Origin: Octopus vulgaris
Lineage: Eukaryota
Direction of reading: 5' to 3'
Length of the DNA: 64,000 nt
NCBI GenBank assembly: GCA_951406725.2
Contig: OX597830.1
Location: 9,486,001 to 9,550,000 of the forward strand
The notes under the pieces were generated by a model. It saw only the letters and a list, made by a program, of their open reading frames with translations, had not been told where the DNA came from and did no database searches. Shown one piece after another: positions 1 to 64,000 of this stretch (within the stretch, counting starts at the first letter, position 1; each line of letters starts with the position of its first letter). The position numbers were made by a program, and so were the translations under genes.

Positions 1-651
1 AGGAACATATTGTATGATATAGTGTAAGATATACAAATAGACTAGGTGGTCACGACTGGAAAGACTTTTGATCGAAATTCTTGTCGACCGCGATTGAAAA
101 GAATTTAAAACATGACATGGTTGCACGTAATGTCGATTAAAGGAAAGCGGGTGATAAATTTTCGGAAATCTATGTCTATGCAGCAGTTTCAATTCTTAGT
201 TGATTACACGACTAATACACGCGAGAAAAGCATGAACATCTCAACTTCTCAATCAATTTTCACCTAAATTACAGGCCGCTTGCATTTAGCTCAACCAGAT
301 AGAAACATTTTGTCCATTTCACAAGAAGTAATACTCAAACATGAAAAGCAATTTCTTTACAAATATTCGGCCATTTTGTTGGTTGAATTTTTGATCAGTT
401 AGTTCTGGCTATTGGCGAGACAGAACGGACAGTAAATACAATTCTTCTTGTTGGTGCCAACGAACACATTTGCATGTTTACCGTATTCTGAGCCAAATTC
501 TTATGCAATAATTGAAATGATTATTGATGTTCTCACTTGCTTACAGCAATTTCTCTAAAACAGCGTAAGAACTTCAAAGTACCAAAAGCCAGTGAATACA
601 AAGTTTGAAATTTAGTATTTCCATCCGAGATTCCATACAAGAATACAAATG

Positions 652-2288
652 CAGTGAGCTGGCAGAATCGTTAGCATCTCGAATAAAATGTTTTTCGACA
701 TTTGTTCTGGTGTTGTCCTGAGTTCAAATTCCACCGTGGTCGAGTTTGTTTCTTCATGATTCCAGGATCAGTAAAGTAACTGCAAGTTGAGTACAGTGGT
801 CACGGTAATCGATTTGACCCTTCACAGAAATTTCTGGCCATATGCCAAAATTTGAAGTCGTTATAATTAATAAGAATAAAGCGAGCTGCCAGAATCGTTA
901 CAATACTGGACAAAATGCTAGGCGGCATTCCGTCCCTCTTTACGTTCTGAGTTCAAATTCCGCCGAAGCCGACTTTGCTTTCATTCTTTTGGGTCGATAA
1001 AATATGTACCAGTTGAATACTGGGGTTGATGTAGTCTTATATATATATATATATGTACGACGGGCTTCTTTGAGTTTCCGTCTACGAAATCCGCTCACAA
1101 AGCTTTGATCAGTCTGGAGATGTAGTAGAAGATACTTGCCCAAGATGCCACGCAGTGGGAGTGAAAGACGGTCGGAATACCGCTAAATATTGTCCATCGT
1201 GCCAGATCACCGCCTTAAGTGAGGATAATTATTGGTTTTCAATTTTTGGAACAAGGCCAGCAATTTCGGGAGAGGGTGTTAATCGATTAAATCGCCCCCA
1301 GTGGTCATCTGGTACTTATTTTATCAAATCCAAAACGATGAACGATAAAGTCGACCATCGCAGAAAGTGAACTCTGAAAGTAATGACGGACGAAATGCCG
1401 CTAAGCTTTGTCCGCTGTGCCATCGGTTCTACCAGCTCGCAGCCTTAAGTGGAGATGAATATTCTTTTCTTTTCTACTCTAGGCACAAGGCTGGAATCTT
1501 TGGGAGAAGGGGCCAGTCGGTTAGATCGACCCCAGTACGCAACTAGCACTTAAGTTATCGACCTTGAAAGGATGAATTTGAACACAAAGCGTAACGGCAG
1601 ACGGAATAACGCTAAGCATTTCACCCAGTGTGCTCATGTTTCTGCCAACTGTCGATAGATATTACAATATATAATATTCTCTTCAACTCTAGGTACAATG
1701 CCCGAAATTTCTGGGGAGGGGGCTAGTCAATTAGATCGACCCCAGTACGCAACTGGTACATAATTTATCGATTACGAAAACATGAAAGGCAAAGTCAACC
1801 TAGGCGGTGTTTTAACTCAGAACGTAATAGCAGACGAAATACCTATTTCTTTACTGCCCACAAGGGGTTACACACAGAGGGGACAAACAAGGACAGACAA
1901 ACGGATTAAGTCGATTATATCGACCCGAGTGCGTAACTGGTACTTAATTTATCGACCCCGAAAGGATGAAAGGCAAAGCCGACCTCGACGGAATTTGAAC
2001 TCAGGACGTAACGATAGACGAAATACCGCTAAGCATTTCATCCGGCGTGCTAACGTTTCTGCCAGCTCGCTCCTTTTATAAATATTTTTTCCTATTCTAG
2101 GCACAAGGCCCGAAATTTCTGGGGAGGAGGCCAGTCGATTAGGTCAGCCCCAGTATGCAACTGGTGCTTAATTATAGACCCCGAAAGGATGAAAAGCAAA
2201 GTCGACCTCGGCGGAATTTGAACTCAGAACTTAAAGACAGAAGTAATAACGCTATGCATTTCACCCGGCATGCTAACCATTCTGCTAT
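652..2288. mobile_element. Cluster of ~7-8 stacked copies of tRNA-derived SINE family A (both strands) plus a family B fragment (~1055-1160)
   Basis: Repeated motif GAGCTGGCAGAATCGTTAGCA...CTGAGTTCAAATTCCGCCGAGGTCGACTTTGCCTTTCATCCTTTCGGGGTCGATAAA on + (655, 881) and its reverse complement (1230-1446, 1460-1650, 1676-2073, 2088-2288); Pol III box-B-like GAGTTCAAATTCC; central part resembles the Meta-SINE domain (from memory). Confidence 0.85.
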
Positions 2289-2744
2289 GTTGGGATAAAT
2301 ATCACAATATATAATATTGTAAAATACAGAAGCGTATAATAGAATGCAGTTAAATATAACGTCGAGCTGTTCGGTACATTATAGTATTGTAAAGTGTTAT
2401 TGTACGATAGTATGGTACATTCCTGCAGATTAATTTATAGACGGGTACAGTACAATACAATGACCAGCAATATATATGAGATGTTGAAAATAGAGAACAA
2501 GTCATGAATATAGGCTTATATATATATATACTATATACAATACACATACACACACATATGTATGTGTGCGTGTGTGTATAGTATATACACATACGTGTTT
2601 ATGCACGTATAGAAATTTGGAAGGAGGAAATTCAAATAACTGAAAGTAATCCCATATGAATGGAGAAATATTTCACTCTGCCTCTTCTGGTTGTCATGGA
2701 ATCATGAAATAGAGAAATAGGAAACAAGGAAGACTCACAAAAAT

Positions 2745-4190
<1,446 letters not shown>

Positions 4191-4204
4191 CACACACAGA
4201 TGAA

Positions 4205-4510
4205 TGCACGTGGCTTTGTGGTTATGGGTATTCGGCCCACGATTCCAGCTGGCGCGTTGTGTCCTGGAGAAAGAGACTTTATTTCACTTTGGGCCACTCA
4301 ACCCATCTGACGAAAGAGATGTGCTCCTGTGCCTGTATTTCAAAGGTACGGTTTCGTCCCTTTCTGAATCAAACTGAATTTCTTTGAAAACTACGTTAAA
4401 TAGTACTCTTATCTGTGGAGTACTCAGCCACCTGCACGTTAATATCACGAGCAGACTTTTCGTATGATCGGGTTAAGTGGAACGCTCGTCGTCGTGACTG
4501 ACGGAGAGTC
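4205..4510 (+). mobile_element. Diverged SINE family D
   Basis: Head GCACGTGGCTTTGTGGTTATGGGTATTCGG, middle GTGTCCTGGAGAAAGAGACTTTATTTCAC, tail CTGTGGAGTACTCAGCCACCTGCACGTTAATATCACGAGC...CTCGTCGTCGTGACTGACGGAG shared with copies at 19055 and 27551. Confidence 0.7.
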
Positions 4511-4522
4511 AGGCCATTAACG

Positions 4523-4565
<43 letters not shown>

Positions 4566-5267
4566 GCACACACACATGCAACTATGCAAATTCACGTCCG
4601 AGTGCATACACTTATTCGCATTGAACAAGTCCAATCTTCTTGGCTCAATTTTCAGGCTGGAATTTTATAGCGTATAACAAGCGATCTCCCCGGCCACGTT
4701 TGTTATAAGTGTTATCAGAATCTATAGATGAAGGGTATCAGAAAAAGATCACCAGGTTTGCAGGAAACATATGACCTTCTCAGAGACAGAGCTGCGTGAC
4801 CCACTGTGGGCAGAATTACAACTTGAAGCTCCCCATTAGCTGCCAAAAAAAATGGATTCATGATGGCCCACGCAGGAAAGATGCCATAATATCACGATTT
4901 CTGCAGTCCCCAAAACTGGTATTAAAGTCAGAAAAGGTCAAAAGTGGAGAGCATGGGATATGGTTGAAACAGCAGAATTGCGGTTCATGAATCGAGTGCT
5001 GGTGAATGTGGTACCGCGTGGAAGATCTTGTTCGTGTAGCCAAGGTGCAAAGAAAGGACAAGAGGATACTGAACTTGTATAAGGGACCAGCGTCGGTTAA
5101 AGAGGAGGGAGCCATCATGAGTGTGAAGTGGCCACACTTGTTTCACATGAGAAGGATCGGTGGCATGTCAAATTTAATAGCCAAATCATAGGGGAGAGGA
5201 TCTCCACCAGTTAAATTTCTAATTCAGGTAACCCACAATGTGTGTATGCGAGCACGTGCATGTGAGC

Positions 5268-5365
<98 letters not shown>

Positions 5366-5368
5366 TTT

Positions 5369-5420
<52 letters not shown>

Positions 5421-5455
5421 GTATACATATGTATATTCATACACACATACATATA

Positions 5456-5700
5456 TTAGGTTGGTGCATAATTATTGCAGCTTTTTTCAGCAAATTTTAT
5501 TCAACAAAAAGAATAACATGTGACAAAAACATATATGAATGATTATTCCGGAGCATATTCACCATCTACTTTAATTACTGCTTCCCGTTTGCCTGGCAGA
5601 CGCTCAGATACGTCATTTAAAGAAGGTTTTGTTAGATATTGTTATTGTTTTTGTCGAATAAAATTTGTTGAAAAAAAAGCTGCAATAATTATGTACCAAC
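5456..5700. mobile_element. Mariner-derived MITE
   Basis: TIR TA-TTAGGTTGGTGCATAATTATTGC at left and GCTGCAATAATTATGTACCAAC at right; minus-strand internal remnant ERLPGKREAVIKVDGEYAPE* resembles a mariner transposase C-terminus; second copy at 31620. Confidence 0.8.
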
Positions 5701-6670
5701 GACTCATAGTAAAACTCTCTGCAATGGATGTGAAAGATGATCTCTATGGCTATCTGAAGTCCTTCATTCTCGGTCGGAAAAAAACGTAGTTACGGTTCTC
5801 GGACATCATTCTTCATCCTACGAAATGACTTCTGGCGTACCACAGGGATCCGTTCTTGGATCCCTACTGCTTGTTGCATATATTTGCTTCTTTATTGCCC
5901 ACAGAGGGGCTAAACATAGAAGGGACAAAAAAGGACAGACAAAGGGATTAAGTCGATTACATCGACCCCCGTGCGTGTCTGGTACTCAATTTATCGACCC
6001 CGAAAAGATAAAAGGCAAAGTCGACCTCGGCGTATTTTGAACTCAGAACGTAAAGATAGACGAAATATCTATTTCTTTACTACCCACAAGGGGCTGCGCA
6101 CAGAGAGGACAAACAAGGACAGACAAGCGGATTAAGTCGATTATATCGACCCCAGTGCGTAACTGGTGACTTATTTAATCGACCCCGAAAGGATGAAAGG
6201 CAAAGTCGACCTCGGCGGAATTTGAACTCAGAGCGTAACGGCAGACGAAATACCGCTAAGCATTTCGCCCGGCGTGCTAACGATTCTGCCATATATTAAC
6301 GACATAAATACCAACTTGAGGAATGTTACAGTGTTGAAATATGAAGACGGCATTAAGCTGTATCTCGAGATAAAACGAACGTTCTATGCGCTACGGATCT
6401 TTCTTGCAATCAGACCTGGGCACAATGCAATAATAGGTTTCTGACTGACAACTCAACCTAGCTGTGGACAAGTGCATAACAACGCATTTTGGGAGGAAAA
6501 ACCCAGCCTTTACGTATTCCCTCACCAACATCAATCTCAAGAAGTCCTCTGGTGGACGTGATCTGGGTATTACTGTAAACAGCAATCTGCGTTGGACAAA
6601 CCACATCTCTAAGATTGCCAAGAAGACTGACGGTGTTGTAGCATCACACAGTAAGACATTTGTCAGCCAA
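5697..6670 (+). pseudogene. Decayed LINE reverse transcriptase (CR1/L2/Jockey-like) interrupted by a SINE
   Basis: QRLIVKL...SGVPQGSVLGSLLLVAYI | NDI...KYEDGIKLY...LQSDL...DKC...RDLGITVNSNLRWTNHISKIAKK: collinear RT motifs with stops and frameshifts; the YADD equivalent is mutated. Confidence 0.85.
5885..6289 (-). mobile_element. SINE family A dimer inserted in the LINE RT
   Basis: Two tandem A units; 8-bp TSD CATATATT (5877-5884, 6290-6297); removing it restores the RT reading AYI-NDI. Confidence 0.9.
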
Positions 6671-6972
6671 CACTACACCTGATGGCTTTTTTGTCTTAGT
6701 TGTAGTGCACCTGAGCACTGATTACAATAATTTTTTTCATATATATCGTAAGCGAGAATTTCTTCTCTTCTCCTCGGCAACTGCAGTGAATTGCCCATAG
6801 AAGTTAAAATAAGTCAAAAACATATTTTAACTAATCTAATGTTCATTTGCTCCTCATCACTGCTTAGCTGCAATTTCAGTATACATACATACGAAGGATA
6901 AAACAATGCGAAGCGCATTGTGGCTAGCGATGTATAACAACATCCGATAGTCTGGTAAGTACCATGATACCG

Positions 6973-7106
<134 letters not shown>

Positions 7107-7304
7107 GATAAAGGTGGCTTATTCGCAATTTACAACCGAAAGACAGAACTACAGACGTCACAATAATGACTAAGAGTACCATTAAGCACCAGTATTGCTA
7201 GAAATAAGAGTCAAAACAAACCCTTAGCAACGATATATATATGCGTGTGTGTGGGCATATAAAAATGTATATTTGTATCTATATGTATATATATACATAC
7301 ATAC

Positions 7305-7480
7305 ATCGCTTGACAACCGACGTTGGTGTGTTTACGTCCCCGTAACTTAGCGCTTCGGCAAAAGAAAGGGATAGAATAAATATTAGACTTACAAAGAAAA
7401 CGTCCTGGATTCGATTTGTTCGAATATAGCCGGTGCTCTAGCATGGCCGTAGTCAAAATGACTGAAACAAGTAAAAGAAT
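7305..7480 (+). mobile_element. 3' half of SINE family B
   Basis: CATCGCTTGACAACCGA...GTCCCCGTAACTTAGC...GCATGGCCGTAGTCAAAATGACTGAAACAAGTAAAAGA. Confidence 0.8.
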
Positions 7481-7518
7481 ATATATATAGGTATATATAT
7501 AAGTATAGACAGACAGAC

Positions 7519-7581
<63 letters not shown>

Positions 7582-7590
7582 CAGATAGGC

Positions 7591-7631
<41 letters not shown>

Positions 7632-8077
7632 GAGAGTGAGAGTACGGCAGTGATTGACATGTAAATGAACTAATAAATGGAAGAGAATGTTACGTAGAAG
7701 GAATGAGAAGTTTGGTAAGAACAGAAACGCTACAAGAATTCCATAACAACATCGTGTGTGTGTGTAGTGGAGAAGGGTGGTGGTGTTGTTGTTTGCGAGT
7801 GCACCCACCTCTATTTGACCTAGTTTCTATAATGAGATACAGACAAAGGTGTGAGGTGGGGTATAGAGATAAAAAGATGAGTAAGAGAAAGGTAAAGGCG
7901 GGAGGTGGAGGTGAATGATGAGAATGAGATGGAGAAGAGGGTGTGTGGGAGGAGGAAGTAAGTGAACAAGTGGGGAGGGGGCTACTCCAGTATTTGTCTG
8001 AGGAATAGGGTGTGGTTTGGTATATTGTGATGATGTCAACGCCACAATAAATTTGATGAAAACACATTCAGCATTCG

Positions 8078-8510
8078 TAAAGACCCGAATAACACCCTGT
8101 TATGGATGCCCGAACAACACCCAGTCCTGGATACCCGAACGCGATATAGTCTTTGGTTACCTGAACAAGACCCAGTTTTAGATACTCATACAACTTCCGC
8201 TTATGGATACTCGAATAGCGACAATTCCTGGATATTCAAACAACACCCAGTCCTGAATACCTGAACAATAACCAAGTTTAGTTACTTGTCAAACTCTTAG
8301 GTTTTGATACCCTGACAAAATCCTGTTTTCGATACCTGAACAAGCTCCAAATTTGGTTTCCCTGATAACACACCATCTTGGATACCCGAAGAAAACCTAG
8401 GCCTGGATATCCGAACAACACCCCGTTTTGGTTACCATAAACAACGCCCAGTCTTAATAGCAGCCAGGCCTGGATACACGAACAAGAGCCAGTGCTGGAT
8501 ATCCGATTCC
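8078..8510. repeat. Diverged 25-bp minisatellite (~17 units)
   Basis: Consensus ~GGATACCCGAACAACACCCAGTCCT; consecutive 25-26 nt units readable from 8104. Confidence 0.8.
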
Positions 8511-9070
8511 GTCCAAATATGTGACAGTCCAGACACGAATAAAGCGAAAGAAAAAGACCGATGACATGTAAACGAACAAGACAAGAACGTTTTTTTTTTT
8601 TACATTTTAAAGAATAAATGGTAGATTATGTACCTTTGATATCGAATGATGTGAAGGGTTATTGGATGGACATTGGTCTGTAAAGGTGAAAAGGTGGTTT
8701 TGGTGATGCAGTTACCACAGAGAATTACAAGCACTGAGCTTTGTGATTAAAGATGAAATATTGTGTAAGGACGAGAAGCTTGGAGAGCAGTCATGAGTAA
8801 TCTGCGGCCCGCGTGACTTTCTGAATGGCACGCATAACGAAAAATTAACTTTTTCAATAATGATGACAAACCATGTATCTCATGGTTTCCGTTTCTCGAA
8901 ATTAGCTGCCAATGCCTGCCTGTTTTAGATTGGCCTGTAACTCTCAACCACTCTGTTTTCTTCTGTAGCATTGGAATAAACTTTTGTGAAACGAGTGTTG
9001 TGATACACAAACGGTCGAGATTGGGTGGTGATGGAGCGGGGCACGGTTTGATGATATCTAAAGAGTAAAG

Positions 9071-9355
9071 CAGTGGTTCTCAAACTTTTTCAGGCTACCA
9101 CCCGCTTGGCATTTAGTCCACACTCCAAGCGCCTCTGCCCTGCTCACCCCCATAAGCATAGACCACTTTCTGCAGCAAATTCAAAACAACTGTATATCAC
9201 AAATAAAACTTAACCTTGTTAACCCATCGTTTTTTTTTTTTACATCCATCGCCCCTTTTGGTCGCCCCATTATTATCTCTCCTTTCTTCAACTCTACCCC
9301 ACTGGATCTTTCCACTGCCCCCAAGAGGCAGTATTGCCCACTATGTCAACCACTG
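9071..9355. mobile_element. hAT (Charlie-like) MITE
   Basis: Termini CAGTGGTTCTCAAAC ... TATGTCAACCACTG; C-rich CGCCCC subterminal motifs; related element at 18395. Confidence 0.65.
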
Positions 9356-9359
9356 GAGA

Positions 9360-10300
9360 AGGTCTGGTGCTGGAGCCGTAAGTGTTAGATATCAGAAGAG
9401 AAAAGAATGGTTGAAGAGCATTCTTATGGCTGATCATAAAAAGAAATGGGAATGATGGTGGAACCTTGAATATTGGATATACGAAGAATGCAGGGAGATT
9501 TTAGAGCCGTGGATTTCTGCTATTTCAAGAGTAATGAGTGGTATTGGATATCGGAAGATTGATAAGTATTGACAGTGGAACCGTGAAATGTTGGGGTATT
9601 AAATACATGATAAACGGTTGTGGAACCATGGATTTCGGACAACGGAAGAATAAAGTGTGATAATAGCGAAACCGTGAGTAATTGGATGTCAAAATAATGA
9701 TATTGGAGCCGTGGATGTTCGATATCTAATAAGTATGAATAGCGGAGGACTGTGGGTACTGGATAGGGAAATACAGTGAGTGATGATGGCACAGAGGATG
9801 TTTGAAGCTTAAAGAGTAATGAGTGATACTGGTGTCAGAGATATTTAAGGAATAAGAAGCGGTGGTGGTCCGTGAACATGAGATATCGACAGAATAAAGA
9901 CTGTAGTAAACCATGGAAGTAGATAGTAAAAGAATAAAGATTGATATTGGAGTTGAAGATGTTGGCTAACTAAAGATTAAAGAATGACATTGTTACCGTG
10001 GATGCTGGATATTTAATGCGTAAAGACTGGTGATTTATCATAGATGTTACGCATCATAATAATAAAGAGTGATGGTGGAGCAGTGGATATTCGATATCTG
10101 AAGAGTAAAGAGTGATACTGAAGCTGTGTATGTTGATTATTTTAAAAGTAATAAGCAGTGTTGGAGTTGTTGTTGAGTGGATATCTAGAGAATAAAGATT
10201 GTTGGAGGAGCCGTGGATTGTGGAGAATTAAAATACGGTGCTAGAAACGTGCATGGTTGGATATCTAAAGAATAAAGGTGTTAGCGTTTTGGATATCAAA
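9360..10300. repeat. Diverged ~43-bp minisatellite (~20 units)
   Basis: Consensus ~GAGTGATGGTGGAGCCGTGGATGTTGGATATCTAAAGAATAAA; period 43 measured between 10067 and 10110. Confidence 0.75.
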
Positions 10301-10762
10301 ACAAAACCCAGTCTTAATAGCATCCAGGCCTGGACACCCGAACAAAACCCAGCCTTGGATACCCGATTCCGTGACAAATAAAACGAAAGAAAGAGACCGA
10401 TGACATGGAAATGAACAGGATAAGAAAATTATTTTTAAAAAATATTTTCAGGAATAAATAATAAATTATGGACCTTTTACATTTGATGATGAGGAAGATT
10501 ATGGGATTTCATGCATGATATCCGAAGAAGGAAAGTAGTGGTGGATTAATAAATAATTGGAGAGAGACAGAATAGTTGGGTGATGCTGTCTTGGATGTCT
10601 GTATCTAAGGGAAGATAATGGTAAGTAGCAGTAATGGAACTGTTGATAGTTGGGTACCAAAATTGTAATAGAAGAAGAGACTTGAATGATCGAAACTTTT
10701 ATCTTTTACATTATTTACATTATTTACATTTGACAGATATTTGTCCTCATCTTGTTTGTTCT

Positions 10763-10810
10763 AAACATAACATTTCGGCTTATATACCCTCCAGCCTTCA
10801 TCAGGTGTCT
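10763..10810 (-). ncRNA. Minimal type-I hammerhead ribozyme-like motif (partly decayed)
   Basis: Minus strand GACAC-CTGATGA-A-GGCT-ggagggtatata-AGCC-GAAA-TGTTATGTT: both core boxes and a 4-bp stem II present. Confidence 0.6.
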
Positions 10811-10857
10811 TGGGAAAATTTCGAAACTGGGTTCTCATTCCTAAGGTATTTTCGTTG

Positions 10858-10921
<64 letters not shown>

Positions 10922-11240
10922 CATTGAGTGAGAGAGCAGTTCATGCCATCAAAGTGACACTGGGGTGAAACATACGAAGCCCAATATACCCATCATGACT
11001 ACCCGTCTGATAAAGGTACACCAGACACATGCATCACAACCATATAAACGGTCCCTGAATAAGGGTTGTTTAAGGATGTTGAAAGAACCACCCATGTTTC
11101 CAGAGGTGAACTATTCAAACCCCAAAGAATCCCTCTCAACACATGGCTATGATACTCCCCCATTGAGCCGAATATTTGCTGTAGCCCATCTTTTATACCA
11201 AGACAAAACAATGTACATGATAAATTATTATTACTATTAC

Positions 11241-11292
<52 letters not shown>

Positions 11293-11297
11293 TATTA

Positions 11298-11367
11298 TTC
11301 AGGTCACTACTTGGAATCGAACTCGGAATCTTGGGGTTAGTAGTCCGCGTTCTTAACCACTATGCTA
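11298..11367 (-). mobile_element. tRNA-like SINE head
   Basis: Minus strand TAGCATAGTGG (box A) ... GAGTTCGATTCC (box B) followed by (AAT)n; no acceptor stem or CCA. Confidence 0.7.
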
Positions 11368-11371
11368 TAGA

Positions 11372-11586
11372 ACTTTTATCTTTTACTTGTTTCAGTCATT
11401 AGACTGCGGCCATACTGGGGCACCACCTTGAAGAATTTGAGTCGAAGGAATCGACCTCAGTAATTACTTTTTTAAAAGACTCTTAGTTATTCTATCGGTT
11501 TTTTTGGTCGAACCGCTGGGTTATAGGAACATAAACAAACTAACACCAGTTGTCAAGCGGTAGTGGGTGACAAAAACACACACACA

Positions 11587-11619
<33 letters not shown>

Positions 11620-11735
11620 GGCTTTGGTTGGCCAAAAGTACAATAGAAGACAATTGACCATGGTGCCACGCAGCGGGTCTGATCTCGGTACCGTTATATG
11701 GTTATGTAACAAACCTTCTACCACACAGCCTTACC
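11372..11735 (-). mobile_element. Diverged SINE family B
   Basis: Reverse complement of B head, internal (TG)n and tail TGACTGAAACAAGTAAAAG. Confidence 0.75.
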
Positions 11736-12170
11736 TGAGCCAAACGTTAGATATCTAAATTTTTCTCTTCAACCACAACATACCATTCAAAGACAATATT
11801 TATGGACAACAGCTTTGGAAACCATCAACCTACCTATCTACGTTATACATTTACATTTGTACCAGTAATTATTGAGGTACGTATATATAAAAGTTTGAAA
11901 GAATCCGAAAAGATATTTATTTTTTCAGAGAATTCGGATTACGTAATTCCATTCCGTAAGACCAGCGTGTATTTTCACACGTAACACATTGATGTCTATA
12001 TTCTTAGAATGGATGTATTCCTTCGTTAAATATAAACCTATGCCTTATTCTAAGAATGAATACAAAGAATACGAAATAAAATCCAAATATACACCCATAC
12101 GCATAAACATACACACACACACATTACATTCATATACATACATACATACATACATACATACATACATACA

Positions 12171-12254
<84 letters not shown>

Positions 12255-12901
12255 CTCTTACGTACGGATAAATACATTAATGTGTATACGTAGAGACACG
12301 AATTCACACACATATACACACAGGCAAAAACAGACAATATACACACGTACACACACATACACACGTACGCTCGTACGCATGCACACGCACGCACGCACGC
12401 ACACATATATTCATACGCGAAGTATGAAAGCATTATTCCCAATATACTGACGGACTCTGAAATAATTTCCCTACAAAATAATCAGAATATTTCTCACAGA
12501 TTTTCCGTCTTCATTGCTCGGATCTATTCATTCTCACCATAAACAAATGACACCTTGTAAAAGAGATCCACATTTTTTTCTCTCTCTCCCTGTTTTTTTT
12601 TTTTTGCACAAATGAATGACTTCGTGTAGGCAACAACGCCCCTGTAGTTCCAGCTGATACCCAAAGAATTCGTCGAAGACAAGTTCTCTGGGGGTATCGC
12701 AGTGGTAAACCAAGCATAAGGTAAGACTAGATTTCACAACAGAATCCTATTTTACATATTTTCCTGTTCGGAATTCCGATTTCTCCCTTCGGATTTCCTG
12801 TTCTTTAATATTATTTAAGCAAACAATAGATATGAATAAGGATCTTATAAGGAAATCAGTTGTAGGGGACTTCATAACCAGAATCTCTTTTCTCTCTCTC
12901 G

Positions 12902-12978
<77 letters not shown>

Positions 12979-13230
12979 AACACACACATACATATATACA
13001 TACATACACACATGTGTGTGTGTGTATGAATTTGTGTGTATGTGTATGTATATGTATGATGTATGTAACGTGTTTATTTACGTGTGTGGTAATAATCTCA
13101 ATATCTGGATATCTAAGCAAATCTTCTAAGACCACAGAAAATGCATTATATTGTCTTATATGCGATTGAGCATGTGCATGCGCGCGCAAGTGCTCCTGTG
13201 TATTCATGCATATATATATATATATGTATG

Positions 13231-13261
<31 letters not shown>

Positions 13262-13476
13262 TCAAACATGCATAATCGGGTATATGTATTTATGAAAATA
13301 TATATATTTATAAGGATATTTCAATACATTTTATAATGTATGTATATAAATACATGTACCTCCACACACACACACACGTGCACACACCTATTTATAAATA
13401 CACATATAAATATCTATCTATGTATCTACATCTATCAATGGATTCGTGCATCTATATCCGTATAAATGCATTATGC

Positions 13477-13650
<174 letters not shown>

Positions 13651-14009
13651 ATGTAAGTTAGGAAGATTGTGATTGAGTAGGTTGAAAATATTATGGATGC
13701 CACAATAAATATATATTTTGATATTTTGTTAAGGTTTCCCATCCGTTCAGGAAAAAATATTTTTCCATGTATTTTATTTGCGGTGGGTACACAAAACCGC
13801 GAAGTCACCAGTGCTTGAGAAAAGAATTGTACACATACATATTACGTAATACATATATATATATATGTGTGTGTGTGTGTTTCTCGTGTATTCCATTTTT
13901 TCTCGTTGTTTACGTATTTCATGTTATTTGCACCGTTGGTGACACCCTGCATGTTTTTACAGACATACATACATACATGCATGCATACATATAGACATTC
14001 GTACATACA

Positions 14010-14051
<42 letters not shown>

Positions 14052-14230
14052 TGTATATTTATATTTATTATATTATTTATTATATATATATATACATATA
14101 TAATATACTGTTTATTATATATACATATATATACATATACATGGTTTGTCCATAGCACTTACTCAGCTTTACCTTTGGGTCTTATTGACAGCATTACCTC
14201 TCATAATCTCTCTCTCATATATATATATAT

Positions 14231-14631
14231 AGGCGCAGGAGTGGCAATGTCTTAAGTACCTTGCTTCCCAACCACATGCTTCCGGGTTCAGTCCCACTGC
14301 GTGGCACCTTGGGCAAGTGTCTTCTACTATAGCCTCCTGCCGACCAAAGCCTTGTGAGTGGATTTGGTAGACGGAAACTGAAAGAAACCCGTTATGTATA
14401 TATGTGTGTGTATGTGTATGTTTGTGTGTCTGTGTTTGTCCCCCCAACATTGCTTGACAACCGATGCTAGTGTGTTTACGTCCCCGTAACGTAGCAGTTC
14501 GGTAAAAGAAACCTATAGTATAAGTACTAGGCTTATAAAGAATAAGTACTGGGGTTGATTTGCTCGACTAAAGGCGGTGCTCCAGCATGGCTGTAGTCAA
14601 ATGAATGAAACAAGTAAAAGAAGAAAAGAAT
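14231..14631 (+). mobile_element. SINE family B (tRNA head, CORE-like segment, internal microsatellite)
   Basis: AGGCGCAGGAGTGGC...CCGGGTTCAGTCCC...CCTTGGGCAAGTGTCTT...GACGGAAACTGAAAGAA-(TA/TG)n-...GAAACAAGTAAAAGA. Confidence 0.9.
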
Positions 14632-15103
14632 ATATATGTCTATATATATATATATATATATTTATAACGTAAAGGTAGCACTATGATATAATCCAGATGT
14701 GGTTAACCACATCGAATTACACCATACCTCATTTGATAGGTTAATCCTAATATTGCTTCATTCGATTTCATCACAGCAAAGACACCAATAAGGAAGAATG
14801 AAGAATTATACATCGTCGAAATATATTTATTGCAGTATTATTGTCATGAAATACACATTAAATTTAATGAGAAGAATATTGTAATAAACGAATTTTGAAG
14901 ATGTCTAAATTCTCCATTCTTCTTTATGGTACACACACACACAAATGCACCCACTCGTATACACACACACACACACATACATGGACACATACACACACGA
15001 CTTATTGCAATACACACCGCGGTCTGTCGTAGCAGGTGAACCGTCCAAGAATTCAAAGGTCAGGAAAAATAAAATGTACACACACAGACAGACAGACAGA
15101 CAG

Positions 15104-15134
<31 letters not shown>

Positions 15135-15209
15135 CATATATATACACACACACACACACATATATATATATACATATATATACACACACACACACACATA
15201 TATATATAT

Positions 15210-15260
<51 letters not shown>

Positions 15261-15376
15261 CATAAATACACACACACATGCACACACTCACACACACACA
15301 CACACACATACACATTTATATATGGGCATTAACATTTATTTTTGCCACGATAAATATATTATTACATATATGGCTT

Positions 15377-15525
15377 TGAGCTGGCAGAATCGTGAGCCTG
15401 GCGGGCAGAATGGCGTAGCGGCATTTCGTTCGTCTTTACGTTCTGAGTTCAAATTCCGCCGAGGTCGACTTTACCTTTCTTCCTTTCGGAGACGATAGAA
15501 ATAAGTACTAGTTGAACTCTGGGTG
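15377..15525 (+). mobile_element. SINE family A, 3'-truncated
   Basis: GAGCTGGCAGAATCG...GAGTTCAAATTCCGCCGAGGTCGACTTT. Confidence 0.8.
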
Positions 15526-15631
15526 GGGGAAAGTATCACCTGCAATGGCTACGCTCATTTTAAATGACTTTTCACTTCATGCCTATATAAAATATGGTTC
15601 AAAAGTCGATTAAGATTGTTCATCATTTTTT

Positions 15632-15822
15632 TAGGCGTAGGAGTGGCTGTGTGGTAAGTAGGCGCAGGAGTGTCTGTGTGGTAAGTACCTTACTTACGAA
15701 CCACATGGTTCCGGGTTCAGTCCCACTGCGTGGCACCTTGGGCAAGTGTCTTTTACTATAGCCCGGGGCTAACCAAAGCCTTGTGAGTGAATATGGTAGA
15801 CGGAAACTGAAAGAAGCCCGTC

Positions 15823-15900
<78 letters not shown>

Positions 15901-16121
15901 ATGTTTGTGTGTCTGTGTTTGTCCCTCCACCCAATACCGCTTGACAAACGATGCTGGTATGTTTACGTTCCCGTAACATGGCGGTTCGGCGAAAGACACC
16001 GATAGAATAAATACTAGGCTTCCAAAGAATAAGTCCTGGGATCGATTTGCTCGACTAAAGGCGGTGCTCTAGCATGGCCACAATCAAATGACTGAAACAA
16101 GTAAAAGAGTAAAAAGAGAGT
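15632..16121 (+). mobile_element. SINE family B with duplicated 5' 28 nt
   Basis: TAGGCGTAGGAGTGGCTGTGTGGTAAG repeated twice, then a full B body. Confidence 0.9.
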
Positions 16122-16700
16122 TAAGTTTCGAGTTAAGTCCGTTCTGAAGAACAGAAGAAAATACACTAACAAAAAACAAAAAAAAAATTACCAACAACGC
16201 TGTAGATGAGTTCGCGGCGCTTATTGAAACTCGGTTGTGCCGATAACAAATCGACCGTGATAACCGTTACACCAGGGGGTCCACCTGATCGCTGCTATCG
16301 TACTTAGCTCTCGTAAACAATCCGTTGGATCAGCTTCTGCTGTTTAGTTCTGCTTGTATTACATAAACTTCGTTCGTATTTTTGACAGTTTCTGAACCCC
16401 CGGCGGAGAGGTCGTCTGGTTGTTGTCAACACAGACTACTCTCACACCAGGTACTTCCAGGCTGTCTTCTAGTACGATCCCAGGATATTGAACGTAATAT
16501 AAACCGTTGAGATTTTTAAGTAGATTCGCAAGCACACCAGAGGATGGGAAAATGTGGAAAGGATCGCCTATGAGAATTCAATCATGTGTGTTTATGAGAG
16601 AGGGAGAGAGAGGGAGAGAAAGAAAGGGGGTATGTGTGAATAGGCCAGTGTGAAAGAGAAAGAAAGAGAGATGGAGAGATTGGGAGAGAGGAGAAAGAAG

Positions 16701-16731
<31 letters not shown>

Positions 16732-16846
16732 AGTGTGTGTGTGTGTGTGTATACACACATGTACGTTATATGATAATGCGGGTGTTTGTTTATGAGCACG
16801 TAATTATAACTATATTGAAAAGAGAAACAAATTTATCTTCTATCTT

Positions 16847-16961
<115 letters not shown>

Positions 16962-17072
16962 TATTTTTGGTTGTTTATGTACTTTTTCATACAGACGTAC
17001 CACCCACACAACTTTTATTACATTCCTATAGATTTGAATACACAACACAAGCAACATACGTGCACATACTCA

Positions 17073-17119
<47 letters not shown>

Positions 17120-17122
<3 letters not shown>

Positions 17123-17305
17123 TAATCCAAACAAGAAAACACACAAAAAAACCAAAAAACAAAACAAAAAAACACAGCAACGCGAGGACGTGGAACACAT
17201 AAAGTATTATTGGACGCTCAGGAAAGAAGAGAAGAAGGAGGGTTTAACGTTTCGAGCGGAGCTCTTCGTCGGAAACATAGGAGAAGGAAAGATCCAGAGA
17301 AGGGA

Positions 17306-17310
<5 letters not shown>
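17120..17310 (-). mobile_element. Penelope-like 3' fragment with minimal hammerhead motif, flanked by (TA)n
   Basis: Minus strand GTTT-CCGACGA-A-GAGC-tcc-GCTC-GAAA-CGTT-AAAC at 17241-17277. Confidence 0.55.
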
Positions 17311-17340
<30 letters not shown>

Positions 17341-17348
17341 GAACCTGA

Positions 17349-17671
17349 AGGCGCATGACTCAGTGGTTAGACCACTGGGCTCACAATCACGAGGCAGTGT
17401 TGGGCCGTGTGTTGTGTTCTTGAGCAAGACACTTTATTTCCCGTTGCTCTAGTTCACTCAGCTGTAGAAACTAGCTGTGATGTCACTGGTGCCAAACTGT
17501 ATCGGCCCCTTTTCCAGTCTCTTGGATAACATTAGTTGCATGGAAAGCGGTGGCTGGTGTGCATGGGCAACTGCGAGTCTTCTTTGGAAACCATCTTTGT
17601 CCGGACTTCTGCTTCGAATGGAACTTTCTAGGTGAAATCCCATGGTCATTCATATGACTGAAGGGGTTCTT

Positions 17672-17672
<1 letters not shown>
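17349..17672 (+). mobile_element. SINE with family D head and a different tail
   Basis: GGCGCATGACTCAGTGGTTAG...TGTGTTCTTGAGCAAGACACTTTATTTC...CACTCAGCTG, then a tail unrelated to the 27551 copy. Confidence 0.7.
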
Positions 17673-17721
<49 letters not shown>

Positions 17722-18394
17722 TTATATATATATACATACACAAACACACATACAGACATATATATCTGCGTGTGTATGTGTGTGTGTGTAGTTGTTTATG
17801 AACCAAACAAAAGCATGTATTTGTATAGTTGTGTATTTATCAACCATTTCTCTGAATATATGTCTATATTTATGTATATATATTCATAAATGTGTGCGTT
17901 AGCCATATGTTTATATGTATATATATATATATGCTTCTACCACAGGTATTTATGTATGTACATATGCATCTATCAGTCGTATGTATAGTATTTATCTGTA
18001 TAGCCACTGCGATAACCTGGTTAAATATCTTTATGAAGATAATCGTATTTCTTCAATCCTTATCGTTTATTTACCCTAACTTACATCTTCTGTTGTGATT
18101 TCGTGTTGTTTCATAGAAACAGATTTTGTTTTAACCCCAGGTCGGTCCTGATTGCACACACCTATAATAAAAATCTCTCTAGCCTTGACCAACTAGTCTT
18201 TTAGTTTTCGTTTTTGATTGTTATTTTCCTCAAAACAAATATCTAGAAATACATCCGCCAACGTATTTTATTGTCGAAGATACCAAAAGTGAAATTTGAG
18301 GAAGATTAAGCTGTTCTATTTAACAAGTTGATTGACCACGCACAGGCTTTCTCGTTAACCCGTTGATTTGCTTGGTTTAGTGTTTAGCATATTC

Positions 18395-18700
18395 CAGAGG
18401 TTCTGAAACTTTTTGGGCCACCGCCCCCCCCCCATGACCACATAATATCCTCAGTGCTCCCATCCCTATTTTTATGTATAACTTTTTTTTTACTTGTTTC
18501 AGTCATTTGACTGCGGCCATGCTGGAGCACCAATTTTAGTCGAGCAAATCGATCCTAGGACTTATACTTTGGAAGCCTAGTACTTATTCTATCGGTCTTT
18601 TGCCGAATCGCTAAGTTACGGGGACGTAAACACACCAGTATCGGTCATCAAGCGATGTTCGGGGGACAAACACAGACACACAAACATACACACACACGCG

Positions 18701-18774
<74 letters not shown>

Positions 18775-19055
18775 CGACGAGCTTCTTCCAGTTTCCGTCT
18801 ACCAAATCCACTCACAAGGCTTTGGTCGGCTCGAGGCTATAGTAGAAGACATTTGCCCAAGATGCTACGCAGTGGGACTGAACCCAGAACCATGTGGTAG
18901 GTACAACAAGAGTCCCCCAATCCACTACAGCCTTCCTCCAAACGCCTCCTTTTTCTCTACCAATCTCTACCACCCCCTTAGGCGCCAGCGCCCACCTGAA
19001 CCGTCTCTACGCCCACTGGGGGAGGGGGCGATAGCGCCCACTTTGAGAACCTATG
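18395..19055. mobile_element. hAT-like MITE containing a nested SINE B
   Basis: Termini CAGAGGTTCTGAAAC ... CTTTGAGAACCTATG; degenerate 8-bp flanks GCATATTC/GTGCATTC. Confidence 0.55.
18482..18900 (-). mobile_element. SINE family B, 5'-truncated
   Basis: Reverse complement of B body with internal (TA)(TG)n. Confidence 0.85.
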
Positions 19056-19059
19056 GTGC

Positions 19060-19350
19060 ATTCGGATGACGGTCGTAAGTTTGTGAGTTCGATTCCAGGT
19101 AGTTCGTTTTGTCCTTAAACAAAACACTTCTTGTTGTTGCAGTTCACTTGGGCTGCTAAAACTTTGGTTGGACTTGTAATTCAATGGGTCGACCTTGTCA
19201 CATTCTGTGTCACGCTGAATCAGCATGAGAACTACATTAAGGACACATGTGTCTGAGGAGTGCTCAACCGCTTACACGTTAATTTCAGAACCAGGCTGTT
19301 CCGCTGATCGAATCAACCGGAACCCTCGTCATCGTAACCGACGGAGCGCC
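19060..19350 (+). mobile_element. Diverged SINE family D
   Basis: GAGTTCGATTCC head remnant; tail CACGTTAATTTCAG...GGAACCCTCGTCATCGTAACCGACGGAG. Confidence 0.65.
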
Positions 19351-19410
19351 AAGCAGAATGTGTATGCGCAAGCAGTTAGTCCGGTAAGTATATAGTGTTA
19401 GATTGGTAGC

Positions 19411-19413
<3 letters not shown>

Positions 19414-19460
<47 letters not shown>

Positions 19461-19712
19461 TACAGACAGACAGAGAATGAAAGAATGAGAGGACAGAGAA
19501 AGAGAGAAACATAGACAGAGAGAGAAGGATAGAGAATGAGAGAAGGAGAGAGAGGAGAAGAGAGAGAAGGAGAGAAGGAGAGAGAGAAGAAGAGAGAGAA
19601 GGAGAGAGAGAAGGAGAGGGGAGAGAATGGGACAAGGAGAGAGAGACAGACAGCGAGAGAATGAGTGAGAGAGACAGAGAGAGAATGAGAGAAGGAGAGA
19701 GAGAGAGAGAAT

Positions 19713-19760
<48 letters not shown>
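19414..19760. repeat. (GA)n / GA-rich polypurine tract
   Basis: Direct reading. Confidence 0.9.
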
Positions 19761-19761
<1 letters not shown>

Positions 19762-20142
19762 GTGTGTGTGCAAGAATATCTGGCTTACAATTACACAGTT
19801 CAGGCTGCAATCAAACTGAGCTGCACATTAAGCCATAATAATAATTTGAGCAGCGAGTTGAGCCATACACGCACATTCAGATCTAACCAAATGATCTCCG
19901 TAATATTTCTGACAATATTTATCGACCCGATTCATTTCTTGGTCTTTCATGGAGCCATTCCGATGTCCATCCATGCCGTCTACTTCGCAATAGCATCGCA
20001 CCATTCTTATTCTGTTCTTATTGTATTTTCTGTTTTCGCAAATAAAAAGAAACTTTTGCATTCCTGAATCAGTTAACCTAAATAGGTGAGAGAACCAATG
20101 CGTTTTACATTTTTTTTTTTTTTTTTTGCTATTTCAGGACAT

Positions 20143-20525
20143 GGAAGCACTCCGTCGGTTCCGACGACGAGGGTTCCGGTTGATCCGAATCAACGGAACA
20201 GCCTGCTCGTGAAATTAACGTGTAAGTGGCTTAGCACTCCACAGACACGTGCACCCTTAACGTAGTTCTCGGGGATATTCAGCGTGACACAGAGAGTGAC
20301 AAGGCCGGCCCTTTGAAATACAGGTACAACAGAAACAGGAAGTAAGAGTGAGAGAAAGTTGTGGTGAAAGAGTACAGCAGGGATCACCACCATCCCTGCC
20401 GGAGCCTCGTAGAGCTTTAGGTGTTTTCGCTCAATAAACACACACAACGCCCGGTCTGGGAATCGAAACCGCGATCCTACGACCGCGAGTCTGCTGCCCT
20501 AACCACTGGGCCATTGCGCCTCCAC
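20143..20525 (-). mobile_element. Full-length SINE family C (tRNA head, possibly Arg-derived)
   Basis: Minus strand GTGGAGGCGCAATGGCCCAGTGGTTAGGGCAG...GGTTTCGATTCCC; perfect 12-bp TSD ATTTCAGGACAT (20131-20142, 20526-20537). Confidence 0.92.
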
Positions 20526-20636
20526 ATTTCAGGACATATGCATCCGTACAAACATCAAGAGAAGACGGAGTGCGTGTGGGAGAGAGAGCGTGAATGAGGG
20601 AATGCGAAGGAAAGAAAGAGGGGGAGAAGTGAGAAA

Positions 20637-20679
<43 letters not shown>

Positions 20680-20895
20680 GAAGAGTAGAGCGGTTCCATC
20701 TAAGTTACAATGGTTTAATATATTATACTATGAAGAGATATCTCTTCAATAAATATATTACAAATATCAAATATTATTAAGAAATAAAATGGAGAGATTT
20801 AAAGGTTAAAATTAATTCATTAATTAATTAACATTGCCTTCAATTGTTTCAATTCACACTCAATTGAAGATGTTAAGAGGAATATTACCTTTTAT

Positions 20896-21200
20896 TGTGG
20901 AGGAGCAGTGGCCCAATGGTTAGGGCAGTGGACTCGCGGTCGGAGGATCGCAGTTTCGATTCTCAGACCGGGCGTTGTGTGTATTTATTGAGCGAAAACA
21001 CCTAAAAGCTCCACGAGGCTCCGGCAGGGGTGGTGGTGACCACTGTTGTATTCTTTCGCCACAACTTTCTCTCACTCTCTCTTCATGTTTCCTGAGTAAC
21101 GCTGCGATGGACTGGCGTCCTGTCCAGCTGGAGTGAACACATATGCCACAGAAACCGGGAAACTGGGCCCATGAGCCTTGCTAGGCTTGAAAAGGGCGAT
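20896..21200 (+). mobile_element. SINE family C head with alternative tail 2
   Basis: C head and body, then GCTGCGATGGACTGGCGTCCTGTCCAG...GAAACCGGGAAACTGGGCCCATGAGCC (V-SINE-like motif, from memory). Confidence 0.85.
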
Positions 21201-21443
21201 GTTTACGTTATAACCTTTTATTATTATTTTTTACTATTTTATTTATGTCAGTATAACTTATCATAGTCTGAATAGTTTTTATTATTTTTATTTTTATCAA
21301 TTCTTATCACTTTTTAGTGATATTTATTATTTACTTTTACTTATTTTTATCTTTATTTTTATTTTTATATATGCATATTACAAATTTTCATACTTTTATA
21401 TATTTTATTTTATCATATTTTAAGAAAGATATAGACGTGCGCG

Positions 21444-21520
<77 letters not shown>

Positions 21521-21757
21521 GCGCGCGCGAACACACACACAAATAACCAAACATGCTCTCATCTACTTAGTCTGTTAAAATATCTCAACTGGTCAACATG
21601 TAACATCCTTAATGTCCCTTCGCCCTGATGATATTCCACTCAAAATCTTCTATTAAGTGTGATTTGAGACAATTGTAGGCAGACTTTTAATAAATTAATT
21701 TTATCCATTAAATCTCTCCATTTTCTTATTTAATAATAAATATTATATATATATAAA

Positions 21758-22789
21758 CTAGCAGTATAACCCGGCCTTGCTGGGGATTAAGTTACAATTA
21801 TTGAGCTAATCAAGTTCTTTATTTCAAACCAAACTAAGTAATATAAACGTCAGATTTGGGCGAAATCCGTTGAAATTAGTTATATTATATATATGTATTA
21901 TACGTATAATATATATATATATTATATATATATATAATATAATATAAATATATATGGGCAACAGACACGAACACACACACACACACATATGTACGTACAC
22001 CTATTGCATGTTTTGTGCACGCATACATGTTCATAAACAGAAATGAATGGGAAAAATGTCGTTAAATTTGTAGATTAACACTCGCACAATTTTAACTAAG
22101 AAAGAAATCGGTTTTTTTGCGTGGAATCAACTACTCTGGCCTCAAAATCCTTGTACCCATTTATATTGTGTAATTCACTGACAAATTGTTACTCACCTCT
22201 TTGTTTCTTTGTTGTTAAACATATGGGTTATCAACAAAACACTTTTCCACTCGGTGTAAAATAAAAATAAAACTCTTTCGCACCCAAAGTAATGTGTGTG
22301 AGAGAGAGGGGGGGAGAAAGGTGAACGATTTAAAATAAATATATTGTAATTGTGTGAGAAAGTATATATACTATGATTTTAAAATATAGGGTGCCTTTCA
22401 AAAACAAAAAACAAAACATTTTACATTTTATTTCTTATGAACGTAGTCACTTACTCTCTCTCTCTCTCTCTCACTTTGTCTTTCCCGTGAAACTCTCTGC
22501 CTCCTTCTTCCATTTTTCTTTATCTTATTTTTTTCTTTTTGTTAGACACCATCAAAAAGCAATGGCTGATATTTGTTATGGCTAAAAGCTATGGTTGAAA
22601 ATAGATTTTTACCCTATCCGCGGATGCCTCGGGAAAAAAATAAGTTAACAAAACCCAGATAGGATGTTGACAAATGTCCTCCTAAAATTTGAGCGACATG
22701 CGTGCTAATTTGTGGATGTGCATAAATTACAATCACGTACACACACACACACGCAGACACACCCTCCCTTTTATAGATATGATTAGAGA
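21758..22789 (-). mobile_element. Non-autonomous Helitron
   Basis: Minus-strand 3' end CCCCAGCAAGGCCGGGTTATACTG-CTAG (hairpin + CTAG) matching the 52241 end; 5' TC start; A|T insertion site. Confidence 0.6.
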
Positions 22790-22960
22790 TAAAACCACTA
22801 TTATGCAGCTTAAAGAGTGATAGACATAAACCAAAACATATATAACAAATAAAATATATTTTTATAAAACATATAAGTAGATTTCAAAAAGTATAAAAAT
22901 GAATAATCGATATAGAATAAATAAGTATGTATGTATGTATGTATCTATCTATATATATAT

Positions 22961-23431
22961 AGCAATAATAAATCTCTGAGTGAGATGTTAACAGTAGCAG
23001 TGTGGCATCGTAAAATATGATTGCCACCTAAATGTGGCTGACTCTTATGGGACGATGCTGCTGTTGTTTATAGCCCCTTCAAGGCATCTCCTCCTGCTGG
23101 CTTACGACACATTGTGTCCGATCAGTATTTGCGAAGGCAAATCATCGTTTCCATCTCTAGCCTTATGTAATACACACGGACCCGGGTTTCTGAATAGTAA
23201 CCCGTCATCAGCGTGTGACGATCAGCAGTTAGGAATGACAACTGATTTCAAACACAAAATATTATATGCCTTTTCCCGTGACAAACCATCGCTGATCTCG
23301 AAAAAGGAGGAACCAGCAATAATAAATCTCTGAGCGAGATATAAACAGTAGCTGCACGACATCGTGAAGTATGTTTGCCACCTCAAAGTGACTGACCCAT
23401 ATGGGACGATGCTACTGTAGTTTATAGCCCC
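22961..23431. repeat. ~115-bp direct repeat pair separated by ~240 bp
   Basis: AGCAATAATAAATCTCTGAG...ATGGGACGATGCT...GTTTATAGCCCC at ~22961-23077 and ~23315-23431. Confidence 0.8.
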
Positions 23432-23497
23432 AGGAAGACATATATATATATATATTTATTTAAATATTGTATATATATAAACTTATATACAGATATG

Positions 23498-23531
<34 letters not shown>

Positions 23532-23539
23532 AAATATGC

Positions 23540-23583
<44 letters not shown>

Positions 23584-23596
23584 TACTCATGCTCGA

Positions 23597-23639
<43 letters not shown>

Positions 23640-24085
23640 AAATTATTTAATTTTTTTTTTTTTTCGGTTGAGCGTTCTGTATCTAGTTCTGGAAATTGTG
23701 TTTTGTAAACGACAGACTATGCTGATGATCTTGCAGATGTTTACGTGTCCATATACGTAAATATTAACAAGTGAAACCAATGGTACATAGGTAATCGTCT
23801 TTTATTTCGTATATGTTCATCTGTCTTGCTTATTTTTAAACTTTTGACTTTTGCTGAGATTTTTCTTCAGAACGCATTCTTCGTGGTAAATAGCGATTTG
23901 ACGTCTATGTTTAGCACTTATAGTGGACAGTCCTCTAAATTTTGTATATATATATATATATATAAACTTACTTGGAGGATAAGAAACGACGCGAGGCGCT
24001 CAGTCATATAATAACAATTTAACAAATAAAACATATGCATACATACATATATGTACATATCTACATCTATATGTATATATACATG

Positions 24086-24208
<123 letters not shown>

Positions 24209-24239
24209 GTATAAAATGCATATGTATATATATATATAA

Positions 24240-24385
24240 GTACAGGACACCACAAATAAACGTAGAACACAACGAGAAACGAAAACATAAAAACAAACAA
24301 GGAAACAGACTTTTTTAACAACGAAAAAACAGGGTACAAGACAAATAATACAAGGAAAATTCCCCTTCTTCAGCTGCCCCTGGTT
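24240..24385 (-). mobile_element. Dispersed repeat end abutting (TA)n, related to 52330 and 53085
   Basis: Minus strand ...TTTTCGTTTCTCGTTGTGTTCTACGTTT...TGTCCTGTAC followed by a TA tract; CTGAAGA-AGGGGAA at its 5' side. Confidence 0.6.
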
Positions 24386-24736
24386 ATTTATATATATATA
24401 TTAGCAAATGTAAGGACATGCAAGTTTAGGCAAATCAATATACACAAATTATTAAATACATTTACTACAACAAATGTACATATATATGCGTATACATATG
24501 TACCCCGGCTCACACAGAAATATCAGGAAACAAATTGGTTGGATTTTACATTTTGACATTTTTTGCATTAAGTGTATTATATTGACTTGCCTAACTTGCT
24601 TGTCCTTACATTTACTCCTATACCTGGCCAAATTTCTTGAGTACTACGATGTGTATTCTATAAAGATAATACCTGTCTTTAATCTATAAAGTATAAACAC
24701 ACACACAAACATATATATGTGTGTATATATATATAT

Positions 24737-24771
<35 letters not shown>

Positions 24772-25388
24772 CGCATATATACATATACATACACAAACAC
24801 ACACACACACATATATATATGTATATATGTTTGTGTATATTCATGTATTTGTATTTATATGTGCATATATATCGTATATTGTCTAACAAGTTGTCGTGTA
24901 CTAAAATGACCCTGAAAATATCACCTTATCAAATCAGCGACAAGAAAATACAGGTAACAGATGTTCGAAATCAGTTGGAATCAAATTACAATGTTTACTT
25001 GCGGACATGATTTGTGACACAAAATATTGCTTAGGATACGGTTCTTTGCATTCCGGTTTCAAATCACGCCGAGGTCAACTTTGACTTTCGTCCCATCATT
25101 CTAGATAAATATTTTACCAGACAAGTTCTGTGGCCAATGGTATCTGGCCTGGAGTCTTTTACGGTCAGAGTTCGAACTCTGCAGAAGGACTTGGGCGCGC
25201 GCTTGTGTCAGTGTGCAAATGTGTCTGTGTTATGTTTATATATATTATAATTATATACATAATTATAACAAGAGTTTGGCTTGCGCCTCACCGCACACTC
25301 AAAAATAGACGTGAAAAGACGCTATTGCTACCATAAATTCTCCGAGAAAAATACACTATATATAGGCAAGTAGAAGAAAGAAAATCAA

Positions 25389-25450
<62 letters not shown>

Positions 25451-25456
25451 TAGATA

Positions 25457-25840
25457 GGCGCAGGAGTGGCTGTGTAGTAAATAGCTTGCTTACCAATCAC
25501 ATGGTTCCGGGTTCAGTCCCACTGCGTGGCATCTTGGGCAAGTGTCTTCTACTACAGCCTCGGGTCGACCAAAGCCTTGTGAGTGGATTTGGTAGACGGA
25601 AACTGAAAGAAGCCCGTCGTATATATGTATGTTTGTGTGTCTGTGTCCCCCCAGCATCGCATTACAAACGACGCTGCTGTGTTTGCATCCCCGTCACTTA
25701 GCGGTTCGGCAACAGACACGGATAGAATAAGTACCAGGCTTACAATGAATAAGTCCTGGAGTCGCTTTGCTCGACTAAAGGCGGTGCTCCACCATGGCTG
25801 CAGTCAAATGACTGAAGCAAATAAAAGAATAAAAAAAAGA
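25457..25840 (+). mobile_element. SINE family B
   Basis: Full head, short internal microsatellite, tail. Confidence 0.9.
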
Positions 25841-25971
25841 ATATATTTATATATATATATATATTATTACTCAGTATATAAAACTATGACTTTGATTCTG
25901 AATGTATATATACATATAATGCCTTCATCAGCAGACACAAAAAGTAAACATCAATTTGTAAAGATTGAAGT

Positions 25972-26433
25972 TTAACTCTTTTGATACCAAAACCAGCTGA
26001 AACTGCCTTTGGCTCTGTTGTACACAATGTCTTTTTTTCAAAAGTTCTGAATTTAAATCTTCTACCAAACTAAGTTCCCAGCTCTAGCTGAATGATGACT
26101 AAGTTATTTTACTAAATTTTTTGTTATATTTAAAGAAACACACAGCATCTCAAAATAAATACAGTAACGAAAGGATTGAAATATATAATAGAGAAACAAT
26201 CCTTAACCCTTTTGGTACCAACCCAGCTGAAACTGCTCCTGGCTCTCTTGTAGAAAATGTCATGTTTTCAAACATTCTGAAATAAAATCTTCCACCAAAC
26301 CTTAGTCACAATCTATGTTCCTAACACTAGCTTAATGGTAACTTAGTTATTTTACTGAACCCCTTGTTATATTTAAAATTAATTGAAAAGAACACAGAGC
26401 ATCTCAACAAAAGTATGGTAACAAGAGAGTTAA
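25972..26433. mobile_element. Two tandem piggyBac-like MITE copies
   Basis: Units 25972-26179 and 26203-26433 are homologous; second is TTAA-CCCTTTTGGTACC ... GGTAACAAGAGAG-TTAA. Confidence 0.6.
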
Positions 26434-26960
26434 AAAGTGGAGATGAAAAGAAAACAATTGAAGGTTGTGATTATGAAATAGGCGTCCAAGGGTCTGCAGC
26501 GTGAGATGGAAGCACGAAACTTGGACTCGGGTATGTAGCCAACTCCTTAACCGCATAGCCGTACCTGCACTCCGAATTTTCGAACGATTCTAAGTTAACA
26601 ATCCGATTCTATTTGGAGTTGAGTAACTGCGACACCTCGAACTAATACTTCCATGAAATAAACAGAAATAAATAAATAAATACATAAGAAAGGATGTTGA
26701 GATGTCTTCGAGATGTTGATGTTTTTGTTGATGGTGGTTGAGTAGTAGTAGTAGTAGTCGTAGTGGCGGTGGTAGTGGTGGTGGAGGTGGTGGTAGTGGT
26801 TCCGATATTACTGTGGTGCAAAAGGGGAAGGTGAGAGGTATTTTCCCACGGGTATTTCAGAACATCCTACACATATATCCTGAAAACATCTCTCTCTCTT
26901 ACTCTCTCTCTCTCTATCTCCATCTATCTGTTTGTCTGTCTGTCTGTCTATCTGTCTGTA

Positions 26961-26991
<31 letters not shown>

Positions 26992-27116
26992 TTTTCTTTC
27001 TCTCTTTCTCTGACTCTCTCTCTCTCACCTACACACAGTCTTTTACTGAATCCTCATCACACCACGTATATCCTCTCTCTCTCTCACATACACACATACT
27101 CATAAACCACACACAT

Positions 27117-27163
<47 letters not shown>

Positions 27164-27550
27164 AATGCACGCACACACACTCTAGATATATACCGAATGC
27201 ATTACAAATGTCACACACGCAAATGCACAACATACACACAGTGAGCATAATACAGCTCACCGCACACATACACACACACACGTACACACTCATACTAAAT
27301 ATACACGACACACATTTCACGCTTAACACGCACACACACAAACACTATTAACATGCTGCACACATTACACACGACACACGTACACAAATATACAACACAC
27401 ACTATACAACATATAAACACACACAAAATTCACTGCGTACACACATATACACACAACATATACCTTTATACACGGCATACAACATACTAAGAAAACACAC
27501 ACACATACACACCATTCTATTTTACGTATACGTTATACAGCATCACTGGC

Positions 27551-27872
27551 GAAGGTGCGTGGCTTAGTGGTTAGGGCATTCGGCTCACGATTGTAAGGTC
27601 GTGAGTTCAATTCCCGGCAACGCATTTTGTCCTTGAACAAGAAACTTTATTTCACGTTACTCCAGTCCACTCAGCTGGCAAAAATGAGTAGTACCTGTAT
27701 TTCAAAGGACCAACTTTGTCACACTCTGCATCACGTTGAATCTCTCCGAGAACTACGTTAAGGGTACACGTGTCTGTGGAGTGCTCAGCCACTTCCGCGT
27801 TAATTTCACGAGCAAGCTGTTCCGTTGATCGCATCAGCCGGGACCCTCGTCGTCGTAGCAGACAGAGTACTC
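27551..27872 (+). mobile_element. SINE family D, full length
   Basis: GGTGCGTGGCTTAGTGGTTAGG (box A)...GAGTTCAATTCCC (box B); tail homologous to family C tail 1. Confidence 0.85.
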
Positions 27873-27899
27873 CTATTATTGTATTTGATCCCCTCCATC

Positions 27900-28066
27900 A
27901 CCATCGCTTCACAACCGATGTTGGTGTGTTTATGTGACCGAAACTTGGCGGTTTGGCAAAAGAGACCGATAAATTAAGTACTAGGCTTACAAAGAATAAG
28001 TCCTGGGGTCAATTTCTGCGACTGAAGGCGGTCAAATGACTGAAACGTGTATAAGAGTAGAAGAGT
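27900..28066 (+). mobile_element. 3' half of SINE family B
   Basis: CATCGCTTCACAACCGATG...GGCTTACAAAGAATAAGTCC...CAAATGACTGAAAC. Confidence 0.75.
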
Positions 28067-28336
28067 AATATATATATCGTATGTAAAAGTGTCGTAAGTC
28101 CAAAACGCTGCTTTTTCAGAAAACGAAAAAACAGTTTCACCATTCCATAAGCAAAACCGTTGTACTACCCTTTGACAATTTTTGATATCTTGGCATCTGA
28201 AGCAGCTGGAGATACGATAGTTTGACCAAAAGAATCGCCTATTGCAAGCATAAATAAATATTGGAAAAAACGCATTTGGTCAAATTTGGACATACGACAG
28301 TTTAACATAATAACAACGACACACACACACACACAC

Positions 28337-28392
<56 letters not shown>

Positions 28393-30099
28393 TGCAAGTA
28401 TGTATGCATGTATACATGCATACAAACCCCTAGACATACTTATATTTATACATATATGTATGTTCATGCGTATGTATATGCATACGTACATACATACATA
28501 CATAATACACATATACACGCATAACAACATATGTCTGTACACCAGTGAGTGTATGTATCTAGCGTGTGTGTGTACGCGTGTACGTGTGTACGTGTGTGTG
28601 TGTGTACAAGTGTGTGTGTGTGTGTTTGTGCACGTATAATGCTTGCATCAGTTGATTCTTCAATATGCCACATCCCCGCTGAGGCCCCAACTGCTTCTGC
28701 TCGTTTCTAATTGGACTTTGATGTCATCGGCCTCATATATACATCACTTGCTGTATGTTTAATGTTTATTTAACTCCCACTAACATTCAAAACGTGGATC
28801 TCTCCACTCCTCTCTCTCTCTCTGATGTCATCGACATTCCAAAATGTCTTCCCAGCCACATACCGCCCTCTCTCGGTTATCGTACTCTTCCTTCACGGAT
28901 GCTGCCAGTACGAAGACTAAATAACCACCATACCGAAATGTTAGGTTGGTTCCATCTATCTAGATGTTACATATCTATTCTCTAAATATTTTTGTTATTT
29001 TCCTCTCTTCCCAAAATGTATTGTGATAAAGTGAATTCTGATACGTCATTGCCACGTGTAACCGAACCATCTTTGCCTCTTCGCGACAACTCACACTACA
29101 TTATAATCTCTGTCGAATTCTTTGGAATTTAAAGTCAGGTGACTGGTGTCAAAGTTTCGAGAATCTCGTTGCAAGTACTCCTGGCAGAAAATAATATTCC
29201 TTTCCGTCTGATTTCATTTTGATGGGCAGCTCCCTGAAGCTGTTCTACGTTTATCCATCTCTGCATATCACAGAATGGCACTCAATACCCCAATAGTTCT
29301 TAAGGAATTTATACACAGTTCTTCTACAAATTTGAAATGCAAGGCCTATTGAGTGCTTCACCTTGAAGAAATTGGTCAATGAAAGATCTTTATTCTTATG
29401 CGAAAGACCGTCAAATTAAAGGAAGATGTTATCGGAAATCAAACGAATTCACGTTCCCGTATCTCTGAAATCGCATTGGGTTTTCGGTCGATTAATTAAG
29501 ATGTTAATACTTTAGTAGAGTTCTGTTAACAGTTTACCTTCAATCAGGATGACTCTAATAATATTAATCCCGCAAAAATCTGTTCCGTTCGTAACTTCTA
29601 AGAAACGCAACTTGGACCCGTTCTGTATTCAGTTTTTCGATTCAACATTTATCCCCTGGATTTATTGTGACAAAGTGAATTTATATCTTTGGTCACTTCA
29701 GTATAGATAATAAGACAAGTGATTTTAATAATGCTCCTTAAACAAAGTGCATCCGTATGAGTCCTCATCCACACCAAATTCTTCAACTTCTACATATATC
29801 TATCAAACAAGTAAAAATAATATATAGCGTGTTTTTCGTTGCCAAGATGATCAATACCTTTCTATTTCTCTCTCTCTCTCTCTCGTTCTCTTCCTATTCT
29901 CTCTCTCTCGTTCTCTTCCTACTCTCTCTCTCTCTCTCTCTCTCTCGGTCGAGTATCGACATTCACTCACCCTTCCAATATCTCCAAGACAGTTGAAATC
30001 ATTGAAATCACCCACATTTTGCCACAATCTCTACTCCTTAAACCCCCCACAACATGGTCCCTATCATCCCTCATTCACTAACAGTCTGTTAACCATTGA

Positions 30100-30498
30100 A
30101 CCAGGTCCCATGGGCACGCATATTCTCACATATCACAACTTCCACAAAGTAATGCCTTTGCTATAGGCATCACCAAAATCCTTCGACTATATTTGTTACA
30201 AAAAATCCCTAAAGAAAGTCTTCTACCTAATGGCCGCAAGTGGCTCTCATCTCAAAAACTGTAAGATTCCGTTCATATATAACAACTTCCACAAAATAAC
30301 CAAAGCGACATCGTCCCTGTAGACATCGCCAAATCCTTCGACAACATTTGTCACGAGAATCTCAGAAATTTCTTTATCTGGTGGCTGTAAATGTCTCTCC
30401 TCTCTGAGATCGTAAGATTCCTCCCTGATAAATTCTCAAAGCAAACCGATTCCCCCTCCAGCTTACAGTTTATTAACTGATATCTATGTCAAGGTCCT

Positions 30499-30545
<47 letters not shown>

Positions 30546-30640
30546 CTTTATGTAAACGATCTTTTCACTGTCATGTCCTGACACCCTCATCCTCACCGCC
30601 CCCCACCCCGCCGCCACCGTATTTGCAAATGATAACGTTC
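30100..30640 (+). pseudogene. Highly decayed LINE RT fragment
   Basis: VDIAKSFDNICHENL (~30319), QGPVLS (~30490), YVNDLF (~30549), FANDN (~30622): RT motifs in correct order. Confidence 0.6.
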
Positions 30641-30841
30641 TTCGTTCCTCATAAACCTTCTTCGCGCAGAGAAACATCGTAAACTAACCTAGACATCTCC
30701 CTCCACCCTGACATACATTACTTCAATGAAGAGATACCACGAAAGAGCCTATCAATAACTTACTTACTACACTGCTCAACGAAATGTTCAAATAATAATA
30801 ATAATAATAAAAATGATCCTTTCTACTATAGCAGAACGCCT

Positions 30842-31049
30842 TAGTAGTAGTAGTAGTAGTAGTAGTAGCAGCAGCAGCAGCAGCGGTAGTAGTAGTTGTA
30901 GTAGTAGTAGTAGTAGCAGCAGCAGTAGTAGTAGTAGTAGTAGTAGCAGCAGTTGTAGTAGTAGCAGCAGCAGCAGTAATAGTAATAGTAGTAGTAGTAG
31001 TAGCAGCAGCAGCAGAAGCAGCAGTAGTTATAGTAGTAGTAGTAGTAGC

Positions 31050-31084
<35 letters not shown>

Positions 31085-31157
31085 CAGTAATAGTAGCAGC
31101 AGCAGTAGTAGTTGTAGTAGTAGTAGTAATAGTAGTAGTAGTAGTAGTAGTAGTAGA
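30842..31157. repeat. (AGT/AGC)n trinucleotide tract
   Basis: Direct reading. Confidence 0.95.
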
Positions 31158-31619
31158 AGCCAACACACCCACCATCACCACAACCATCGTAGCAGCCATA
31201 TGAACAACAATAACATTAATACCGAACAACGAACTGAAAGAGAAATTCTGGGGACATTCTACAAATATATGGCTGCCAATCACAACTGACCTTTCGTAGC
31301 GACAACCTCGCCCCACCCACCCACTCACTGTGCACCTCTTCCACTTAACCAAGATTGTGCATCTTGAAGAGGAACGTGTTTACAGTTGAGAGTTTTAAAA
31401 AAATCATTCGGTTCTACGCAGTTACTGACCTTCTTTAAGTACAAGGGTGATCTAAGTCATGAGACGCCTCTCGTTTAATTCTGCTCTTACGATATACTAA
31501 AATATTCAAAGAGATTTCCTCCACTTCCCCAAACAAAGAATCGCCACTCTCAGCCAGTAGGCCTCCATTATCTTGCTGATTGTGTTAAGCACGAGGTAAG
31601 CTCACATCGAGTAGACTTA

Positions 31620-31841
31620 TATTAGGTTGGTGCATAATTATTGCGGCTTTTGTTTTCAATAAATGATATTCAACAAATAGGCGCAGGAGTGGCTGTGTGG
31701 TAAGTAGCTTGCTTACGAACCACATGGTTCCGGGTTCATTCCCACTGCGTGGCAGCTTGGGCAAGTGTCTTCTACTATAGCCTCGGGTCGACCAAAGTTT
31801 TGTGAGTGAATTTGGTAGACGGAAACTGAAAAAAGCCCGCC

Positions 31842-31878
<37 letters not shown>

Positions 31879-32279
31879 GTGTTTTTTTAAAAATTTTATA
31901 TATATATATGTATATATGTATGTGTGTGTATATGTTTGTGTGTCTGTCTTTGTCCCCCCCAACATCGCTTGACAACCGATGCTGGTGTGTTTACATCCCC
32001 GTAACTTAGCGGTTCGGCAAAAGAGACCGATAGAATAAGTACTAGGCTTACAAAGAATAAGTCCTGGAGTCGATTTGCACGACTAAAAGCGATGCTCCAG
32101 CATGGCCACAGTCAAATGACTGAAACAAGTAAAAGAGTAAATAATTTAAAGAAAACGCCAGGCAGAAATTGAAGTAGATGGTGAATAAGCTCCGGAATAA
32201 TCATTTAAAAGATGTTTTTGTTAGATGTTGAATAACATTTATTGAAGAAAAGCCGCAATAATTATGCACCAGCATAATA
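31620..32279. mobile_element. Mariner-derived MITE (same family as 5456, opposite orientation) with nested SINE B
   Basis: TATTAGGTTGGTGCATAATTATTGCGGC ... GCCGCAATAATTATGCACCAGCATAATA; internal GTAGATGGTGAATAAGCTCCGGAATAATCAT. Confidence 0.8.
31680..32140 (+). mobile_element. SINE family B
   Basis: Full-length, low-divergence copy. Confidence 0.92.
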
Positions 32280-32639
32280 GTTACATGATATATTCCAAGC
32301 ATGGCCATCCTGTCATTTTAGGTCTGTGTAAAGTCTTTTCATTTCAAAGTCTTTGCTTTACTTGAAATGATGATGAAGCATAATTTGAGGGAGATTTGAC
32401 TAATATTTCTAAAACCACGGTGATGTTTATTGACGATTAAATGATTTAAGGTTGAACAGATTCGTTTAAAATCAGCCTAATGCAGTTATTGACTGTATTA
32501 ACAACACCATAATAATACAAGAACATTTAAATAATATCATTTTCCAACAAAGCGTAAGGTGTGCATTAAATATCAAGAAGAATAAGTTGTATGGCACTGG
32601 TAAATGGTCGTATAAGCTGAGTTACTTAAAGCGGAATCA

Positions 32640-32848
32640 CATCTGCAAGGCTTTGAACCTATGGGTACCAGGCCTTAAATATTCTTGTCGATTACATCGA
32701 CTCCAATGTTTGACTGGTACTTTCTTTATTGGCCTCGAAAGAATGAAACTCAAAGTCGACCTCGGCAGAATTTGAACTCTGAACGTAAAGACGGACGAAA
32801 TGCCGCTAAGCATTTTGAGTGGTTTGCTAACGGTTCAGTGTTCTCGCT
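32640..32848 (-). mobile_element. SINE family A
   Basis: AAAGTCGACCTCGGCAGAATTTGAACTCTGAACGTAAAGACGGACGAAATGCCGCTAAGC. Confidence 0.8.
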
Positions 32849-32865
32849 GATTTACTGGTGTTGTA

Positions 32866-33080
32866 CGACGGGGTACTGAGAAGTTCCTGGCTTTAAGTGT
32901 ATCGCAAAAGGCCTGGCTGGTGGCCCAACCCTCTGAATTCGTTTACAGGGCTTGAAAGAACTGACGGACCGCTGCAATAAGCGTGTGTATCCAAGAAGAG
33001 TGGAATATGGTGAACAAGATCACAATTAAGTGACCTTTAATTTCTGTTAGCCAAAGCCAGGGACTCAGGAGGGTCCCTCG
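32866..33080 (+). mobile_element. Mariner-derived MITE, second family
   Basis: TA-CGACGGGGTACTGAGAAGTTCCTGGCTTT ... AAAGCCAGGGACTC...CCCTCG-TA; internal GLKELTDRCNKRV...EYGE resembles a mariner C-terminus. Confidence 0.65.
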
Positions 33081-33544
33081 TAAATCGTCTAACCCATTCT
33101 TTCAATAGTTGCTGGCCTTGTGCCTGAAACAGAAATCGTTGTTTTTGTTTTTGTTTTTTTCAGCTTCAGTTCAAATACCACCAACGTGAACGTTGCCTTT
33201 CGATATTTGGGGATCGATAAAATACTGTTCCAGGTGAACACTGCGGTGAAGGACATGGACTATTCCTCCCACCATCTAAAAATTGCTTACCATGTGCCTG
33301 AATCAGTTATTCTTATTTGTCCTCGATCTTTGTATTCCGAGTTCAATTCCTTCTCGATCTCGATTTGCTGATTTGGTGCTTAAAATAGGAAACCACTAAT
33401 AGTGGTGGTGCTGTTGTTGCTGTTATTGTTTTTATTGTTCTGTTTTTTTTTGTTTTTTTTTTTGCTAGTACTCTATGCAACACTTGTCAATGCTTATATT
33501 TGGTCGTCATAAGGTCGCTCATCTATCGCATATTTGGCAAGGAA

Positions 33545-33553
33545 CACCACCAC

Positions 33554-33648
<95 letters not shown>

Positions 33649-34413
33649 CCACCATCACACCATCGTCATCATAACCACCACCACCACCACCACCACCATC
33701 ATCATCGTCATCACCATCACATTCTCATCATCGTCATTGTTGTCGTCGATGTTATAAAAAAATACCACCATCACCATCATCATCGTCATCACCATCACCG
33801 TCAAATCGTTGTCGTCGTGTCATAAACACCACCACCATCATCATCATTGTCATCGTCATCATAACCACCACCACCATCATCATAATCATCGTCATCACCA
33901 TCACATTATCGCTATCATCATCGTTGTCGTCGTCGTCATAACCACCACCACCACCACCACCACCACCGCCATCATTGAAGTTGTTGTTATTGTTGTTGTC
34001 GCAGACGTTGTTGCAGCAGCTGCTGTTACTGTTGTTGCTGCTGTTATCAACTAAGCTACTGTGTTTTTCTTAGTTATCTCTACCAATCCGTGCGTGACCA
34101 CCTCTTCCTGTTCAAAGGTGGCTATTATATGTGATATTAGAACTCAATTCGTTTTTGCTGTATTTCTACATAATTGTCTTCGGAGTAGGGTTACATGGGT
34201 GTTCCGGTTACGCTTCTTATGCACCGCCACCCTCACCACCATCACCATCATCATCATCATCATCACCATCATCACCATCATCATCACCATCATCACCATC
34301 ATCATCACCATCATCACCATCATCATCATCATCATCACCATCATCATCACCATCATCACCATCATCACCATCATCATCACCATCATCACCATCATCATCA
34401 CCATCATCATCAC

Positions 34414-34457
<44 letters not shown>

Positions 34458-34710
34458 CCATCATCACCATCATCATCACCATCATCACCATCATCATCAC
34501 CATCATCACCATCATCACCATCATCATCACCATCATCACCATCATCATCACCATCATCACCATCATCATCACCATCATCATCATCATCGCCACCATCATC
34601 ACCGCAATGCCAATGAAAACTGGCTCCAACACACCACCACCACCACCACCACCACCACCACCAACACCACCACCACCACCACCACCACCACCACCACAAC
34701 TACAACAACA
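33545..34710. repeat. (CAT/CAC)n trinucleotide fields
   Basis: 33545-34030 and 34225-34710. Confidence 0.95.
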
Positions 34711-35235
34711 AGCAGCTGCAACTCCCTCACCAATAACTATTTTATTTGAAACATTAACATCAATAATGTGTGTATGTGTTTGTACGTCTGCTGGTGTGTG
34801 CGTGCGTGCGTGTGAAAGCATGTATATATATATATGTGTATATAGGTATGTACGTATGTGTATGTTGGTGTGTATATATGTGTGGGCATGAATATATATA
34901 TATATATATGTATGTATGAAAATATATACACGCACACATGCCCACAAACAGACACACACATATATATACATGCGCATGATGTGCGCGTGCTTTAGTGTAT
35001 GCGTGTATATACCAGAGAGTACACAAACGACAGAAATTTTAGCTACATGCATTTAACGTTGAAATAATGTGTTATTTGAGATATCTATGAATGTGTGTGT
35101 CTCTGTATGTCTGTCTGTCTCTCTCGATACATACACACACAAACATATATGCATATACATACATACACTCATATATATATATGTATATATATATATATAA
35201 ATATACATGTATATATATCATATATATATATATAT

Positions 35236-35268
<33 letters not shown>

Positions 35269-35438
35269 GATATATATATATATATATATATAGATATAGA
35301 TATATACATACATATGTACATATATTTTCACTTACATATACATATGTATATGTATATACATATGTATATATATATACATATATACAGATATATATATGTG
35401 TATATATATATGTATTCATATACATATACATAAATACA

Positions 35439-35495
<57 letters not shown>

Positions 35496-35914
35496 TTCTA
35501 TATAAGCGTACATGCATACATATACATGTTTATATATATATATATACACCCCCATATACAAATACACATGTAGATACATATACATATATATATATATATA
35601 TGTATGTATATGTATGTAAGTATGTAAGTATGTATGTATGTATATATACATGTATGTGCGCATGCACATACACACACACACATGTGTGATGTATACATAG
35701 ATATTTGGAGAATCATGTTTTGACCGACTCTATACTATAATTAAATCTTACGTATATATAATTATAGTTAACAATTAGTCAAAACATGTTTCTGCGAATT
35801 TCAGACGAACTCTCGTGGAAGTCGGTATATATTTCAATCAAAACTTCTGTTTCCACTGATTAGAGAGATGAAATCTATAACACTTCCAATAGCCAGACGT
35901 AACACAACAACTGG

Positions 35915-36585
35915 TATTAATGATTGCAAGTTTTGACACAAGGTCAGCAATTTTGAGGGCGAGGGGCTGGGGTAAGGCGATTACATCGCCTCTAATGCTT
36001 CATTGGTATATATTTTAGCGACTTCGAAAGGACGACAGGCAAAGTTGACCACGGCGGAATTTGAACTCGGAACGTAAAGTCGGACGAAATGCCCGTCGTG
36101 CTAAAGATTGTGCCAACTCGTCGCCTCCTGAAGGTCCAAATTAATATTGATTTCAAATTTTGGCACAAGGTTTGAAATTTCGGGGAAGAGAAAAAGTCGA
36201 TTAGATCGACCCCGCCAATGGCTCAAATGTTACTTATTTCATCGACCCTGAAAGGATAAAAGGCAAAGTCGAGCTTGGTGGAATTCGAACTCAGAACGTA
36301 AAGACGGACGAAATATCGCTAAATATTTTGTGTGTCATACTAACGATTGTGCCATCTCCGGACCCAATTAATATTACCAGTTGTTAGGGCGGTGAGCTAG
36401 TATAATCGTTAGCACGGCAGACAAAATGTTTAACGGCATTTCGTCTGAGTTCAAATTCCGCCGAAGTCAACTTTGCCTTTCATCCTTTCGGGGGTCGATA
36501 GAATATTTAGCAGTCATGCATTGAGGTCAATATGATCGACCCCACCTCAAAATTGCTGGTGTTGTGCCAAAATTTGAAACCAATA
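35915..36585. mobile_element. Three adjacent SINE family A copies (-, -, +)
   Basis: Family A motifs at ~36040, ~36265 and ~36390. Confidence 0.8.
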
Positions 36586-36688
36586 TTAATTTTGTCCAGT
36601 TCTCTACACGCTTCCATTGGAAATCTGAAACTCGGAGAAATATTCTTTATGAAATCCCAGATTATAAATATATAAATATAAAATTAAA

Positions 36689-36838
36689 GGCGCAGGAGTG
36701 CCTGTGTGTTAACTAGCTTGCTTACCAGCCACATGGTTCCGGGTTCAGTCCCACCTTGGGCAAGTGTCTTCTACTATAGCCTCGAGTCGACCAAAGCCTT
36801 CTGAGTGGATCTGGTAGACGGAAACTGCAAGAAATCTG

Positions 36839-36921
<83 letters not shown>

Positions 36922-37125
36922 TGTATATATATATGTATGTGTGTGTTTGCGTGTCTTGTTTGTCCCCCCACATCATCGCTTGACAACCGATATTGGTATG
37001 TTTACATCCCCGTAACTTAGCCGTTCGGCAAAAGAATAAGTCCTCGGGTCGATCTGTTCGACTAAAGGCGGTGCTCCACCATGGCCGCAGTCAAATGACT
37101 GATGCAAATAAAAGAATATAAGAAT
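36689..37125 (+). mobile_element. SINE family B
   Basis: Head, (TA)n(TATG)n internal repeat, tail with small deletions. Confidence 0.88.
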
Positions 37126-37739
37126 TTGAATGTACGATGTAATATTGGGTACTGGCTTCTTTTTTTTTTTTACTCTAGCTCAACTGACTCAAAATATCTC
37201 ATAATATTTATGCTTTAATATGTATAAACGTTGCTAGCAGTAAGATTTGACGGCTATGCGGCGAGCGGACGCCTACCACTGAAAAAAGCACAATCCGCCG
37301 AAATGACGTAATCTGGCAGCCCTGGTGCATATACCAGTCTGTTTTCGTCTGCGAGCGATATATGTCTATGCTCTAACCTCCGTACGTCCATATGAGTGGA
37401 GAATTATGTAGAAATACAGGAGAATACCGCTATATCCAGCAGTTAAATATCACTTATAAGTTAAATAGGGCATAAAGATTGCCTTAAGGTAAAAATACTG
37501 CTTCCGTTCCCAATATTTATTTTTTGATAAGCCTTTGGGCTGTTTACAACACCAGTGAATTAAAAATCACTGATATTTTATATATACGGTTTGCAATAAT
37601 ATACATGCGTGTATGTGGGCCTGTGTGTGCGTTTGTGTGTGTATGCGTGTGTACGAGTGTATGTATGTATATATGTGTATATATGGATTTAAGAAGTCAG
37701 ATAGACATATATATGCATTCACACAAATATCTAAATCTA

Positions 37740-37975
37740 TATCTCATTTGAGGACCCATGAAAAACGAACGTCCACCAACTATTCTGCCCATATAACTGT
37801 GCACACCTTTCATTGCCACGTATGGCATAATATCTGCAATTCTAACGGAGGTCTCAAAAGACATCTTAAGATGCACAAAGATCAGAACTTAACAGCAGCT
37901 CTTGCTTGTTCAAATCAGATATTCAACCTATGTGGGTGTTTTTTCAACACATTGTCTGGTTTAAAAATCTAAGGT
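37740..37975 (+). pseudogene. Decayed C2H2 zinc-finger coding remnant (possibly the 3' end of an RTE-type LINE ORF)
   Basis: SHLRTHE...FHCHVWHNICNSNGGLKRHLKMH...NLCGCFFNTLSGLK; Cys ligands mutated. Confidence 0.5.
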
Positions 37976-38018
37976 GTAGGTACTAGAGGCGGTATAAAGA
38001 GTAGGCAACCACCATATC

Positions 38019-38093
<75 letters not shown>

Positions 38094-38109
38094 ATATATA
38101 TATATATAT

Positions 38110-38322
38110 AGGGAGAGTTTACGAAAAAAACAAAAGACGAAGACAGGTGGTGTACAAAACAAACAGATGTATTAGTATAGCGCTCAGGAATAGAAAAAGT
38201 CTTTTACGTTTCGAGCCTACGCGTTTCGAGCCTACGCTCTTCTACAGAAAGGGACACAGAAAAAACAAGGAGAGAAACAAGGAGAGAAAAAAAAGGAGAG
38301 AAAAAAATGTGTGTAGTCGCTA
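38110..38322 (-). mobile_element. Penelope-like 3' fragment abutting (TA)n; homologous to 61225-61415
   Basis: Shared AAAAGACGAAG-CAGGTGG-GTACAAA...GTATTAGTATAGCGCTCAGGAATAG...TTTCGAGCCTACGCTCTTC; hammerhead-like variant motif. Confidence 0.6.
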
Positions 38323-38643
38323 ATAATAATACTAATAAAGAGTAAAATTAATTAATTAATTAATTAATAATTTCACCAAGTAGTTCGGTATGTTAGAAGA
38401 AACATTATCGGTAAACTTATACAAAAATTCTATAATTATGAGTATAATTATAATTAGAGTTCAGCAAAATTTGCTTTAACACATACCGAAATTTAGAAAT
38501 AGCAGTTAAAAACTACTATTCTACTACTATAAAGTATCTCCCGTTTGGATTCGGAAGTACTGCTCTTTGGATGTATGCTGTTTGATGTCGCTTGGTCAAA
38601 TACGTATGCTAATTATGAGTGCTCTCAAATTTAAAATTTGAAA

Positions 38644-38728
38644 TACCGTACTGATGAGGAGAGTGAGTGAGTAGAAATATGAGTTTACATTTTTCACATC
38701 TCTCTAACTCCGAAACGCGTATGCAGTT
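38644..38728 (+). ncRNA. Hammerhead ribozyme-like motif (type I, Penelope-type)
   Basis: ACCGTA-CTGATGA-GGAG...CTCC-GAAA-CGCG-TA-TGCAGT; palindromic stem-III region ACGCGT. Confidence 0.6.
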
Positions 38729-39836
38729 AATCAAAGCCGGGTAGATTCGTTATTTTTTTCTCTTTACCTGCGTGAGTTGTTGAGTATTGCTGTCCGGGAG
38801 ATGTCCGTTGCACCTTGTAGCAGAAACAGCTGTAAGTTAATGAAGTTCAGAAGATAATCATTTCTTCCTTCGTCATCGCTCTCCTTCTTATCACCGCCGT
38901 ATACTCAGCCAACACTTCGTTCTGAACCATGCGTATATTGAGTTCTACATCGGGTTATTGGACTCGCAATCCCTAAGCGAAATATATATGCGTGTATGTT
39001 TGTGTGTGTGGGTGTATATATGTGTATGTGTGTGTATGTGCGTATGCGTGTGTGTGTATGTGTGTGTATGTGCGTGTGTGTATGTGTGTGTGTATGTGCG
39101 TGCGTGTGTGTGTGTGTGTGCGTGCGTGTGTGTGTGCGTGCGAGTGTGTGTGTTTGTGATTTTTACACGGACACATTTTACTACTTTGGAATTGATTGCC
39201 ATGTGGATTGATAGCCGAGTTCGTAGAAAGAGCTTACTGTGATTCACTGATTCCATATTTTATATTACGTGTTTTATATTATTTTATATATCATTTTATA
39301 TTATTTTTTATTCTCTATTATTTATAATATTTTATATTATGTATGAGTGTGTATGTGCGTGTGTGTGTGTCTGTGTGTGCATACTTGTTTGTGTATCAAA
39401 ATAGGTTATACACGAGGTATTTAAATGGAGTACTTTCAATAGAATGTTAAGGAAAAAGGTGCAGCTGTTGCTCGAGTCTCCGACAGACCATTCTGCTCTG
39501 GGTTATGCAACAGAAGATAAGTGACAAATTACACCCCTGATAAAGCAGGCTACGTCTAACCGTAAACCACAAAACAAGAGCCTTTTAAGAACCTGTTGCA
39601 ATGATTAGATAAGAAAACTGGCGAATCTTTTTGTTTACTTTAAAGTTACTGCAATGGAGGCCAGTAATAGCAGCGATTAGTTCGTTTATCAGAACGACGC
39701 TGATATCAGATGTATTACAGCATTGCATTACATCGTTTTAACTGCTTTCTAATACAGGCATGGGAAAAGAATTGTGATAACGTTGAATTACATATGTAGG
39801 TGTTTTAATGCATTCTGCACACACATACATATGTAC

Positions 39837-39886
<50 letters not shown>

Positions 39887-39903
39887 CCACGAACATAAAG
39901 ATG

Positions 39904-39977
<74 letters not shown>

Positions 39978-40992
39978 TATATATACATATATGTTCTCTA
40001 GTGTATCTATCTATTCATTTAGTCATCTACTTATTTATTTATTTATTTATTTATTTAATTATTTAAGTGTAGATATATACATATATATCAATTTTTTATT
40101 TTAATAATTAATATATGGATACATGTATACTGGTTTGTACTTATATTATGTATGTAATTTTTAATTATTTCTTCTTTTTTATTTTATCACTATTTTAACT
40201 TAAGTATTTATAATTTATTAACTTATAATTAATTTAATTTCTGTTATTTACTTATATTTAACTGTATTAGTTAGTCCCCGGTGCGTTTGTTTATATCTGA
40301 TGATACACAAGAGTATGTATATCTGAGTGTAATTCTATTAGCTCGTAGGTTAGGTTCCTTGTTGGTTAAATATTAATATTATAATGGCACTGGATTTATT
40401 ACGTTGAAAAGATATATATTTACTATAAAAAATTAATCTATAATTTATAACTTAGCGTACATGCGATTATAACAAATTACCGTGTAATCAGTAATCGTTA
40501 TGTTGACTACGGAAAAAACCGGTGTTCACATACTGCGTATACCCTGCGAAAATAACATTCGATGTCGTGATATATAAATATATGTATCTTTAAAACAAAT
40601 ATTTTATGGAAATATATGAGTGGATCTATTTTGTTATTTTGTGGCATGTTTTTAGTTTTGAGAAGCTCAATGCCTGCATGTATAGGATTATACCTCTTTT
40701 ATTATTTATTTATTTATTTATTTATGTGTTGGACTTGATTTGTGGATATGTATGTGTATGAGTCTATGTGTATACATATAATTATGTATGTATGTGCGAT
40801 TGATCTGTGGATGTGCGTGTGCGTATGTGCGTTTCTTGACTAACTAACCGTAAAATTTCTTTTGTGATTCAAATTTTAAACTATAAGCCAATCGAATTAA
40901 TCTAGAATAATCAATATCAAGCGGACAGAATAACCAGACACTTAGATATGTAGATATCCGATGGATGTACTTGGTGCAGACATAACTGTATC

Positions 40993-41029
<37 letters not shown>

Positions 41030-41382
41030 ATTAATAGTAATTATTATTGACTTTTACAGGTTTATAATTTTATGAACTGAAATGTGATTTTTTATTACTT
41101 TTCATGTATAAGTCTGATTTTAATTTAAATGTGAGTGTGCATATATCTTCTTGTGTGGTAGTTTTTAGAACTATTAACTCAATATGTAGAATAACTGAGC
41201 TTATTAATATATATTGATATATATTTTGTTTTATTTTGATTTGTGTATCTTGTATTATTGTATTAATGAATATATATATATATGTGTAGTATTATGGTGT
41301 CTATGCACACGTTTTTATATTTTACATTTTTATATTGATATGTATATGGAAAAAAATTTTTTTCATAATTATAATTTATTAA

Positions 41383-41498
41383 ATTCTCTGAAGAGGCCGT
41401 GGGGCATCCTTGTTAATGTCTCATTTATACCTGCCTTATATGGCTTATAGGTTAAATGAGGCATGATTGCCCTTACTGCCGAAACAGCTGTCAGATAT
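41383..41498 (+). ncRNA. Hammerhead ribozyme-like motif with long stem II
   Basis: TCT-CTGAAGA-GGC...(~86-nt foldback)...GCC-GAAAC-AGCT-GTC-AGA; GUC cleavage triplet. Confidence 0.7.
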
Positions 41499-41676
41499 GA
41501 TATAATTACATATTATATTTTATATTTTATATTTCTATTTCCTTGTCTAATTGTATTTACAATATATTTTGTATAATGCCTTTACTGTTATGTAATGGTG
41601 TAATAAAGTATTGATTGGGTATCATCTGTTGGTTGATGTTTGATTGATTTAAGTATGTTTCTCCATTTTCTAATTT

Positions 41677-41714
<38 letters not shown>

Positions 41715-42249
41715 TGGTTTGTTTTTATGTCAAGTTAAAATAGAAACAATAAAAATTTTACTCTGAACAGAACAAATGCTGAACATTTCTGTAGAGTACA
41801 TATTCATTAAACTTTTACAACAGGGGTGATAGTGACTTCGATGATTCGGCCTGTTAGTCTTCGTGGGACAGCCCACGTCGGTCAACAGGCCGGAATTTTG
41901 GACGTTTCTGTCAACTACCTTGTAAAAGTATTCTACACACACACACACACACACAATGCTCTTATTAGAAGATGGGCCGCAGTTTGCCCATTTCTATGGT
42001 CTAAGTTATATATTAACAAAATGTTTAATCCCAGGTAACATCTTTCAATTAAGCAGACCTATTAGTCGAAAACATCCCAACCATGACCATCTCACCTATA
42101 TTCCAAGTCAGTTGTAAATCTTATACCAACTGATTATTCAACGTCTCCTCCTTGTCTAAATAGTGTAGGACGAGTAAGGTAAATGTGGCTGCTGTTTTTA
42201 GCTTCTTTAATAACTACAAAGAGCTGCCTCCACTTGCTAAATATTTCCT

Positions 42250-42483
42250 ATTTCTTTATTGCCCGCAAAAGGGGCTACACCCAGAGGGGACAAACAAGGA
42301 CAGACGAAGGTATTAAGTCGATTACATCGACCCCAGGGCGTAACGGGTACTTAATTTGTCGACCCCGAAAGGATGAAAGGCAAAGTCGACCTCGCCAGAA
42401 TTTGAACTCAGAACGTAACGCCAGACGAAATACCGCTAAGCATTTCGCCCGGCGTGCTAACGTTTCTGCCAGCTCGCCGCCTT
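42250..42483 (-). mobile_element. Full-length SINE family A monomer
   Basis: 19-bp TSD CACTTGCTAAATATTTCCT (42231-42249, 42484-42502). Confidence 0.93.
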
Positions 42484-43544
42484 CACTTGCTAAATATTTC
42501 CTCTCCAATTCTGGCCCAAGACCCGCTCTGGAATCCCTCAATCGCTTTTATTGTAACTAAAAACCTTTCCGTTTCTCTCAAGCAGGAAGCTGCATAGCAA
42601 ACCACTTTAATCTCCCTTCTGTGTAAGTAAGCCTTCCTGGTTTTCTTTCGAAATTTATAGTCTCTCAACCACAAAATCTCTGTGCTACTTAATAGAAAAC
42701 AGATCGGTTTTACTGTCAACATTAATTATCGTCTCACACCTCAGTGAAACCACATTAAAAAAGTACATCTTTACAGTTCATCAATGAGCAAACTCTGTTG
42801 GCTGGTTACTTAAGAGCGTTTCAGATCTTCATAGAATCGTTTAAAGTGTGATAGCTGCGAGGCAAACATATAAGGGGCGGAAGTGAGTAGTAATGGATTC
42901 ATATGGGAGGAGCAAGAAGAGGCGGTTTGCAGAAAATGTGGTACAATTATATTCCACAAGTCTTCGTCTTTTACGGCCTTAAAGAAGTCCTTAATTGTGC
43001 TGAATAAGGCAATTAAATAAGGAGACTAAATCATAATATGACATCAAATTTAACTAAGTCAATGAAATGAAATTGCAATCTCTTTAGTTAGTTATCATGA
43101 CGTAGCAATAAGCATGTACAATACAGTGGCGTATCACGGTAAAAAGAATGACGTAATAAGCAAAAGAAGATAACGTAACAAACTCTAATTCAAATTTGTA
43201 AGAAATAACATAAATGATAAGACGTCACAACCGCTGAGTCATGTGCTGACGTAATCAGATAATGTGAAGACGACAAGCAGTGGATTTCAGAGATGTCTAG
43301 CGGTATCGCTTCTAGCTTTTTCCTTTCTGATTTGTAATTCCTCCTTGGAATTTAAATCCTGCCAGTGACCAGGGATGATCCGATCACGTGACCAAATTAG
43401 TTATGGAAGCAGCGATGGATGGAGGAAAGTTATGGCTGCCTACTGCTTCTTTGTAGCCGATGATTATGATTTGATAGTATCCTAGTTGACTGTCACCCGG
43501 GAACCAATAAGATCAGACGAAATAATATTGTAGAGAGACTAACA

Positions 43545-44340
43545 GGCGCAGCTATGGCTGTGAGGTTAAGAAATTTGGTTTGAAACTACACGGTTTGGAG
43601 TTCATTCCCATTACATGGCATCTGTGACTTATGTCTTGTACTATTGTCGCGGGCCGATTACTGCCTTGAGTGGGAATTCGGTAGACAGAAATGTATGGAA
43701 GAAACGAGCTGGCAGAAACGTTAGCACGCCGGGCGAAATGCGTAGCCGTATTTCGTCTGCCGCTACGTTCTGAGTTCAAATTCTGCCGAGGTCGACTTTG
43801 CCTTTCATCCTTTCAGGGTCGATTAAATAAGTACCAGTTGAGTACTGGGGTCGATATAATCGACTTAATCCGTTTGTCTGTCCTTGTTTGTCCCCTCTGT
43901 GTTTAGCCCCTTGTGGGTAGTAAAGAAATAGGCATTTCGTCTGCCTTTACGTTCTGAGTTCAAATTCCGCCGAGTTCGACTTTGCCTTTCATCCTTTCGG
44001 GGTCGATAAATTAAGTACCAGTTACATACTGGGGTTGATGTAATCGACTTAATCCGTTTGTCTGTCCTTGTTTGTCCCCTCTATGTTTAGCCCCTTGTGG
44101 GCAATAAAGAAATAAGAAATGTATGGAAGCCTACAATATATATACACATAATTTTGCCCCCCACTATCATATGACAAGTTGAGTTCATCGGTTTCTGTTC
44201 CCGTAACGTAGCGGTTCGTTAAAAGAGATCAACTAAATATGTACCACACGTAAAAGATGAGTACCAGGAAAGATCTGTTTGACGAAAACCCTTCAGGGCT
44301 GTAATACAACATGGCCAAACATCAGGGACTGAAACAAAAA
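43545..44340 (+). mobile_element. Old SINE family B split by a younger SINE A dimer
   Basis: Diverged B head 43545-43701 and B tail 44130-44340. Confidence 0.7.
43702..44114 (+). mobile_element. SINE family A dimer
   Basis: Full unit plus 5'-truncated unit; 15-bp TSD AGAAATGTATGGAAG (43687-43701, 44115-44129). Confidence 0.92.
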
Positions 44341-44654
44341 AGGATTTGATGTGGTCGAAGCCTTGAAATACACAGAATAACAACACTGGTCAATACACCC
44401 AAAAGCACATCAGTATTTGTTTGTGCAAAATAATTAGCTCACAGGAAGAGTTGGCTGTGAGGTTTAGGAAAGGAGTGCTGGTCCTTCGGCCCGACCACGG
44501 ATTCTACGGCATCCGGCACCAGCACAGACTGCTGCTGTAGAATTTGCGCATTTGCTTAACATTTACCAACCGTGCCACGTGGTTATACAGAGCCACAGAG
44601 CAGACCAGAGACTTCACAAGGCCGCTATTTTCATAAATGCAAACAAAATAATAA

Positions 44655-44815
44655 TCCTATCTACTATAAGCACAAGGCCTGGTATTTTGGAATAGTGGGC
44701 TAGTCGATTACGTCGACCACAGTGTTCAACTGGTACTTAATCATTTAGACCCTGAAAGGGTGAAAGGCAAAGTCGGCCTCAGCGGAATTTGAACTCAAGA
44801 CGAAAAGACCGATGA
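44655..44815 (-). mobile_element. SINE family A, 5'-truncated
   Basis: GGCAAAGTCGGCCTCAGCGGAATTTGAACTC. Confidence 0.75.
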
Positions 44816-44861
44816 AACGCCACCAGGCACGAGATCTGAAATTTGGGTGGGTAGGTGGAAT

Positions 44862-45244
44862 CGTGTCACTCCGTCGGTTACGACGAGGAGGGTTCCAGTT
44901 GATTCGATCAATGGAACAGCCTGCTCGTGAAATTAACGTGCAAGTGGCTGAGTATTCCACAGACACCTGTACCCTTAACGTAATTCTCGGGAAGATCCAG
45001 CGTGACACAGAGTGTGACAAGGCTGGCCCTTCGAAATACAGGTACAACAGAAACAGGATGAAAGAGTGAGAGAAAGTTGTGGTGAAAGAGTACAGCAGGG
45101 TTCGCCACCACTCCCTGCCGGAGTCTCGTGGAGCTTGAGGTGTTTTCGCTCAATAAACACTCACAACGTCCGGTCTGGGATTCGAAACCGCGATCCTACG
45201 ACAGTGAGTCTGCTGCCCTAACCAATGGGCCATTGCTCTTCCAC
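44862..45244 (-). mobile_element. Full-length SINE family C (tail 1) nested in an old SINE A
   Basis: 11-bp TSD GTAGGTGGAAT (44851-44861, 45245-45255); closely similar to the 20143 copy. Confidence 0.9.
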
Positions 45245-45867
45245 GTAGGTGGAATAATCGAGTACATTGACCACAGTATTTGTGTCGTACATATTTCATC
45301 GACCTCGAAAGGATGAAGAGTAAAGCTGACCTCGTGGATATTTGAATTCCAAGCGTAAAGGCGGACGAAATGCCGTTAAGGAATTAAGGAATTGATTCAG
45401 CCATTTCGTCTCCCTAGAAACAAAATAATAATGACTGAATGATTGTAGAGGAAGAATATTTTATATCAATTACTTTCTTTAAACGCTTCTCATCTCGTTA
45501 CGTTGTATATCAGGTATGTTGGGTTTTCGGAGGTTCTTGGATTGCATAGAAATAAATTTTGAATTCTCTCACAACCCATAAGTCTGTCTGTCAGTCTTTC
45601 TATTTCTCTATGTATACACACACACACACACACACACGCACTTGTGTGTCTATATAAGTGTATATACATACCTGTCTATCTATCTGTCTGTGTATACACA
45701 CATACACACACATGTGTGTGTATATATGTATATACATGTCTATCTATCTATCTATCTATGTGTCTGTCTATACACACACACATTTAGGTTTGTTGATGCA
45801 AACAGGAGAAAAAAGAAGTAAAACATATGTATATCTACCTATCTATCCCACACACACACACACACAC

Positions 45868-46406
<539 letters not shown>

Positions 46407-47374
46407 ATATATATATAAAACCATTTACACTCACACACACACACAGAGAGTCGAGAGTGCTAATGTACGAAACTCTTGATCCTTCTGTCACTCTGTAACC
46501 TCTGATAATTATTATTTAAAATATGCATCAATACATGCATGTGTGTGAGAGTACGTGTGTATGTGCGGGTGTGTGTGCGCGAACGGGTGTTTTGTTATAT
46601 ATTTAAACCATGTACGAAGTGCACATATACACATGTATATTTACACATAAATGAACATGTATATACATGCGCGCGTGTGTGTGTGTGTGTGTAAATATGT
46701 ATCCGTTTACGTACGGACATAGTTACCATATCACTGACATGTCATAGACACACACATACATGCACACGCATGGACAAATACATATCCATTACTTATACAT
46801 AAATACATACGCGCACGTATACATCCGCACTTCCACACACACAACATTAAACCATCCACATTATACTAGTCCGCCTAAACTATTTGTTCCTTTCATACAA
46901 TGAACCTTATTAATAAGACTATTACATGTGTAAAATGTAGCGCGATGTGAGCGAGTCATATATCGCATCAAATAATACGGTAGCATGAAAGCATCATAAT
47001 ACGACTGAAATAGATATGGTTGCGTGTGATATTTTAGATTAGTTTGAACCCCGTGAAAGTGAACTCTTTTAGTTAATTTGACACTAAACGTAGCGGGAGT
47101 TGCCGCGGGTCATATTACAGCTGACATGTTCATTCGGAATCGCAATTTCATGAATTTATAACGTATATAATTTGATAATTTCGATATGTAATAAGATGCA
47201 TGTAAAACGCCAGAACAAACTAAACAGCCATTTTGTACGCTCGGTTGGGTCCCTTTGCTGTTGTGGCTACTTTGATATTTCGCTTGCATTGTACAAATGA
47301 TGGAAGGTTACCCAGTTTGGGGTCGAAGCAAAGCGAATCAATTTGATACAGTTATGTCGTCTGTATCATGTTTG

Positions 47375-47422
47375 ATAATAGTAATGATGATGATGATGAT
47401 GACGATGACGATGATGATGATG

Positions 47423-47459
<37 letters not shown>

Positions 47460-47466
47460 ATAATAA

Positions 47467-47501
<35 letters not shown>

Positions 47502-47527
47502 AAATAATAATAATAATAATAATAATG

Positions 47528-47576
<49 letters not shown>

Positions 47577-47608
47577 TGATGATGATGATGATGATGATGA
47601 TAATAATA
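47375..47608. repeat. (ATG)/(ATA)n tract
   Basis: Direct reading. Confidence 0.95.
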
Positions 47609-47741
47609 TCCGAGTGAGTAATTCGTCCGCTTAGCTGTAGTTATACTAATTAGTTTAACTTTCGCGCCTGCTCATACATGCACGCACGCGCGCACACGCA
47701 TACACACACAGACACGTATGTGTGTGAATATATGTATGCAC

Positions 47742-47787
<46 letters not shown>

Positions 47788-47962
47788 AATATATATTAAT
47801 ATATAAATATGTGCGTATATATATATATATTTATTCATATATATATACGTATACATATATCTACACACATATATATATACACATATATATATGCATAAAT
47901 ATATAATATATATATATGTGTACATATATATATATCCATAAGTATATGATATATATGTGTAC

Positions 47963-48058
<96 letters not shown>

Positions 48059-48099
48059 GTATGTATATATATATATATATGTATACATATATATATATA

Positions 48100-48147
<48 letters not shown>

Positions 48148-48151
48148 TAGG

Positions 48152-48184
<33 letters not shown>

Positions 48185-48191
48185 ATATATT

Positions 48192-48241
<50 letters not shown>

Positions 48242-48628
48242 TAAGCGTATACAGGCATATATGAGCAAAGTTCTTACATGCATGCCACATTTATGCATAT
48301 GTAATTGCTCACACATACACACGTGCACATTCCCATATATATATATATATTGAGATTAGAGTATGCAGCGCTACGTGCACACTTAGAGGCGTAAATACAT
48401 ACGCAAACACAGACATCTAGACACATTCACTCAGCCATACATACAATCGTACACACAGAAACACATACATACATACATACATACATACATACATACATAC
48501 ATACATACATACACTATATTCACATCAGAGTCTGTAGCGATAAATTCATTTGTATAATTAGGGTTGTCTGACGTTTTAATTCAGGCGTGTCAGATAATAA
48601 AGAGTAACTGCATGTAGTAGTAGTAATG

Positions 48629-48682
<54 letters not shown>

Positions 48683-48719
48683 AGTTTTCAATTGTCAGAA
48701 ACATTGAAACAGCCAGAGA

Positions 48720-49340
48720 GGAACACAGATATTCATATTAAGTCACGGTCACACGGAGACACAGGGAGACACAAGGTGACACGGGGAGACATAGGGCGAC
48801 ACAGGGAGACAATTAGGCACAAACAGACATAGGCACACACACACATACACACACACAGAGCCACATACATACACAGGTCATGCGAAGACAGACACACAGT
48901 GGGTCACAAAGACACACACATGCACACCGAGGCACAGTTATAAGAGGCACATGGAAAGACACGGAGGCACACGGTGATATACACACGCGCGCACATACAT
49001 ACGACCATACTCAGATATGCAGATATATAAAAGCAGTCAGGAACACGAGAAGACATGGAGAGACACAGAAGCATACTCAGAGAGAAAATGGCGCACACAA
49101 GGATACGGGATGACACTGGAACACATACGGAGAAAGGCATATACGGAGTGACGCACACAGACGCAAATGCACTAGGAGACGGTCACGGACAAGGAGAGAC
49201 ACTGGAAGAGAGAGAGAGAGAGAGAGAGAAGCGGGAGAAGAAATACCTACGTACACATTGATAGGGGCATAGTGTGTGAGAAAGTGTGGTACGCATAAGG
49301 ACATAGAGTCACGGAGTCACACAAGCTGAGAGTCATGAAG
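48720..49340. repeat. Degenerate GAGACAC/GGCACAC-rich low-complexity array
   Basis: Recurring ~10-nt GGAGACACAG-like units. Confidence 0.55.
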
Positions 49341-49361
49341 TCATAGACTCAAGAAGGCACA

Positions 49362-49512
49362 GTTCTGAGTTCAAATTCTACCGAGGTCGATTTTGCCTTT
49401 CATCCTTTCGGGTCCGATAAATTAAGTACCAGTGATACACTGGGGTCGATGAAATTGACTTATCCTCTTCTCTCAAAATTGCTTCCCTTCTGGCAAAATT
49501 TGAAACCATTAT
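49362..49512 (+). mobile_element. SINE family A, 5'-truncated
   Basis: GTTCTGAGTTCAAATTCTACCGAGGTCGATTTTGCCTTTCATCC. Confidence 0.8.
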
Positions 49513-49699
49513 ATTTACGCTTGCTACCTCGAATTCTTATGCTGGATTAATTCCATCATAAAGAGGCTCAGGACTAACCAGTAATGTCTTTTTGGTTATA
49601 TATATATTTTAAAAAATGCTTTTTTGGTGGGTGGTGTTGGAGGCGTCTGAGTGAAACTATGTTTTTTTTTTTTGGTTCTATCTAAAAACAGAAGTCTCC

Positions 49700-50055
49700 A
49701 TCACTTGACAACCGATGTTCGTATGTTTACGTCTCGTAACTTAGCGGTACTGCACAGAGACCGGTAGAGTAAGTACTTGGCTTACAAAGAATAAGTCCTA
49801 GGATCAATTTGTTCGACTAAGACCCTTGAAGGTGGTGTTCCAGCATGGCCGCAGTCAAATGATTGAAACAAGTAATAAAATAAAAGAATATATTAGCTTC
49901 TTTCGGTTTCCGTTTACCAGATCCACTCACAAAGCTTTGGTCGGCCCGTGGCTATACTAGAGGACACTTGCCCAAGGTGCCATGCAGTGGGACTGAACTC
50001 AGCGCCATGTAATTGGTAAGCAAGCTTCTTACCACACAACTCAGCCAAGCCTGCA
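49700..50055. mobile_element. SINE B halves in opposite orientation (3' half +, 5' half -)
   Basis: 49700-49890 matches the B tail on +; 49895-50055 matches the B head on -. Confidence 0.75.
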
Positions 50056-50527
50056 TAGATTCCGTTTACGGAATTTTTCTCACAAGGAATTGGTCAACGC
50101 AGCCGGAAGATGAATGGAATGAAAGAAATATTCAAAGCAGAGAGCAGCTAAAACGTGTTCAGTTGACTTCCTGTAGAATTTAATTCCAATGTCAGGTCAT
50201 TGTTAATTAATGTTATATAAGCCTCACCCTTAACCCCCCACTCCTCCAGTGGCTGGAGGTCGTCGAGTGCTGAATTATATTTCCGCCTGGTAGACTCTTC
50301 ACAAAAAGAAACAAAACAAAAACAAAGAAAAACGAAAATAAATCAAAAACGAAAACAAAAAATCGTTGTCAGAACCACGGTCCACAATGTCTTTGATCAC
50401 CTCAGGAATGTAGCAGGAAGCAAAGAGGCGAATTGGAGAGAGGGAGGGGAAGAGGAAGAGATAGAGAGAGGGAGGGAGAGAGAGAGAGAGAGAGAGGAGT
50501 GAGAGAAGATATTAAGACTATGACTTA

Positions 50528-50690
50528 GGTGCAGGCGTGGCTGTGTGTTAAGCTTGCATCCCATTCACACGGTTCCAGGTTCCATCTCACTTGATGGCAC
50601 CTTGGGCTGGTGTCTTTTACTATAGTCACGGGTTGACCAAAGCCTTCTGACTGGATTTGGTTAACGGAAACTGAAAGAAGCCCGTCGTAT

Positions 50691-50744
<54 letters not shown>

Positions 50745-50945
50745 TTCCCCCCACCCCCCACCCACCGCCTGTCAATCGGTCTTGGTGTGTTTACCTCCGC
50801 GAAAGTTGGCGGTTTGGCAACAGAGTCAGATAAAATAGTTATCGAGCTTAAAATTAAAATAACTTTCGGGGGCGATTAGTTCTGCTAAAATTCTTCAAGA
50901 CGATGCCCCAGCATGGCCGCAGTATAATGGCTGAAACAATTAAAA
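50528..50945 (+). mobile_element. Diverged SINE family B
   Basis: Head, (TA)(TG)n, tail CCAGCATGGCCGCAG...GCTGAAAC. Confidence 0.8.
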
Positions 50946-51039
50946 CCATTTTAAAAATCAAAAATGTCAAATGTTCCATAGGAGTTGTTTACCGTGCAAC
51001 TGGTAGGTCTGCTGCTGCTACTACTACTACTACTACTAT

Positions 51040-51082
<43 letters not shown>

Positions 51083-51329
51083 GCCACTACTGCTGCTGCT
51101 GCTGTTGTTGTTAAGCAACAAGACGGGTAAGGGTGATTAGGTGATGGTCTAGGTCATAGGGGCAGGGGACCCCAGACCTTGGAAAATAAAAAAGAATCTT
51201 TGGTCGTCTTATTGTAGTCGAGGGCTCTTCGTTGACGCCCGACACCACTGGGCGGAGGCCCTCGAAGTCGCTGGAAATGGAGATCTCCAGGTCCAAATTC
51301 TTGAACGGCTATTGCTGCTGCTGCTGCTG

Positions 51330-51387
<58 letters not shown>

Positions 51388-51867
51388 TACTACTGCTACT
51401 GCTTCTGCTGCTGTTTTACAGTACCACATATTTTACTGTTTCTAATTCTTGGAATAAATCGGTCTGATTCCCAATTGAATTCCTTTTCTTTGGAGAGTTC
51501 AACACGCCGCACCATCTCATTATAATTGTTCTCATTATAAGCTTTGGGTTTTTTTCCGTCCGTTTCTGACGATTAAATTTTAATTCTACAAATGATAATC
51601 CAATTAAAACTGTCAGCTTATAATCCGCTATATATTCTCCAACAGACGGCCCTAAACATTAGGCCCATCTGCTGATTGAGTACTTACTCATCCTGTAGTT
51701 TCAGAAAACTCGTCGAACATGGCGATTAAAATATGCTCTTTGTCCGCGGTTTGTGAAATCTATGTCAGATGCTGTCTCTGTGACGCTGTTTACTAGCTTT
51801 CAATAGACTTTGAAATACATATATTAGCACACACACACGCACGCACGTATATAAGTACACACTCACA

Positions 51868-52241
51868 TCTCTCTATATATAAACGGCAGTTTGTCTGTGC
51901 GTGTTTCTGTGTGTCTGTTTGCTTGTACCCTCACCCTGACCACGGCTTTCAACCGATTCTGATGAAACTTGACACACACATAGCCCAATGTCATAATTCA
52001 AAACTAACGCAGCCAAAATTTTGAAAAGTTCCCCCAGTTCTGAAAAAAATCGATAAATTCGACATGGGGTCGAGAATCAGAAACACGAACCACAAACTGT
52101 CTAGGGGACGCAACTCCATCCTTTTTTAACTCTCAAAAAAAAATTTACCATATTTTTTTCCATTTTTTGGCTATAACTCTCTAAAAATGCTTTATAGTTT
52201 TTTCCCTTACAAACCTGAGCAACGCCGGGTGATACTGCTAG
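51868..52241 (+). mobile_element. Non-autonomous Helitron
   Basis: Starts A|TC-TCTCTATATATAAA; ends with hairpin CCTGAGCAACGCCGGG-TGATACTG-CTAG|T; no TSD. Confidence 0.8.
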
Positions 52242-52324
52242 TACATATATAAGTATACGCATATATACACACACATACAATATACATGCAATTAAATATA
52301 TATACATACACACATATATACATA

Positions 52325-53240
52325 GGGACATCAGATGCAGGGAATGTTGTTTATGTTGTATATTTCGGTTCTCTGTTTGCTTTGATCGTTGTTCGAAAAC
52401 AAAAGTTCGTTTTCTATGTTTTTGCTTTTATGTTTTCGTTTCTCACTGTGTCTACGTTTCTTTGATGTCCTGCTCCCATATATGCATGTATATATACATA
52501 TTTATGTAGGTATGTACATATATGTATGTATATATGAAATTATCTATATATTTTTTTATATTATTATATGATCGAACGCCACGCATCCTTTTCCAAGTCA
52601 GTTTTATCTTAATAAATACGAGGCGCACTCTTATTCTATCTCTTCTATCTCTTCTCTGTCTATCTATCTCCATCTCTTGTTCTTCTTTCTTTCTGTTTTT
52701 CCCTCCCATCCTTTCTTATTATCCTCCTCTCCCCTTCACCGTTCTTTCTCTCTCACTCATCCTCCTTGACTCTCTCGTGACCGACACGTGACGAAAGGCG
52801 ATCAATCTTTCTTTTTTCCACTACCTTCCTAAAGATAAGATGTGCTTTTATCTGTCTCTTCTCAAAGCTTGTCTTTCCAACGTTCATAATTTTTCACATC
52901 ATCTTGGCTTAACCAGCCTCACCGTTTGTTTTTACTGTCTTGTTCTCACTTTCCTGTTTTTGCTACCACTTTCACCCTCCGCAAAAAAAACTCAAATTTT
53001 ATTTAATTTTCTTTGCGGGAAAGACTGTTTCAACAAAGTCGCGTATCGTCCCTACCCTCGAAAAGCGGAGTTAATGAAACAGGGACAACTGATGAAGGGA
53101 ATGTTCATTATGCTACATGTCTCGGTTCTCTGCTTGATGTTTTCGTTGTTAGAAAACAAGTTCGTTTTCTATGTTTTTGTTTATATGTTTTCGTTTCTCA
53201 TTGTGTCTACGTTTCTTTGATGTCCTGTACCCATATATAC
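52325..53240 (+). mobile_element. Two copies of a dispersed repeat end (52325-52490, 53085-53240) each running into a TA/TG microsatellite
   Basis: Shared GATG-AGGGAATGTT...TCGGTTCTCTG...GTTTTCGTTTCTCA-TGTGTCTACGTTTCTTTGATGTCCTG. Confidence 0.65.
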
Positions 53241-53290
53241 ATACCTACATATATACACATATATATATGTAGGTATGTACATATATGTAC

Positions 53291-53335
<45 letters not shown>

Positions 53336-53352
53336 TATGTACATATATGTAC

Positions 53353-53421
<69 letters not shown>

Positions 53422-53520
53422 TATACACACTTGTTAAACAGGACAGTAAACATGAAGGCAAGGCAAACATCTCAAGTCGCATACAATATTATTATACATT
53501 ATTATCATAGGAAGTTTAAA

Positions 53521-53715
53521 GGCGGCGGGCTGGCAGAAACGTTAGCACGCCGGGCGAAATGCGTAGCCGTCTGCCGTTACGTTCTGAGTTCAAATTCCGC
53601 CGAGGTCGACTTTACTTTTCATCCTTTCTAGATCGATAAATTAAGTACCAGCCACATGCGTACCTGATTGATCTAATCGACTGCCCCCCCACCCCAAATT
53701 TCGGGCCTTGTTATA
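53521..53715 (+). mobile_element. SINE family A
   Basis: GGCGGCGGGCTGGCAGAAACGTTAGCACGCCGGGCGAAATG... Confidence 0.88.
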
Positions 53716-53785
53716 GGAAGTAATCCGTTACAGCACTTACATAGCGTACCTAATCGTTTAGATCACCTGTGAACTAAATCCCCAT

Positions 53786-53837
<52 letters not shown>

Positions 53838-54769
53838 AATAAATAAAATCTATTAAATTATTATATGACTAAGCGCCCTCGCGTCGTTTCGTTTCTTTTC
53901 TCCAAGTAAGTTTATATATGTATATATGTATATATATATAACGTGTATTCCGTTAGTAACGTAGCAGAGTGCAAGATAGAAATCGCTCACCTCAACCATT
54001 ACCAAATAACCGGTAGTATTACTAAATACTTCCAAGTCAAGGTTTGGGCATTTTTCGTGTACGAAAATAAAATTGAATAAGATCGAGTCAACAAGAAGAT
54101 GGATGTATTAGCATTGAAGTCGAAGGTTTTGTAACTAACGGGGACAGCAGTTGTATATCACCTGAAGAAGTACAACTGGATTCCCTTTTACAGGTAAGCT
54201 GTTGCATTAATTTAAATCCTGTATATATGAAGAACTATGTTGTATGGAAACATGTGTCGAACCGTACTCCTTCTTTTCGATTCTATCTGATTCAATTATA
54301 TTTATACATATATTATTACGGAGATGTATTTGCATAGCAAGTGACTTGATCTGAGACTGTGTGCTGAATCAAAAGCAATTGCAATGTGGAAGGTGTTTCC
54401 GAAGCCATTTAGAAAATACACAAAAACCTTTAGATTCATTTCAACATTTAAATTTTTAATTTGTGTCAAAATATATTCGTCGCTTTGAAACTGCGACCTG
54501 TTCACTGACAAAATTAATTTAAATGGCGGCTTGTAAACACCTTCCACGCTGCAATTGTTATATATATATATATATATAATTATAATAAAGAGTGATTTGC
54601 AACAAGTTGCTAAAACCACATACCGAAAATATTAGAAATAGCAGCCAAATAGGCTACCATTACTATTACTACAAAAATAAGTCTCCACAAACAACAGTAT
54701 TTGTAACCCGTATATGGTAAAAAGAAGTCAGACAACGAAATCACACAGTCTAGTGTGTGTATTTATATA

Positions 54770-54811
<42 letters not shown>

Positions 54812-54822
54812 AATATATGTAA

Positions 54823-54860
<38 letters not shown>

Positions 54861-56159
54861 ATGTATATATATACATATATATATGTATGTATCAAATGTA
54901 TAACTATGTATACACTCTCGTATGTATATAATACATACGTCTGTCTTTGCATATTTAACACATACACACACACACACACATACAAAGGTATAAAGTACCA
55001 TGACTAAATGCTTACTGTGAGTAGTAGTTAACAATGAAATCATTGAAACAACTAATAGTTTTATTGCGGACATGTTCTTGCCTGGCCAGCATTTTGAGCC
55101 GAGATCGTAATGCTGAGACGAAAGCTATTGTAAGCGAGGGAGACATTCGCTAACCACTTAGAAACTTACAAGAACCGGTGCAACAGGTGATCTGCCGCCG
55201 TTTCGAACAGCGAAGTGAAGTTAAGAAGTTAATGGTCTTCATGCGTTTCTAACTGGCGAACTTATGGTGTTCCACGCCGCAATCGCAATGCTTCTATTAC
55301 CACAAAACAATTCACATCAGGTTTCACTCTGTCTCTCTCTCTCTCCCCCTCTCTCTCTCTGATTCCCTGTTTATCTCTCACTCTTCCTCGTGTTTCCTTA
55401 CTAAAGAGTATTTGAACAACTTAATCAGATGATAACAATCACTTCGTCATATTTTCACAAGATACAGGAAACAACTACCATTTATGATGAAACCCTTTCA
55501 ATTTTTTCCCCCCACAATGTAATCTACACAAATCTCAACTTTTCTGTATCATGTAGCATGTTCAGTTACGTTCTGTCTTTTTTTTTTTCATATGTTCTAA
55601 TTATCTTCATTGTGAAATATGCTAATTAAAATCTTCCAATATTCGGATTTTCTTCTGTTGTAGCTCTCGGCTTACGATTTTAAAATCACAATCAACCATT
55701 ATTCATAAAATAGATTAGAAAAAATTTTAGAGACTCACGTTCTGCATTTGAAACTGATTAAATCTCGGAATAAAATATGGATCTCTCTAGAAATTAGGTC
55801 AATAAGAAACGATGGGAAACATAAAGAGTCTGAAGTATTCAAGGAAAAGTAAGATCGATAAAGAAATCTATATTTTCCGGTTTTTTAAGCGATTCGTTGC
55901 GTCCAACCTCAAACATGTACACCCATTAATCTATCTATCTGTCTGTTCATCTATTTGTCTATCTATCTGTCTGTCTATCTATCTATCTATCTATTTGTCT
56001 ATCTATCTATCCTTTTATGTATTTGTCTATCTGTCTGCTCGTCCAGCCGTCTGTACGCCCGTCCAGTTGTCTGTCCGCCCGTCCGTCCGTTTGTCTGTCT
56101 GTCTATCTATCTATCAATCCCTCTCTCCTTCCCTCCACCCACCCACCCATCCATCGATC

Positions 56160-56191
<32 letters not shown>

Positions 56192-56605
56192 TACATACAT
56201 ATTTCAATCTCTCTTCCTATCTATGTACAGATCACCCACCCACACATTATCCTCACCTGCTCACATATGCTTTCGCACACAAACTTTAGCCAGGGTACAG
56301 TTGTTTCCTTGGTCCCCTTCGTCCCAACCACTTCCTTCCTTTCGGTCAATTCCCCATGTGCAATCGATAATCCGGACACACTTCCCTCTCTCCGTTTTCT
56401 TCTGTCTTCATCTGCTTTCTTTCCTCGTTCCTTTCAGTAAAAGAGCGTCTGCTCGAAACGTCAAAGGCGTTTCCATTTTCCCTGATCGTCCAATTAATAC
56501 ACCTTGTTTATTGCTCCCTCACCTGTCTGCCTTTTGCTTTTTGAACCACACACACACACACGAAGTTGTTTTATTCCTCAATCGAGTTATATTTGCAATG
56601 TTTAA

Positions 56606-56980
56606 AGCGGTGAGCTGGCAGAATCATTAGCACGCCGGGCGAAATGCTTAGCTGTATTTCGTCTGTCTTTACGTTCTGAGTTCAAATTCCGTCGATGTCG
56701 CCTTTGCCTTTCATCCTTTCGGGATCGATAAATTAAGCAATAGTTGTGCACTGAGGTCGATCTAATCGACTGCCCCCTCCCCCAAATTTCGTGCCTTGTG
56801 CCCAGAGTAGAAAAGATTAGCGAGGGCAAAACGCTTAACTGTATTTTGTCCGACTTTACGCTCTGATTTCAAATTTTTCAAGGGTCGATAAAATAGCAGC
56901 CAGTCGAGGACTGTTGTCCATGTAATCGACTTAACCACTTCCCCGATCTATGCTCGCTTGTGCCAGAATTTGAAACCGAC
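56606..56980 (+). mobile_element. Two tandem SINE family A copies
   Basis: Well-preserved copy 56606-56820 followed by a diverged copy. Confidence 0.82.
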
Positions 56981-57063
56981 ACTTGTGTGGAAGTAGAGTT
57001 TATTCAAAACTATCTCCTGAATAAAAGTGAAATACAGAGAACACTGCATCACGCTCTCTCTCG

Positions 57064-57109
<46 letters not shown>

Positions 57110-57317
57110 CACAGACACACACACGTATATATATACACACACACACAAATATGTTTGGTAGTGTGAGGAAGAGGAACTCACTAAATCTACTCATTACTAA
57201 CAACATATATGTATATAATTACATACAAACAAACACAACACACACACACACACATAAGTATATAATGTAATCTATCTACCCGCTTTCTTAGATATTTCTC
57301 TCTCTCTCTCTCCGTCT

Positions 57318-57981
57318 TATTTCTTTACTGCCCACAAGGGGCTAAACATAGACGGGACAAACAAGGACAGACAAACGGATTAAGTCAGTTACATCGACCC
57401 CAGTGCATAACTAGTACTTAATTTATCGGCCCCGAAAGGATGAAAGGCAAAGTCGATCGCGGCGGAATTTGAACTCAGAACGTAAAGACAGACAAAATAC
57501 TTATTTCTTTACTAACCACAAGGGGCTAAACACAGAGAGGACAAACAAGGACATACAAACGGATTAAGTCGATTATATCGACCTCAGTGCGCAACTGGTA
57601 CTTAGTTAATCGACCCCGAAAGAATGAAAGGCAAAGTCGACCTCGGCGGAATTTGAACTCAGAACGTAGTAGCAGACAAAATACTGCTAAACTTTTCGCC
57701 CGGCATGCTAACGTTTCTGCCAGCTCATCTACATTTACGGATATTTTGCTCGTGCGCATGAATATATGCGTAAATATTGGTTCCAGAGTTTGGCGCAAGG
57801 CCAACACGTTCGTGGGACGGGATTAGTCGATTATATCGACCTCAGCCCTCACCTGGTATTTACTTTATCGATCCCGAAGAGATGAGAAGGAAAGCTGACA
57901 TCGGCAAAATTTGAACTCAGAATAATAAGACGGACGAAATGCCGCCAAGCATTCGGCTAGTCTTGCTAACGATTCTGGCAA
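57318..57981 (-). mobile_element. SINE family A dimer (57318-57726) plus older monomer (57775-57981)
   Basis: Same dimer junction as at 6060 and 43925. Confidence 0.88.
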
Positions 57982-58979
57982 ATATAAGTGCTTTATGATA
58001 TGTGTGTGTACGTGTGTGTTTGTGTTTGTGTGTGTGTTTGTGTTTGCGTGTGTGTTTGTGTTTCCTTAAAAGGTGAATGGTTCTTTATTAATGCGTATGC
58101 CTGTTGGCATTAATTTAGAATCACCTAAATAAACACAAGTATTTAAATCTACTTGAATTTTCAGAGAAAATAAGAGGTGTATGTCGCCGGTAACTCGTTA
58201 ATAACTCAATAAGAATTACTGCATCGACAATTCTTCCACCTCCATACCCTGATATCCGGATGCCCATCAAATGTGAGAATTTAAAATCTCAAAGCGTAGC
58301 CAGGTTACTGAAGCAAAGCGGAGTAGCTAACATTAGCGAAGTATATTTTAGACAGGCCCCAAAAGTAATGTCCCTTTAAGACGAAGCTCTTCACTGTTGC
58401 TTGTAGTCGACCATTAGAAACATTTAAAGCCACCAAAATTTCTTGTTGTTTTGTGTATTTATAAATGTTGAGGAAAAAAAATGCTGAAGAGATTAACTAG
58501 AAATTAAGCTATATATTAGTTATATTAATGACAGAAAAAGAAAATGAAATCCTCCAGAGAATTTTTAAAACTAATGTAAATGTTTATTGTAACTTATATT
58601 TTCATGAAGTGTGAGTGTGTGAATGTGTAAGTGTATGCTTGCATACATATACACATGTAAACACACATACGTAGATGTAATGCATACACACCGAATACAT
58701 ACCCATACATACATACGTATGTATGTATGTACTCATATCTGTATATGCATTTATGTACGTCTATTTGTTTGTGTATGTCTTTGCGAGCATTAGTGTCAGT
58801 GTGTGTGAATATGTATACATGTATGTAAGCAAATATATATATACATATATACATGCAGATATATACATATATATATACTTATATATATATATATATATAT
58901 GCATATATAGTATACAGGCATGTTTTTGTGTGTGTATGTACGATTATGTATATACATATATATATATACATGCAGATAT

Positions 58980-59028
<49 letters not shown>

Positions 59029-59331
59029 TATATATATATATACAGACACATATTTTTGTGCGTGTATGTACGGTTATGTATATTTATATATATATATATG
59101 AAATTAATATGCATGTATGTATGTATATATATGTATGCTTATAGTAGATGTTAACGTATCAATATGTCTTCATTTAAGTTAGCGGACTTCGAAATATCCA
59201 CCATATTGTAACAAGCTCCATAATGACTTCCGTTTCATCTTGGATTTCATTTTATTTCACTAACTTTGTGAGAATACATTAAAAAAATCCAAATCCCACA
59301 AAAATCAAAACAAAAGCACAACAACATCAGC

Positions 59332-59363
<32 letters not shown>

Positions 59364-59699
59364 CGAACCACTTCTTAATTATTTCACTTCAATGAAAACA
59401 TCTTTGTTTAATTAACAGGTTTAGATTTAGTTGGTGAAGTTGTTTTAATATTTTATAGCCATAGTAGTCTGGTAGTCATCAATCGTAGACCTATCAATTG
59501 ACTAATATCAATAACAACCTTATGATAGAGAGAGAGAGAGAGGGGGGGGGCGAGAGAAGAAAACTGGGGGAAAGGCGGGGGGAAGAGAAGTGGACGGATA
59601 TGAAGGCCGTAGATTACTATACGCTCTTAAATAATGTACTGTCTGTGTCCCGGGGTCTAAACGATAACAGTTTAAACCTGTCTGATGAGCTTCAGAATT

Positions 59700-60360
<661 letters not shown>

Positions 60361-60830
60361 TAAGTAGAGTGTTGAAAGTGACTTTACAGTCTCGGCTTGC
60401 TTGGACTTCATCGCATAGTACGAAAAGTATTAAAAATGATGATGCTTTTTATCATATTGCATCAGAGAAACAAACATTGATATATATACATATATATGAC
60501 GGGAAAATTTTGGAGTCAACAAGGAATACAGTTAGACATTTATATTCAATCTTTACAATTGTTTCTGCGCAACGTCGTTCTCTAGGTGTGCTGGTACTTC
60601 TACGTTGCGTAGAAACAACTGTAGTGATTGGAAGTAAATCTCCAACCGTAATCCTTGTTGATTCCAATTTTTTTTCAATTATCTATTCACGCGCGATAGA
60701 AGCCCAAAAGCAAATATGGAGGTACATATGATACAACTAGTGAATGGCACAGGGTGATATCTGAAGGCGGACAAGTTTTATACTGTACTCTACTAGTTTC
60801 TTAACAGAATATACCATGACTATATATATA

Positions 60831-61143
60831 TGTGGAGGCGCAATGGCCCAGTGGTTAGAGCAGCAGAATCGCAGTCATAGGATCGCGGTTTCGATTCCCA
60901 GACCGGGCGTTGTGAGTGTTTATTGAGCGAAAACACCTAAAGCTCCACGAGTCTCCGGCACGGGGTGGTGGCGATACATGCTGTACTCTTTCGCCACAAC
61001 TTTCCCTCACTCTTTCTTCTGTTGGCCTTCTCGCTTAGCCAGTGGGGTGGCGTCATTTGAAGGCTAAAATAATGCGAAGCGCACTCTGACCAGCGATGTG
61101 TAGCAATATCTGATAGCCTGGTCAGTCACGGTGATTACGGTGA

Positions 61144-61145
<2 letters not shown>
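60831..61145 (+). mobile_element. SINE family C head with alternative tail 3
   Basis: C head and body, then GCTTAGCCAGTGGGGTGGCGTCATTTGAAGGCTAAAATAATGCGAAGCGCA...GATAGCCTGGTCAG; the same tail appears alone at ~6895-6972. Confidence 0.85.
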
Positions 61146-61217
<72 letters not shown>

Positions 61218-61224
61218 ATATAAC

Positions 61225-61415
61225 GGGTAGGTTTACGAAAATAAGCAAAAGACGAAGGCAAGTGGAGTACAAACAAACAAATGTATTAGTATAGCGCTCA
61301 GGAATAGAAAAAAGTATTTTATGTTTCGAGCCTACGCTCTTCGACAGAAAGATACACGGAAAAAAAGAAGGAGAGAAACAAGGAGAGAGAAAAAATACGT
61401 GTAGGAGCTAACGAT
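61225..61415 (-). mobile_element. Penelope-like 3' fragment abutting (TA)n
   Basis: Homologous to 38110-38322; minus strand CTTT-CTGTCGA-A-GAGC-gtag-GCTC-GAAA. Confidence 0.6.
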
Positions 61416-61883
61416 TTATCATATGAACATGTCTAGATATGCAACTATATGCATGAGAATACATACATAAGACAAAACATACAAATCTGCATACATACGT
61501 ACGTACGTACGTAGATGCAAACAAAAATACCCTGTTGATGATGTTGAAATTCCAATGAAGGAGCCGTGGATCTAGGTTAGAAACCGGCTCTTTCACTATT
61601 GGCAAGAAATCTTGAAATAAAACTGAACAATGACATACATACAATCACCCAGTGTTCTCTGCCAATCCTTTCATTGCTATTCGCTACCTCGTCAATGACA
61701 TTCTCTTATTATTTTCGGTCTGTTTTTATAGCTCAATAAAATGTAATAAAATTCCTTTATATTCATTCTTTGACGTCTCGCATTATAATTATAAAAAAAA
61801 ATACAATGATACCTTGTTGTACGAGTTCAATTCGTTCCATGACCGAGCTCGTCTTATGATTTACTCGTTTTACAACTCAATTT

Positions 61884-62190
61884 GTTGTTTGTTCCTTCTC
61901 GAGCCACGCCCGGCTCATAAGGGCCGGTTTCCCGGTTTCCTTGGCGTATAGGTTCCCCACCCAGACGGGACGCCAGTCCGTCGCAAGAGAGTTGCAAGAT
62001 GGAGGAGGAAAGAGTGAGAGAAAGTTGTGGCGAAAGAGTCCGCAATAGTTCGACATTATTTTCTGCCGAAGCCGCGTAGATCTTAGGTGTTTCCCTCATA
62101 AACACACATGCATCGCCCGACTGAGATTCGAACCCGCGATCCCTCAACCGCGAGTCCGCTGCTCTAACCACTAGGCCATATACCTCCTCA
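61884..62190 (-). mobile_element. Full-length SINE family C variant (tail 2), 3' part of the U6 chimera
   Basis: Minus strand TGAGGAGGTATATGGCCTAGTGGTTAGAGCAGCGGACTCGCGG...GGGTTCGAATCTC...GCGACGGACTGGCGTCCCGTC...GGAAACCGGCCCTTATGAGCC...ACAAACAAC. Confidence 0.88.
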
Positions 62191-62296
62191 AAAAATATGG
62201 AACCCTTCACAAATTTGCGTGTCATCCTTGCGCAGGGCCATACTAATCTTCTCTGTCTTGTTCTAATTTTAGGATATGTACCGGTGTAGCTAGTAC
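62191..62296 (-). pseudogene. U6: Full-length U6 snRNA retrocopy
   Basis: Minus strand GTACTAGC...ACATATCCTAAAATTAGAACAAGACAGAGAAGATTAGTATGGCCCTGCGCAAGGATGACACGCAAATTTGTGAAGGGTTCCATATTTTT matches metazoan U6; ACAGAGA box intact, catalytic AGC triad changed to AGT. Confidence 0.93.
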
Positions 62297-62669
62297 ACAA
62301 CTCAATTTCCCCCATTGAAATTAACTAAAATATAATTAATCCGTTCCATCCCTCGAAGACCCCCACAAAAATACTTTTTTATGGGTTCTAAAACAGAAAC
62401 GGTGTAGTTACAAGTAAAATGATGGTTATGAAAAAAAGAGAATGCAAAAGAAATATGTAAACTGGTTTTATTAACTGAAATACCTGAAAGAGGGGACGAT
62501 ATGTGTGCTCGTACTGCGGATTTCCGCTCGTACTTCAAGACATAAATTCGTACGGGTCTCGGCTCGTACAGCAAATTACTCGTACAGTGGAGCATTCGTA
62601 CTGCGAGGGTCTACTGTACAAATTAACGTTAAACTGAAGTATTACTCAAAACCTTTTGGTACGTTTTCT

Positions 62670-63061
62670 ATATTTTATCTTTAGTTGTTTCGCTCATTAG
62701 ACGGCGGCCATGCTGGGGCACCGCCCTGAAGAATTTTTAAACTTTGGTATGTTTTCGGTTCACATTTTCCCGAATCGCTAGGTCACGGGAACGTAAGCAA
62801 ACGAACACCGGTTAGCAAACGGTGGGGGGGGGGCAAGCACGGATACGAAGGCGCACATACACAGACATACACGCACACGCACACATACATATACATACAA
62901 CAGGCTTCTTTCAGTTTGTATCTGCCAAATCCACTCACAAGGCTTTGGTTGGCCCATGGATATAGTAGAAGATACTTATCCCAGTTGTTGTGCTGTGGGA
63001 ATGAACCCGGAACCATACGGTTAGTAAGGAATTTGCTTATCACACAGCTACGCCTGCGCCT
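62670..63061 (-). mobile_element. Diverged SINE family B
   Basis: Reverse complement of B head (…CACACAGCTACGCCTGCGCC) and tail. Confidence 0.8.
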
Positions 63062-63169
63062 TATTTATTAAACTTCTATAAGAAAAAGAAACCATTGTGT
63101 CTTTGCAGTTTCGGACTGTTAGCCTTCGTCGCCTGCATACACACGTACGCACAAGCATGCACGCATCCA

Positions 63170-63272
<103 letters not shown>

Positions 63273-63746
63273 ACACAAAACATACAAACAACCACAGGGC
63301 GTCATGTGATGCTACATGTTTACTTTCATGCCAAATCACGGACTCAGAATAACAGATCCGACCCTAAATAATTCCACATCTAAAAGATTGAGTAGTGTAC
63401 AAGTGAAGTTAAGCGTCGTCTGATTAAACATCGACACTAAGTCTCTTCAGTCAGTTACCACTGACACAGAACTAAAACTAGGGATATTTCAAATTCCAGA
63501 CTTAGTCCCTGTGGGCCCTGTTCTCCAATTCATTACCCTAAAGGATATGTAAAATCGGGTGTGGTACACAAAAATGTAGAGACTTGTTTTTTTCTTTGCT
63601 GTTTAGATCAGTTCTGATTTGACGAGACTAATGACTAAAGGCGTTCTAACTATGACCATTCCGTGAGATATGATATGAGGAAGACTTGGCTGCTGTGTCT
63701 CGCAGAGATATTTATACTGTGTAGTGATTTTCTTATATGTATTTGT

Positions 63747-64000
63747 AGTGGAGATGCAATGGCCCAGTGGTAAGGGCAACGGTCGTTGGATCGCGGTTTC
63801 GATTCCCAGACCAGACGTTGTGAGTGTTTATTGAGCGAAAGCACCAAAAGTTCCACTGGCTCCGGCAGGGGGTGGTGGCGAATCCTGCTGTATCCTTTCA
63901 CAACAACTTTCTTTCACTCTTTCTTCCTGTTTCTGTCGTATCTGTATTTCAAAGGGCCAGCCTTGTTACACTGTGTCATGCTGAATTTCTTCCGAGAACT
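63747..64000 (+). mobile_element. SINE family C (tail 1), cut by window end
   Basis: GTGGAGATGCAATGGCCCAGTG...GGTTTCGATTCCCAGACC...CTGTATTTCAAAGGGCCAGCCTTG. Confidence 0.85.

Follow-up and report, generated by a model that had tools for sequence, protein, structure and literature searches.

U6 snRNA joined to the 5′ end of a retroelement is already known from vertebrates, as U6/L1, U6/Mon-1 and U6/AnolisSINE2 chimeras. Doucet et al. (2015, PMC4476161) described such chimeras with partners other than L1, namely U6/L2 and U6/Mon-1 in platypus and U6/L2, U6/RTEX-2 and U6/AnolisSINE2 in Anolis. These resemble the fusions analysed here: U6, in sense orientation, precedes the end of a SINE or LINE within one pair of target-site duplications (TSDs), the LINEs are of the stringent type, and template switching was offered as the explanation. 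In that paper they are reported from vertebrates only, with counts of 40 chimeras in platypus and six with AnolisSINE2. Human U6/Alu chimeras have been described as very rare.

In human U6/L1 chimeras, Moldovan et al. (2019, PMC6789731) likewise found a full-length U6 that ends in a T-run and precedes a retroelement in the same orientation. There the L1 is 5′-truncated, the partner end carries a 5′-OH and the joints are precise, whereas here the partner begins at its natural first base and has no poly(A), and the joints mostly carry extra bases. Ligation and template switching have been debated since the RtcB work, and both models fit the human genomic record, in which the L1 partners are 5′-truncated.

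Other small RNAs are also found as retrocopy heads. A preprint by Law and Burns (2025, PMC11838501) reports human 5S, tRNA, 7SL, Y and 7SK/L1 chimeras, so that diverse small RNAs occupy retrocopy 5′ ends both there and here. According to the preprint, the human 5S and tRNA pieces are fragments, mostly antisense and attributed to twin priming; the 5S copies described below are in sense and 3′-complete with trailers, the search pattern having selected 3′-complete copies. SINEU (Kojima 2015, PMC4494074) is similar in carrying an snRNA-derived head on a SINE-like insertion. Its members are true families with master copies and U1 or U2 heads, whereas the present fusions are a set of independent chimeras without a master. 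In Magnaporthe and mouse, serial jumps gave tripartite chimeras (Gogvadze et al. 2007, PMC2104539), which are three-part inserts like loci L061, L088 and L055 below, with other RNAs and LINE clades. End-to-end jumps also characterise the R2 reverse transcriptase, for which PMC8857657 shows them in vitro, again with RNAs and LINE clades other than those found here.

The fusion reported here belongs with the U6 chimeric retrocopies (Buzdin/Doucet type), its U6 being 3′-complete, in sense and directly 5′ of a non-LTR retroelement. It differs from the RtcB-type U6/L1 pattern of a variably 5′-truncated L1 with poly(A) in having a full-length SINE with an AAC-type end. Unlike the chimeras of Doucet et al. 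(PMC4476161), the class to which it belongs has intact SINEs as its largest partner group, and 5S precursors and U6atac are likewise captured. What is new is the invertebrate-like host, 5′-intact SINE partners as the largest class and the capture of 5S precursors at a frequency similar to that of U6. Literature searched mainly outside subscription journals contained no U6/SINE chimera from a mollusc or another invertebrate.

The U6–SINE fusion and its integration site

Within the window (the whole 64-kb stretch of DNA that was analysed), the sole Rfam match is a complete U6 snRNA on the minus strand at 62191–62296 (RF00026, model positions 1–105 of 105, 90.5 bits, E = 6.8e-22), as the sequence-only reading had recognised. 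This full-length retrocopy of U6 gene variant 1 shares 90.7% identity with the genes clustered on C1. The true C1 U6 genes share a TATA-containing flank that is missing at the window copy, where no U6 upstream promoter was found and MITE sequence lies upstream.

The partner, a tRNA-like SINE, occupies 61884–62189 on the minus strand. It is full length because all of its 307 nt (positions 1–307) align to a majority sequence built from 29 other family copies, at 91.6% identity, and the proposal of a 5′-intact partner was thereby borne out. The contrast that had been drawn with 5′-truncated U6/L1 has proved the most informative feature of the locus. With 90.7% and 91.6% identity to their respective sources, the U6 and SINE parts have aged alike.

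U6 had been read as ending in five T with the SINE beginning at 62190. As a correction, the T-run is six long and the conserved start of the SINE family is 62189. That start is G in 89% of 28 background copies, and because the preceding base is T in only 57% of them, the sixth T of the run (62190, minus strand) is assignable to neither part: U6 tail, a non-templated base and SINE leader are all consistent with it.

The SINE family is large, with 3693 first-look candidates. The window copy has an A-box-like motif at 62178–62168 and a B-box-like motif at 62134–62125, and its head is presumably of tRNA origin; ARAGORN found no tRNA gene in the window. The 3′ end is a short AAC-type repeat without poly(A). 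The absence of an L1-type tail is thus upheld. U6/SINE chimeras made by non-L1 machinery, which the sequence-only reading had overlooked, were already published for platypus (U6/Mon-1) and Anolis (U6/AnolisSINE2, L2, RTEX; PMC4476161). TSDs of 12–18 bp flank 16/27 background copies, so that the 12-bp TSD of the window is of the family type. With TSDs of this length and the AAC-type end, the mobiliser may be RTE-like. BLAST of the last 71 nt against the fetched loci returned only SINEs sharing that end and no LINE source. The 49 ORFs of at least 130 aa at window positions 1–61500 were judged by eye to be simple-repeat or SINE frames. Related tRNA-like heads with different tails are present in other SINEs of the window (20909–21195, 20337–20514, 45055–45233, 60843–61019 and 63748–63926), and head and middle modules are common to several SINE families.

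The whole fusion is enclosed by a perfect 12-bp TSD, as first proposed, lying at 62297–62308 on the 5′ side of the element and at 61872–61883 on its 3′ side (unstranded features; 12/12 identical). The match extends neither way. As a control for chance, the same rule gave a TSD in 27 of 1032 mismatched flank pairs.

The insertion interrupts an older MITE, an earlier observation upheld by collinear empty-site copies. The host element spans 61804–62616 on the minus strand, its first part lying at 62309–62616 and its last at 61804–61871, and measures 388 bp without the insert. It has imperfect terminal inverted repeats of ~22 bp and a TA on either side (61802–61803 and 62617–62618), as in Tc1/mariner-pogo-type elements; it is presumably Tigger-like. 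A search with the MITE gave 904 first-look candidates, and among the 40 scored, the other copies are 84–92% identical to it. Eight of 11 other copies are 378–393 bp long. In these paralogous copies, where an empty site had been anticipated, the target site is single and clean in 8/11 and double in 0/11; of the remaining three, one has lost the site by deletion, another stops short of it and the last contains a few additional bases. The window 12-mer differs by one base from the MITE majority, and this private base occurs in both duplicates, as expected of a true TSD.

A single TSD surrounds the entire fusion, and MITE copies show the empty site undoubled; the arrival of U6 and the 5′-intact SINE in one integration event, already suggested by the sequence-only reading, is therefore well supported. 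The window locus is a dead one-time retrocopy, likely without function. Metazoan U6 transcription requires an upstream promoter, and transcription from the promoter of the SINE itself would begin downstream of U6, so the fusion would not spread as a unit. The introduction of PMC4494074 states that no internal snRNA promoter is known.

A genome-wide class of U6 chimeras

The search covered a genome of 2.8 Gb in 227 contigs, whose size and SINE families of the octopus OK/OR type suggest an octopod cephalopod. With the window U6 as query, 627 candidates were obtained and 40 scored; most scored matches outside the C1 cluster consist of U6 followed by a repeat. An exact 24-mer from the U6 3′ end has 206 genomic matches. 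The fusion is thus one of a genome-wide class, and the one-off chimera that had been considered as an alternative can be set aside. The sample examined includes 90 of the first 100 listed 24-mer matches. For U6 and 5S alike, sampling was confined to the first chromosomes, and the pattern requires the 3′ end and so selects 3′-complete copies.

Loci L001–L120 contain 115 distinct U6 3′ ends, 19 gene-like and 96 non-gene. Among the latter, 38 (the window copy included) are joined to intact SINE heads of five families and 37 to LINE or SINE 3′ tails of ~50 nt; two join U6, one joins 5S and 18 have joints that are internal or of another kind. Counting only the 99 ends that carry the pattern leaves 30 heads, 35 tails, three small RNAs, 16 others and 15 gene-like ends. 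These counts are uncollapsed, and the number of events is slightly smaller, as L038–L041 are one duplicated locus and L117 is two tandem copies. One U6-tail chimera has been duplicated ~6 times within a segmental repeat of ~20 kb (L038–L043, C1:132.42–132.53 Mb).

The U6 part begins ≤3 nt from the U6 5′ end in 44/96 copies, whereas platypus U6 is mostly 5′-truncated (PMC4476161). The T-run at the joints is 1–9 long, with a mode of 5 (27/96) and lengths of 4–6 in 67/96. Extra bases are present at 28/38 SINE junctions; past the T-run, the linkers contain 37 A, 20 C, 17 T and 6 G, read in sense. Chimeras with several partners are found for each U6 gene variant. The second variant has a different 5′ stem-loop and heads chimeras equally often.

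Genuine and gene-like U6 copies have their own arrangements. Seven tandem U6 genes with the TATA flank lie ~1.1–1.4 kb apart at C1:139.42–139.43 Mb (L002, L005–L009 and L028). At L076, L077, L084, L091 and L116, gene-like U6 copies form head-to-head inverted pairs with one arm 5′-truncated and common 3′ flanks, possibly as fold-back duplications or MITE-like structures.

SINE heads and LINE tails as partners

SINE partners retain the purine first base at which background copies start. Tail types b and d are LINE 3′ ends with 2058 and 1538 exact genomic matches, respectively. The corresponding LINEs contain reverse transcriptase frames (RVT_1, E = 2.2e-30), and their motifs make them candidate members of the CR1 group.

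U6 joins these tails (10 b-type and seven d-type joints) 2–5 nt before a predicted terminal hairpin, an anchor by which the class itself is defined. The predicted tail hairpins are no more stable than shuffled sequences, with z-scores of −1.69 and −1.03. Solo tails with neither U6 nor an upstream LINE body account for 11/30 viewed copies of tail b and 13/30 of tail d. Because solo tails are also common, the break point beside the base of the hairpin is not specific to U6 but reflects stopping or cutting in general.

The two LINE families with reverse transcriptase frames were also seen at L208–L267, where short copies concentrate at the predicted 3′ hairpin base, often inside (TA)n. Short tail copies are sometimes headed by the 5′ part of a SINE (L222, L227, L014 and L037).

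Small RNAs that become heads

Each family search scored only ~45 candidates, so that contrasts between head RNAs are indicative and not rates. For U6atac, 43/46 scored candidates match and are dispersed; the 20 viewed comprise nine joined to SINE heads, seven to tails and four to other sequences. For 5S, 202 exact 3′ matches are dispersed, and the 30 viewed comprise 12 intact SINE heads, 10 tails and eight others. The 5S copies carry a few recurring trailers, each ending in a T-run, which are presumably precursor ends. The ~200 dispersed, 3′-complete 5S copies head SINEs or LINE tails (L278–L307, L228 and L134).

The Pol II snRNAs U5 and U1 are rare as heads in these samples. For U5, 26/48 scored candidates match, 23/26 of them in clusters, and one chimera was seen among two dispersed copies viewed. 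U1 gave 42 matches, mostly in clusters, with one chimera among 15 viewed. The 23 clustered U5 matches lie in gene clusters on C25, and the U1 gene clusters lie on C18 and C20, mostly at C18:48.97–49.21 Mb. Three dispersed U1 copies (L338, L341 and L343) keep the gene 3′ trailer followed by (ATT)n-type repeats, a route unlike that of the U6 chimeras.

Composite inserts were confirmed by Rfam. L061 is U6–U6–tail, with the second U6 beginning at model position 1, and L088 is U6–5S, with 5S also from position 1. L055 is a tRNA–U6–U6 fragment, L228 is 5S–tail and L186 is U5–SINE. L134 joins 5S to a SINE of the family found in the window.

Probable template jumping and alternative routes

The U6/SINE chimeras were probably made by template jumping, in which cDNA passes end to end onto an RNA with an oligo(U) end. 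At the window locus, the process began with a nick and insertion into the older MITE, leaving the 12-bp TSD. The SINE was copied to its natural 5′ start, likely by a LINE reverse transcriptase. A few non-templated bases, mostly A, may then have been added and, by pairing with the U-tail of a further Pol III RNA, have allowed synthesis to go on, and U6 was copied right through to base 1. Hundreds of independent repetitions, involving several LINE families or at least two, would have placed U6, U6atac, 3′-extended 5S and occasionally U1, U5, tRNA or a second U6 before SINEs and tails of ~50 nt.

The 5′ partner is probably selected by its 3′ oligo(U) end and not by a 2′,3′-cyclic phosphate. In a wider version, towards which the evidence leans slightly, jumping from the 5′ end of a finished template onto any oligo(U)-ended RNA (U6, U6atac, pre-5S or a further U6) would be routine for several non-L1 LINE reverse transcriptases in this genome; the partner would be chosen by its U-tail and not by the cyclic phosphate, without need of RtcB.

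The Pol III starts of SINE and 5S RNA would carry a 5′-triphosphate, and U6 a methylated cap. The spectrum of fusions fits template jumping, because natural starts would carry a triphosphate or cap and 5S would be captured without a cyclic phosphate. For the R2 reverse transcriptase, PMC8857657 reports that jumping in vitro requires non-templated addition, mostly of A; it also reports, as a point against jumping here, that overhangs of ≥3 nt are non-productive, and its authors lean towards pre-ligation for L1.

Some features of the class count against jumping. The modal T-run of 5 calls it into question, since this length also fits ligation of mature U6. The A residues on the sense strand of the linkers are unexplained by A-addition to cDNA, although they may be SINE leader. 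The tail-only class (37/96) would come from cut or truncated RNA, possibly with a 5′-OH, and weighs in the same direction.

In an alternative that appears unlikely, RNA ligation comes first: RtcB or a related ligase would join the cyclic phosphate of U6 to SINE RNA whose 5′ end had been converted to a 5′-OH, and the product would then be retrotransposed via the SINE tail. Ligation was shown for human U6/L1 in PMC6789731. It accommodates the T-run mode of 5; the tail-only class could derive from endonucleolytic cuts leaving a 5′-OH; and the cyclic-phosphate RNAs U6 and U6atac are strongly over-represented relative to U1 and U5. However, partners start at natural Pol III starts, and in U6–U6 and U6–5S fusions the second RNA is present from position 1. 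A cyclic phosphate and a 5′-OH are both required by RtcB, and with a triphosphate end 0/26 products were full-length (PMC6789731). According to the same study, 5S is without a cyclic phosphate and RtcB products are precise, whereas here 3′-complete 5S heads the same partners in similar numbers and 28/38 junctions carry extra bases.

A self-cleaving ribozyme at the partner 5′ end was considered as a source of 5′-OH, but no ribozyme family was found at Rfam gathering scores in the window or in 20 loci. Template jumping and ligation may both operate.

That a U6 retrocopy and a SINE were inserted successively, with the SINE targeting the U6 T-run, is very improbable. Such a history would be in keeping with the lack of TSDs in family K chimeras (0/20) and their scarcity in tail chimeras (6/36, four of these low-complexity), but background family K copies are also without TSDs (1/27 with). 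In family G, TSDs flank 3/11 chimeras and 4/13 background copies; since chimera and background rates are alike in both families, TSD behaviour tracks the partner family. Family K and tail loci leave no TSD, so that co-integration there is read from orientation and position only. A search with six motifs found an antisense repeat 3′ end directly after U6 in 0/95 cases, and this absence of antisense partners argues against sequential insertion. At the window locus, the one TSD around the fusion and the undoubled empty site rule out sequential insertion; for the class, it is disfavoured.

Least credible is a U6-headed composite SINE family, resembling SINEU and spreading from a master copy, which the sequence-only reading had raised as its other alternative. 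A DNA search over the junction did recover one further fusion of U6 to the window SINE family (L271), and crocodilian snRNA-headed SINEs exist (PMC4494074). Yet in L271 the U6 is of the other variant and is separated from the SINE by a 10-nt linker, the exact window junction pattern has 0 genome matches, and U6 is present in 0/29 other window-family copies, one of which has a full 5S head. This reading is largely refuted by these results.

The shared junction expected of SINEU is absent, and the SINE is in large excess without U6 (3693 candidates, 0/29 viewed with U6); thousands of SINE copies lacking the snRNA are Kojima's sign of independent chimeras (PMC4494074). Partners include at least five SINE families and four tail types, and 26 of 30 SINE-headed copies have distinct junction strings. 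The commonest shared U6 mutations are mostly CpG-type transitions distributed across partner classes, and no shared founder or diagnostic U6 mutations were found among the chimeras examined. Judged from these comparisons, the chimeras formed independently, with no master copy.

Implications

The value of the window fusion lies in the class that it revealed and not in the single locus, and the class offers a visible route by which SINEs gain new heads. Here most partners are intact at their natural first base, and 5S, without a cyclic phosphate, is captured at a rate similar to that of U6, so that ligation and template switching differ in their predictions over hundreds of loci. If template jumping is the route, the genome would be a natural record of hundreds of template jumps.

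It would also display how composite SINE heads are born. U6-headed fusions would be dead ends. Fusions headed by 5S could found families because they carry an internal promoter, and they are candidate founders of 5S-headed (SINE3) families.
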